In this document: positions 1 through 64,000 of the stretch, piece by piece | Layout: the number at the start of each line of letters is the position of its first letter | How positions within the stretch are numbered: position 1 is the stretch's first letter | DNA from: Rhodosorus marinus CCMP1338 | Lineage: Eukaryota > Plantae > Rhodophyta | NCBI GenBank assembly: GCA_029953675.1 | Contig: JAMWBK010000005.1 | Location: 2,418,001 to 2,482,000 of the forward strand | Length of the DNA: 64,000 nucleotides | Direction: 5' to 3' | Notes under the pieces: model-generated | Seen by the model: only the letters and a program-made list of their open reading frames with translations | Databases searched by the model: none | Told to the model about the DNA's origin: nothing | Position numbers and translations under genes: made by a program

Positions 1-1
1 G

Positions 2-621
2 TACGAACCCAAGAAATGCACAGGGTGCAATCAACATGATCCAGAAGAGCCAGAGGCTCCTGAAGAACTGGAAGACGAGGACATCGTGAAAACTACAACA
101 CGGAAGCTTCGTCGAAAGCTTAAGAACGTTAAGCCTCAAGCGGAACCGGAGGCAGAACCAGAACCAGAGGAAGGAGACAGAATCGCCGTGGCCATTGAGG
201 CGCGAAGGAAACTCAAGGAGAAAGCTGGGAAGAAGCTGGTGCCTGAAGTGGTGAGAGCGATCGCCAACTAAGCGGCCCTGATCTCGGAGTCTATTTTTTT
301 CTTATGTTGCTAACAGGAACGTATTTTCTTCACGACCTTGACTTTCACCAGGAATCGGAAAGCGGCATAGACGCCAATGTTGGCGAGACTATAGCGGAGG
401 CTGTAGAAGAGAACGATACAGATGCAGAGGCTGTTGAAGCAGAGGCCGATGATAATCTTGAGGAGCTGGGTGAACTAGCGAAGGATGCCCTCAACCTCAA
501 GGATCTAAGCGTCGGGAAGCTCAAGCAGTTGTTCAAAGAGGGAGCGAGCGGCCAGACCCTGGCCTCGGTCAAGAAAAAAATAATCAACAGGTGGAGAGGA
601 GTGATTGGAGTAGCAAAGTAG
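2..621 (+). CDS. 3' part of an unknown acidic/charged protein (runs off the window start); intron 251-351
   Basis: Frame open from base 2 (YEPKKCTGC...EDEDIVK). A GTGAGA donor at 251, a CTAAC branch site and a CAG acceptor at 351 join it in frame to ORF 304..621. Confidence 0.6.
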
Positions 622-760
622 TTGCGCCAGCGGGCCCTTTCATGGACTAGTTTATCAGCTCGCGCTTGCCCGTAAAAAAGGGAAAGGGTTTTGCAGTTCG
701 GGCGGTCAGATAGCTAAGCGACCCTTGGCACCTTTTTCGGGGGGGGGGGGCGGGAGGAGG

Positions 761-994
761 ATGGCCGCACCTTGCCCTGTGTGTATGAAATCCGCTGAGA
801 TTAATTCTCCCCACTGTGTGAGTTGCCCTTATCCAAATTTGGTCAGGAGCTTCCTGCCAGTTTGTAGGTATAATAACTCCAACAAAGCTCTCGTACTCGT
901 CCGAAAGCATATCCGCTTGCCTTTTGAAACTTTGCGAATTGAGCAGCAACGAACGTCCTCTCGTGATCCTCTGCCTCGAGTCGAGAGAATATAA
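761..994 (+). CDS. Candidate small zinc-ribbon protein (77 aa)
   Basis: MAAPCPVCMKSAEINSPHCVSC contains CxxC-x10-CxxC and follows a G-rich leader like those of other genes here. Family not recognised. Confidence 0.25.
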   Translation: MAAPCPVCMKSAEINSPHCVSCPYPNLVRSFLPVCRYNNSNKALVLVRKHIRLPFETLRIEQQRTSSRDPLPRVERI

Positions 995-1073
995 TCGTCA
1001 GTGAGGTCTTTGTGCGACAGCCATCACGAGAGTCTCACACAACCAACAGCTTTGAGCATGTTTAGAGCGCATA

Positions 1074-1618
1074 TCAATAAGTACTGTAGATGTCTTCAAT
1101 CCCTTCTCCATGGTATAGACCCAACTCCTTCAGATCGGCCAGAGCTTTTCCTTCTGCTTCATGCATTTTTTCCTCTGAACCCGGGTGGTCATGGTCATGA
1201 CCGGCCAAATGGCAGAGGCTGTGAACCACGACAAGAGGCAGAACATGGGACACCGGAACTCTGTAATGCTCTGCTCGACGAGCAATGTACTGCACACCTA
1301 TTAAGACGTCCCCTAGATCTATTCAAAAATCGACCATAGGTTTCCACATGAGGTTCCTTGTACACAGACTAGATCCGCATCTGCCGAACCATGTGCGTCC
1401 TCACCATACGGAATGTCAGCTCGAAAAGAAAGAGCATCAGTAGGCTTATTGATGCCTCGGTATTCCTTGTTGAATCGTTGAAGAGTCCTGTCGGATGCAA
1501 GCCAGTACCCGACGCAATACTCATTACGGCCTAGCGTCCTCTTCACGGCACCAACCTGCTTGCGAAAAACGTCCAAATCAACGGAAATCTTCCGCTGCGT
1601 GTTTCTTACCTTGATCAT
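1074..1618 (-). CDS. ybeY: YbeY metal-dependent endoribonuclease (rRNA maturation); intron ~1319-1389
   Basis: Motifs NKEYRGINKPTDALSF, DLGD(V)LI and HSLCHLAGHDH (H-x3-H-x5-H). The N-terminus resembles eukaryotic YBEY. Confidence 0.9.
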
Positions 1619-2039
1619 TCGGTCAAAACCACTTGGGTTTTCTCAAACCGTAAAAGACTGGGAGTGTACCCGAACGACATCAATCCAACGTCAATCGCGC
1701 TGAATACCATTCGGAATCGCCAATATTATGGCTTCACCGCCGGAACGGTACGAGTGTGCGAACACGGGGATGGGCGGATAAGTATCCGTCAGCGCTGGGG
1801 TTGCTACCTAGAAACTAAGAAATGTGTCACTATCAGTATCTGTCCACCATCAATCTCGAGTAACTTGGCCAGGAATACTCCATAGCGGCACTGGCGAAGA
1901 GGTCTTTTTCGGCGGAGTGTGAACAATGACAGAGACGGCGGGGATGGATACTCTTCAGGATTGTAGTAGCGGTCGATGAAGAAGGATTGGGGATAGATTC
2001 CGGTATTTTCTTGTCTTTTTTCTTGTGCGTAAGGACTAG

Positions 2040-2947
2040 ATGGAAGATATGACTGGTTTTGGATATTGCGCGGGGTTCACGGGCATTCAACGCCCTGGAA
2101 TATCTGGCGTCTGTCGTATGCGATTGAGTGGCATGGATGAGATCGCTCAGCTACATGTTGATGCGTTTGAGCGTTTGGAGAGGAGGTTAAGGCTAACTCC
2201 ATCGGATCACTGTGCTGAAACTCTTGGTGGCTCTTCCTCCTTTGAATTCGGGCCTTCTCGCGGTAAGATTTCTGGATTTGTGAGCCCCGAAGTGCCTTGG
2301 CTTGCCGAGTCACAGATTCGACGCGACGATGACGAGTTTGTAAGGTCGAGGTTACTAGGATTCGCTTCGAGCAATAGCTGCGTGCCACATTTGGACATAT
2401 CGATACATGCAACTATGGGTGGAACGATGATGCGGATCGACATGATACCGAGGATTGATTCCATTGAGGCGGTTCGATACCGCGACACCTTTTGCGGAGA
2501 GAGCAGGCAGAGTTTGTGGGAGTCTGTTACGAAACAAGCAACCGCGGTAAGAGAAGAAGAGAAGGTCTCCGATTTTGAAACCCGGCTCTCAGGACGCTGC
2601 CCTGTCTGAATGTGATGTTCATGTGCCAGATGTTCGTCAATCCCGACGTCAATGCGAGGGCTTTGCAATCGCCATGCTGTATTTCTATCATCTCGAAGAA
2701 TGATGAGAAGGTTGTGAATCTCCTTTCTCAAGCGATATGCTCCTCCATCGATGCCTGGAGCACATGGATTGAATCCCCACCGCTCACAACGTCAGAGCTG
2801 GACTGCTCACAAGTCGTTTCTAAACGGGACCAGAAGCTGAACGAGCTTCTTTACAGTATTGAGCGCGACTCCGCCGCGGAACTGTTTCTCGATAGGAACT
2901 TCGCAACGGCTTACGCAACAGCGCTGCTTGGGCCACGCAGGCCATAG
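2040..2947 (+). CDS. Red chlorophyll catabolite reductase (RCCR)-like / ferredoxin-dependent bilin reductase family; intron 2547-2629
   Basis: Transit-peptide-like N-terminus. VPHLDISI..MRIDMIPRIDSIEAVRYRDTF, FVNPDVNARALQSP and KRDQKL...SIERD..ELF parallel plant RCCR segments. The GTAAGA...CCAG intron restores the frame. Confidence 0.62.
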
Positions 2948-3885
2948 CCGGCAAACAAAACATACCAGGATCACGAGCTTGGCATTCGTATTTATTCACA
3001 GATTCACTCCGTAGCACTAAACAAGTAGATATTCGATCCCAACTCCAAAGAAAAATAATCCTTTTGATCTTTTGACATCTGCTCAGATTGAAACCCCTCT
3101 CAATACGGACCCATCTGCACTCCATCAGAGACATACCCTTTGACTCACTCCTCCCTCATCACTTACCTCTCCAAATTATAGCAAACTCCACGTCATAAAA
3201 GAAGTATATCCTAACCATGTCTATCATCTCGACAAGACTCTTCTTGCTGAACCAAGTCATCATCGCCAGCTGACTAATCAACCTCAGCTGACTTCCCTAA
3301 AATACCGTCGTATCCTAAATATAACCAAAAGACAAACAAATAAAGGCCAAAATCAACTTAATACTTAATCTAAGACAGTATATCCTCAAAAAATCTGAAT
3401 CGACGTTGAAAGGACCCTATATTTCTAATTAAAGAAAATATCGACATAAAATAGAAAAAGGTCGTTTTGTTCCCTAAATAGAGAAACTCTTTCATGATCT
3501 CTTCTCAAGAGTAGTCAACTGTCATGATGTGAAAACTCTCACCTGGTGATGAGGATGAAAAGCTCAGGTTTTTTCGACGTTTTCTAAAACGTGTAAGGAA
3601 CTTTTAAGGGCTGGTGGTGGTGTTCACGTCATTGAGGGATGGGTGATGCAATTGAGTTTTGGTCTGGTGGATGACGTTAGTGAGGGTTGTGAAAGGTATA
3701 AGTAGCAGAGAGCAGAGATGAGTTCTTAGCATATGAGAGTGAGGTTGTTCTTTGGCTTAACAGGGCGTGTGGTGATAGGAGACAGATACTGGGCTTCGGC
3801 GTTAGGTTTCCGGTTGTTGGAGAAGTGTTTGGTGGGCTTTGTTTTGTGTTTCCCGAGTGTCGGTGTTGTTGTTTCTTTGTTCGAG

Positions 3886-5261
3886 ATGTTTCGGACAAAG
3901 GACGTGCAGGCCACAGAGCCTTGGAGGGATTCTGAGACGTCGTCATCCGAAGGAAATCCGTTGGCTGTTTCAGGGGACCGACGGACGAGTAGCGATTTGA
4001 GAAGCTCTTGGGATGATGATATGGAGTCTGATATGTCTTCCGGGGAGATGACGCAGCTGGAGAAACGGGTGCGATCCAAGTGTGTTCGTCGGCGCAGTTG
4101 TACAGTTTTCACGCTACTAACATACTTGTCCTCTGGCTTATAGGTTCAAACTACTGAACAAAGTCTGTCGCGGAGAGTGGACAAGTCTGTATGGGAAGGT
4201 CGAGGTCCAAAACGAATCCGGACCTGGACTACCTCAGCTGCGTTCTTTTCGCAGCCCGTGTTACTTAATCAGTTTAATCTCACACCCCTGGTAAACCAGT
4301 GGTACAAGGACATCATAGTCATCCCTCACAATGCTATCAAGATGGAGCTTATGGATATGTACAAGATGCTCCGCTCTTTCGAGCTCTTTCGCCGCAAGGT
4401 AAGGTGCCTGCTGAGCCCGCTCTCTCCGAGCCCTTTTTTTTTTTTGGCCGTCATCCATCGAGAGTCTGAAGAGCATTCGCTGCTCCCTTTCGCCGCACCA
4501 GATCGCGTCGTCCGACCTAGCGCGGTTTTTTATTTGGTTTGAACTCGCGGAGAAGTTCATCGTTACCTTTCTCGATCTAGACGAAGAACTCATTATGAAA
4601 CCAGTAGACAGTGTGACGACTCTGCCAAATGTTCTTAACAAAGAGTCTAGAGCGGAAGAGAAGCAGGCCATCCGCGACACGTTTGCCGTAATAAATACTT
4701 ACCGCGTAGAGGCCGCAGTCATCAAAGAGGATGATAGCAGCTTTGACCACTTTCGACAGAGCTGTCGAATCCTGGGATCAAGACTTGGTAAGCGCAGAAT
4801 CCAACATGCTGGCTGACATTTGAGAATCCATCTCAGTATATGGCAAGAGATGGGCTCCTGGGGCCAATTTGCTGACGCCTTTGGGAACTTCATCATCTTT
4901 CTCTGCAGTGAACTATCTCTCCATAAAGGAAAAGTATATCCCCCAGCAGATCTTTCGGTTTTCAAATGAGCAGGAGACTATCTCCATGCAGAATACGATG
5001 ATGATGAAGTTGAAACGTGTCCCCACTGATGGCGATAAGTTTTACGTCTTGTACATGCGAGATTTGGACCTCAAGACGGCGAGGGCGTGGAACAAGAGGT
5101 ACCTCAGCTGGATGCAGAGAAAGTTTCGCTATCGGAAATGGCGAAGGCAGTTGAAAACACAGCACTTCAACTTTGTTGAACAGATCAAACGCGACGTTGG
5201 AGATCCTGGGAGCTCGTTCCTGCCAGGATCATGGAAAACAGAGGTCTCCCATTCTAAATAG
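3886..5261 (+). CDS. Multi-exon hypothetical protein, possible hemerythrin-like helical fold
   Basis: Coding-like ORFs 3733, 4177, 4595 and 4869 are separated by GT-AG introns. WYKDIIVIPHNAIKMELMDMY resembles the H-x-x-(I/L)-(R/K)-x-E first helix of hemerythrin-like domains. Start codon and exact exon limits are uncertain. Confidence 0.6.
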
Positions 5262-5738
5262 CCATGCATCTTACAGCGTGAGAGTCTTGAGAGCCTACAG
5301 ATATGCCTGACTCTTCAATGTTCATGCCGTTCAGTTTCCTTTTATATTGTTAATTCACTAATTGTTCTCTCAGACGCGCAGTACCTGCCGACCCGCCATG
5401 GTCAGCATACCTGCCTGTCTACACTAGATTAAAATAATACATGACACTCCAGGTTAAAAGCAACTCTACTCAGACTGCATGTCTCAAAGTTTGCAGATAC
5501 GTGTACGCTCAAGTCGTTCTCAACTGTGTTCCGTCATCACCCGTTTCCCAGCTGCAGATGTTAGCTGAACCAACCACAATTCACCCCATAGAGGAGCGGA
5601 ACATACATATTCCTCCCCTCCAATCCCAGTTGATAACAACATCAAACGCTCCATTCCCAAGTTCTAGTCCGTGATTGTGATCGAACGGTACTTTTTCTCG
5701 TGGCTCAAATAAAACCTCCCGAGAACGGATTTCCAAAG

Positions 5739-6830
5739 TTAGATCTTGACGTCCAGCCATACGCCATAAAAACCAATAACGGAGGCCAGCAACCTGAAAA
5801 CCCAAATAATCAAAAGCGTGAGTGGGAATTGTCTCGTTGGCCTTTGCAGCTACTTCTCGATTGAATGCTCACCCTGATATGCCTTCGATTGTTCTGGTTT
5901 GTCGCTCTGTCAGGAACCAGAGCAAGTTCGATTCGCACGTCGCTGTGACTACATCCGAACCTTGTTTCACTACAGCAACAACCTGTTTGCGCATGGCTGT
6001 GCTATTCTTCTTGTCGAACTCGAACAAAGCCCTCTTTTCGTCATCAGCGGAACCCCCCTGCAAAATTCACAACGACACGTTGGTTTAGCTGTGATTCAGG
6101 AACCATACTTGATCAGCTCTTTGAGGAAGTTTAGCTGACATTCGAGACCGCCAGTCTGTCCCTTCTTTGGGTCCTAATCGTCTCGGAGAGGAGGTGGAGC
6201 TGTCTTAAGAACTCAAACGTCGCATTGGACAACCACATGTAGCTGCTCATGCTTTCCACCCTGACTGCTTCAGGCTTGGGAAGAGCCCTTACGCTGATGC
6301 GGTGCAACCAGACGAGGTGATCGTAGTAAAAGTAAAGGATCTCAGCAGCAACGGCAAGGACACCGAGCAATCTGGTTTTCCACGAACAACCCACGCGTTA
6401 GTCTCTGCCCGATTATTCTTGAAGCAGCGTGAATACTATCCAAACTCATTCGCTGAGCTGCGCACCTGTTCATAAGCTTTACACCCTTGTTCTTCCCGCG
6501 GAACACGACGAGGAACAATTCCTTGAAGTTCTCCACCATCTTGACCAGCCGGAGGGACTTACGTGTTGTGCTCATTGCTAGCTTCATTGAGCCGACCAGT
6601 GAAGAAGCCGTTCCACCCTTCTCTAGTGCACACACTAGCAGCATAGATGAGTACTGCACAATCTAGACCACATCAACAACAGCAAAAAACGCGACCACAA
6701 TCTGTCAGCCACCAAACAACCAGACCCAACCATCAAGCAACGCAATCCAGGACCAACTCACCCTGAAAGATTTGTCACGGCCATCAGTCCGCTTCATCAG
6801 TCCGACAAGGCGACTAATCCTCTCATCCAT
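5739..6830 (-). CDS. PEX11: Peroxisomal membrane protein PEX11 family (multi-exon)
   Basis: N-terminal MKRTDGRDKSFR, central YFYYDHLVWLHR, VAVVKQGSDVVTA and C-terminal GLLASVIGFYGVW match PEX11 patterns. Confidence 0.8.
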
Positions 6831-7740
6831 TTTCCCTGGATTCCTCATCCTTTCCATACCCTTACCCCACCAAAACCACCAATCCACTGATCAACAACAA
6901 CAAAACTAACTGAATAAGTCCTACAAGCCCTCATATATCTTCACCTCCTCTCCCCTCCTCTTCTTCCTACACCCATACTTATACCAAAACCTTTCACAAC
7001 CTAAACACACCTTTAAAGCTCCACCAAATCAATCCCATTCACCTCCACACCAAACTCTACACACAAACCAAACCCTAAACGGCCATTCCGTGGATACCAT
7101 CCATCCATCCATCCACTCCCTTTCATTCACGATATCACCACAAACACACGCCAACCCACCCCTTACTATAATCTCTACCAATAAATCACGTTATCCACAA
7201 AAACTATATCAATAAAATACATTTCATAAATATCCAACGACTTCATTGCCACCCCCTTCTAGAATCTATTTACCTCGTCGTATCAACCAAATAATCTTTT
7301 TAAAAACAAACTATTTCTCAATAAATGAAATCGCAGAGGGGGTTATCAACCCGTTAAGTTCGCGATAGTCAACAGCCCTTCCCTTCCCTAACCCCCCCCC
7401 CCCCTGGTTTACTTTTACCTCACGCTCTCGGTGAATCAGATTTTTTTTTTGCTCGCTGACTGCGAAAATTGCATTGCGGCTTTCTGGAGCAAATAGCAAA
7501 ACGTGTTTTTTACGTGAACCTCAGTATGTATGATGATTGATATCAATCTTTTAAAATGAGAATAATGATTGCAAAACAAGCAGGGGATGGGGAAGGCTTC
7601 GTGTTGGAGGGAGTTATGTGTGTGTTCTATGGTCAATACTTTCTGTCTCATGAATGAGTTTGTTTAATCGGGGACCGAAAGTAAAACCCCCGAGCGGAGA
7701 AAATAACTAAGCGCGGAGAAGATCGCGCGCCTCCAACATC

Positions 7741-7900
7741 AAAGCCCAGCGTTCATACGCCACAGCAAGAAACTTAAAACGGATAAAACAAAGAGGACAG
7801 ACGGTCAGGGAGTTCGCGGAACAATTCCTGAAGCCACCGAGAACCAACGGAATCCATAAACCCAAAGCACTCAATGACCAGAGGTACCAGGCGATGAGCT
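7741..7900 (+). mobile_element. Possible degenerate LTR-retrotransposon gag relic
   Basis: Frame at 7741 reads ARNLKRIKQRGQTVREFAEQFL, similar to the gag L-x-Q-x-G-x-SV-x-EY-x3-F motif. It is flanked by stops. Confidence 0.3.
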
Positions 7901-8375
7901 AGAGCCGAAGCACGAAGGCCCTGGGGAAGACAAAGCCCCCGCATATTTCAACTCTTTGCGACGTCTCATACTGGCAGGGGCAAATCCACGGCGCTCCCCC
8001 GCAACCGGCAAAGAACGACTGCCTTTGGATTAGGAACTGCAAGATCAACGTACGTCGTTTAATGTCTCATGGAGGTTTCTGGGTATGACTGGGCTTATCG
8101 TAGTAATCGCATTCGAAGGTAGGATTAGTTTTATCTACGTGATTGGTCAACAGGGTATAGTATTCGACTGCCTGTTGTGTTTGTTAGTACTGAACTGAGA
8201 ATTTTAGGAATGGCTTTGTCGGCCGTTGTGTCAAGTCAGAATTATCGGGATTGTTTATTTACAGAATGTGGTGGACAGGACAGTCTGTGGCTTCGCAGAA
8301 GCAAATTAGTGAGTTACTTTCGGAGCAACAGTATGCGCCTCTCGATGAGCTCCCCTTGAAACGGGCTGAGCGCAT

Positions 8376-8994
8376 CTAAATAGAAATGTTCTTCATCGCC
8401 CGCTTCATTTGTCTGTCGTCTTCCCTCTTCTTGATTGTATCCCTCTTATCTGCCAGGTTCTTTCCACGGGCTAGTGCCACTTCTATCTTCAACCATCCTC
8501 GCGCTGTGAAATACGCCCTGAAAGATTTTTTTTTTACAACGTCAGTAAGCACTCTAACCGCTTTCATTGATCTGCACCACATACTTTGTTGCGATGAGGG
8601 TCATCCCCTTCTGATCTATTTCGCTTTTCAACTTCCTTATATCCCTCTTGTGCAACATGAGCCTCCTCTCACGCACTGGCTCATGATTAAAGAACGCAGA
8701 CGTCGAACCGTACGGAGCTATATTTACGTTCTTCAAAAACAGTTCCCCTTCCTTGACTGTGCAGAAGCTATCCTTAAGAGTCATCTGCCCGGCGCGAACA
8801 CTCTTAATCTCCGATCCTGTCAACTCAATTCCGCACTCGTATTTTCTCAACAGCTCATACCTAAACCGTGCCTCCCTATTCAAAATTGTAGGACTACTCG
8901 AGGAATTTGACTTTGACTTTGCACAGACTCTGACTAGCCTCTCGTTCATCCCTAGCTTCGCCAAGCCCAAGCTTATGAATCCCAAATCCGTCAT
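8376..8994 (-). CDS. smpB: SsrA(tmRNA)-binding protein with putative plastid transit peptide; intron 8518-8584
   Basis: [35 protein letters not shown] and [17 protein letters not shown] are canonical SmpB motifs. N-terminal extension MTDLGFISL...SSSS. Confidence 0.95.
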
Positions 8995-9955
8995 TGAGAA
9001 GCACAAAAGAAGAACAAAACACAAGAGATCCTGGCACCGACAAACAAAAAAGGGGAAAAGCAAACAAAGAGAACTCTAATCGCAGAAAAAAGAGCACACA
9101 GGAAAATTGGAAAGCGATCCAAAACAGCGAAGGGCCCTTCCTTGTCCTTTACCGTTCCGTCTAATCTCCCCCCACGTTGCCACTATCGCTCAGCTTTTTG
9201 GCTCTAGTCGAAGTTGCAGTTGCAGTCAAAAGGGTTTGACATGGCCTTAGGAAGATCGATTTGCACTTGAAGCTGGTCCGCAGTGTTGGAACCGCTGATT
9301 GTGCCGGGATGGGCTGGTTTACGAATAAGACCAGCTCAGCTTTAGGTGTGCAGGTTTCAACGCGCTTTTATGCGAGGCTTTCTCAGAACATAAGAGCGGA
9401 GTTTGGGGATGCGTCATGGCGGAGGCGGGGATGATTTTTGTGGTTGGTGCTAGATTGCTGAAACCTTGATAGGGTTTGGTGGATAAGCGGAGGTTGCAGC
9501 CTTTGGTTTAAGAAGCATGCGTGCATACACCAAACGGTGTCATGTTGATTAGTAGCCTTTGAAACCCTAAACAAGGTGGCGTGAACAGCGTTTAGGACGG
9601 AATTGTCGTCGTCCTCTTCGAGTGCAGTATTTTCGGTCATTTAGAACGAGCAAAAAATACTAACCCAAGGCCTTCATGAGCCGGAGCCATCATGGTGAGC
9701 ACTCTTGAGGGGCCCGTCTTCATGCACAATCTTCTGTGTCCGAGAGACAGTCTTAGCTGGGGTGTCAAGGGCTTGTGAGAACGCAAAGATCGTCGCCAGC
9801 CAGCGTCCGAGGCCGGTGCTCAAATCGGTACGTCGAGAGTGGTGTGTGTGGGGGGGGGGGGTAACATCCGTTCATTTTGAATCACCTTACAGGAAGTCAT
9901 TAATTCTTCAGTTATAATAAAATAAGTTCTCCGAACAACCTCGTCGCGGAGGCTT

Positions 9956-10636
9956 CTAAGAGGCTGAGTTCAGGCGGATATTCTTCGCGGCGTCATTCAC
10001 ATGGAAAGAGCGGAGGTGGCCGTGCAACGTAGCTTTTGTAGTGAAAGTGGCGTCGCAAAACTCACAGCAGAAGGGTTTCTCTCTCATATGTACAGATCTG
10101 AGCACCTCAAAGGAAACTAGATAAAATTTAGAGCCAGTGGCACTTGCTTCATAAGGGGCAAGGAATAAGCATCTTCCTTACCTGACATGCGTGGCAAGAG
10201 TGGACTTCCTTGCAAAAGTTACGCTGCAGTGGTCGCACTTGAAAGGACGTACCCTCCGGTGAATTGCCTTCACGTGCCTGCAGGAGGTACCAGATGATGA
10301 CAAGTCAGATTAACAGTTCTGAACAGTTCCCCATTTCAAGCGATTTTCGGCACGATTGAGGAATTCATACCTATTCATATCCCCTCGAATGCCGAATCTC
10401 GACCCACATTCTACGCATTCAAACGGCCTCTGCTTTCCATGCACCAGCATACTGTGCCTCTTCATATCCGAGTTCGCTTTAAAATACCTCCCACACTCGT
10501 TGCACGAAAACATCTTGAACCTTCGATAAGGTACAATCACAGACTTATCCCGCTCCTCCCCGACACCTGACGGTGACTCAGCTGGTGAGTCAGAGACCCC
10601 AGTCCCTTCCCCCGATTTCACTGCCAAATCACTCAT
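9956..10636 (-). CDS. C2H2 zinc-finger transcription factor (4 fingers, 2 introns)
   Basis: FSCNECGRYF..H..LVH, FECVECG..R|HVKAIH, FKCDHC..HVR|SVH and FCCEFC..HLRSFH, joined via GT-AG introns. Stop at 9956-9958. Confidence 0.9.
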
Positions 10637-12220
10637 TGCTCTCACCAACCGTCCTCCTTCACCCTAAGCTAACTCCAACCCACATTCCGAACATCCCTAC
10701 AAAACCCTAATCGCATATTTAGTGCCACAAACCGAGCTACCTAACATGTGCACACCTTACACAACCAATATCATCCGGTTGGTCTGCTTATCGCCATGTT
10801 CCCATTATATACAAGAACCCAGGGGATTCTTCATCTTCTGCCTCCCCACATTGACCGTGGCTTTTTTTTCTTTTTCTTAACCTCATATGAGAATGTCCTC
10901 CATTTTAACCACTTTCCCACTAACGCAACTGGCACCACTCACCGGGCCTCAGCGACCGGCTACACCTCTGCACAACAACCACAAGGACAACGACAGACAA
11001 CAAACCAACCACATTGCCCGATCTTATGCCAAATCGAATTTCCTTATAATAATAATAAAATATTTACATGGAACGCTTTGGAATCGACCGGATTCTGGAA
11101 TTGGATTCCAGTATACCAGATGAATTTTAAGTCAGGTCAACCTACAACAGAATAATAAGTAATTTTCTATCTTCATTCAAGTACTTTCCCAGGTAGGATC
11201 AGGCAGGCCCCCATTCCCCCCCCCCTATTGGAAACGCGCGGCGAGAACACCCTTCTGATTTTGCCGCAAAAATTAGGCATATTAATAATTAATCATAAGT
11301 ATTTTAATAGTCTATATTTTATTTGAATTAGTTAATAAAAAGACCGTAACTGATGAAAATACACGCAACTCTTTCACGAGCTTATGACCTGCGATCCTTG
11401 CAGGTGAAACGAATAGAGGGGTAGATTATTGCGCTGAGGAATACCGTGGGGGTGGGGGGTAAAGCCCTCCTGAGCGGGAAGAGTCTTAGAATCTTTAGAA
11501 AGATTCCGTTCGCGTCAGCTAGCCGTTCATTGGATAAGGTTTATTATCTTATGAAAAGAATTACCCTGAAGCGATACATTTATCGTTTTATCACGTCTAC
11601 TGTCAGAATGGTTGTAAAATAATAATAAATTTCTTGTAACATTCGGGGGGATCAGGTCGAAGATGGGTGGAAAGACTTCTTTTATCGTATTATACAGTGC
11701 ATTGAATTCGCATTAGGAGGGGTACTCTTCGATTCGATTCCCCGCTCCTCTATTGCTGAAGAAATTGATGTCTTCAATCCATAAACGCTCAGATTCAACA
11801 CCGCACCGGGTTGCTTTTTCTGATAGGCCAACGTCCTTTGTCCGGAGAAGCTTAGAAAACCGGACCGAAAATAGGCTTCCTTTCTATCTCTTCAAAAACC
11901 CTCACAAACCGACTCGATTCTAGTGAATATACTAAAACCTTTGACTAGGTGGTGGGGGGTGGGAGCGAGCATAGTTTGTAATACCCCACTTGGCCAAATT
12001 ATCCAACCCGCTGAGGGACAATAATCAAGTATTCCGTAAAATCAATAAACTATTGTCTGTGCGGCAATAAAAAGAGGAGGCACTGATAAGATTGTGGTTT
12101 TGATCAACCCCGGACTCTCCACGAATCCCAGAACGTTGTAGATTAGACACCACCAAACCCTTTGACGAACCTCTAGCTCAGCCCGACAGACTCGAATATT
12201 GAATTAGTATAAAATTCCAC

Positions 12221-12260
12221 GAAACCTAGAAAAAAAACTGGTTAGGGTTTTCTAGGTTTC
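12221..12260. repeat. 13-bp perfect inverted repeat with 14-nt loop
   Basis: gaaacctagaaaa (12221-12233) / ttttctaggtttc (12248-12260). Confidence 0.7.
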
Positions 12261-13526
12261 CTTGTAGGAACCTCCGTCCTATCCGGAACTGCAGGCTACT
12301 AGGGTAGTTAGTGTAATCAGGACACCGTTGTGCAAAAACCGGATCTGTTTTTTAGGTCTGGAGAATGTTTTGCAGTGCAAGGCGAAGTGGTTGATCTTTC
12401 CACTGCTTGTCTCTCGCTCACCCCGAGAGACCTAGAGATAGAATTAAAATAGTTTACCATCCGCGCCCATTACAGTTTCGCAGAATCGGCAAGAGGGGCG
12501 GGATTAGGCCTCCGTTCAAGTCGTGGAAAACGAACTCGACCACGTTCATGGAAGGCTAGTAATATCGACGAAGCGAAAGAAAACTAAATAGAGGATTTTT
12601 TGGTATGGCGCCGAGGTGGTTATTCTTCCAGTGTACCTCTACCTCCGCACGCGCAGCTGGTTTCGAGGCAATCCAAGCACGCGCAACAGTAGTTTTCAGG
12701 CAGCAAAAGCTCATCGCGAGCACAAGACAACCTGGGAGTGCAAAGCGTTTCCCTAGTTTTCTTTTTTGTTGGTTTTCTTTTTTGTTCGGGGCTTCAAGCG
12801 CTGCAGCAGAAAATACTAGTATGGCACTGTGAACTCCCCGAAGTATGAGAAAACAGCTCGGGTCTTGGGCGTTTGCGTTGCGCGCGGAGGCAGAATTTGA
12901 TAGTCTATCCAACCGACGAACGTGAGCATCTAGTTTATTGGGCGGGGGCGGGGCAAGCTTTTCATCGGATTAAGGTTTTGGCTTCGGCTTCACTTTGTGT
13001 TTACATTTGTGCTCGACTTGTTATTGTCTCACAATCCGTTCATGAGGCGTAAACTCCCCATGCTCACGGTGAGATGCTATCGTCAGAGCCGAGGCAGCCG
13101 GCTAGTCTTATCTCCATCAAAACCATTCCTCCCTTCGGCCGCAGCTGGGTGCTACTCTAAAAAGGATGAGTGGATTCGCAGAAGGCAGTTGATGGAAGTG
13201 GCTAAACATCAACTGAGATTCGCCAAACAACCTATTGCTATATGGAAAATCACTGCAAAGCAATGCGTCGAAGAACGATTTGACTTCCAGCTAAAGTCAC
13301 AACAAGTCCTATACGAAGGAAAATAAATTCTAATGTGCACTATAAATATGGATCAGAGACGTTCTAGCCATTTTCCATCCTGACCGTTCATGCCAATAAC
13401 AATAGATTCATGCTCTGGCAACGCCTCACGGCATGTTAGAAAACGTAGTGGTCGACTACGCTACAGTTAAAAGTTCCTCTATCCTCGCGGGATTGCTGAA
13501 ATGAACCCCTTCAAAACAGCGATCCT

Positions 13527-15128
13527 CTACATGAATCGACAGTCCGAAATATCTGTTACATTCCCCCGCAGCGGGCTAACATCAGCTCGGCCCGTCGACC
13601 TCGATGGTTGTGGCCTCATGACACGAGAATCCATTGCACGGACAGCCCGTCGTACAGCCTCCCGAAGAAGCATATCGTTGTCTTCGCTTAAGTTCTCGAA
13701 AGCTTCTGGATAGATAATATCCCTTGGGTCCGTGACCGACTCATCAAAAAGGACGCGAACTGAAAGACAAGTAACTTTGGAACCAAAGTTTCCCCGCCAG
13801 AACCTATGATCTTTTCCCCGCGCAACAACAAGAGCGAAGTGCGCCCCATCAGTGGGCTCGAATACATGCCGAACGCCATCCCAATAGTCTGCGGGAGCAG
13901 CAAGTACACCGGATGAGAACGAATTGAGAATCCTGCCCTCAGAATCCAAAATGCAGGCGACCAGCTCAAAGACGGAAGGACAGTCCGTTCTAGCCATGTA
14001 CTTCGCTGAAACTTCTACGCAGATGTCGCTAGGATGTACTACAAATTTTCGGAGATTGACACCCTGCACCATTGTACACCATTGAAAAGAGCTTACAAAA
14101 TTGGTCCTCGAATTGAAAATCGGCAGGTCTGAATACTCGATCTGCCACGCTGCTCCCGATAGCGACTTCCAGCCTCGCAGCTGATGAGAACCATCTGAAT
14201 TGAAGATCATGTTTGGAGAGCCTCTCTCATACCTGGATATACTGCTTGATCCTACTGGATCGGATTCACACCAACCGCAGTACAGGAGCTGCTCATTTTC
14301 GGGCTCTGGACCATTGCTATGTCTCTCTTTCCCTGGATCCATCGCTAACGAACATGAGCTGCGACCTGGACACGGTATGGCTTGCAATTTTTCCTTTCGC
14401 TCCCGGTTGCTGTTCCGATCATGGCACGCTTTGCAAAAGTGGGTACTCCCATAGCAGACATAAGTCGCGGTGGAGCAGCAGTACCTGCATTTCCAGACGT
14501 AGAAGCCGCGATGGCTCGCCTCGCCACATATAATAGCACCTCTTGAGTTGCATTTCGTACACATTCTGTCACTGGCAGGCAGATCTCTCTCCTCGGCGTC
14601 TGCGCAAGCAACGGTCCCCCCAAAGTATGGTTCCTCGCATACGGAGCACAAGTAGAAAGCGTAGATGTGCCGTCCGTAGTCCAATAGCTTTCCGTAATAG
14701 GCCCCCCCCACCGTTGTTACAGTTGAGGATTTGTCCAGCTCATCCACCTTTGCCTGTTCGAGAATCATCGCGTCAACCTTTGCCCTCAGAGCAGTCACAT
14801 TACGAAGAACGTCGTTCAATGCCTCATGTTCACAGAACTTTCCACACTGTGCGCACGAGCAACCAGTGAACAGTAACCTCCTACGCGGGTTCGGCTGAGC
14901 CAGTTGCAGCTGACTCTTCAAACAATCCAGATGCCAGATATGACCACAACTGAGCTCAATGCAGGGCTCTTCATCCAGAGCATCCAGGCAAATCGCACAG
15001 TCATCTTTACCACTCTGAAACCTGCTCCTACTTACACACCCTTCCACTAGACACGACACATGAGTCGTCTCACCAGCGTACCCGTTACAGTCATGCCCGC
15101 AGTCCAACTTCACCCCGCACTTCTCCAT
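13527..15128 (-). CDS. MYCBP2/PHR-type RING-Cys-Relay E3 ubiquitin ligase fused to an FBA (Fbs1-like glycan-binding) domain; intronless
   Basis: RING-H2 CAIC...CGHIWHLDC...CAQC. Tandem-Cys domain YAFYLCSVCEEPYFGGTVACAD and WKCRYCCSTATYVCYGSTHFCKACH, highly similar to the MYCBP2 C-terminus. Followed by FBA motifs FVSSFQWC, ARTDC..FEL and GKDHRFWRGNFGSKV. The likely start is MEKCG at 15128. Confidence 0.9.
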   Translation of the reverse strand: MEKCGVKLDCGHDCNGYAGETTHVSCLVEGCVSRSRFQSGKDDCAICLDALDEEPCIELSCGHIWHLDCLKSQLQLAQPNPRRRLLFTGCSCAQCGKFCEHEALNDVLRNVTALRAKVDAMILEQAKVDELDKSSTVTTVGGAYYGKLLDYGRHIYAFYLCSVCEEPYFGGTVACADAEERDLPASDRMCTKCNSRGAIICGEASHRGFYVWKCRYCCSTATYVCYGSTHFCKACHDRNSNRERKEKLQAIPCPGRSSCSLAMDPGKERHSNGPEPENEQLLYCGWCESDPVGSSSISRYERGSPNMIFNSDGSHQLRGWKSLSGAAWQIEYSDLPIFNSRTNFVSSFQWCTMVQGVNLRKFVVHPSDICVEVSAKYMARTDCPSVFELVACILDSEGRILNSFSSGVLAAPADYWDGVRHVFEPTDGAHFALVVARGKDHRFWRGNFGSKVTCLSVRVLFDESVTDPRDIIYPEAFENLSEDNDMLLREAVRRAVRAMDSRVMRPQPSRSTGRADVSPLRGNVTDISDCRFM

Positions 15129-15739
15129 TTGAACCCCCTCAAAACAAAAACCCACGCTCCAACAACAAGCGAGCAAAAACAGGCAACTTCTTCGGAAAAA
15201 AAATAGTAAACAACCACACTCCCTCACTCAAACAATATGTACACTTTCCACTCTCTGTTATCTAAGAACTCCTCCGTTCTCAGCCTTCCCCTTCCTCCCC
15301 ACCATCAACAAAACCCTCCAAAACACCCTCCCCCTACCCCGTCCTTCAACTCGTCCTGACACGGTCACAGCACCCTCCGACACAACAACTTCCCATTTAT
15401 AGAAACTTCTGCAGCGTTTCCATTTTCACTGCCCACTTTTACGATCCGATTCTGGCACGTTCCTTAAAGCACCTACTTTAGACTTTGGCCAGCAAACTTT
15501 TGTATTCTTGGAGTCAAAAACGAATCGAAAACCACGTATTGGATGCAGCGGTGGTAGGTACCTGACATTATTTAAGTACTTCCAAGACAAAAATTGAAAT
15601 GTCGATGAGTCGTTTTGTTTGTTTGTTTTTCAAAAAGGTGTACACGATGGAGTATATTCGACCGTTCCATACTAAAAGTAGGTAAAATAATGTGATATTC
15701 AGAACAAATATGATAGAAGTGGGGGGCGAAGATGTTCGC

Positions 15740-16414
15740 CCAGGTCCGAGGAGAGTACAGAGGAGGATGTCTTGTACTTATTCGGTGGGGCTCCTCAGTG
15801 GTTGGTAGTACCTGCCAAGCCCAGCCACTCGCCCTCTATATGGAGAGAGTACGATAGAAGTACGAACATCCACACGCAATCTGAGGTTAGTGTAGAGGAC
15901 GCTTTCGAGCTACTGGGTTCGGCTGCTCGGTGGTCGGAAGTATCTGCCAAGACAATAGCCAATCGCCCTCAGTATGGAGAGCTCCGATGAGTGGCTACTA
16001 AACTGTCGTCCTCATCACCTAGCTCTTCAAGGGGTTGGCAAGTAGCTTGCACGGTGAATCGTCGCCACGTGGCGTTGTACCACTGATTTGCTTTCCAATC
16101 CGAACCAAAAGGACGCATGCAATGACGTTTCACGCTAACTCTATGCCCCTTCAAGCGGCATAGAACCTACCTGATATCCGTACTAGCTGCGGTCCATGAC
16201 GGCCCAGATGTCGCTTCTGGACAACCTCCGTTTGGGTAGATTCTACATTCTGAGTTGTGGAGGTGCGCGAAGTTGTGACCGTCTCGAGTTTGGTCACAGC
16301 GGTACGCCAAATGCGTTTTGGAAGCACCCGGAGTACCTAGAGTCGATTCATTGGAGAGTTTCACGATGCAGAGTTGGTGATGTGATACTCGCATATCCAC
16401 AGGTGATGCCGTGA
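15740..16414 (+). pseudogene. Degenerate Kelch-repeat gene fragment
   Basis: PGPR..., DVLYLFGG...IWREYDRSTN and GRFYILSCGG occur in broken frames. A ~26-bp internal duplication lies at ~15794 and ~15927. Confidence 0.4.
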
Positions 16415-16613
16415 TGTAGTAAATGCTAGAGAGCGTGGCCATGCGACTTCCGAGACTGACCAAAAATTTCTGCTTGAGTTTGTCGGGTCTGGTAGCCCAT
16501 GCTACGCTTGATGTGGTGGGAAGCATAATCTCATCCTCAACGGCAGAAAAACTTCAGAGAAGTGCCCTGCACCTGACCTTTAGTACATAAATAGTTTAAG
16601 CTAAGGCCTGGGT

Positions 16614-18068
16614 CTACGATCCAAACCCGAACGAAAAGCCTGACGAAGGCTCTGATGCGTTGTGTCGCTTTGTACAAGCACTCTCTGTCGTACTGTCTTC
16701 GTCCAAGTTCCGTTTTAACCTGCCCCACAGGGAAGTCCTGCTCAGTTTCGCCTCTGCTGCTTCCAAGACTTCTGGATAGGCTTCACGAATGGACTCGCAG
16801 AGCTCAGCATCTAACCGCTCTGCGCTTATCTGGACACCGCTGAGGTGATCTGGGTGCTCTCGAAGAAGTCTCAGAACATGCGGAAGCGCATTCCTGGTCA
16901 CGAAATTCTGCGTAATTGCCACGGTCTCCTCGAGGTTCAAAACGATATGCCACCAGCCCCTCGGTACGTAAAGTACCTCACCCGCAATCGTCGTACACTG
17001 AACAAGCTGTGGGTGGTCCACGATCATGTCAAAAAAGTTGAGGAACCATTCCATTGCCGACATTGGCCCGACAACCGATCCACCGTCCGCAGATGGTTGA
17101 ATTCCAGGCGGCGGGCCAGCCCCGGGCGGTAGCATTAGCCACCGCTTTGAGCCTCTAACTACCCCGTTCCAAGCGCTCGTTTCGTTCGGGTCCTTGTGAA
17201 AGGAAGATCCGGACCGCCTCCCGCCAATGATCAGCCATCGCCAATCGGGATGGAAGGATTCCGGTAGAAGTGAAAAGAAGTCTTTTCCATAGCATTCTGG
17301 AGAGCTGTATGCTTCAGCGACTTCCGGTAGATTCTCGGCAAACTGTTTGTCGAACAAGTACAAAGGCTGATCATCCACTACAGAGTCCATGTAATCAAAG
17401 TACTCCGGCAAGGAGAACAGGAAACCACCTGCATTCACCCTTTTTGAGGGATCGCATTTCGAGATCAGCCACTCCCTACTCCAAGAACCTCCTGTACGGG
17501 TCTTCCAATCCTTCAGGATGAACGGACGATTGCTTTCATCAAACAGTGTTGTAAAGTGATCTTCTGAGAAGTCGTCGATCGGAAATCTTTCTACGTTGTC
17601 ACCCGAGAGCCACTTTGGGCTTATTCCGGCGGAGGCACAGTGCCAGGAGTGGAAAAGGACGTCAGAGTATACATCGTTGAGCCTCAACCACAATCGAGTA
17701 TCCAACTCTACTCCAACCTTCAGCTTCTCCAAGGTCATCTCTCTGTAGGTTGCCTTCCACGACCCGCCCACAATTCTCAGCTTGCTCGTCTCCTCTCGAC
17801 TCAGGACGTGCTTCCTCCACAAGTCTTCTTCGGACGCGAGCGCGTAGAAGAAGCGCGATAGCTGGCTGCACCGCGCGAGTGAATCAGGGTCAAGCAGACC
17901 CAAAATTTGCAGTATCTGCCCATCCTCCAAAACTGCGAGACGGCCCAGACCCTGAACTCTGGTTCGCTCTGCTTCGTTCAGCTTGTTCCTCGCCAGTGCG
18001 TCTCCAAGCGGCCTCACGCCAAGGGGGTGACTTCCCCGCTCGAGTACCTGATCTACATCACCCGTCAT
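16614..18068 (-). CDS. F-box + JmjC (JMJD6-like) 2-oxoglutarate/Fe oxygenase; intronless
   Basis: HPLGVRP N-terminus, F-box-like LAVLEDGQILQILGLLD..L..SQLSRFFY..EDLWR, then PLYLFD, SSFHKDPNETSAWN (HxD) and VPRGWWHIVLNLEET (distal His). Confidence 0.9.
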   Translation of the reverse strand: MTGDVDQVLERGSHPLGVRPLGDALARNKLNEAERTRVQGLGRLAVLEDGQILQILGLLDPDSLARCSQLSRFFYALASEEDLWRKHVLSREETSKLRIVGGSWKATYREMTLEKLKVGVELDTRLWLRLNDVYSDVLFHSWHCASAGISPKWLSGDNVERFPIDDFSEDHFTTLFDESNRPFILKDWKTRTGGSWSREWLISKCDPSKRVNAGGFLFSLPEYFDYMDSVVDDQPLYLFDKQFAENLPEVAEAYSSPECYGKDFFSLLPESFHPDWRWLIIGGRRSGSSFHKDPNETSAWNGVVRGSKRWLMLPPGAGPPPGIQPSADGGSVVGPMSAMEWFLNFFDMIVDHPQLVQCTTIAGEVLYVPRGWWHIVLNLEETVAITQNFVTRNALPHVLRLLREHPDHLSGVQISAERLDAELCESIREAYPEVLEAAEAKLSRTSLWGRLKRNLDEDSTTESACTKRHNASEPSSGFSFGFGS

Positions 18069-18619
18069 CCCTCGAGGAATTTGAGGGTGTACTCTTCTTC
18101 AACTTCGTTTTCTGGGTCAGATTCTCGTGTTCGGTTACTTTCTTGCTCAGAATCGGAAAAAGTCGGCTTGCTCGGAGGTTGCACTATCGCGTCAGGCGTA
18201 CTGGGTTCACTCCACAGTACCTCACTCGGACTCTCATTATCAGAAAACGAGCTTTTTCTTGACCTCAAATGACCCAGGCCGTCTTCAAGGTTACCAGTAG
18301 CAAGTGCCTGATTCGCCTTCAGCCGCAAAGCTACCAACTCATGGCTTTCCTCTCTTTCGCGCTCAAGTCTTTTCTCGAAGTGCTCGTTCCTGGCCTTTTC
18401 CACTCTAAGCAACCCACCTCGAAACTTCGCACCGTCAAGAGCTCGGATAAGCCTATCTACCTCCTTCGCATCTGCGCGAAGTTCAAGGAAAGCAGCACTA
18501 TATCTGTCTATCCGATGTACCTCCGAAACTGTCCCAACACGTCCAACACGCTCCAATATAGCGTCGATGTCACCGGAAGGCACAATACGAATATACAGTC
18601 GTTCACTTTCTCCGCTCAT
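18065..18619 (-). CDS. RRM protein, NOL8-like N-terminal RRM with acidic tail
   Basis: RLYIRI (RNP2-like), AAFLEL (RNP1-like) and LDGAKFRGGLLRVEKAR..FEKRLERE resemble the NOL8 RRM. Its stop overlaps the next gene's ATG. Confidence 0.75.
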   Translation of the reverse strand: MSGESERLYIRIVPSGDIDAILERVGRVGTVSEVHRIDRYSAAFLELRADAKEVDRLIRALDGAKFRGGLLRVEKARNEHFEKRLEREREESHELVALRLKANQALATGNLEDGLGHLRSRKSSFSDNESPSEVLWSEPSTPDAIVQPPSKPTFSDSEQESNRTRESDPENEVEEEYTLKFLEG

Positions 18620-19681
18620 CTATGTCATTAAACCCGTCCATGAAGGACCCACTTCAACCCCGTCGGCCTATGCAAATGAATAGGCTCTGCTGCTTCTGCA
18701 CACCGTCCCCAAACCTCGCACAGGACATCGAAGGTCTGCAATCGCCGTGTTCGATTGCGGCGAACACTTGCAGAGGGGGATTCACGCTATGCTCCATACG
18801 CATATGGCCAGGTGATGCTGAAAGTTGTTCAACAACAATTGTAAGCCGGGTAACTGCATTCAGGAGATTCGTTTTGTGGGCATCCACCAGTGCGACGTCT
18901 TTATTTTTTTTTGCTAGTTGCTGAAGCTAAGCCTGAACGCGGTGGCCCGTCTCCACGTTGAGTTGGTCAGATGCTCGAATCCTTTTCATGACTATCTATT
19001 GACCTCTAGAGCAGCGACAAAGACAAACATCTTGTTCCTGGGGTTAACACCTCTGAGAGATCCTCGTAGTCAACCTAATCTGAATATTGCTCGGTAGCAA
19101 CATCCAGGTGAGCGTCCCAATCGTATCATGTCCTCTGTCTGATTTGCAACTTCCCCGTGGAGGTCTCAGATCACACATTGTCTCACGTCATGACGTCGTG
19201 AGACTCTACGACCATAAGGAGTTTCATATCAGCGGTCGAAAACATGACGAAAAACGACGTGTCGCTTTCGTGACTGAAAACTCGATCAAAAGAGACTTAA
19301 CGACCTGCAACATTGGCTAACGAATGGGGCCATAGCCGATTACGTCCATCTGACTGCTTTCGCAGTCGGGAGCAGGTTTGCGCATGGCTTTGGACCAGGA
19401 GCTAGATGAGTATGTCTGCTCAAAACGAATTGTAGAATGCGATTCGGTCAAACTGCTTTCTGACATGTTTAGACGTGATTGTCTACTGATCACATTCCAG
19501 CCATTGGTCGATCTGTGGTCGATCAACTGACTTTGATATCCATTTGGACCGTGTTTGCAAGCCTGGAATTTATGGTACGGATCAGGACGTCAGAATAGGC
19601 AGTAGGGTCTTAAGAATTTTACAGTAGTGCAAGTTTTGGTGAAAAGAAGAAGTTCTCAAGCTCCTCTATCTTTGAACACAT

Positions 19682-21350
19682 TCACGAATCCGATTTGTAC
19701 ACGCCATATTTTGCAGAAAGCTTTTCAAAAACGTCCTTGGGAAGGATCTCGCTTGCCAGGTCCCCGCAGAACTTGAACTCCTCCTCAGACAAATCGAACA
19801 ACGGAGGGAGTGGTTTTCCTGTACAGAAAATTTTCAGAGCATCCAGATGAGAATGTGAAATCCGCGCAAGCGCGAGCTCTAGAAATGGAGTTTGTGCAGG
19901 GCAAAGAACTTCATTTCTAGAAGTAGCGAGGAGACTTCTTCCTCACCGTCAGGTAGTCTCGTGGCGGGGTCCCGCAATTCGTCAAAAAAGGGGTGGGCCA
20001 AGGATGCGACCGGGGTTAGTCTCTTCTTCGGATTGTATTGGAGCAAGTTCTTCACCAGGTCCACGGCCTCAGGACTCTGTCGGCTGCTGAATACTTTAGA
20101 CCACGGTTGAGCCTGTGCACATGGAAAATAGAAAGTGGAATTAGACGACAGTTACAGGCGCTTACACACACACAGTTCGATCCTAAAATCGCTCACCTTG
20201 ATCTGCGGAGACTTGAATTCTGTACAGTTACGGTTCATGGACTCTATCTCTTCCTTTGACGGAGTGCCGACGACTTTGATAATTTGAACTAGTTGATCGA
20301 CAAAAGACTCTCCAGGAAAGAGGGGTTTCCCGAGCATCAGCTCGGCCATCACGCAGCCCGCAGACCAAATGTCGATAGCAGCCGTGTAATCTGTGGCACC
20401 GAATATTAACTCTGGCGCTCTGTAGTAGCGAGAGCAGATGTACGATATGTTTGGTTCGTCCCGAACAAGAACCTTCGCACTGCCAAAATCACATAGTTTT
20501 AGTACCTGCGAGCGCCAAGCACAGAATTCATGGTAAGGTTTCACCCTTGGTTAGACCCACTGCTATTTCATTGATAGAACATCTCTCCGGCAGTTTAGTT
20601 ACCTGTGTCGGAGGATTCAATAGCAGGTTTTGAGGCTTGACATCTCTGTGACAGATACCAAGCGAGTGGATGTACATAAGGGCTCGTATCAGCTGATACA
20701 TATACAGTTTGGTGAAGATCATTGGTAGGTGCTTCTTCAACCGGCTGTGGTGCCGCGAAACTCGATATACAGTCTCCGGTATATACTCCAAAACTAGGTT
20801 TAAATACACCTCATCCGGCTGAAAAACAATGGACCACAAATACGATCAGCCAACCCGCACAGTTGAGAAAATTGGACCAAGCCAGAATTCGAAGGGAAAG
20901 CGAGGACATGCAACTTGCGATGCTCCGTTGAACGGTAGTACTCTGAGAAGGAACCAGAATACTATGTCGAATTCATGCAGTGGGTAAACTCCACGCCATT
21001 CTGAGTGCAGTACTTACCTTTTCGCCGCTAGAATAAAAACAGTGCTTCAACTGTACCACATTGGTATGCTCTAGCGTTCTCATAATCTGCAACTCCCGGT
21101 TTTTAAACCTCTTGTCCTGCAGGACTTTCTTGATAGCGACAGTTTCCCCGGTCTCTCCAACCGTCGCCTGGAAAACGACTCCGAACGATCCATTCCCAAT
21201 AACTCTCACCGCAGAATAGGATATCGTATCTTTTGGATCTGGTCCTTCCAACGATCGAGAGTCTCCTCCATCGCCTTCTCCAGTCTTTGCTTTATTGTTA
21301 CCTGCTTCCCCGCCTCCCCCCAGAACACCTTCTGCCTCTATTCCTGACAT
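19682..21350 (-). CDS. GSK3: GSK3/shaggy-like Ser/Thr kinase (5 exons)
   Basis: [55 protein letters not shown] and [10 protein letters not shown]. The last exon PLPPLFD ends at 19682. Confidence 0.95.
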
Positions 21351-21899
21351 CCTCCCAAACCAATGAACTCCCTCACCCCAACATGGAACCTTCTCCAAAC
21401 CTACAAACTACTCCTTCAAGCGCTTACCAGGCGACCCACAAACCCCACCCTCCAGGTTCCCCCCGCCTTACCTACCAACAGAACCACCCAACCAAAACAC
21501 TCATGGGAAAATACCCATTTTCATATGGTCACTATAGCCGCTTCCTTTCTCTCTTCTACCCAACCTTCCCCTAACCACAACGCCTCCCCATACAATAGCG
21601 ACTTCAATCGTGTCCTTCCCCCTTCAATCCCATCAAGTCAACAGCTTCCCATCCTCCCCAACCGTAAGGCCTTCCGCCTTCCCCCTCAAAAACTAACCCA
21701 TTCCAAAAGAAAAAAAATTTGCCCAATAAAATTCAACCCTGTCTCACCCTCAGGGGCCCCCCCCCCCCCTTTTCGTCTTCGTAAAAAAAAATCCGGCTAA
21801 TGAGCAAATAATGAAAAACTACATTCAAGGGCTCAAATTTAATAGAACCTTCGAACTTGAAACCCCATCCCATCCCAGACGGACTAAAAACCGCTACCA

Positions 21900-22215
21900 C
21901 CCCAAAAAGTCTAAGGAGGAAAATTGAAATAGAACCGTACTCGCTTGTTGCACCGAAGTTTCAACATGGCCATGTCCAAGGGCAAACTTTGATGAGTACC
22001 ACCCCCAAAAAGACAAAACTAGAACATCACGTCGAATTTCTTAGAGTATATATTGATACAAAATTTACATCGCCATATTGGAATTCCAATTGTTGGGCGT
22101 GGAGTCGTGACAGTTGGAGAGAGACCTGGCTGATGACCGCATAGGCTACTTTATCAGATAAATTGTACTTAGATGTACTAGTCCTATCGAGCTATCCGAA
22201 AATAATCCTAATTCA
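21900..22215 (+). mobile_element. Possible non-LTR retrotransposon RT C-terminal relic
   Basis: VEFLRVYIDTKFT resembles VKYLGVxIDxKLT. Downstream KLYLDVLVLSSY resembles LYxxLVxPxLxY. Confidence 0.3.
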
Positions 22216-23029
22216 ATATTTATCTAGGGTATGATAGTGGCTAACAGATCAATCTTGTAGAGGAAAGCGCCATTTGAGTGACCTAGTCTGGGTATAAATA
22301 GGTCACGTTGGTAGTATGTGATGAGGGAAGTAAAACGGAGAGTCAGAGCGAAGAGTACTAGGGATCTATTGAGAAAGCACCCTGAGGGGTGGTTAGTGCT
22401 ATTCACCGGAGTCATTATCTCAAAACATATTATCTATATAGTTTCTACGGTTGGCCGATCACGATTTCAAGAACTGTGCCGATTGTGCTAATTTAGATCC
22501 GATCCGTTGGGGTGCGAACAAAATTGGCTGAATCTTTAATTTAGATCCTACGATACCAAATATTGTATCTGACTTATGAAGGGAGGCTTAGGTTTTGCGT
22601 ATTATGTTGTTTCACACAAATTAAAGAATTGCATCGTGAATAAGATTGTTCTGGCTATTTTTGCGCAATTGCCCATGTCCCCTTCAAAAAAAAAATACTC
22701 TCAGGGAGGTAAATTCTGTTGGCTCAGTTTTTATATAAATTCCAAGACTCGCCCAAAACTCCTCGCAGATATGTAAACATGCCTTTTTCGATAAAATTGA
22801 GAAGATCGCAAGGGACAAAGTTCAATCTGGTCCCTCAGCCGGCCTTTACCAACTTCTAAGCCAACTTTCATGTCTCCCTTTTTTGCATTGCACGTTTGGT
22901 GGATCAAACCTGTTTTCGTAGAAAACATCAGTAATCTAGTTCATACGTCGCGAACGAGGGCAGAACCCCACAATTATAGTACGTTGAAGTACAGCTAGGT
23001 CCAAATTTAGATGCAAGAGCTTGCTTACT

Positions 23030-23525
23030 ATAGGCCTACCAATGTCCTGACCCAAGCCCGGATCTCACGTTTGCTTTTATTCACCCTTAATAATATGTTG
23101 CCGCCTTGTTTTTGTTTCAAAATTTGGGCTCCTATTCTTTCTAGATTTCGTAACTCTAGATCAACGCTCGCACAGAAGACTGTTGACGCACGAGCCAAGA
23201 CGTGTTGATGTTGGTCAACGGAGAGATTCTTCACAACAATGATATCATGTTGTCACGTAGATACGTAAATGCACTATCCTGGTTTGCCAGGCATTCACGG
23301 GACCGTGGATCAGCCCTTCTCCGAACTTGCGCCTGCTGTGGACTTGTACCAAATCTGCTTTGGACAAGAGAGGGTTGAGTCCAACCGTAGATAAGCAACA
23401 TCCTCGCCAACATGGACTACAATGCATCGGTTAGTGTCAACGACGATCGTCAATTGTGGTCCGCGTTTGATGACTCCTGGCTGCTCTTGATGCGTTGCGT
23501 CCCGTAAACGGTTTCGTAAACACAA
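23030..23525 (-). mobile_element. Degenerate CR1/L2-like LINE RT C-terminus
   Basis: NRCIVVHVG (cf. KCxVLHLG), YLRLDSTLSCPKQI (cf. YLGVxLDxxLSWxxHI) and LARASTVFCASV..LRNLERI (cf. LVRPHLEYCxxVW..LERVQ) occur in collinear order across frameshifts. Confidence 0.45.
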
Positions 23526-23738
23526 GAAAATCCCAATTCCGCGGAGTCCACCCCAATGTGTTGTCCTGCGCCACGCTTCTCATGAAAACGAGCGGCTACT
23601 AACGAGGGATGTGCACAACTTTCATGCCGCATCTCCGGGGAAGCCTGTACGTCAGGGTCTACATGTGAGCTTGACATTTGTCCTAGTTCTTCGATATCTT
23701 CGAGAACGAGGGCTGTGTACTAACTCAGATGGCGAGCA

Positions 23739-25122
23739 ATGGACGACGAGAGCGAGCAGAAGCATTTTCGAAGAGTTTTGAAGTCTTTTCGGGCTTACGA
23801 GACTTATTCGCTGAATCTGATTGAGCAGAAGAAGAAGTATGTCCGTGAGGTCCCGAAGGAGGTGCGTTCATGCAGCCCAAAAGCCGAACTTGTCAGCTGG
23901 GCAGCTCTGAAGACTGACGAAACGATCTCTTCCCTGTGCACATGCTAGGATCAGGAACTGGTTAAAAAGCTGGCAGCTCGATTGAATCGGTCAGAGGAGG
24001 CAATAAAAACGAACGCGCAGTTTATCGGCAAGGTTCTCGCACCCAAGATTTTGTTCTCAAATGCTAACGAAATTGGACCAAATTCCAATGGGGCCGATGT
24101 CGGCGGGAGCAACGGATTGTCCCTGAGTGATGTTGACCGCGTCCGCACGGTCTTGAAACAGATCGCAAGAGAGTGGAGTGAAGCAGGGAATCTAGAAAGA
24201 CACCAGTCGTTCCAACCTCTTATCGATGTCATCCAGCGGCACTTTGGGAAAACGCCGGTGAGCGATCTAAAGAACATCAGAATATTAGTCCCGGGCGCGG
24301 GTCTTGCCAGACTTCCTTGGGAGCTAGCGAGGTTAGGATACACAGTCCAGGTGAGTGCCCATCAAGATCTTGGTGTAAAAACTGATATCTGAGCAATGCA
24401 AGTATATTCAATCCATCGCGTGCAGGGCAACGATTTTTCCTACTACCACTTGCTGGTCGCCAACTACATCCTGAATTTCGCGCATGGAGATGCCCCAGCA
24501 GACATGAACGCTGGCAATGGAAGCACCCCAAAGAGTATTGTCTATCCATATATTCACCAGACCAATAACGTCGTACGGGAAGAGAACCAGTTCCTCGCTG
24601 TGGGAGTCCCAGATGTGAACCCTCGACAACTGCCAACGACGGGAGCAGAGTTCAGCATGATCGGTGGCGAGTTTGTAGATGTATGTCCACGCTGGGAATT
24701 GGTCGAGAGAACTGAGACAAGGTAGCCTTTTTGCGCATGTAGGAACTAATTATCGTGCACCGTGTTCTGTTCCTTCCTCGTAGGTTTACGCGGATCAGAA
24801 CGAAAGCTGGGATTGCGTCTGTACCTGCTTCTTCATTGACACTGCTCGAAATGTTGTGCAGTATATACGAACAATCAAGAATCTCCTGAGGCCTGGTGGA
24901 ATCTGGGCAAACCTAGGACCATTGTTATACCACTACGCGGACATGTTCAATGAGAACTCGATCGAGCTGACGCTAGAGGAGGTGCTCCAAGTCACCGCTG
25001 ATCTGGGGCTTGAGATCATACAGAATGGTTATCGACGGTGCGCGTATTCAAGTGACCAGCAGTCCATGTTTAAGGTCGAGTATGACTGCCTGTTTTTCCT
25101 GGCGAGAAAGCCTGTACAATAA
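23739..25122 (+). CDS. CARNMT1: Carnosine N-methyltransferase / N2227-family SAM methyltransferase (4 exons)
   Basis: LKQIAREWSEAG, ILVPGAGLARLPWEL, QGNDFS, GGEFVD, VCTCFFIDTA and WANLGPLLYHY. Confidence 0.9.
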
Positions 25123-25340
25123 AAAAAAATTCTTGTAAGAACAGATTGAGGATGAGAAACAGCTGCCGCCGGGGACTAGCAAACCACAGACTTGTTTCAA
25201 GCTTATAAGTTTAATAGAGTGACTAATCAATCCTCCTTCAATAACCCTGCGAGGGACTGCAATACGATCGCTGTGCACAGAAGAACATACTCTCATCCGT
25301 CCGTAGGGAAGCCTTGCAATAATCGCACGATCTGGCCCCG

Positions 25341-26759
25341 TTACATTCCAGCGACACCGACAATAGTCCTCAGCGGCATTCGCTCAATTGAATCAAGCGC
25401 CGCTGGAAGTCTGCTTAGTGGTACCTGCGCATATGGAAGATATGCGATCACCACCTCTTAGAAAAGAAATTCGAGGTTTCTCTCAAGGGCAGTATACTGC
25501 TTCGTGCGTGCTCACCGTTCTAGATAAAGTCATGAGTTCTCCCGACGCATGCATTTCTGCAATATCCTCGATCATCTTCACCTTCTCCGCGGCCGAGGCT
25601 TTGCTCATCCAGTTTGTTAGCGAAAACTCGCTCCCAAGGTTCTGAATTTTTGGTTACAAATAGAAACGAAAAATTCACGTCAGATGGTTAGCCTCCAGCC
25701 GTAGTTTCCCACGCCACTATTCTCTGTGGCGAACTCACACTTCCTCCGGCTTGACCCTTAACCGTAACGACATTCTTCTCCCCGCCTACAACCTTTGCCA
25801 TAAACTTGCCGCTCTTAGCCCCCTTTTCGATTTCAGGAAAAGCGAAAACAGCACTTCAGGATCCTCCAGATTGCATTGACGAGAACGAGCACAGCTGTGC
25901 CGTGTCATGATTCACGGCGTGAGGCAGGTCTTACGCTGGTATTCACGGCCAAGCCGATCTTCCCTATGTCTTGGATCAGGGCTTCAAGTGAAGCTGTTGG
26001 GAAGTCCTCATCAACAACAATTTCAGCGCCTAGGTACTTCAATCCCTCAACTACTGGAGCGAAGGCAGGTAATCCAGCGCTCACAATACAAATCGACTTT
26101 AGATCCTTTGCGGACGCCATCTGCACTAGGGATTGTCCGGCTGCGGTTTCAGCCCCGTTGATGATGATCGCGTTCTTCGGTTTGTAATCAGCCAGTATCC
26201 GATGCGCCGTAAACGGACCGCTCCAAAGCGTCGCTGCTTGTTCCATCTTTAAAGATTCTGGTATTGCTGCGACATCCGATGAAGCAAGCACGCCTTCCTC
26301 TCGCCAGGTTCCGAGTCCTGGCTGTTGAATCAAAACCAGTAACACAAGGTCAGGCGACCCACGCAGATAGACTCGCAGCTATTCGACATATGCGCAAACT
26401 ATACCTTAATCGGGATCACTCTGTCTCCCTCTTTCAAGTTCTTAACACCGGCACCTAGCTTCTTTACTAATGCAACCCCAGAGCTTCCAACAACGCCCCC
26501 ATCAGCTACATTATCATACGGAGACTCACCGCAGGCTTGGAAAGAGACCAAGACCTCTGAAGCCGCAAGCTAGTTATTGCGAATCAATCGACAAAAGACG
26601 TCGAATGGCGTTCAGAAAAATCCAACACCAGCCAGCTGAAACAAGTTTTGGACAGCAAACCTTTTCAGGTATCTTCAACTTGGTAGCTTTGAATCCCTCC
26701 TTGGAGCTCGCAATGGCGAGCGAGCTCAAAGACCTTCTCCCAATCAACCGAGCTGCCAT
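25341..26759 (-). CDS. MECR-like (trans-2-enoyl-thioester reductase) MDR-family protein with mitochondrial presequence, degenerate active site
   Basis: Presequence MAARLIGRRSLSSLA, then EVLV, LKEGDRVIP, GTWREEG, EQAATL..PFTAHRIL and IIINGAETAAGQSLVQMA. Multi-exon, stop at 25341. Confidence 0.75.
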
Positions 26760-27339
26760 CTCAACAAGACACTATCAGGTTCCCTCAAAAAAGTCAAGTT
26801 CTTAACAAAATAAGATAAAAAAAGAACGGAAAGAAAAGAAGAAAAACAACTCGCTCAAAACTCCCAACAAACACGCAGCCCACTTCCTCCTTTTAATCCA
26901 ACCCAGCTCCTACCAAGAGCAAAAACAGATCAAAGCCTCAACCACGACTCTATACTTCAACTCGTCTCCATCCTCGCCCTCAAAAATCTCTACAAGTATT
27001 CAAATAAGTGCATCAAAGCAAACAAGCAAAACTTTCTCAAAATCCAGAGTAGTCACACGCTCAAACACAGCTCTCCATCATCTTCGTCAATACTGCCAAA
27101 ACAGTAGCGGCAGAGCCACACTCGATGAGCATTGCCCAGAAAATGATACCGATCATCTAACCTAAACGTATTTAAAGGCACTTTATACACTATATATATC
27201 GCAATATTTCCAATAAATTATATACTTAACAATTAAACTGTATAAATGATAAGGTACTCGAAGAATGGGTTTCCTCGAACAACTGGATACGGGAGAGTGT
27301 TCGTCGTCTTGAGCCATAGTGTAGGCAGTGCACCGTGTT

Positions 27340-28420
27340 GGGTTCTCTATGTTTTTGGTAAAGGATTCTCGAATCGCGTTATCCCGCGAGGGAGAGATTG
27401 AAAACCGTGCGCCTGCGGCTTCCGTTGGTGCCACTGTTAGTTTGTGGCTGTATGTCGTGGTATTCGAAGCCACATAATTTTAACTTTTTGCCCGAACTAG
27501 TGAGGATTTTTTTGCACGGAAGAATTCTCATCCTCCAGTCGGACTCAGCCCTGCGGCCCAGAAAAGCTAGATCAGCTCTTCTGTATCTTGTCCGATGCAC
27601 TCTGAACTTGTCTGGCTCTCCATCCGCTCTGGAGTCAGAAACTGTCGTCCGTTGTAGAACAGGATTTTACGTCCAATGAGGCAACGAAGCAAAAGCCATT
27701 CCGTCCGTACTCACGCAACAATGTCCAATTCGAGTCTCGAAGCGAAGCTCAACGCTAAGCTCAACGTGAGAGCGACTCGTTCCGATACGTGGACCGTACG
27801 CAGAGCAATCGTGCACAAATGGACACGCCAAGGAAACACGTATGGTTTTGTAATCTTGAGTGGGTATCCAGCAAGGCAGCGGTGTCTGTCTCGCTTTTTC
27901 GTCGCGAATGAAGAAGCATGTGCTCACTCGCGGGAAACACAAGCAAGCTCAGAGTTTTCCGGCATGTTTTGATCACTTCTGAACAGCCAGAGCCAATACA
28001 CACAGTCCGTTCTCGACATTGCTGTTGTTTTTTCAGTCTCGTCAAAGGCCTTCGAAAGATACGCGGTCAAAAATTTGGGACACGAAGTTTCTAATCGCGA
28101 CCAAGAAAAGGGCTCTATCGCCGGACAAGTCACGATTTCCGCAAACCATGTCGGATCACAATGAAACCGAGGTTGCAACCAAACACTTCGACTTGACCAC
28201 CGGAGAATCCGTTTTCGAGACATTTTTTTTTTGATTGCGACAAATGTTCACCTGGGAATGGCTTTCTGGTTCATGTTTTTACAGGTCAAGGAAAACGTTC
28301 GAATCGTAATCCAGTGGCGCTCGTTGTCCATAGCTTCGCATGCTATGAGAATACAAAGCAAACGCTCATGCTCAGTTTATCCGGGAACTACCAGAGTGGG
28401 TGGTTCACCAAGGAATGGTT
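27340..28420 (-). mobile_element. Degenerate LINE reverse-transcriptase relic (Jockey/CR1/I-like)
   Basis: Collinear remnants: IRTFSLTC (cf. YRPISLT), AYLSKAFD (cf. DLSKAFD), WIPTQ (cf. GIPQG), STDGMAF (cf. YADDxAF), DWRMRILPCK (cf. WxxxFNxxK) and DSRILYQKH (cf. DSKLxWxxH). Confidence 0.55.
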
Positions 28421-30869
28421 CAAGACCTTTGCTTGAGGACAGGATGTGCACCGAATTCCACAATCTGGATTAAATTCTATGAAGAATTCGACTTGTCTAG
28501 TATATATATACATCCACTTCGACAGATGAGGATCCCCTGAAAAGCAACTGCTCATCGAAACCGATCATGTTGACTTCAACATGGCAGTGGCGGCTAAGAG
28601 AAACTGCTGCAAGGCGAGAAACCCTCATGCTTACATGTTCTCTCGCGAATTAGCGCAACGATAGTCGACACGGCTGCTGGATCAAGAGCTTCTTTGGGAA
28701 ACTAAACGAACCCACATAAAAGACACTGCGCAATCCACCCGACTCCCTCGTTTCCCACTGCTTCAAAAAAATCTGGAAAAACATCTATGATTGTCTATTG
28801 AATTCGGGTGCCCAACGGGACTCACTCTTGACCTCAGAGAGAGAATGTCGTCACACCAAAAGGATTTCTACAAAGAAAAACAAAAACTCTTACAGTCCAA
28901 AAACGAGAAAAATCGGTACATCCGGTGTCTACGAGAAAATTAGTAAAAAGCAGATCATGTCATATATTTATGTACTTAAATGCAATATGGTAGGAGGCCA
29001 CCGACCTCGAGAAAATGTGGGAATGCTGTTTAAGAACAAAACAAAACAAAAATTCATTGGTGTTGACACCCATACCTGTCTAAATTCTCCTGAATTTCAA
29101 ACCCCCCGAGTTACTTCGCGAAAAAGTACTATCCATACGAAGAATTTTTTTGGGAACCCCACATACTGACAAAGAAAGCACCGCTGAAGAAAGAAATATT
29201 TGTGCTTTTCTATATTCGCCCGGCTCGCTGACCCGGTTCGGTGACTCCAACATTAAGATTTGTAAGGCCAGGTGGGTGCTCCTTCAGAGGCTCAACGGGG
29301 AAAAGCAATATTAGTAACTTATATTGTTAGTATATATTTCTAGTGCGAATACAACGTAAATGGACAAAACTCTTTGAATATATCAAGTACTACATCGAAT
29401 AAATCCTCGATACATACAAATGCAGTTTGGAATTAAATATGATTACATTTGAAAAAGGCATCGGTTCTTCCATAAACTTCTGTACTAATCACCGTGTGGT
29501 CTCAGAATACCTGTTTGTATTCTGGACATTTATTGGGCCAGTAAGCCCCCCCTTTCGGAGAACTAACCAGCTCATGAATAAAACTCAGCACGAAGTGTAT
29601 GTAGTGTAAATTTATGTAAGAAAAAAATCAGTGTTCATTCGCAACCCCACGCCGCAAAATGTATTTGGAGCAGCAAGAGGAGGGGGGGCAAGATTTTCAA
29701 CGTTCTCTTGCCAAAGACCCCGAAACGCCAGTCATCAAATTGAGACCTAGACAACAGTTTAGTTTGTAAGGAACGAAAAGGTGAAACTGGAGCTTGTAAC
29801 TCCGCCGGACCAGATACTTGAAAAATCTAACAGCAAGTGAGCTCCAGAATGTCTAGACACCAAACCCCCCCCAGCGACCCTCCAAAAATTTCAAAATGTT
29901 GGTAATCTTGTAAAAATATATATAAGCAGCAGCGACAGTTGGGGGTCGAAGAGAAACTTCAAACCGGATCTCCTTCCCCCCCCTCCCAAGTCGATGTCTT
30001 CGGTATTAGGTACAGAACGTCAATTTCTGACGAAGATTGAGTACCGCGCAACCCGTCCGAATATGTCGTTTTCCTCGATGAAGGTTGGAATTCAAGGCCA
30101 AGGTCGTGAGAGCTTAGCTCTCCCGACCTTGGGGAAGGGGGGGGGTGTGTGGGGATGTTAGGGGCACATTGTGAGGTTGCCTAGCGAGTTCTTCACACAC
30201 GACGTAGTTCGCCTCCAGGAGCGTGTTACTAAAAATTCTACTACTAAAGAAAGGAAACCAAATCTTAGAAACCAGAAGAAAAATGTATAAAAAACGTTTC
30301 TTCACGATTCGTGTTTTTGGAAAAGATTTAACACAATATCGCAGAATGTCATCATTTATTATTTTTGCTCGACTTATTTTGAAAAGCTTTTCTGGCCTGG
30401 CCAATGTTCCCGTTCCGAGGTTTTTCTTCAAAAATTCCTGATAGCAATCTCTGTTTTAAAAGAAGAAAACAAGTGAAATATGAAGTGCCGTACTGGGGAA
30501 AAGGCGGTTTGTGGGGTCTCAAGTTGTGGGGGGGGGAGGGAGAGGATGAGCAAGAGAGAGTCCTCTGTTTGGAGAGAGAGGCACTTGTTAGGGTTAAGTA
30601 TGATGATATAGACATCTATGGAGAGGATTGAGTCATATGATGGGTTTTTGGGGATTGAACGTGGTAGTTTGTGAGGGGGATATTGGAAGGGTTTGTAAGA
30701 GGTTTTGGTGAGGAATATAATCAAGGTTCTCTTCTTAAGGATTAGGATTTAGTCTCGTGGAGATGGTAGTAATGGACTGAGGTGGGTGTGATTGTGTTGA
30801 GGGGGAGGGTGTCGGGGGTTAGTGCTGAGGGGGGATTGGGGAAAGTGTTTTGTGAGAAGGATGTTAAGG

Positions 30870-33753
30870 ATGGGTTTGTTCGGGCTCGAAAGAGCGGTGT
30901 ATATTTTATGTTTCGGGTGGAGCTTGCTGTTGCTGTCGTCCTCGGCAGAGTTGGAAGAGTTTGGGCTTGAGCAAAGGTTTCCGTTGCAGGCGAACTCGAT
31001 CCACGTGTGCGATTTTGATGGCAGCATTGTTGTTGCCGGGAGCATATTTATTTCTGAAGATCAAACTGATATTTTTGTGTGGAAGGTGAGCTTGGGTGCA
31101 GCTACTCGCGTTGCTGGATTTGAGGTGACCTCTGAACCCACTCTTTATCGCTTCACGGGTTTTGTTCACATCTACAGCTTAGTGGTGATTTTGTAGAGGA
31201 GTGGTTCAGCGCGGAAGGAGACCCACTGAAGAATGATGGCTTGAACTCCGCTATTTGTGATAAATCCGGTGAGTGGTAAATTCCAGAAGAGGATTCTCGC
31301 CCTGCTCGTTTCTAATGGCGGTTGGGGTGGTTGGTAAACTGCGCAGGTTTTGTCATAGCAGTGGGCTACACGGACGGCAAGTTCCCGGACAGTGATATGA
31401 CCCCTCCCCATGACACCAAGAGGCGTGACTCCCTCATTGTTCGCTACTCGCAGCTTGGGAATATTGTACAAGCCATTCAAGAAGGAGATGGAACCAATGA
31501 CTATGAGGTACGTGCAAGAACTCAGGTCCGAAGAATAGTCCGAAGTGGCGTCTTGCCGGACCCATGTTCGCCCGGCCGTGTTGATTACCTTCGGAGTAAC
31601 AGGTGCTACTCTTTGGATACCCTTCCCGTAGCCGGGAAAGGTCCGCGCACGCTTGAGTTTGCCCGAGACCAACTGTGATCGTCTCTTTTTTGGGCGCACT
31701 AACGTAGACCTGTCTCAACCTCGTCCTCGCGCAGATGAAATCCGTGTCTCTTAGTCCGAATGGAAATGTGGTCATGTCAGGTAATTCCGTTGAGCCCACT
31801 CAGGTTGGTCCAGGAGATGGAACCTTCATTGTCGCGTCCGAGCCTACCTTGGCATCTCTGCCGTGGGGATTGAAGGTGGGTGGGACACCCACCGAAATGG
31901 CCGTGTCCGCCAAAGGCATTGGGAACACGTATGATCTCCTCGGCAATGATGTCAAAAGGGCGGGGAGGAGACAGAGAAGGAAATTTGCTAGAATTGTGCG
32001 TGCAGTGGACGACACTGGGGTAGAAGATGTAAGGCCATATTCCAAATCACCACCGCCTTGAACGAATGTGTTTTTTAGTTTCAGTGGGCCGCGAATCAAA
32101 ACGTCCCAAAATAAATGTCCGGGACAAGGCTAGTGAGAATGCTAAATGTTTGTGATTTAAAACGCGGTTAGGGTGGGGGTGGTGGAAAGAACAGTGTTTT
32201 GTGGTTTAGGACGATAGAGACCCCTAGAAACGTGACTGGAGTCGCAATGGAGAAGGACTTGAATGGGTTCCCCATTGTTTTACAAAATAGAGAGGAAGAG
32301 ATCAACGAAGCATGGATCACGAAGTTCGACTCTAGCTCTAATATACTGCGCGAAACACAGTTGCCCTTAAGTCGAGGTGCTGATGAAGAATGGTATGCAG
32401 TGAACATGCACATTCCCCAGGACGGAAACACTTATTTCCACCTGCGGAAACGGTTGAGCCCAGACTGCTTCGAAGAGGTGAGTCGGTCTCCGCTCGCAAG
32501 AAGCTCCTGGCTTCCGACCAAACTGCTGACATGACCACTACATATTCAGTACTTATTCAACTATACGAGCTCAGTCGTGGACGCCGGGACGTCTCCGGGG
32601 GAATCCAGATTTTTCCTTCGAGAGTCTTGTGTCGACGCAATCGAATCGCCGGAGAGTTTCGGGTTGAATTATTTCTTCTACGACCTCACGGTCGAGCGAT
32701 CAGCGGCATATTTCTTGGGCCGATCATCGCAAGGAGTAGCGAGTGAATACTCTGTATATAGAACAACTGATTTTTTGAGTAAGTTGGCGGTTTGCAAGAA
32801 TCTGACGTGTTCGGTTCTACACGAGGAATGTGCTCAACGTTGCAGTTCTTTTTTTTCCCGGTTGACAGGATCTTTTACGACTGACGTAGAGTCCCGAACC
32901 ACGGAGCTCACTGTTCAGGTCGCTATAAACGCTGGTGATGGTGATATCCTTGGGAAGACACAGAGTCTGCGTGACATTATTGCCAGTGACTTTCCGATCC
33001 TATTATGTGAGTTCCTGGGTTGAAAGTGCCAAACAGGGCCTGCAAGTACGTTGATAGCTGTGGATTCGGTCCGACTCATTAAGCTCTTTTTTAAACCTCT
33101 GTATAGCTCGAATCGACGACCCGAGTATTATGCAACTGGACGTTGGGATCGCCTTCGCCCGTGTGGGTTACACGCTGCGAGTCGGCTGTGGTGATGTTGA
33201 GGACGCTAAGGAAACCCTGAAACTCATTCTCGACTCGGAAACTACTGGGGAACGCCTGGAATCCACCGTCTGGAGGCTCGGTGATGTCAGTGACGACAAA
33301 ACATGTCTCGAAGCACCTCCGACGGTATGCATTGACTGAGAGACTCTAGTTGAGTGTTGCGCGAAGCTTTTGTAGCTGGACAGCGCCTCTAACATTTTGT
33401 GCCTTTGTGCTCCTGTGATTCTACTCCAGTCTGGCCCAGCTCCGACGGACGGTGCTGGTGAGCCGGATGTGGGTGGCAATCCTCCGTCGGAGGACACGAC
33501 GGATGACGATGGGGCCAATGTTATTGCGATTGTGGCCGGTACAATTGGCGGCGTGTTGGGTGTTCTGCTAATCATTTTGCTCTACTTTTGGTGTTGCCGA
33601 CCTCATCGTTCCTCGGTACATGACGTTTACCGTACCGCCGACAACGAGATTGTTGGAGCAGACCAAGCTGTCTCCGCACATGAAGTTACGGCTGCCGGAA
33701 AGGCTGCGCTGACAAACTCGGTTTCGTTTGGTGGCCAGGGAGACATCATATAG
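30870..33753 (+). CDS. Multi-exon type I membrane / cell-surface protein with beta-propeller-like ectodomain
   Basis: Signal peptide ...YILCFGWSLLLLSSSA. Repeats TDIFVWK, FVIAVGYTDG, GNVVMSGN and AWITKFDSS. A Pro/Asp-rich stalk and TM helix IAIVAGTIGGVLGVLLIILLYFWCC lie near the C-terminus. Exon limits are approximate. Confidence 0.7.
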
Positions 33754-34522
33754 ACGCTTGTATTGTTTGTAGAAGCGTGCAGCTCATGTGTCAGTTTGAA
33801 AAATACTGGGCGAGCCTGTTCGCAGCGATGACCATCCCGCAAAACTACAGCCGTCCCAATGCGTGTCCGTTTGTTCGGATACGAACAACTCCATTCCTCA
33901 TGTCAGAGGAGCCGTGTAGATCGTCATCTGCAGTTATTGGATTCTGTAAGCACCCGAGCCCTAGCTACTGTTTCTACTGGCTTGCCCTGCGAGAAAACTG
34001 TACTATATATAGAATAGAGAAAGATAAAAAGCATATGTGTGAACAAGAAAAACGCAGCTGAAGTGCTCGTAGCACGTGAGTATCTGTGTTGTGCTCCCAT
34101 CATAGTTGAAGGGAAACACTTCCACAACGTGCGAAAAACTTTGCTCCTTGAACAACAAAAGCCCTTCGAGCCCACAGGCCTCTTGCAGTCATAAGAGCGA
34201 GTGATTGATAAGTTGCTTTATGCCGGAACGACAGGTTTTCTGTTTTCTCCACTAGTATCTGTATGAGGCGTGTCATGCGAGAAACATCGGGTCTAGGCGA
34301 CCCCAGATGTCTCCAGTCCAGTCCCGGTCTTCATGACCAACCCGTAAACATGTTAGAAGATAGAATATTGCGCTGCCTTCGTCACCTTCAAACGGGTTTT
34401 GAGTGGCACGCCTAGAGGCCTACAGGCCGATGGGCAGCGCTTTTCGGAGGGCTAGTTTTCGGGTTGAAAAGAAACAAGCACAATGGTCAGCACACGCGAG
34501 CGTTGGACGATTTTGCTGACTT

Positions 34523-35417
34523 TCAAAAGTCATACTTTGCCTCAATGAACCGGGTCAATCCTCGTGCAGTATTGAACGCGACAACTTCAATTCCTTCCTC
34601 AGGCTCAATACCGATCTTAACGTCCGCCTGCTCGTACAGGGATTCCCTCTCTCTCAGGATTGATTCAATCATTGCCTTCGGGTCATCCACCTTAAGAAGC
34701 GGTCTCGAAGCATCTCCTTTCACACGTTCATAAATGGTTTCCACTGAAGGATCTAACCAGACTACTAATCCATTCTAATCAGGAAAGCAAAGACGATCGT
34801 GAATCAAGCAGCACTAAACCCGCGGAATCCATTTGTCCATGTCGGATATCGTAAGGGACTCAACCCACCTGCATATGGCCCCAATTCTCCTGGTTAAGGA
34901 CTGCTCCGCCACCAGCAGATACTACCGTTCTTACGTATGGAGATACCTGCTGAATCACAACGGATTCAACTTGCCGAAAACCAGCTTCACCGTGTTCTTC
35001 GAAGATATCTGTAATCGGCATTTTCATACTCTCCTGAATTACCTCGTCTGTGTCTATATAAGCATACCTGAGAGATGGATGAAGTTTGCTAAGATCAGCC
35101 GGATTAAACTTTGGAGAAAAAGATTGTAACCAGTTTTTGTACCCTATTTGCTGTGCCAGAACCTTTCCAACAGCTGATTTTCCAGATCCCATCATGCCGA
35201 TCATGAAGATGCTGACTCCCTTGAGCATCTCCTTCAGCTGAACATACTCCTGCGGCTGCTTATTCACGTCAACCGCATCTTTAGACCCTTCCGAAGGAAA
35301 TTTGGTCACATCAACGTTCGCCCTCGCAACCAAGCGTCTCCTCCCACACCTACTTGCTGCAGCTCTCCTACTATGGAGAACACTTGTCCCACTTCCAGGA
35401 GCTAAGAATCCAAACAT
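34523..35417 (-). CDS. aroK: Shikimate kinase, plastid-targeted
   Basis: P-loop IGMMGSGKS, YIDTD, FEEHGEAGFRQVE, SAGGGAV and RPLL...ERESLYEQAD. Transit peptide MFGFLAP. Confidence 0.92.
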
Positions 35418-35561
35418 ACTGATACTACAAATCCAAACACGGACAAGACTCTTCTATTCAGTCAGACTTCCTTTCTTCTTTTAGAGTCCGTCCCGCTTAC
35501 CAATACGCCCCTAATAGTCCAGGAAAACTCTCAACAATCTCGTCGTCATTCAAAACAGAAA

Positions 35562-35965
35562 ACCATCCAAGCAGCAATCTCTCGCCGTTGATCAGTCTTC
35601 AACTAATGGGATTGATCGTTCAATAGTTTAATAGGGTTTTGCGTCTTTCCGTGCTGCGGAGGTTTATGGGTTGTATGCTCTGAGAACCTTCTTGTCGTTA
35701 GTCTCTACGTTAAAACGACAGTCTAGTCGTTGCCATCCCGACTCAATACCATCCACACAAATCTCGGCATTGATCCGTTCTACAACGAACGGGATTGGAA
35801 GATTGGGTTTTTGCTTTTTTTGGTGCTGGAGAGGTTTATGAGCTTGTCTGATCTAAGACGCTTCTTGTCACTGTCATCCTTGAAACAACCATCCGCGTAA
35901 GTCTCATCGATGGAACCATCCACAGAAACTGCCCCCCCTGATCCACCTACAACGGAGGGATTTGA
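35562..35965. repeat. Degenerate tandem repeat, ~170-185 bp unit, ~2.3 copies
   Basis: Anchors recur: accatcca at 35562/35748/35915, gtgctg..gaggtttatg at 35651/35823, cttcttgtc at ~35688/35861, and tgatc...caac...gggatt three times. Confidence 0.7.
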
Positions 35966-36371
35966 CCAGCCGATAGACTGATAAATTCATGATGATGACG
36001 GGAATACCAACGGTTGCGAAGGGCGAGGGTCTGTGCCTTTCTTCTAACATCTCGTTGGTTGGAACTATCCACGTCACCGCTGATAAGCTCGAATGAACGC
36101 ACTGATCACCCCTGACTAGGATTTGTCGATGCCCTGCATTTGGGGACAGTGATACTCAGCTTCAAGAACTGCGGAAGAGCTGCAGCTGGTCTTACTCTAC
36201 ATGTTGATTGCTTTGTTCTTCCTCCTTGAACAAGGAACCAAAAAATAAAATGAGTTATTCGTTTTTCGGTTTACTACTTGCTACAAAGTAACTGGCTACT
36301 AGTTAGATTTAAGATATATTACAATAGGCAAACGATATTGAACAATCCAGTCTACAGATTTCGATCGTGTT

Positions 36372-39300
36372 TCAACGCTTTCGGCGGCTACTTTCAGCTG
36401 CCGGTGGGAGACGGAAAATTGCTCGGATAGTTCGTGAAGCATATCTCTCAGCTACCCCGAGAATCACCTCCGCTGCAAACTTTTGACCTGCGGGTAACGC
36501 GATAAACCTCTGGCAAATGCCGAAAAAGTCGTCAATCCGAACCCCCTTTCTAAGCAGCGAGTCATTCACAAGAGAAAGCGCTTGTTGTAGTTTCGGAGAC
36601 ATTTGAGCGTCTCCTGGCTGCCCTTGTAGAGAAAACAGAGAATTGTTCGCAAGGTAACCTCTCAGGTACTTCGTGAGGTCCACCCCAAGTCCATCGAGTT
36701 CATCCACGAGCAGATCGGCGAGCATGTACCTGGCAGCCCAACGTCGTTCGAAAAGTTCAGCATCCCCAAGCCATGTCAAAGTATCATTTTCACGACGATA
36801 GGCCGTACCTCATCTCAGTGGAGTCGTCGGCGAGTATGTATTCCAGAAACGAGTTCAATCCTGCGCTCACGTCGTCCCCGTTCATCCGTGACGCGGACGT
36901 CAGGAGGCCAGTCCACCTGTCCGCAACTAGTTCTCCGTCCTTCACCAAGAACAGCTCCAAAGCCGACCGAAGCTCCGCTGAGTCATCAGAAAGCAACCGT
37001 GACGCCACAAACGGATACGCCTCGTTAAGTATCTTGAACTCTGGGTCGACCTGTCGCCATTGTTTTAGTCACACAATTGTTAGACCGATCAACTCCTGCT
37101 CATTCATATTTTTCCACTGTTCAAGTGTGGTAGGATGTCGACTGTCACCTACCTGAATCGCAACACCCTCCAGAACGCCCAAGCACCGGAGTATCGCCGT
37201 GTAGTAGGGTGGAAGTTGGAAGTCAAAAGAATAAAACACTGTGCCAAGCTTGCTGATGACGCTCTTGAAATTGAACTGTCCAACAGACGCATCAAGGACA
37301 TCCGGAAGCGCATCATTAAGAGCCTAGGATACGTCACAAGCACCACAGTGTAGAGATCTACGTTCAGGTCACGGTGCTAGCCGCATCCAGTTCGCAACGA
37401 GCATCCGCGATTCCAAGAATGCTTCCCGAACCGCAACAATGTCTCGGATCAATAGTATACTTACCTTAACGATGGGCTCTTCGTCAGCATCCTTGTCCAG
37501 AATTCCGAGCCTCTTGTATAATGCTACAAGGTTCTCCCAGTCTCGGTTCACTAAATCTACAATTGCAAGAATAATACCGTATGATTGTTCTTGCGTCAAT
37601 GTGCTAGTCATGCCGAAATCCAGATAGCAAAGCGAAGCATCCCCCGTCGCCAACAGATTTCCGCCGTGAGGATCAGCGTGAAAAAAGCCTAGTACCGACG
37701 AAACAACAAGGGTTCAGCAACTTACAACAACCTAGGACCTGGCAAAACGGCAAACCGAGCAACGAATGTTTTGTTGAATTCTGTTCTCACCGTTCTCAAG
37801 CATTTGCCTCAACGAGCATTGAACAAGTGACCTTACAAGCTCGGATCTGTTTTCACCCAAAGTGTCCGATTCGAGACGAACTCCTTCAACCCACTCCAAA
37901 GTTATCACCTAGAACAACAGGAGCCGCCACTGTTTCAGCCTCAAAATGTTTGGGACTTCAAGAGGCAGTCTCCCTCCCCCAGGTGATCCAAACTATCCTT
38001 GAGCTTTCTAGCTACGTCGAGCATTTTCGGTGCGTTTCGAGCTGCTGATGGGCCGATTTGATGCTTTTCGCGTACCTTCGCAGATGTGTATCTCCAATAG
38101 ACCTTGGGTACAAAGATCTTCTCCATGTTTCCATACAGGTCTTTAAATCTTTCCGCGTTTCGGGCCTCGTTGAGGTAGTCAATCTCATCGTAGATAAGTT
38201 TCCCAAACTCATCCACGATTAGCTTCAGATCAAAATCGTATTTCACCAACCGGAGCAGCTCATTTAGCAGCCCACTCAACCGCCTGAGAATATATATGTC
38301 CAGCGCGATGATTTTCTCGCAGTTGGGTCTCTGCACTTTGATGGCAACCTCTTCACCGGTCTTCAAGTATCCCTTATACACCTAGTAAGGGCAAATTCAC
38401 ACGGTTTCCTCCGTCGGTTAACGCAGGAGTCCCAAATTATTGGTCGTCTATCGCATTCGCTCGTCAAGATCCAACTTCTCACCTGTCCAATGGAAGCTGC
38501 TGCAACTGGCTCAGGGTCAATTCGCTCAAAGAGGTCCTGCAATGTCCCTCCCAGTTCGCTCTCAATTTGATCAAAAGCTTGCTCGTTGTCAAACGGGGGC
38601 AGTCTATCCTGAAGCTTTTGCAACTCTTGGAGGTACTCTGGAGGGAGTAGATCGGGACGTGAAGAAAGTGCTTGTCCTGAAGGTCGTCCGGAAACCAAGC
38701 AATCAGCGGTTGTCACCAAAAGTCCTGCAGAAAAGTTGGTCCGTCTTGCACTTACCAGCCTTAATAAACGCAGGGCCAAGGCTTGCTACGAGCTCCATAA
38801 ACTCCGTCGCTCGTTTTCTGCGGTTTTGAGTTGCTCTCCCCAGTTGATAATCCAGTACAATCTAATTGTGCAAGCAGAATACCCCGTACCGGAGTAAGCG
38901 CGTATTTCCCATCACTTCATCACATCAAGCAAGTTAACACTGTTCTTGTTTCTTAGGAAAACGAAACGTACGTTGGTTGCGAACGCAAGAAGAGGTGTTG
39001 CGACTTGCAACCTTCGCCTCCAGCACTCGATGTGCCTGTCTTTGAAATACTCTTCCAGCTGCTCTGGATCGTACTGCTTCCTTTCATTTGCGCTCTTGTA
39101 GGCAGCGCTTCTTGCATCTTCTTCACCGGAGACTTCAAGTAGGTCACCACCTAGATGTGAAATCACATAGGAAAAAAAGCGAAAAGACGAATCCACACCG
39201 AAGAAGAGGGCTGAGCAGACAATCCTCCAACGCTCTGAGCAATACTCTGTGTAGTACACGAATCAAGCATCTGCAAGAGCGCACATGACACAACCAAAAC

Positions 39301-39495
39301 CAATCAAAGGGCACCCCCGCACTCACCTCTCGTTCTCACGATCTTCGAAACCTCCGCGTCCACGAGCTTCAATTTCTCCAACCGTCTATTCGCCGCAACC
39401 AGCCTATCCGATTGGACTACTGCACAGGTCACGACTCCCCGTCGATACCTTCCATTGTGAGCCTTAAAACTGCACACAAAAGCCTCATCCCGCAT
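36372..39495 (-). CDS. ABC1/UbiB atypical kinase (ABC1K), probably plastid-targeted, multi-exon
   Basis: [51 protein letters not shown] and YLDFGM. Confidence 0.9.
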
Positions 39496-40512
39496 CTCTC
39501 CTTACCCCTCCCTCCCCCTACCGCCTGAAAAACTCTTCACTTCCTCCAATTCATTCCTTCACCAAAACCCAGCACGAAACACCTTTACCCTTCAAACGAA
39601 AACTACCCTTCCCATTCTGCCTACCACCCTTCCCCAACATACACGCACTCTTTTACCTTCCCGCTTCCTTTTTCTACCCCACCTTCACAACACCAAACGG
39701 GTCCCGTCCCCCTCAAAACCAATCCACAAATCCTCCTGAAAACTTGACACTAAGACACGATCTGAACCACATTTCATGAAAATCCCTTCATTTCTGTATT
39801 TATTTCCGTCCATCTTCCTGAATTCCAGCATTTCCCGATCAGGTCATCCACCGCCTGTTAAAAATAATAATAAGACGAATAAAATACTTGCAATTTACTA
39901 AACACAAAATCGCCACATTCGTCCGAAGTGGTGGAAAATAATATATTATACAGTATATTATTTATTCGTATGTCTATTTATTTTGGATCGGACATAAGAT
40001 CTGTCCACTCGTGAACAAATATAGTGCCTGAGGAAACAGATGGAGTATTATGATTGGATAGACTGATTACATGTTACAGAAGAAATTCATAAATATATTA
40101 TAGTTTATAAACCGGGCATGATTTTTTTCCACACGAGTTTAGCCCTCCAGCAGAGGCGTCCCAGGTTGTGTTTGAATTTTAGAATAAATTACAAAGAGAC
40201 AGATGGTGTATTTGTATTGGTTTAACCCAGAATTAAGTCGATTTTATGATTTTTTTGTCTGTTTGTCAGGTTGGTTAGAAGTCCAATTCCAAGATCATAG
40301 CGACCACTATTCGGAGCTAGAGTCTGGGCTGTTGACAAAGTCACAGTAAACAAGTGAACTTACGATCCTTCCTCTACTAGATCCTATGGGGACAATGACG
40401 AACCACAAGATCCGACCCCTATTGTGAGAACTGACGAATACCGCAGTCGGTGTATTCGAGTCCACGAGCAAACGGTGCGAGCTGATGTCCTTGAGTTCTA
40501 TCATCGTCATCA

Positions 40513-40960
40513 TCAGTTTATTCCGAGCCTGTCTAACATGAGAAGCCGGAACGGAGACGCTGATGACGCGCGTCCGACAACAAAGCAGTGTGCGAATGCC
40601 AGAGGGACAGAGACAGCCGAGGCTATCAAGACGGCCGGGGCATTGCGAAAAACACGACGAAGCGAGCGAGAAGAAACAACGTTCAATAGCCCAAAGCACT
40701 CGATGATCAGCGGTACAAACCGATGAGACAGCACCGAGTCCCGAAAGGTTGGATGAGGCATAGCCTCAGCGGTTAATAAGCTCTGAATACTGCATCGGCG
40801 GTGGTGGTCGTGGTGGTCGTGGGGAAGCCGAGATCTTGCAGAGTTTGCGCAGTTCTGATGGAATCTAGAATCTCACTGGAGTGGTGTAGCTGAGCATCTA
40901 TCCTCGGCATGTCTCCACAAGGGAAAGATCTTGATTGTGCTTTGCCTTTGCCAGCGTTTT
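40513..40960 (-). mobile_element. Possible 3' relic of an RLE-type (CRE/NeSL-like) non-LTR retrotransposon
   Basis: HRFVPLIIECFGLL...SAVSVPL resembles the C-terminal FVPLxVETxGxW...ISVAL motif of RLE-clade elements. Confidence 0.35.
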
Positions 40961-41022
40961 CGGCTTCGAACTAAGGACGAAGAATTCGGTCATACCCTGT
41001 CAAGGCGAGACTACGCTTAAAT

Positions 41023-41429
41023 GAAATGCCTTGAAGCTTCTTCGAGGTTCGTGGGCAGTCATGGCTCAACTTCGGATGTAGATAATTGTTCTTTTTGTTT
41101 CATCAGCCGTTGCTCGTTTTGTTCTTCAGCTATTTCATGTTAGAGCTTCCCCTTCCCTGCCTTTTTAACCAAATTCCAATATTCACCAACCTCGAGAAGC
41201 GCATATCAGCAAGCCCATTTTTTGAAGAAACCGTCAATAATTTTCAAGCTCGTCATGTGCCATAGTAGATTAGGATTTGGAACAACATACTACTCTTAGT
41301 GTGCTCAACTGCAGGGCTACAGTCTCATGCGCGTTGCCAATGCCAAACACTGTACACGGGGGACAATTTTCTACGTCCGAAGTTAAGCCATGACTGTCCA
41401 CGAACCTTGAGGAAGCTTCAAAGCATTTC
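41023..41429. repeat. 67-bp inverted repeat pair flanking ~273 bp (MITE-like or hairpin RNA)
   Basis: 41023-41089 versus the reverse complement of 41363-41429: 60/67 identical by manual alignment. Confidence 0.85.
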
Positions 41430-42388
41430 GCTTTGCCGGTAGGCTCGAAAAGTTTGCCCACGGGCTATTATGGATTCTGACCAGAAAGACGTTCCAGGAT
41501 AATTCAATCATTATATAAGATTGACTGTAATAAAGATTGATCAAGCAACAGCACCCTCACCTGCTACGATTTCCTGCTTCTTCTTTCTCTTTCAAACTGT
41601 AGGGGTCGAAACCTACCACCACGATAAATATCGGAGCCCCTATCCCAAACAGGTTTTGAATCCATATATAATAAATAAATGTAAAAAAGCGAAATATTGT
41701 GTTGCATTTTTTTTGGGATACCCCTTATATCATGGATAATCGATGCGCCTAGAATATCTCTCCTTTCCGGGTAGGGGTAGATGAAGACTATGACGGTTGA
41801 TCTTAAACAAATAAAACTTTTTGAGTGGTGCCATCCACCCGGAGCTGTTTTCTTTTTTTTCTTGATTTTTTTTTTCAGAAAGCTGGCTGGGTTGGAGTTG
41901 TACGTCTTTATTTGATGGGGTTATCGGGTTTTATTGGGAAGCGGGTGCTGATGGGAATTGTGCAAGGGTTTGGTTTTGGGGAGGGAAGGAGGGTGAGTGT
42001 GGAGGTAAAAGTTGTACGAGGAAAGTAAAACACGGTTAAACATTAGCTAGCAATAGCCTACAAGAAATCTGTTTCCTGTTGAAGGCGTAGCTGGATCTCG
42101 AATTGGGGTTTGGACTAAGAGTTTTGTAATGTTGTAAGGGTAGGACGAGGTTGTTGGTTTCAAGGTTGTTTGGGACTTGTGTTCATCGAAAATATTTCCC
42201 AGACAACAGGTAAGGAGTCTCATTGAGTCTCCCATGTTCTTCGTTCTGTTTCTATCTGAGTCGATTTTGGTTGGATCTGCCTTTTTGCAATGGACAATTT
42301 TGATCGAGTGTATGGAAGGTAGGGACCTCGCGAATCTCCTACGCTATTTGACTTGTTGTTCGTCTTCACGATTGCATAGAAGCGCGTC

Positions 42389-45300
42389 ATGAGTGTAGCA
42401 GTGATGAATCCGATTGTTCAGAGCTCGGCCGCATCGGCCTTGCTGCAGTTGGACGAGCCGGAAGTAATTCTGCAGTCGCATGCTTTGCGGATCCTTAATA
42501 GCTTGGCGGACTCTTTTTGGCCGGAGATATCGCCTTCCGTAGCAAAGATACAGGATCTGAGCGAGAAGCCCAGCTTTCCGGATGCGAAGCTCGCTTCTCT
42601 TGTTGCAGCGAAGGTAAGATCGGGCATCAAACAAGACTCAGCCTTGCTCTCCCGGAGCTTTGGAGACTTCTCTGAGCTCTGTGAAAGCAATGGGGGGCAT
42701 TGGTACCCCCTCGTTGTTCTAAAACATGCGATGAATGCTGAATGAGCGTGGCTTGGACTTGAATAGATTCTTTTCCATCTTGGTGACTTGGACGAAGCTC
42801 TAGCCTATGCTTTACGAGCCAAAGAGCTGTTCAGCATTTCAGATGCTACCGAGTTCGCGACTACATTGCGCGCGAAGTGTATTGATGAGTACATAACCAT
42901 GCGAAATAAGCCGGAGAACGAAAGTGCCAATGCCGGAAAAGCACAGGGAATCACTGACGACCTAGGGTAAGCGCAGCGTTCTGAGCGTGCTGACTGCATA
43001 CGGATAGTTAATGCGAAGCGTGCAATTGTCCACAGGTTTGAAGAAAACAAGAGGATGGCAGCTCTCGAAGACGTTGTACAGAAAGTGCTTGATAGCTGCA
43101 TTAAGAACGGAGAGGTCCGGGAATCTATTGGCGTAGCGATTGAAGCGAAGATGCACGATCGTCTGGAGCAAGCTATTCAGTCATGTGCATCACGGGACGA
43201 AAGAATTGCGGCATTGAATTATTGCTTTGAGTGTTCCCAGGTACGAAAATAAGCGGTACTGCCAAGTGTGAGCCCTACACTCCAATGCACGGACCTGATC
43301 AACATACTGGAACTTGGCTCGTTCCCTCCTTGATCGTCCTGCAGTCCCTGGTTGCTTCACGACGATATCGAGCGGAAGTGCTGAAGCTCATTGCGGATAT
43401 GCATCGACGTGAAGAAGAGCCGGATGAGGTTGCCCTTGCGAATTGCCTTTCGTTCCTGGAGGATGCGGAACGCCTTGCCGAGCTCTTGGAGGGCCTTGTA
43501 ATGTCGGGTGACGAATCGAAGAGATTAGCTGCGATTCAGATTGCTTTTAACGTCCATGACAATGACACTCCTCGCTTCTTCGACAAGGTATAGCTGAATC
43601 TACCCTACTATCATCATCAATCGACTGGAGTCGCATATGCTTGCTTTGATTAACTGGACCACTGGATTGTGTCTCTGTTTCTCAGGTTGTCGCCTTGTTC
43701 GACTCAAAGGAAAAGCCGGAAGGCGAGGCGAGTGCCGAGGAGTCAGCGCGGAAGGAAGCGCTGCAACAGCTAAAAGATATCTTGTCCGGGAGCATTCCGT
43801 CGTCCTTGACTCTTGATTTTCTGAGTAATTATTCAAAAGCGGATTCGTACATTCTTCAGACAATCAAAAGCACACAGGACTCGAGAAGCTCTGTCTGCCA
43901 TTCCGCCCTCTTGTTCACGAATGCAATTATGCATGGCGGTAGGTCGACCTCGATTGGTTTGTCAGCTCCCCGATACTCCCTCTTTGAAGCTCACGCAGCT
44001 TCTATTCCGCTCATAGGAACGGCGATCGACAGCTTCCTGAGAGATAATCTGGAGTGGCTCGCTTTGGCAACATCCTGGGCAAAGTTCTCTGCAACCTCAT
44101 GCTTGGGGGTAATTCACGCGAGACACACTGCCTCAGCATTGAACCTGCTATCACCGTACTTGGCCACGCAAGGAGGTGCGTCTTCGGCATATTCCGAAGG
44201 TAAGATTAATCTGGGAAGTCAAAACCACCGGTGCGGCCGAGAGTGAAGATCACTTGGTAGACTAGGCTAAGTTGACATTTGATGCACTGTGCACTCAGGT
44301 GGGGCATTGTACGCTCTTGGTTTGATGTTTGCGAACGGGGGCTCCCAAAAACTTCAAAGACCAGAAGTAAGTCCACTTTAGGTAAACCTGGCAGAAAATG
44401 AGCGATCGCTAAAAAATCCTTGTCTACCGTAGTCTGCAACCCCAGCAGACGCTTCTGCTACACCGGAGGCCCTAAATGCGTCAGAGTATCTGTTGGCGGC
44501 TCTTCGGCGCGAGAGTGGGAATGAGGTCGTGCAACACGGTGCATGTTTGGGTCTTGGGCTAGCCGCTATGGGTTCTTGGGATGGCGTTGACGACAATGAT
44601 ATTTATGAGGAGTTGAAGCTGACGCTCTTCCGAGATTCAGCGGTACGAGCTCGGAGAAAGAAACGCATTTGCTGGAAAATTTCGTCTAATGGAGTACTCC
44701 TACCCCTTGGGTTGCTTGCTAATGCTATCTCCTCTGGTTTCGCAGGTGGCTGGCGAGGCTGCTGGGTTGGCCATGGGCTTGGTGTCCATTGGCAACGGCT
44801 CAGAGAAGGCGCTCGACGAGATGCTTACGTACGCAGAAGAAACTGAGCATGAGAAGATCATTCGAGGCTTGGCTTTGGGAATGGCTTTGACCTGCTACGG
44901 AAGGGAAGATGACGCGGAGAAGATAATTGAAACCATGAGTAGCAGCAAGGAGCCAATCCTGAGATACGGTGCTATGTATGCCGTCGCTATGGCGTACTGT
45001 GGTACAGCAGATAACAAGGCAATCAGAAAGCTGCTGTATACAGCAGTGACGGACGTGAGTGATGATGTGCGAAGGGCAGCGGTTATTTGCTTAGGATTCG
45101 TCCTGTTCAGGCACCCGAAGCAAGTTCCCAAGATTGTGGCCTTGTCAGCGGACAGCTGTTTCCCCCATGTCAGGTAAGCCTAAGCAACAGGTCTGGGAGG
45201 AAATCAACACCACATAGTAACGGGTGGATGTACCCCTTGCAGATACGGTGCAGCAATGGCCCTTGGCATTGCTTGCGCCGGAACTGGACTTGCTTCAGCA

Positions 45301-46590
45301 TCTGAGATCCTGGAAAGACTAGCAGCTGATCCGTCAGATTTTGTGAGACAGGTACTGCCAAGGCCAAAGACTATGATAGGACTGTTCGCAAGAGTTCACG
45401 TATGAGGCTTTTTAACCGACTGTTTCGGTTTGAAATTTTCTAGGGTGCCTTGATTGCCCTGGCGATGGTATATATGCAGCACTCCGAGGCTCGAACTCCG
45501 AAGGTTGTCGAAATCCGAAAGCTGTTCGAGAAGACCATTGGAGACATGCATGAGGATGTGATGACTAAGTTTGGAGCAATCCTGGCGTATGGAATTATTG
45601 ACTCTGGAGGCAGAAACAGCTCGATCGCGCTGACATCGCTATCGTACGTACCGCGTGGATTTGTCACCCGCTCGCTCTTCTATACCGGTACAACGTAGCT
45701 GACTATCTCGCTACCTAACGCTAGGGGCCACCGGAGGATGACGGCCGTTGTCGGCCTAGCTCTTTTCACTCAATACTGGTACTGGTTCCCTATGGTTCAT
45801 TTCTTCGGGCTCGCTCTTCGTCCGACGAATTTCGTGGCGCTGAACAAGGACCTGAAGTTACCCGTACTGGAGGTTCAGTGCAATACAAGACCTTCTCTTT
45901 TCGCTTACCCTCCGATGGGCCCACCGAAGAAGGTAAAGGCGGAGGAAAAGGCGCCCGTCGCGGTTTTGAGTGTAACTGCCAAGGCCTTGGCACGTGAATC
46001 GCGAAAGGAGAAGGAGAAGGCGAAAGCAGCTGCCTCGGCCAGTGGAGCGGAAGGTGAGACCTCCGAGAAGGAGTCCAAACCAGATGACATGGAAATCGAT
46101 GCGGTCGCGAAAAGTGAAAACGGAAAGGAGACGCCACCAAAGGCGGAAACTACGAAAGAGGAGCCTACATCCTTCATGATTTCAAATCCAAGCCGTATTC
46201 TCGACGAGCAGGCGAAGTAAGCGTTGCGTGCGATGCAGTTAGTTCCCTTGCATCGTTCTCTGGACTGCGTCTAATCGTTTATTGACGTTTCCTTTGTCAA
46301 ACAGGTCAGTAGTGTGGCCAAAGGAAGCTAGGTACCAGCCCGTGAGAGCGGATGGTGTTAGGGGTTTCATCCTTGTCAAGGATACGCGCCTGGACGAAGA
46401 GGAGACGTTTGTCGAGCTGAACAGCTTAGCCACTGCTCGAGCGCCGCCGGAGTCTGGTTCTTCCGTCGAAACCTCGGTACAAGTGTCCTCTGCGGCGAAT
46501 GAGCAACCAGGCCTCGATGAAGGGTCGGAGCCGGAAGCTCCCGAGCCGTTTGAATACGTTGATGAGGAGCCCGCCGATGGTGAGAACTAA
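42389..46590 (+). CDS. RPN2: 26S proteasome regulatory subunit RPN2/PSMD1 (multi-exon)
   Basis: MS..SSAASALLQLDE, WPEIS, LASLVAAKV, LRDNLEWL..ATSWAKFSAT, HGACLGLGL, HEKIIRGLALG, VSDDVRRAAV and PSLFAYP. Confidence 0.97.
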
Positions 46591-47073
46591 GCGTTAGGCC
46601 AGGCTTTATCGAAGGATTAAAAGGAACGAAATTGCCTTAGCAAAACCTCTTCCCAAACAAAGTCCAGAGGAGACTCCGAATAAGTGGGTCTATTTTGTCT
46701 GGAACCGACGCTCGGGCTCTTCAAACTCTAGCAAGTAGACGTAAAACTCGGAAGAAAGTTTTTGCGAGCAGTGCTCGAAAATCTACAGCGATAGATGCTC
46801 GCCATAGCAGGCTCGTGACATGGATGAGTCGAAGTCCATCGGTCTCTACGGGATCATAGTTACATCTACGCACGTGAGGTTGTTTGGAAACGAGCATAAG
46901 CTTCCATGAGCGGGATTGCGGGAGTTGCGCCTAGTTTTTCTCGCCCACTTTGAGCTGCAATCGTTTTTGAAGTTGTGTAGTTAGAAAAACTTTACTTCCA
47001 CGCATGATTCCTACCTGTACACGCAAATACAGTTCTATTTACAACAGCTAGCTTCTACTAAAAACAATTTGCC

Positions 47074-47592
47074 TTAGAAGTCGCTGGCGGTGGTGAAACT
47101 TGGTTCGTTGCACCACGAGACTGGTGACTCTTTAGACCACGACTTGCTAGGACTTGGGCACTGTGAGCTAAAACTTTTTGCGCCGTCTCCGAGGCTGCTC
47201 CTTGGAGATCCGGAAGATAAGTCGCTTTTGTCATCCTTATCCTTATGCAGGGCGACACGATGTCGTTTCAAGCAGCTCTTTGTAGCAAAGCTTCTGCTAC
47301 ATTTGACGCAGTCGTATGGTTTCAGCTGCTGATGGACGATTCGATTATGTCTTGTCATCGATGAGTTTGTCCCAAACGATCGATCGCATTTACCACATGT
47401 GTACGGCTGCAGTCCCGAATGTACAGTTTCAACGTGCACTCTCAAGTTCGCCTTTGCGGCGAAGTTCGTCAAGCATTTCGAGCAGAAAAAGTTCTTCTCG
47501 TTCTTCTCGAGTCCCACGGGACTGGGAAGGGGTTTCACCTGCACCTCCTCCATTTCGTTAGTCTCGTTCAGTAGCAAATAACGCAAATCCAT
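47074..47592 (-). CDS. C2H2 zinc-finger transcription factor (3 fingers), intronless
   Basis: FFCSKC..HVETVH, YTCGKC..HNRIVH and YDCVKC..HRVALH. N-terminal MDLRYLLLN and a Ser-rich tail. Confidence 0.9.
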   Translation of the reverse strand: MDLRYLLLNETNEMEEVQVKPLPSPVGLEKNEKNFFCSKCLTNFAAKANLRVHVETVHSGLQPYTCGKCDRSFGTNSSMTRHNRIVHQQLKPYDCVKCSRSFATKSCLKRHRVALHKDKDDKSDLSSGSPRSSLGDGAKSFSSQCPSPSKSWSKESPVSWCNEPSFTTASDF

Positions 47593-49732
47593 GCCGTCGG
47601 TTTTTTCCTTCCCTCTATTACCACTTGTACAACCGCTCTTCTCTGTTGATCACTGCTATCTCTTCCCCACGTCTCACAGTCAATAGTCCCGACCACGATG
47701 TACCGTTCTTATATGTTGTGATACTTGAATACCGGACACACTCAACACCGGATAACAGGGACGAAGTAGAAAATCATTTTCTTGCGGAGGGAGCATCAAC
47801 AGCGCAAGAATCACAAAGCCGCCAAGGCGAGCCCCGAAAAGCGCAGTACGAAAATCAACTATGGTGTCAGAAGCTGAAAACTCTTCAATTCTGCTACAAC
47901 CACGCCAGATTTCATCTGCCAGGAAGCCCAAGAAGAGGAACTGCCCACGTCAGAAATACTGCGAACTCATTTAGAGTTTTGGACCGGAAATTTCGAAAGC
48001 TACCGGGTAGGGAGAGGGGTGGCTCTTCCAAGCCATCCCCGTGCAACTCGACCAAACAAGAAAATAGAAGTCGTGGAGGACCCATTCCATCCTTATTATA
48101 TCATTTTCTGGAACAGGTCGGTTGTACTTACACGACCAAAAAATAGGGGTAATTATTTTCATTCCTTTACAAATTACAATTAAACCAAATAAATTTTGTT
48201 CGCTATCCCCCGCTCTTGCATTCCAATGTACCGCCCCTGTGAACTGCAATTAAATATTGATACCAAATTATGAACTTATTCGTCTAGTTATAGAGTGCCA
48301 AGTCGGACACCAAAAACCTCCCGCACTTTTCATAACTCTTGAGTGAATTCTGGGCCCATAGAGGTTACAGTTACACATCTACATCGAACTTTTTTCAATT
48401 TTTTTTCTCCGGGCCCCCAACGAAAATCACCGCCAAATTAGAATAATCGTAATTTTTGTGCTGTCCGCTCTGCCCTGCCAAACTCCATCGGCCGCTCTAC
48501 CGGAAATCACCAAAATGACTTTTCCATAGACAGAATTACAGCTCTGCCTGGCAATAAAAACTTCCCCAATGCCGCCCAGCTGTTCTCCGCAGCTAAACTC
48601 AGCTCTGCCTTGTTCTGTACCGCAAAACTCAGCTCGCCCAGCACCGAACTTCTCTTTTCCACATAAAATTGGTCCTTTTATTCTTCGTCTAAACGAAAAC
48701 GAACTTTCCTCCCGATCCGCTCTGGCCGAAGTGTGCTCATTAGGAACACCGCCAAAAACGCACCGCCATTCGCTGCTGATGATGATGATATATAGACCAG
48801 TACGCACCCCCCCCCCCCACTCAACGCACCCCCCCACCCAACGCACCCTCCACAAATCAGCTCCAAAAATTATCAAATATAATTTGTAGATCTTTTGTTA
48901 AAGGACATTTTTGTTCGGATATACGTAAAATTGTGATATCTTCGCAACGAACACTTTTTTTGAAAAACCTTTTTTTTTGTAGGTGCAGTACGTTTTAGGC
49001 GGTTTCCTTGAGAAAACTATTCGGGCAGAGCGGGGATGCGGGGGGGGGAAAGGTGAGGACGAAACTAGTCGTTTGGAGAAGGAGAAGGGCTAAGGAGCAA
49101 AGTGAACAAGTTTTGGAAAGGCTAAAATAAATTTAGATGTACATGCTTTTGCCAAGCGTATTCGGATTGTCTTAGTGCGACTACTAGACGTGTCGCAGCT
49201 CGGAGTTCATAAAACAAGTCGCCTACACTTGTGCGGGATGTACCACAGTACATCCCGCCATATTCTTTGGAATGACTTACTATTTGATTACGCCATACCC
49301 AAAGAGCGTTTAAAACAAAACGAATCCTTTTTTTTGTATTGCCTTTGCGCTCCTGCGAACCCAGCCAGGTCAAGGTCGAGTCTCCCAATGCATGAGGTGG
49401 AGAGCATTTCTGGGCTCTTTTAGACGACCCGGACTGGTTTGCGGGGAGCGTTGGTTGATATTTATGTAGGCAGGCAATATGTATCTTTCCAGCGCACAGC
49501 AGTGAGTGAAAGCCCAGGCAGATAGAACAAATTCCCCAGTGCCTGTGATTTATATTTTAAAAGACATTGAATTAGGACACGCTGTCCCAGACGAATCTAG
49601 CGCAGCTGAAAGGATGTCCGGTAGGAAGCAGGATTTGAGGCCTTTTCGTCGCTTTCGCAAATCCGTTTTAAGACCTCCACACACATTCACTTGCTTGAAG
49701 AATATTAAAGCGTGGTAATTTGCATTCCAAAT

Positions 49733-49786
49733 AGTAGATTGTCTGTCCGCATATGGCCAAGGCCATATGCGGACAGACAATCTACT
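49733..49786. repeat. Perfect 26-bp inverted repeat with 2-nt spacer
   Basis: agtagattgtctgtccgcatatggcc-aa-ggccatatgcggacagacaatctact. 17 bp of the right arm recur exactly at 50609-50625. Confidence 0.95.
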
Positions 49787-50341
49787 TCGCCATATCCGGG
49801 ACATAAATCGACATGGAGCCTTATTCACCGAAGGAACATTGTTTTTTTCTCGAAAAATTTCAACTGATGAACTTCAGATGCTTACTATATATATATGTGT
49901 GAACCACATGCTCCCAAGCCCAGGATGTTTTGTAACTGAACGTTGGCCCAGTGCTCCAATAGGAAATCGAGATTGTCGTCTATAACAGACGGGCTGAGCT
50001 GCTAGTCTATGTGAGTAAGCATATCACACATTTTGTCGTTGAGAACGGCCAAGACACCGACACTTCTCCGTGGGTGAGCTTTTCGAGTTTCTCTCAAGCG
50101 CTCCACTCCCACTCCCTCCTCCACGCACTCCCAGAGGCGTATGTATGAGTGTGAACGCGTAGATGGAAAAGGTTGCTCACAATGTACAATGTGGCCAATT
50201 TTTTGATAATGCTTTTCGAAGAAAATTGTTCTGCAATTTGCGGAATTCGCTTTGCGGTTGTCAATCTGTTCACTGGACTATTTGGAGCTCAAGCGGCCTT
50301 TTCCATCTTCTCCAACGAGGGTGTTCCGCATCCGGGTGTGG

Positions 50342-50365
50342 TGGAATGTGCATATGCACATTCCA
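50342..50365. repeat. Perfect 24-bp palindrome
   Basis: tggaatgtgcat|atgcacattcca. Confidence 0.95.
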
Positions 50366-53106
50366 GTCGCTGATTCCTGTTCCCCGCAAAACGTTCTCCC
50401 ATAAACCAATCAAAAGAAGCGTTGTTATTTTTGGGAGCTGCGTGAGCAAAACAGAGGGCACTTTTGTTTCGAACCCCAACAAGTCCATACGTACTTTACA
50501 AGCGGTCCGAGCGCTGGCTGAGGTGCGCGCATCTCCCCAATCCGGATGCAAAGAATGCCCGGGCGGAGCCTCAGACAAGAGATTTCAAATGGGCCACTCT
50601 TGTCTCGAGGCCATATGCGGACAGATCCCCTGGTGGTGGTTGAGCGCAGGTAGGTATTCACAATGACCTCTAAGATGGAATGTAGGAGAACTTGGTTCGT
50701 TGCAGTTCTCCATGTTCTTGATTTGAAATGTGACGTCTTAGCCTTTGCTCAATGAATGGAGTCCTCGGCAGGGGAAAAAAGTGGAAATCCAACGCATTGG
50801 TATGATTTCCACCAAAAATTTTAGCTATGCAAATTCTCCAACCTGATTCGCCACATAGTGGCAGCTTAACCATAAAACGAAGCGGGGACTGGCCGTTAAC
50901 CAATGGTGACGAGATTCTTACATCCATAGCATTTCCCTCTAGATCCTAGTCTGCTACCCAGCTGAGGAGATTCTCTAGCGTAGCTGTTCTAGCTTTCCTC
51001 AGCCAAACCATCCACGGCTGTAGTAGCTACAAACGGATAGGGATAAAATCTGGAAACGTAAAAAGGCGAAGGTTCGGCCACGAGCGCGGAGAGCGGAAAG
51101 CGGACTATTGCATACTCTCAGTGACAAAAAATTCGTTGAATACTGATATACGTTCAGACGACATTCAAAACGACGATTGGGGAGCTTGAACAATGAAGAA
51201 GCTGCCGAGGAGTGGAACTGGAAAATTGTCTGCGGTGCGCTCTGGTGGGAGTGTATGTCTACCATGCAAACTGATCTAGCCAAAACGAAAACAAGGGCAG
51301 TCGGAATACTGGCGTATTGCCCCATAGGTGGTATGTAGTTGTGCTGAACTAGATCGAAAAACTGCCCAGGGAAGAAACCTAGACTATGCAATCAATGAGC
51401 ACGTGGCTCGTGAACCCTCCGGCACGCATCGGCAACCATGCTCACAGGAAATTTGGAGCTGCGGGGAGTGTATGAAAAGGACGTCACTACTGCGATTTTT
51501 GCGCGAAAAGCTTTGGATGTGTCCCACGCCTTTGGACGATGAAAGACGACAAGCGTATGTGGATCTGGCGTCCAAGTACCTTCCTTGACACACCGTTTTA
51601 TGGTCGTTGGCAATTTCTTGTTTAGTTGCGCGGAAGATGCGGGCACTGGCGAATTTTATAGAGTGGTTCAGCGAACGCGTAGACCAGCCGCCTTGGCTTG
51701 CTTTGCTTCATCGGGTTTCGTTAGAATATTGCGTTTATGCCCCAGGTCGACTAACAAGATAGGCACAACTCAAGCTCATCTCGAGGTAGCATCATGCATA
51801 GATTTGAAGCTGAACATTTCAGCAACATCATGGAGAGCGATAAGAATCTCACTCGGAGCGATGAACAGTCCGGATCAATTGCCACACGTTCCTGTCCGCG
51901 GATACACGACCAGCAAAAGCCCTCCACCGTCCAGATGACTAAGCTTTCTCAGAATGGGGGAAGGTGAACCCAGGTTCATGGGACAATATCGTTTTGACCA
52001 AATTGACGTTCAGAAGTAATCGTTCCAGCATATACGTACGCCAAAGACACCCCTCTGCATAACACAACGGAAAATCATGCAGCTGTAGCAAGTAGGAAGG
52101 TTACGCAGAAGATCGATTGCTCTCCACCACGAGAAGAAGAACACCACACCCCCGATCAGCTCTCACAAAAACCAAGGCCAGCCAATACCATAGCTTCAAT
52201 GGATTCAATCAAAGACGATATCATATCCTCCAATCATTTTGCTAAATAACGTTTTAAATGACTAGATCAATCACGATCAACAAATCCACCTGGAATTCTG
52301 ACCCGAGATCCAAACAAGGGCCAATGCAATGTAAACTTGAAAGTAGGTTATTTTAAGCTCACCAAGTCTTCTACCCGATCTGGAGCCTGGTGTCTGGCAC
52401 CGCAGGAAACGAATAGCAGTTTGAAAATCACAACAAAAAACTGTAGATATCACGAACATCGGTTGCTAGCAAGAAGGGGGGGGAGGGGGTGAAGCGAGCG
52501 CCTGTGATGTTTGTTTTTTGTTCTTTTTTGAGGAGGTAAAGAAGATCTTCGAATCTCAGCAATGAGTGCAGATGGAATAAAAGCGAAAGATACTCCCCGT
52601 ACAGACCGCTTGGTTGCCAAAGAGTATGGATCGTTTATTTCTTTGTTTTCAATATATCTCATTTACATCAGAGTTATTTCGAGGGGTGATAAAGTTTGTT
52701 TCGGTTGTTATCAGGTACGATATCATTCTGGGGCGTAGTTCTGAATGAGAGGAAGGGAGGGGGGGAGCGAGATAATGCTCTTGCCACACGTTTCTGATTT
52801 TTGCTTTTTTCTTCTCTTGGTTGATGAGATTTTTACGACGAAGAAGAGAGCAGGGCAAGGGGGGTAGGGATGGTGCGGCAGGTTTGGACGGGGGGGCTGC
52901 AGGATTGATAGTATGTGAATTGGAGAGAAGGTTTTGGGGCAGGTGATAACGGTGTATTATAATTGGGGAAAAGTTTTTCGGGGAGGTGGGACACAGACGC
53001 GCGTGCGAGAGCGATTTGAGGGACGTATTTTGGTGTGCGGTGTGAGTATTTGGTTGTAGTGTAGTTCTTGATTGGTTTCATTTGTGTTGATTGATAGGGG
53101 GGAAGG

Positions 53107-53916
53107 ATGTCGTTCCAGTTGCCAGACCTGCCGTACGCTTATGAGGCCCTGGAGCCTCATATTGATTCGCTGACGATGAACATTCATCACACGAAGCATC
53201 ACAACACATACATCACCAATGTCAATGGAGTGCTTGGGGGAGAGAATGGAGCCCCGATCAAGGTAGGTTGCTGTTTGACGTCGACCGCGGCGATGAACAT
53301 CGTTGCTCATGTTCTTTTTGTCGTGGTCAGGGTCTATCTCTTGAGGCGATGCAGGGGGCTGTTTCGACCCTCCCAGATAACATCAAGACTGCCGTGAGGA
53401 ACAGTGGAGGAGGACATTACAATCACTGCATGTTTTGGACTGTGATGGGCGGAGTCGGAACCGCCAACTCTGCACCCTTCGGAGAGCTGAAGGAGAAGAT
53501 CGATGGCACTTTCGGCGCTTTGGACGAAATGAAGAAACTTGTAAGTCATCATGAATCCATCCGCTCTAGGCTGAGCCTGTCTGACGACCCAAATCCCCTA
53601 TGCACAGTTTAACACCGCGGCGGCTACTCGATTTGGGTCCGGGTGGGCCTGGTTGTGCGTTGCAGAAGATAAGTCCCTCTACATCACCTCTACCCCTAAT
53701 CAAGACAACCCGCTGATGACAGGCATTGCCGACAAGCCTGGAACTCCAATTTTGGGCCTGGATGTTTGGGAACATGCCTATTACCTGAAGTACAGGAATC
53801 TTCGAGCTGACTACATCGCGGCGTTCTGGAACGTTGTCAACTGGGACAAGGTTGTGGAGAACTACGAATCTGCCCTCAGCGGTGGAACTGCCGTGTTTGA
53901 CGTGCCCCTCGCGTAG
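53107..53916 (+). CDS. sodA: Manganese-type superoxide dismutase (2 introns), no N-terminal targeting peptide
   Basis: [43 protein letters not shown] and LDVWEHAYY. Confidence 0.97.
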
Positions 53917-54185
53917 TAAAGTACTTAAGCCAAGCTTTAGTTGATCGAATGCATCTCTTCTTCTCCCCGGTCAAGCCCTTAGCGTAGAGAGACTGCAGGT
54001 CCATACCTCCTGAGAGTCTCTGGGTTGATTCCAGAACAGCGATGTGGTGTTACTCTACAGTAGAGTGTATGGACCGATACACGCTATTCTAAACCAATGC
54101 CCAACCGTCGCCAACGCGCCTGTTCGATTAGCTAAGCTGAGAGCAGTGAGTGGCTACGATTTTTCCCCTCTTGCTCATGCTCCAA

Positions 54186-55060
54186 CTAGTGGGACTTTAG
54201 AAGCAGAATTCCTTTGTCCCCAGGGTACGGGTACCTTTCGAGATCGAAAGCCTCCCGGACATGTTCCGGGACGAATCTTCCTCCAAGGTAGTGTGCTCCT
54301 TCGAAGTTCTGCACAGCAGCCTGGGAAAGGTGAAGTTTGCCGATGTTGAGAATGAGGGAGGAAATATAATTAAGAGTACAGGGCACAGGTATTCGCTGAC
54401 CTTGGGTGCTGTCAATGAAATCACGCAATCTGGGTTCTCAATCCTGACGGAACCTTGATCATGTTCCTTGCCGTCCACATCCCAGCCAGATGGCACATCT
54501 ACACAGACAACTTTCGAACTCTGTTGGGAGTTGATCGACGAGATGACCTCTCGAAAGGGGTCTCGGACACTGCCCTTAAAGCTAAACCCGAAAATCGAGT
54601 CCAAGATTACATCGGCGGGGGTAAACTCTGATACAAACTCAATGTTTTCGGCGTCTAGCTGTTTCCGCAACTTCGAATAGTGTTCGTTCCTTCCCTGTTT
54701 GGGGTACAGAACTTGCACCTTGTACCCGAACTGCTTCAAATGTCTCGCAGCGACAAGACCATCACCACCGTTATTCCCCGGTCCCGCGACGACAATGACG
54801 CTACAGTCCGGGGACTTGACGAAGTCAACGACTGCTTGTGCGACGGCAAGACCAGCCAACTCCATCAACTGCTCAAGTGTGAAGCCAACCTCAGCTCCCA
54901 TCAAGCTCTCGTCGACTGCTGCAGCGGTCTCAGCATTGAGATACTTCATCGAGCGCAGAACCGCTAGCTTTCGGGAGACGTGCCTTATACTTTGCGCACC
55001 GGCACGGTGCCTTTGAAATTTGCTCAGCCGTGATATCCCGAATTCCGCAAATCCAATCAT
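54186..55060 (-). CDS. NAXE: NAD(P)HX epimerase (YjeF N-terminal), organelle presequence, 1 intron
   Basis: LEQLMELAGLAVA, GPGNNGGDGLVAARHL, DSIFGFSF, VDVPSGWDV, ISLTAPK and HYLGGRFVP. Confidence 0.95.
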
Positions 55061-55498
55061 GCTCCTGCATCTCACCGATGGTACGTTCCCCAAGTCCGCA
55101 GTGATCAGCTGTCCAATGCAAATGCTGTGTCATGAGCCGCGAAGATGGTTTGACCATGGTAGATATCAAGCAAATGTCCCGATGGGAAGCGGCGATGGTA
55201 CGCGATACCGGATTGGATGACTTCTGTGGGTACTCTGCAATCAGATTTTGGAAATTGGAGCACCTGCACTACTACTTGGGGTACCGATACGCAAGAGAGC
55301 GGCTGGATTTGATACCAATCAAGAGATTGGACGGGTGCATGATACTAAAAACTTAAGTTTGTCTAGAGTAGTCTTCTAGAGGCCGGTTAGTTCGTCGTTC
55401 GAACGCGAGGGTCCTTTGTTAAGCACTCGGGCCCCAGAAAATAGAGGACACTGCAGCTTAACAGACGCAGTATCTCCGAAGTCGAACATGTACTCTAT

Positions 55499-55835
55499 GT
55501 GGTAGTAGCTGGTGAAATCAATAGCTTTCCTCGCACAATGCTCTCGTGGTTGGCTAACATTGGGTTAACCAAAAGCACGCCGTTCTTCAGTCAAACAGAA
55601 CACACAGTCATAGATGAGGGAAGTGACAGGCTGATGCGAATACGATTGTCTCCTCGCCTGGACATCCTTCCAGGAGTAGAACGGACGAACGCCAAGTCTG
55701 CCGAGGATACTTATTCGTTCGTTGTTGCAACTTGTTAAAAGGAGACGCTCCAGACATGGCGACTGGAAAGGACAGTCCCACCCAAGGCCGACAATCGGAC
55801 AGTATACATAGTTAGGATTCTAGGCACCATGATTC
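55499..55835 (+). mobile_element. Possible LINE RT relic
   Basis: FPRTMLSWLANI, RLSPRL, SAEDTYSF and IVRILGTMI follow the order of the RT motifs GFxxxxIxWI, LSPLL, ADDTxxF and KYLGxxI. Confidence 0.33.
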
Positions 55836-57158
55836 GATGCCGTTGAAGGACCTAAGACTGGGTACAAATGCGCCCTCGGGAGCAGTTCTCCTAAAGTAAT
55901 CAACCACATACGCCGTGAAACTCAACCGACCCAACGGACAGAGGCGAAGGACTGCTATCACTAAGTATCTGACTTCTTTCTTCTTTCGGGTACCTTAGCT
56001 GCACCCGAACAACGTTCTGATGCTAATATGATAGCTTCTCCTTCCTCGCCGATCTTCAAGATGCACCATCAGTGCTCTCGTCAGCACAGTAACTTGACCC
56101 CCAGCATGGCAACAGCTGCAATAAAAAGTGATTCCCATTATTCAATAAATAAAAGGGACATAAACAATGAATAAAAATAAAATGGTAGATATTGGAATGG
56201 AGTTTTACATATTCAATTTAAAATTAGACCTATACTATAAAAACTTCCCAATCATTGTTTACTACCAAGCATATTCAATCAATAATTGCGGTAAGCTGCA
56301 CATAAGGAATAATATTCATGATATTTAAGAAAAAACTTCAAGATTAAATGTAAAATATTTGATCCTACAAGTATATCTACCAATAATGTAGCATGTTCCA
56401 CGAGGAGTCCTAAGTTTATCAATTTTTTAAATCCTAAGCACTTTGGACACGAGGAATGTAGCAAAGGTATTTTCAATCGTATACCTTATAAGGAATACAC
56501 TTATTTGATAAAAAGTAGTATTTATTGATATTATTAATGTAGACAGCGGAATTATTGATGCTCGCCCTTTTTGGAACATTGGACAATTACAGTTGAGGCC
56601 CGCAGATTGGCCAGGGGCCAATGTTTCCCTGGCTAAACCCGTTTTGTGGACTTACAAGAAAACTGCAAGACGCACTCGTTTGAAGATGGTCGAGTGGGGA
56701 AGAAGGAATGGGACGGTGGACAAGTAGAGTGACTTGGATGATTCTGAGAAGGATGTTGAGTGGAATTTAGCTTCAGTACTTATCTCCTCTTTTTTTTGGT
56801 AATCCTTTTGATTTTTTTTTGTTTTGTGCAGTGACCGCGGTAGTTATGGACTGATTGTGAGTGACCCGCTTGTGAAGGAGTATTGGAAGGAGGATATACT
56901 GGAGGGTGAGGGTATTCTTCGGTCTCCGAAGTATAGAGGGACTAGAAATTGACTGGTTTTGGGGCTCGCGCTGTTAGTGGCCTCTGATTTTGTAAGAGGT
57001 CCGCTGAAACGGTTCTGGATTGAAGACCATGGAGGCTGCGGAAGTTCATGGTGAGCGCATTGCCTTCCTTTTTACACCCGTTAGAAGTGTATAGGACTCG
57101 TTTTGCTCTTCTGACACGTCCTTTTTGGTTGGTGTATTTGATGATGAAATCAGGTAAC

Positions 57159-59440
57159 ATGTCGATCGGAAAGACAGAAACCGAAGTAGAATCCTTGAGA
57201 CGGGAGCTGAAACTCTTAAAGGAGACCACGCGGCTTGAACTACAGGAAGTTAAGCGCAAAGCAAAGGCAGTAATAGAGAAGAGCTCGAAGGAGGTACGAT
57301 GGCTTTGAGGCGAGGCCGCGAACGGTTTAATGGCTTGATTAACTCATCTGTCTCGCTTCGCTGATCGTTTGCTTTTCATTTGTTGACAGAATGAAAGGGA
57401 ACTAGGTGCTCTGCGTGATCAGCTAGAGGAGGCCGTGTCTGTGAGAGAAAACTTGGAAGAAGAGCTGCACACGAGAAAGCTTAAAGTAAGTAGAAGCCGA
57501 GCTCACTGCGGATGCATTGGCCTGTACAGATCAACGTACTGAAACTGTTTTGGCCAATTTCCAGGAGGAGGAAACAGAAAAACGGATTCACGAGTCGAGA
57601 CAAGAGATTTCGGAACTAAGACTCAAACTAGAAGAAGCAGTTTCTCAGAAGGATAAGGTAAATTGAAAACTCGCATTCGTTCTGTGGACGATAGGATTGG
57701 ACTTCGTTCCATGGTCTTGGAAGTGCTCCTTCAAGGGCCATAACGGATTCTAACCGTTTGGCTCCTCGCTGTTGAATTTCAGGCAACAAAATCTGCTGAC
57801 CCGACCGTTGAAACATCTGCGAAAGTCGCTGAACTGGAAAAGATGCTTGAACAACGACAGAACGAGGTATCGAAGACTAAGGAAAAGGCAAAGCAGATGC
57901 TCAAGGAGATGAACGCCGAGAAGCGCGAATTGGAGGCTCAGTTCAAGGTCGAGCTGGAGGAGAGTGCCAAGAAATTGAGCGAGGTTGACAAATCCAGTCT
58001 AGCCACAGCAAAGGACCTGGCCGAGGTAAGGTTGAAACCATGGGAAAGCTCAACAGACTACAGAGGTGGCTTTTAATCCGCATGTCGCCGAAATTCTTCA
58101 GGCCAACAAAGGCTTAGCAGGTGCCATGGCAACGATTAACGACCTGCAAGCGACTCTAAAGCAGTCAAAGCTGGACAGGGAGAGCTCAAGGGTTGCCGTT
58201 GAGTCGGCGCATGCGAGGGTTGAGGCGCTTGAGGCGCAGTATACAGAATATAAGGAGCACGCGAGAACCGCTCTCGCGGAGAAGGATTCAGCCATAGCGA
58301 AATTGAGGGATAGCTCTCGTGTGGTGGACGAAGATGTACAGTTCCAGATAGCTGAAGGACACGCCAGAGCGGAGAAACTCGCTGCAAAGCTGGCGGAGAT
58401 GAGTGTTGTAGAACATAACTTGGAGGTTAGTGATTTCGAGACCTTTCGATGTATTCACTGTTGAGTAGAGCCCGTGATCTGAACGCCATCAGAGGGCTTT
58501 TAATTTAATTTGTTGATGCGGGGCTGCTAGCTGGGCGAACAGCAACTAAGCCATCCTTGCGAAACCACTCTTTGCTCCCAGGTTGCCGAGGAAAGGTCGA
58601 GAGCCATGGAAGCTAGAATCGCAGACCTTACTGGACAGCTTGCAACATCCTCCTTGAAGGCTTCGCAGAAAGAGGTTGAGATGGAAGATGCAAAGCACTT
58701 GCTAGATAGCGAGATCGAGCTTCAGAGAAGACGCGCCGAAACGGCAGATCAAAGGAATGCGCAAACTTTGGTTCGCATGCGCATTTTAGAGAAATGTCTC
58801 GAGGACGCCGAAGCAACAAACAAGAAGCTAATGGAGTTGCATAGTGAAGAGGTTGCAAAGAGCAAGCGTGAATTAGAAGAACTAGAGTCCCGGCGAAGGA
58901 AGGACAAGCAATCAGCTGACGCTGCAAGGCGGACCGTAGAGGCCGCTATGAAAGCGTACTCACCTGTGCCCGATTCGCTGGATCTGGACGATGTAAGTGT
59001 TGGCGAAAGGATCCTGCAGTTCAGTTCATCATATTCACTTTTTCCCTGCCATCTAACGGTCTACTTCTTTCGCTTTCCAGGCAAAACCTCTGCTGGACGA
59101 CGAAGTAGATGAGATGCGGGAACAACTGAACGACTCCGTATCAATGAATAAGATGTATGCCGAACAGCTTGCTCTACTCAAAACTGAGATTCGCTCAATG
59201 GAAGCAAGTGAGGAGAGAACCAGTCGACTATCAGACAACCTTCAGTACGACTACCTGAAGAATGTTATAATCAAATTCATTGAGACAGATGATTTCAACG
59301 CGCTGATGCCGGTGCTCGCTAATGTCCTCGCGATGACCCCTGAGGAGATCGAGGAAGTAAAAAATAAGAGAGAGGACAAGATGATGAGAAGCCCTTCATT
59401 ATTGCGAAGTGAATCATGGAAACTCCCGAAGATGTTTTAG
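57159..59440 (+). CDS. GRIP-domain coiled-coil golgin (multi-exon; possible extra upstream exons from ~56686)
   Basis: Long E/K/L-rich coiled-coil exons. C-terminal QYDYLKNVIIKF...LMPVLANVLAMTPEEIEEV is a GRIP domain with the conserved Tyr. Confidence 0.87.
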
Positions 59441-59747
59441 AGGTCTCTGAGAAGGGTTTTCGGTGATTCGCATTGCCTAATGATGTGAGGTGATGGACAG
59501 AGAGAGGGCGTGACCACAGGTCTCATGGCGTAGAGTCGTTTTTGATCAACCGTATATTTAACTTATGAAGTCGCTAATAGAAGATAACGAATTTTTGTGA
59601 AAACGGGTTCTTTTGAGTCTTGACTACATGCAAGAAGCCACGGAAGAATACCATGGAAGAGGTGTTTTTTTCCTCGCGCATGTTCACACGCACGCTGAGG
59701 TACTGCAGAACCACATACATGATTATCTGAGGGCATTTGGCAGTCAG

Positions 59748-61466
59748 TTAGACCCCCGAAGTGCACAAGATGTCCCTCAATTGAATGATGAAGTCCGCAA
59801 CTTGAGAAAGACCTTGGGCGAGTTCAAGCTGCAGATAAGACAAGAGCAAAAAACCCTCGATATGAGGACCAACAAACGCTACTAACACAGATCTCCGACA
59901 CAGCGTCACCGTACCTGAGTCTCGTTAGTGATCAGCGTAAACCTGTACGGGTTCGTGCTTGTGTGGGCTGCCCACTGGCATGGAACATCAGGACCCGCTC
60001 TGGACGAACGGAGCAAGCTTTTCGACGACTTGTCCGGTTGTAGGACAACCTTTATCGAGCTCGCAATTCTTAAGCCGTAATCACCCTTAAGCGAGCGAAG
60101 AATTCTGGCAATCACGGGTTTATCCGCTGTTTTACCAGAACATATTTCTAGCACTTCTCGAAGCTCCGGATGGTACTTGAGGTTTAGTACAGCATCGCAA
60201 AACCACGTAATGTGTTCCAAGAACTTTCTCACACTCAGAACCTGAACAGAAGAAAACAATTCAGTCCGCGTTCGAGAGACGCTTTTCCTCACCCTAGGGG
60301 CTTCGCACCTTTGTCTGATAGTTTGCTGATGCCATTGGTAACCTCTGAGGATTTCTTCCGAGTCGATCGTCTATTTCTTCCAGGAACAAGCGCCTCACCA
60401 CGGTCCGGTCAAACTCAGCTCCTTTCATCGCGTTCGTGAGTCTCTTGCATATTCCTTCAAGTCTCTCCTCGGCTTTCTTAGTGTTAAAGTCCTTGCTGTA
60501 CCTCCACCCTCGTCTACCACGGATCCAATCTTCGAGACCAGCCTTTGGGCAGTCTAACATAGGCAGCAGATCGTCCAGGAACCTCAGGGAATGAACGGAA
60601 CACTGTGTGACAAACAGCGCATTCGTACAATCGTCTTCCAGTATCCTTGTTCGTGGATCGATCGATGCCAACCGCGAAGCAATACCTTCCTCGAGCTTTC
60701 TGAAGACAGCGAGCCTTTCTCCGAGAAAGAGCCAACTACCGTGTAGGTAAGGACATTTTGAACAGGACTTTCCGTCTATCCATCTGCTGCAGGATCTCCT
60801 ATCTTCAATGAACGAAACAACATCCTCTACTTGATTGTAGGACCTCCCGTAGACTGCATAAGAATGTACTCCATCGACACTGCACTGGACGACCTCCGAG
60901 GATCTTAAAGAACCGTATCGAGCACTCTCTGCTAGAATAATTTCAGAATTCCTTTCGGAAGCACTGAAAGGTTTGACTACTCCATGCAGACTGAAGCACA
61001 CTGGCCTCTTGCATTGAATTCCTTTCCTGAAGTTTTGACACATCGACCTCGGGAGTTCAGTGGCAATCGTCCTTCCGAGCTCCCTGAGGTGATGCATCTG
61101 GTCAGACTCATTGTTATTCGTTTCGATAAACTTTTTTCCATTCTTGATCTTCAATCTCCAACGTCTGCTCTCGCACGTCTTGCTCACCAGCTGCTCGCAA
61201 CGTTTCCACTCGTCCGCAGACACCGGGACCTGCGTACCGTGCTTTTGAACACATCCGCATGGACGTCCAGAAAGCCATTCTCTGCACAGGTCTGGATTAA
61301 TTCTCAGCGTTTGGATGGTTTCGGCGAGGTTTGCAACCTCCGGATCAGAGGGGACTTTCGCAGTCGAGCTTTTCAACCTAGCCTTAAGTGCGATCTCGGG
61401 TAGCTCGTCGACCACGTACACGGTGCCAGCTCGAAGTAGCTCTTCTTCGTCCAGAATCAATGCCAT
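59748..61466 (-). CDS. Protein with three dispersed CCCH-like zinc fingers (3 exons)
   Basis: CREWLSGRPCGCVQKH, CQNFRKGIQCKRPVCFSLH and CSRWIDGKSCSKCPYLH. GT-AG introns link ORFs 60294 and 59906 to a last exon LELAQG...SGV* ending at 59748. Confidence 0.7.
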
Positions 61467-62432
61467 GCTTGTAATCGAAAAATGCTTTCAAGTGCCCTGT
61501 AATGTTATGGCACCACAAACCTGGCCAGCGAACGGCCTCCCTGCAGCCTTCCAGGCGAAAGAACATAATCCCGAAACAGAAATATCGCCGTTAATTCACA
61601 ACCCCTGGTGTTTAAATTCAAAATAATTGTATTTTGAAAGTTTATTCGATTGTTCTTGGAACGATCAAAATGTTTCGAGGGGGGACATTGCTGACACCCA
61701 TATCATGTTGAACCTCTTAGTCGATCATCGCACTTCAGATAATGCTTTCTACCTCGGAAACTTCACCAGACTTCCGCGGACTGTGCATGGCTGTCAGTGA
61801 TTCAGATCCGCATGCCTGGGTTCATCATCCGCTTTGTCGGGCGTGGCCAGTGTCAAAACTGAGGTAGTATGGAAGATGATTTGCGCTCTGGATGGTAATG
61901 AGTCTGCTCTTTGAGCGATGCTCGGCTTGCCCATGACGAAATCGTAGTTCAAGAAAGCTGAGCACCATGGACTCACATGATCTTGGTCAGATGAGTAGTT
62001 GCGGACTTCCTCATTCGCCAATCTTGACTTTGAAACATGCTCCCGTGACAGCGAAGCGGAGGACGTCCCGATGGAAATCAAGATTCAGGAAGATATTGTC
62101 GAAGTAAACAAGTCCACATTCCCTTCTCATGACAAGGTGTCGGAGAACTACCAGTTGAATGGTTCTCAACGGACGCTGTGGTATGATGATCGCGCGGGAG
62201 CTGTAGATACGTTGAACTCAAGAATCGAGACCGGCAGTTCAGAAACCCTTTCTTCCATTCGGAAATTTATCCATTGAGGCAGCAGATACGTCCATATAAA
62301 ACACGCCAGAAGCCCTTTAAAGAGCACATCGTACCCCGTGAGCCTGCTACCAAGCCGAGCATCCCTTGTGCCAACCTCACTGAGCCTGTTATTTACATCG
62401 TTGGGCTGTACAAAAATCTCTCCAAACAGGTA

Positions 62433-64000
62433 TCAATCAGTCTTCTTCTCAAACCTTTTGAGCACTGGGTCGACGAATTTCTCCTCCTCCCTCTTCGGTT
62501 TCGCCTGCTCTTTTCTTTCCTGAAGAGCCTTTCTGATGCTGTCGGACATAGACGAGAGGCACTTTAGCTGACCCGTGGACGAGCGCGGGGGAAAGAAGCC
62601 ATATGCTGGGGAAACCGAGCCTAGTCATCCCTGTCGCCGCATACCTTTCGGACTTTTCATCCACAACGTTATGTTGCTTCCTCCTCAACCTCTTTGCGAT
62701 CTTGTTTCTTCCTCGCGTCTTCTTCTTCTGCAAACTCTTGGCCCGCTGCGCCCTCTCAGCCTCTTTCTTCCTCAGTTGTATATCCTTCAATCTCTCGGCA
62801 GGATCCTTGTCAATACCTCCAATGCTCGTCGGGTCAAGCGATATGGTTTCAGGTTGCAACTTCTCCATCAGAGACCGAACCTCACGTTGGCGGCGTTGCT
62901 TAGACGTTTCAAACGGATTCGGAAGGGATGAGTCAAAATTCGCGACACCGGCTCCGGGTACGATCATATTGCAAAATCCTGTATGAACCGGATCACACGC
63001 CGTGAAACAAAAAAAATTAAGCAAACGATTCCCAACATGGGTTTGACATGGACGTTGGAAATGGTTGTCCTCGTCATGTACACCAGCTCTCAGATGACGT
63101 TACTCAGCTGTTCACTCCTCGAAAAATTCCTTCTTCTTGGTGAGGATCGGATCATGTACTTATCACGGTAAAGGAGCTTCCCGTTGCTTATCGAAAGTGG
63201 CAGATGGACCACATTGAAAGCATACTGGGTGAACATGCTTGAGCATCGCAACATACGATCCAGATGAGCATTCCACACGCAGCCGAACGACGCCGTGGAA
63301 CGACTCTGTCGGTGTTCCGACCCATCGAGTAAACAACGAACGCCTCGTCCAGCTTGATACAGATACATGTCCATTTTGCGCTCCCCGAAAAGAAGGAAAA
63401 CTGAAGAGTGCACTATAGAGTACTGCCAGTCCAAGCTGGTTTCACAGAGTATTGTTTGACTAGTTGTTTTCGTTTGGCAAGTCTGTCCCTACCTTTCGAG
63501 TGGGAAACTCCAAGAACATCTTCATACGGACAAAACGAAAGACTTTCAACCACCTTTCCAGGATACAGATTCTCCATGTAAGGAGCTCCTATTGTCGATT
63601 CGGAAAAGATGTCCTTATAGAGCTTAACGTTTGGACCAAAGCTCAGAGCAAGGAGGTTTCTTTGAGAGAATATCGATCTGTTCGCAGCGACCGGAAGTCG
63701 TATACTATGTTGTTGCGAAGTAGCAAATTAAGATGAGTGCATGGTTAAGAATTGCTATTGAAAATGTTTAGAGTTGTGGATAAGCAGGACTTACCAGTTG
63801 AGTTTCTTGTATGTTCTAAGATCATAAATATTACAATATGCGTCTGATCCCGAGGTCAGCATGTATGTGCCATCCCGTGTGATAGCAATGGAGTTGATGG
63901 ATCCGCGGTTTGCTAGGATCCTCACCAAAGGTTCGCTTGAGATAGGGCTCCATAGAGCTACTGTTCCATTGGAATGACCAGTAGCGATACAGGCGTTGAA
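62433..64000 (-). CDS. UTP7: UTP7/WDR46 U3 snoRNP WD-repeat protein, 3' portion (5' end outside the window)
   Basis: BING4CT-like IVPGAGVANFDS..NPFETSKQRRQREVRSLMEKLQPETISLDP, basic tail KKKTRGRNK and terminal DPVLKRFEKK. Confidence 0.9.

Follow-up and report, generated by a model that had tools for sequence, protein, structure and literature searches.

A MYCBP2-like RING-Cys-Relay module joined to an Fbs1-type FBA domain in the red alga Rhodosorus marinus: a candidate glycan-directed ubiquitin ligase

To our knowledge, the 0.5-MDa animal protein MYCBP2 is the only RING-Cys-Relay (RCR) ligase that has been studied, and it is seen as a speciality of animal neurons. MYCBP2 forms esters with threonine, and even with glycerol, via His4583 (PMC9120709, PMC7615817), a catalytic residue implicated in hydroxyl activation (PMC7615817). 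In N-glycans it is the chitobiose core that the FBA domains characterised so far recognise; they do not read glucans (PMC4603797, PMC6389600). In Fbs1 (FBXO2), F177, Y279 and W280 are required for sugar binding (PMC4603797), and a role of the Y279/W280 pair is also described in PMC12904710. Glycan-guided ubiquitylation of residues other than lysine has only recently been demonstrated, in animals, where the multi-subunit SCF-FBS2 together with ARIH1 modifies Nrf1/NFE2L1 by oxyester ubiquitylation of N-GlcNAc and Ser/Thr (PMC13270118). We describe here a single reading frame in which an RCR module and an FBA domain follow one another.

RCR module and FBA domain on one reading frame

In the window, i.e. 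the whole stretch of 64,000 nucleotides of Rhodosorus marinus DNA that was analysed, a complete CDS lies at 13527..15128 on the (-) strand, as do all the features described below. Read without introns, it opens with ATG and specifies 533 aa followed by a stop codon. All codon coordinates of this ORF were checked by re-translation, and conservation was counted in an alignment of 120 homologues. The ATG agrees with the start of the NCBI model and with the N-termini of the orthologues, and the longer ORF of 566 aa that begins with GTG at 15227 was rejected, since its extension is hydrophobic and unconserved.

In a phmmer search against the PDB, aa 37-288 matched the crystal construct of the MYCBP2 RCR, 5o6c, with an E-value of 7.3e-34 (chain 6-258), and a second MYCBP2 structure, 6t7f, with 2.2e-33. 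The AF2 model of the protein has a mean pLDDT of 85.9, and its top Foldseek matches are the Fbs1 SBD, the MYCBP2 RCR and the Fbs2-Man3GlcNAc2 complex; 5o6c was retrieved at E 4e-15 and 6t7f was also matched in the tandem-cysteine (TC) domain.

The protein opens with a pre-RING Cys/His motif at aa 4-31 (15036..15119; CGVKLDCGHDCNGYAGETTHVSCLVEGC), probably an extra zinc-binding element. The corresponding pattern, C..LxCGHxCxGxxGExxHxxCLxxxC, is found directly upstream of the RING in the PHR/MYCBP2-type proteins P0213, P0249 and P0222, and it adjoins the RING in the same way in the protist RCR proteins P0141, P0153 and P0184; within the FBA-bearing family it is present in only about 5 red-alga-type members. 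The RING-H2 itself, aa 44-101 (14826..14999), aligns with the MYCBP2 RING in 5o6c and is the predicted docking site of E2~Ub. No homologue that extends over this region lacks any of its ligands C44, C47, C61, H63, H66, C69, C92 and C95, and the Pfam RING models score the 533-aa protein just under their cut-offs. The helical segment that links RING and TC, aa 102-155 (14664..14825), aligned to that of 5o6c, was modelled with helices at 102-129, 135-138 and 148-155 (pLDDT >90).

The TC domain occupies aa 156-290 (14259..14663) and aligns with that of MYCBP2; its Cys/His zinc ligands are all invariant (120/120). The upstream relay cysteine, Cys175 (14604..14606), lies in the mediator loop YFGGTVAC and corresponds to MYCBP2 C4520, while Cys225 in TYVC (14454..14456) corresponds to C4572, the downstream cysteine that transfers ubiquitin to the substrate. 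Both cysteines, as well as the neighbouring loop glycines G170 and G171 and the putative general base His236 in KACH (14421..14423, MYCBP2 H4583), are invariant in the 120 homologues. At Asp187 in SDRMC (14568..14570, MYCBP2 E4534) an acidic residue, Asp or Glu, is found in 104 of the 120. Judged on sequence, these E-values and the family-wide invariance are far beyond chance, and that the protein has the architecture and the catalytic competence of an RCR-type enzyme can be held with high confidence.

The acceptor site presents differences. F4573, F4578 and F4586, reportedly identified by Pao et al. in 2018, are the aromatics around the MYCBP2 acceptor site, and F4573 and F4586 are those that we take to line its threonine pocket. 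F4578 has a phenylalanine counterpart here, Phe231 (107/120). The equivalent of F4573 is Tyr226 (Tyr in 110/120) and that of F4586 is Asn239 (Asn in 101/120); because these two substitutions fall at the presumed threonine pocket, the acceptor preference may differ from that of MYCBP2.

The FBA domain, an Fbs1-type beta-sandwich at aa 303-461 (13746..14222), begins about 15 residues past the TC domain. Pfam PF04300 scored 63.8 bits over aa 306-459, against a cut-off of 32.4; phmmer matched the Fbs1/FBXO2 structure 1umi with an E-value of 1e-13, and Foldseek gave TM(target) values of 0.76-0.81 for 1umh, 1umi and 2e33, with the Fbs2-Man3GlcNAc2 complex matched as 8zuh. The sugar-stacking phenylalanine of Fbs1, F177, is represented by Phe348 in SSFQW (14085..14087; Phe or Tyr in 109/120), and the Y279-W280 pair by Phe443-Trp444 (13797..13802), with Phe in 107 and Trp in 118 of the 120 homologues and an aromatic residue at the Y279 position in 110. 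The aromatic sugar platform is thus kept in about 90-98% of the homologues. The equivalents of Fbs1 R214 and D216 are each kept in 119 of the 120, and that of T215 (Thr381) in 102. Other positions depart from Fbs1: K281 is replaced by Arg445, with Q/A/R across the family, the beta2-beta3 loop is shorter and has no counterpart of N159, and Cys383 stands at the A217 position, like Cys170 of FBG3. Conserved residues are no guarantee of sugar binding, since FBXO44/FBG3 keeps the same three aromatics and binds no sugar, its loop hydrogen-bond networks being different (PMC4603797).

A Pfam search that admitted hits with E up to 10 found no F-box in the 533-aa protein, in which the RCR module precedes the FBA domain instead; the architecture is therefore a stand-alone, non-SCF one. 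The original prediction had placed the pre-RING, RING-H2, linker and TC of MYCBP2, with both relay cysteines, the catalytic histidine and its acidic partner, ahead of an FBA domain at about 13745-14213 that keeps the Fbs1 sugar-contact positions, and had regarded the whole as cullin-independent. Pfam and the AF2 model bear out this order of domains, the C-terminal region scoring as FBA, and the alignment agrees residue by residue.

Homologue family and C-terminal ends

About 150 relatives combine the RCR module with FBA. Those with a named taxon are red algae and diatoms, most members being diatom, with relatives of Thalassiosira or Cyclotella among the carriers, and the conserved protein is compact (450-550 aa); the orthologues are collinear with the 533-aa query over 80-96% of its length, and one member, P0124, carries two FBA domains. 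All FBA-bearing RCR modules (146/146) fall in one neighbour-joining (NJ) clade, to which the long PHR proteins do not belong, indicating at the level of sequence that the RCR-FBA fusion arose once and is therefore old and maintained.

The homologues are already present in databases under the automatic names 'highwire', 'protein ligase MYCBP2' and 'F-box associated region/RING-like zinc finger'. The window protein has neither the giant size nor the extreme C-terminal RCR of the PHR orthologues (MYCBP2/Highwire/RPM-1 proper) and, since its RCR module also belongs to a different clade, the names 'highwire' and 'MYCBP2' given to its homologues are misleading. A full-text literature search, including under 'highwire', found no description of the RCR+FBA architecture. 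The proposal that it was previously undescribed thus holds for the literature, with the qualification that homologues stand in databases under these automatic names and that the RCR cassette is widespread and widely shuffled in protists. Elsewhere its partners are IBR, Hsp70, C2/SPRY, Jacalin and discoidin domains, and independent RCR proteins have lectin-type domains after the TC: Jacalin in P0248, an IBR+RCR+Jacalin protein, and SUN with three discoidin domains in P0256. This recurrence at the post-TC position fits a carbohydrate theme.

The C-terminal tail, aa 462-533 (13530..13745), was modelled as a confident helix (486-503) followed by a disordered basic stretch, the pLDDT staying near 90 as far as aa 500 and being <50 for aa 506-533. 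It ends in CRFM (13530..13541), a CaaX-like candidate prenylation site that is non-canonical, with Arg at a1 and Phe at a2. Cys at -4 recurs in red-alga-type orthologues despite divergent tails (CRII in P0275, CNMC in P0002, CAIM in P0005), four such members having CaaX-like ends. About 35 of the 120 homologues present instead a hydrophobic, tail-anchor-like C-terminal segment, and about two thirds have no anchor signal. These recurrent ends point to a putative membrane attachment and parallel the lipid tethering of Fbs3/FBXO27, which is N-myristoylated and endomembrane-bound (PMC6389600). A SELMA/periplastid localisation of the diatom members, an idea raised because the family is common to red algae and diatoms, was set aside, as most of them start directly at the RING with no obvious leader.

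Upstream of the gene, the window contains an F-box + JmjC/cupin protein at 16614-18068, a tempting neighbour since FBA normally pairs with an F-box. Other, unrelated genes flank the orthologues of Gracilariopsis (L001) and Fragilaria (L002), so a conserved F-box neighbourhood was rejected and the proximity is taken as coincidence. No Rfam family or tRNA was found within the 64-kb window, and only a trivial tandem repeat lies nearby.

Predicted activity and competing readings

Taken together, the data are best explained by a genuine, conserved single-polypeptide E3 with a full RCR cassette, an Fbs1-type FBA domain and a CaaX-like end, predicted to be glycan-directed and to target hydroxyls. As a whole chain of propositions this reading is tentative, its chances falling a little short of even; taken singly, glycan-directed targeting is evenly balanced, and so is the preference of ubiquitin transfer for hydroxyls. 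In the proposed mechanism a charged E2 would dock on the RING, ubiquitin would be transferred by transthiolation onto Cys175 in its glycine-hinged mediator loop and then relayed from Cys175 to Cys225, and, with His236 acting as general base, it would be discharged to an acceptor kept close by the FBA domain. The clients would most likely be N-glycoproteins whose glycan core is exposed to the cytosol, for instance ERAD substrates during retrotranslocation or glycoproteins of ruptured endomembranes, and the enzyme would be held at the cytosolic face of a membrane through its CaaX end or, for many paralogues of diatoms, through the tail anchor. The acceptor would most likely be a hydroxyl, that of a Ser/Thr by the sequon or possibly that of the sugar. 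The pTM of the AF2 model, 0.58, is too low to place the FBA pocket relative to Cys225.

A first alternative is an active RCR enzyme whose FBA domain does not read sugar and serves, as in FBXO44/FBG3, as a protein-protein receptor for one or more unglycosylated clients. FBG3 does not bind sugar in spite of having Tyr/Tyr/Trp where Fbs1 contacts it (PMC4603797), and FBXO2 is reported to bind the cytosolic protein KPTN through Y279/W280 (PMC12904710); the shorter beta2-beta3 loop, the unconserved K281 position and Cys383, which matches FBG3 Cys170, point the same way. Nevertheless, A217C is neutral in Fbs1, and T215, at which the Pro of FBG3 weakens Fbs1 binding (PMC4603797), is mostly kept as Thr381. 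The aromatic trio and the R214/D216 equivalents are near-invariant over red algae and diatoms, and in other RCR proteins the slot after the TC is taken by lectin-type domains unrelated to FBA (Jacalin, discoidin). On this evidence a protein receptor appears unlikely, while being a serious contender.

The protein may instead be glycoprotein-directed and modify lysine, either from Cys225 or straight from the E2, as a cullin-free analogue of SCF-Fbs1/2/3. The replacement of the presumed threonine-pocket phenylalanines by Tyr226 and Asn239 would be compatible with this, and thioester-forming E3s such as ARIH1 modify lysine and hydroxyl according to context (PMC13270118). Against lysine chemistry stand the invariant catalytic histidine and its largely conserved acidic partner, which are implicated in hydroxyl activation (PMC7615817), and the strict retention of both relay cysteines, which we take as an argument that the protein does employ this special relay. 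We consider conventional lysine chemistry improbable.

An extension of the preferred hydroxyl-targeting reading is that the glycan, or its GlcNAc stump, is itself ubiquitylated as an oxyester via Cys225/His236, and that protists have an overlooked class of E3s, directed at carbohydrates and forming esters, made up of RCR proteins in which a lectin-type domain (FBA, Jacalin or discoidin/SUN) comes after the cassette. This is a speculative proposal with a low probability; if true, the protein would be a natural single-chain, lectin-guided sugar ubiquitin ligase.

It is very unlikely, in our opinion, that the target is a non-protein carbohydrate, such as a free oligosaccharide, or a polysaccharide used for storage or as a wall precursor and accessible from the cytosol, with the sugar hydroxyl ubiquitylated directly as by HOIL-1 on unbranched glucans. 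The floridean starch of red algae is cytosolic, which counts for such a target, whereas diatoms, from which most of the members come, have no cytosolic starch. With polar Tyr and Asn substituted at its acceptor site, the protein could be suited to a sugar. Sugar C6-hydroxyls can accept ubiquitin from HOIL-1 and ARIH1 (PMC13270118) and small hydroxyl compounds such as glycerol are esterified by MYCBP2 (PMC7615817), but the known specificity of FBA domains for the chitobiose core rather than glucans (PMC4603797, PMC6389600) argues against this target.

The last alternative concerns the gene itself. The model deposited in GenBank, NDN08_001714 (P0001), is of 399 aa and differs from the 533-aa ORF solely by the loss of aa 216-354, for which it needs two predicted introns together with a micro-exon of 15 nt read in another frame; with these residues go the downstream catalytic Cys225 and the initial third of the FBA domain, and, were the model correct, Rhodosorus would have no fusion enzyme. 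Its junctions carry GT and AG dinucleotides. The 139 excised codons are, however, in frame and stop-free, and they encode C217, C218, C225, H230, C232, C235, H236, C253, C259, H270, C284 and C287, as well as N306, N310, W320 and N343, all invariant in the 120 homologues. The unspliced ORF is collinear with transcript-derived orthologues (P0002; P0275, of 540 aa; diatom MMETSP transcripts), and the Gracilariopsis orthologue is a single exon. Because of the conservation of the excised residues and the need for a micro-exon, the 399-aa model is almost certainly wrong. The intronless protein of about 533 aa originally proposed therefore has an intact ORF on its side and the two annotated introns against it, with the evidence favouring the unspliced reading, and the collinear transcripts support the presence of both domains on one transcript.

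Comparison with known ubiquitin ligases

Fusions of the RCR cassette in red algae, diatoms and elsewhere suggest that its chemistry belongs to an ancient, modular eukaryotic toolkit. Among primary producers, red algae and diatoms are ecologically dominant; their ubiquitin systems have hardly been explored, and the RCR-FBA protein is a candidate for cytosolic glycoprotein surveillance in them (ERAD, damaged organelles). It would also be a tractable recombinant system in which to ask whether glycan recognition is coupled to ester-forming transfer and whether sugars are direct acceptors. For public databases, the same analysis draws attention to a wrongly predicted gene model and to automatic names that mislead.

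With MYCBP2 and the PHR proteins, the window protein shares the pre-RING motif, RING-H2, linker and TC, both relay cysteines, the catalytic histidine, its acidic partner and the GG-hinged mediator loop. It has 533 aa against >4,600 in MYCBP2, and the RCC1-like, PHR, RAE1-binding, FBXO45/Skp1-binding and Myc-binding regions of the latter are absent, Pfam recognising only RING and FBA. The TC domain is C-terminal in MYCBP2, whereas here it is followed by 240 more residues with a substrate-reading domain in cis. Tyr and Asn stand in place of F4573 and F4586, and the two groups, one in animals and the other in red algae and diatoms, form separate NJ clades.

The likeness to Fbs1/FBXO2, Fbs2/FBXO6 and Fbs3/FBXO27 lies in the FBA beta-sandwich, the platform of the F177/Y279/W280 type and the R214/T215/D216 loop, and the N-myristoyl tether of Fbs3 is paralleled by the CaaX and tail-anchor ends of the family. 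The Fbs proteins depend on an F-box and a Skp1/Cul1/Rbx1 scaffold; the window protein has neither and carries a catalytic module on its own chain. Its beta2-beta3 loop is shorter than in Fbs1, the K281 position varies, and sugar binding is here a prediction.

SCF-FBS2 with ARIH1 follows the same logic, in that an FBA domain reads the glycan and an oxyester-competent E3 acts through a thioester, but it does so with a neddylated cullin and a separate RBR acting in trans, where the window protein would use one 533-aa chain and an RCR, with predicted activity. HOIL-1 (RBCK1) resembles the candidate activity in its hydroxyl-directed, possibly sugar-directed ubiquitylation with a Cys-His site; it esterifies Ser/Thr and glucosaccharides with an unrelated catalytic fold (RBR) and has no lectin domain. 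Finally, the plant F-box/Nictaba and F-box/Jacalin adaptors are likewise chimeras of a ubiquitin-ligase module and a lectin of the cytosol (PMC6389600), and differ in using other lectin folds and an F-box adaptor in place of a self-contained RCR enzyme.

An uninterrupted reading frame and its surroundings

The window protein is encoded at 13527-15128 (-) by a frame which, on ORF reading and re-translation, runs from ATG to stop through 533 codons without interruption. The mechanical ORF extends up to a GTG at 15227; the ATG was preferred because it is the start used in the database model and agrees with the N-termini of the closest orthologues. The database protein of Rhodosorus marinus, NDN08_001714, matches the ORF with 100% identity and has a length of 399 aa, the sole difference being the replacement of aa 216-354 by IKQYI. 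In the comparison of model and ORF, this corresponds to two predicted introns (-), with a donor near 14483 and an acceptor near 14066, separated by a 15-nt micro-exon that encodes IKQYI in a different reading frame from the ORF. The codons excised by the model are open and in frame, and cover 16 positions invariant in 120/120 homologues, including Cys225 and His236; the first strands of the F-box-associated (FBA) domain are dropped as well. The unspliced ORF is collinear with transcript-derived orthologues, i.e. P0002 from Purpureofilum, P0275 (a 540-aa MMETSP transcript) and many diatom transcripts, and the Gracilariopsis orthologue consists of one exon. Considering that the excised codons are open and invariant, that the transcript-derived orthologues are collinear and that the Gracilariopsis gene is single-exon, the intronless reading of about 533 aa in the original prediction is much better supported than the 399-aa model, which probably reflects an error of gene prediction.

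Two sister MMETSP transcripts of a related red alga differ here: Transcript_9015 (P0275) encodes the full 540-aa fusion, and in Transcript_9014 (P0024/P0276) it is split into two ORFs, one of 298 aa with RCR only and one of 171 aa. The split ORFs could reflect an assembly frameshift or an isoform without FBA.

Elsewhere the window resembles ordinary nuclear DNA in which genes are split. It contains a YjeF_N (NAD(P)HX epimerase-type) ORF at 54197-55093 (-), and a shikimate-kinase fragment at 34860-35417 (-) and a BING4CT/UTP7 fragment at 62449-63024 (-), each apparently an exon of a split gene. No Rfam families or tRNAs were found within the window. The intronless RCR-FBA gene is thus surrounded by neighbours that apparently contain introns. 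The gene directly upstream, on the same strand, encodes a 484-aa F-box + JmjC/Cupin_8 protein (16614-18068 (-)). An F-box gene adjoining an FBA gene is suggestive, but in Gracilariopsis (L001) and Fragilaria (L002) the orthologues are flanked by unrelated genes, and the arrangement is taken as coincidence.

Relay and sugar-contact residues on one chain

In the Pfam scan, FBA (PF04300) scored 63.8 bits at aa 306-459, above the curated cut-off of 32.4, and at aa 42-76 RING models fell slightly short of theirs. When all PDB chains were searched by sequence, aa 37-288 matched the MYCBP2 RING-Cys-Relay (RCR) constructs 5o6c (E 7.3e-34) and 6t7f, and aa 305-458 the sugar-binding domains of Fbs1/FBXO2 (E about 1e-13). 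The MYCBP2-type RING, linker and tandem-cysteine (TC) module and the FBA domain proposed from the sequence are both borne out by these matches. The predicted pre-RING Cys/His segment is also present, since its motif at aa 4-31, C..LxCGHxCxGxxGExxHxxCLxxxC, is found again directly upstream of the RING in PHR/MYCBP2-type proteins of 3,000-4,000 aa and in RCR proteins from protists.

Residue equivalences were counted position by position through the PDB alignments, and conservation was counted in 120 homologues. The relay cysteines Cys175 (GTVAC, codon 14604-14606 (-)) and Cys225 (TYVC, 14454-14456 (-)) correspond to MYCBP2 C4520 and C4572, and His236 (KACH, 14421-14423 (-)) to H4583; all three are invariant (120/120), as are G170 and G171 of the mediator loop. 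Asp187 (SDRMC, 14568-14570 (-)), equivalent to E4534, is Asp or Glu in 104/120. The RING and TC zinc ligands are kept in every homologue covering them. In the FBA domain, Phe348 (SSFQW, 14085-14087 (-)) corresponds to Fbs1 F177 and is Phe or Tyr in 109/120, and Phe443-Trp444-Arg445 (F443-W444 at 13797-13802 (-)) corresponds to Y279-W280-K281, with Phe443 kept in 107/120 and Trp444 in 118/120. The count thus reproduces the assignments originally made for the relay cysteines, the histidine, the acidic residue and the sugar-contact positions. The equivalents of Fbs1 R214 and D216 are each conserved in 119/120 and that of T215 is Thr in 102/120. The K281 equivalent differs from Fbs1 and is variable, and the beta2-beta3 loop is shorter than that of Fbs1, so that N159 has no counterpart.

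Every sequence-testable feature of an RCR ligase was found, except at two pocket residues: the equivalents of F4573 and F4586 differ from MYCBP2, being Tyr226 (Tyr in 110/120) and Asn239 (Asn in 101/120). These acceptor-site substitutions could shift the specificity towards lysine, towards sugars, or have no effect.

An AlphaFold2 model, built with a 77-sequence family alignment, gave a mean pLDDT of 85.9, with only the last 28 residues below 50. The pTM of 0.58 indicates that the individual domains are confident and their mutual orientation is not; the ~15-residue connection between TC and FBA is poorly ordered (pLDDT 52 at aa 290-299). Foldseek against the PDB retrieved, in order, Fbs1 (1umh/1umi/2e33, TM on target 0.76-0.81), MYCBP2 (5o6c/6t7f), the Fbs2/Skp1/Man3GlcNAc2 complex 8zuh and generic carbohydrate-binding modules. 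We consider the architecture and its competence as an RCR as very nearly certain.

A red-algal and diatom family with recurrent putative membrane tethers

The homology search with the window protein returned 172 proteins, the best 120 of which all have E <= 1e-91 and nearly all RING and FBA. RCR-FBA is a family and not a one-off, and those sources that bear a name are red algae (Rhodosorus, Purpureofilum, Gracilariopsis chorda, Pyropia vietnamensis) and diatoms (Thalassiosira, Skeletonema, Cyclotella, Stephanocyclus, Fragilaria, Seminavis, Cylindrotheca, Entomoneis, Amphora). Automatic names are inconsistent or misleading among P0033 (Fragilaria crotonensis), P0028 (Gracilariopsis) and P0077 (Seminavis), reading 'cupin-like domain-containing protein', 'E3 ubiquitin-protein ligase highwire' and 'protein ligase MYCBP2'.

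The window protein ends in CRFM (13530-13541 (-)), a non-canonical CaaX box. Red-alga-type relatives also have Cys at position -4, as CRII (P0275), CNMC (P0002) and CAIM (P0005), in tails that are otherwise unalignable; this cysteine is a candidate CaaX-like prenylation signal. A different ending is seen in about 35/120 homologues, for the most part diatom paralogues (P0016, P0019, P0022, P0036, P0043, P0051, P0078 and some 28 more): basic residues are followed by a hydrophobic stretch of ~18 residues (consensus LPIvCFxxxxWLxx) that looks like a tail anchor. The remaining homologues end shortly after FBA and appear soluble, and diatoms seem to possess one anchored and one soluble paralogue. 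Fbs3/FBXO27 is N-myristoylated, resides on endomembranes and marks ruptured lysosomes via exposed glycans (PMC6389600); the likeness lies in the recurrent membrane tether, N-myristoyl in Fbs3 and CaaX-like or tail-anchor-like ends in RCR-FBA proteins.

An exhaustive HMMER search of 1.84 billion cluster representatives, with the RING-TC part only (aa 37-292) as query, recovered 1,263 proteins at an E threshold of 1e-3, of which 708 reached 1e-10 and 91 reached 1e-30. In a neighbour-joining tree of the RCR modules of 256 aligned sequences, all FBA-bearing proteins (146/146) share one 148-leaf clade, whose remaining two leaves are truncated fragments, which points to one ancient fusion event. Red-algal sequences are basal to one large diatom group inside this clade. 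A red-algal origin followed by transfer to diatoms would be compatible with this placement, and we give it little weight, as the tree is neighbour-joining only and has short internal branches.

Outside the FBA clade are mostly 450-1,300-aa proteins with a C-terminal RCR, from protists such as the foraminifer Nonionella, Platysulcus and Blastocystis. Their partner domains include IBR (28/73 scanned), C2, ubiquitin-like + C2 + SPRY, and Hsp70. By these matches (P0139, P0141, P0142, P0153, P0165, P0184, P0191 and P0203 among them) the RCR cassette occurs widely beyond the animals. As in the FBA family, a few proteins have a domain behind the TC: P0248 (IBR + RCR) carries a Jacalin-like lectin domain (45 bits), P0256 (IBR + RCR) a SUN and three F5/8-type-C discoidin domains, and P0124 two FBA domains. 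Lectin-type or carbohydrate-binding-type folds have thus been joined to the rear of the RCR core on at least three separate occasions.

Proposed mechanism and comparison with known systems

In MYCBP2, the RING recruits a UBCH5-type E2~Ub, ubiquitin passes from the upstream to the downstream Cys, and its final transfer to a hydroxyl group depends on an essential His. Threonine is the favoured acceptor and glycerol is also taken (PMC9120709, PMC7615817). Because every element of this path is kept, the window protein probably works like an RCR ligase, with a relay from Cys175 to Cys225 and His236 as base. The FBA, ~15 residues after the TC, would be a probable glycan reader adjoining the discharge site. 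The Fbs1 residues F177, Y279 and W280 contact GlcNAc-GlcNAc (PMC4603797); the retention of these contacts and the apparent membrane anchors are suggestive of a ligase that needs no cullin and sits on endomembranes, facing the cytosol. Its clients may be glycoproteins whose N-glycan core is exposed to the cytosol via ERAD retrotranslocation or damaged compartments. FBXO44/FBG3 also has this aromatic trio and nevertheless binds no sugar, as loop networks reshape the pocket (PMC4603797); one of these FBG3-type pocket-shaping loops (beta2-beta3) is shorter in the window protein. Glycan-directed targeting could thus go either way, and we regard hydroxyl chemistry as evenly poised. Direct ubiquitylation of sugar is improbable.

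The original prediction knew of no described protein with this architecture, and in open-access papers and bioRxiv we found none, nor a description of RCR ligases in algae, an absence that is not proof. A 2026 review of non-canonical ubiquitylation covers MYCBP2, HOIL-1, ARIH1/FBS2, RNF213 and DELTEX and no RCR-FBA-like enzyme (PMC13270118). Both domains and both chemistries are already known; new are the combination of RCR and FBA, the putative membrane anchoring, the phyletic home and the broader lectin-RCR theme, which are relevant to ubiquitin and glycobiology specialists.

The window protein is not an orthologue of MYCBP2/PHR: it is without the RCC1, PHR and FBXO45-binding regions and belongs to a different clade, so that 'highwire' and 'MYCBP2' are misleading as database names. 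By profile, fold and key residues, the C-terminal domain belongs to the FBA family. The protein as a whole is no F-box protein and hence not part of SCF, and the predicted stand-alone arrangement holds, with RING, TC and FBA on one chain. In animals the glycan is recognised by SCF-FBS2, and ARIH1 adds ubiquitin in oxyester linkage to the C6-hydroxyl of GlcNAc and to Ser/Thr of Nrf1 (PMC13270118). Animals thus reach in trans a comparable outcome, for which the algal protein would use one chain.
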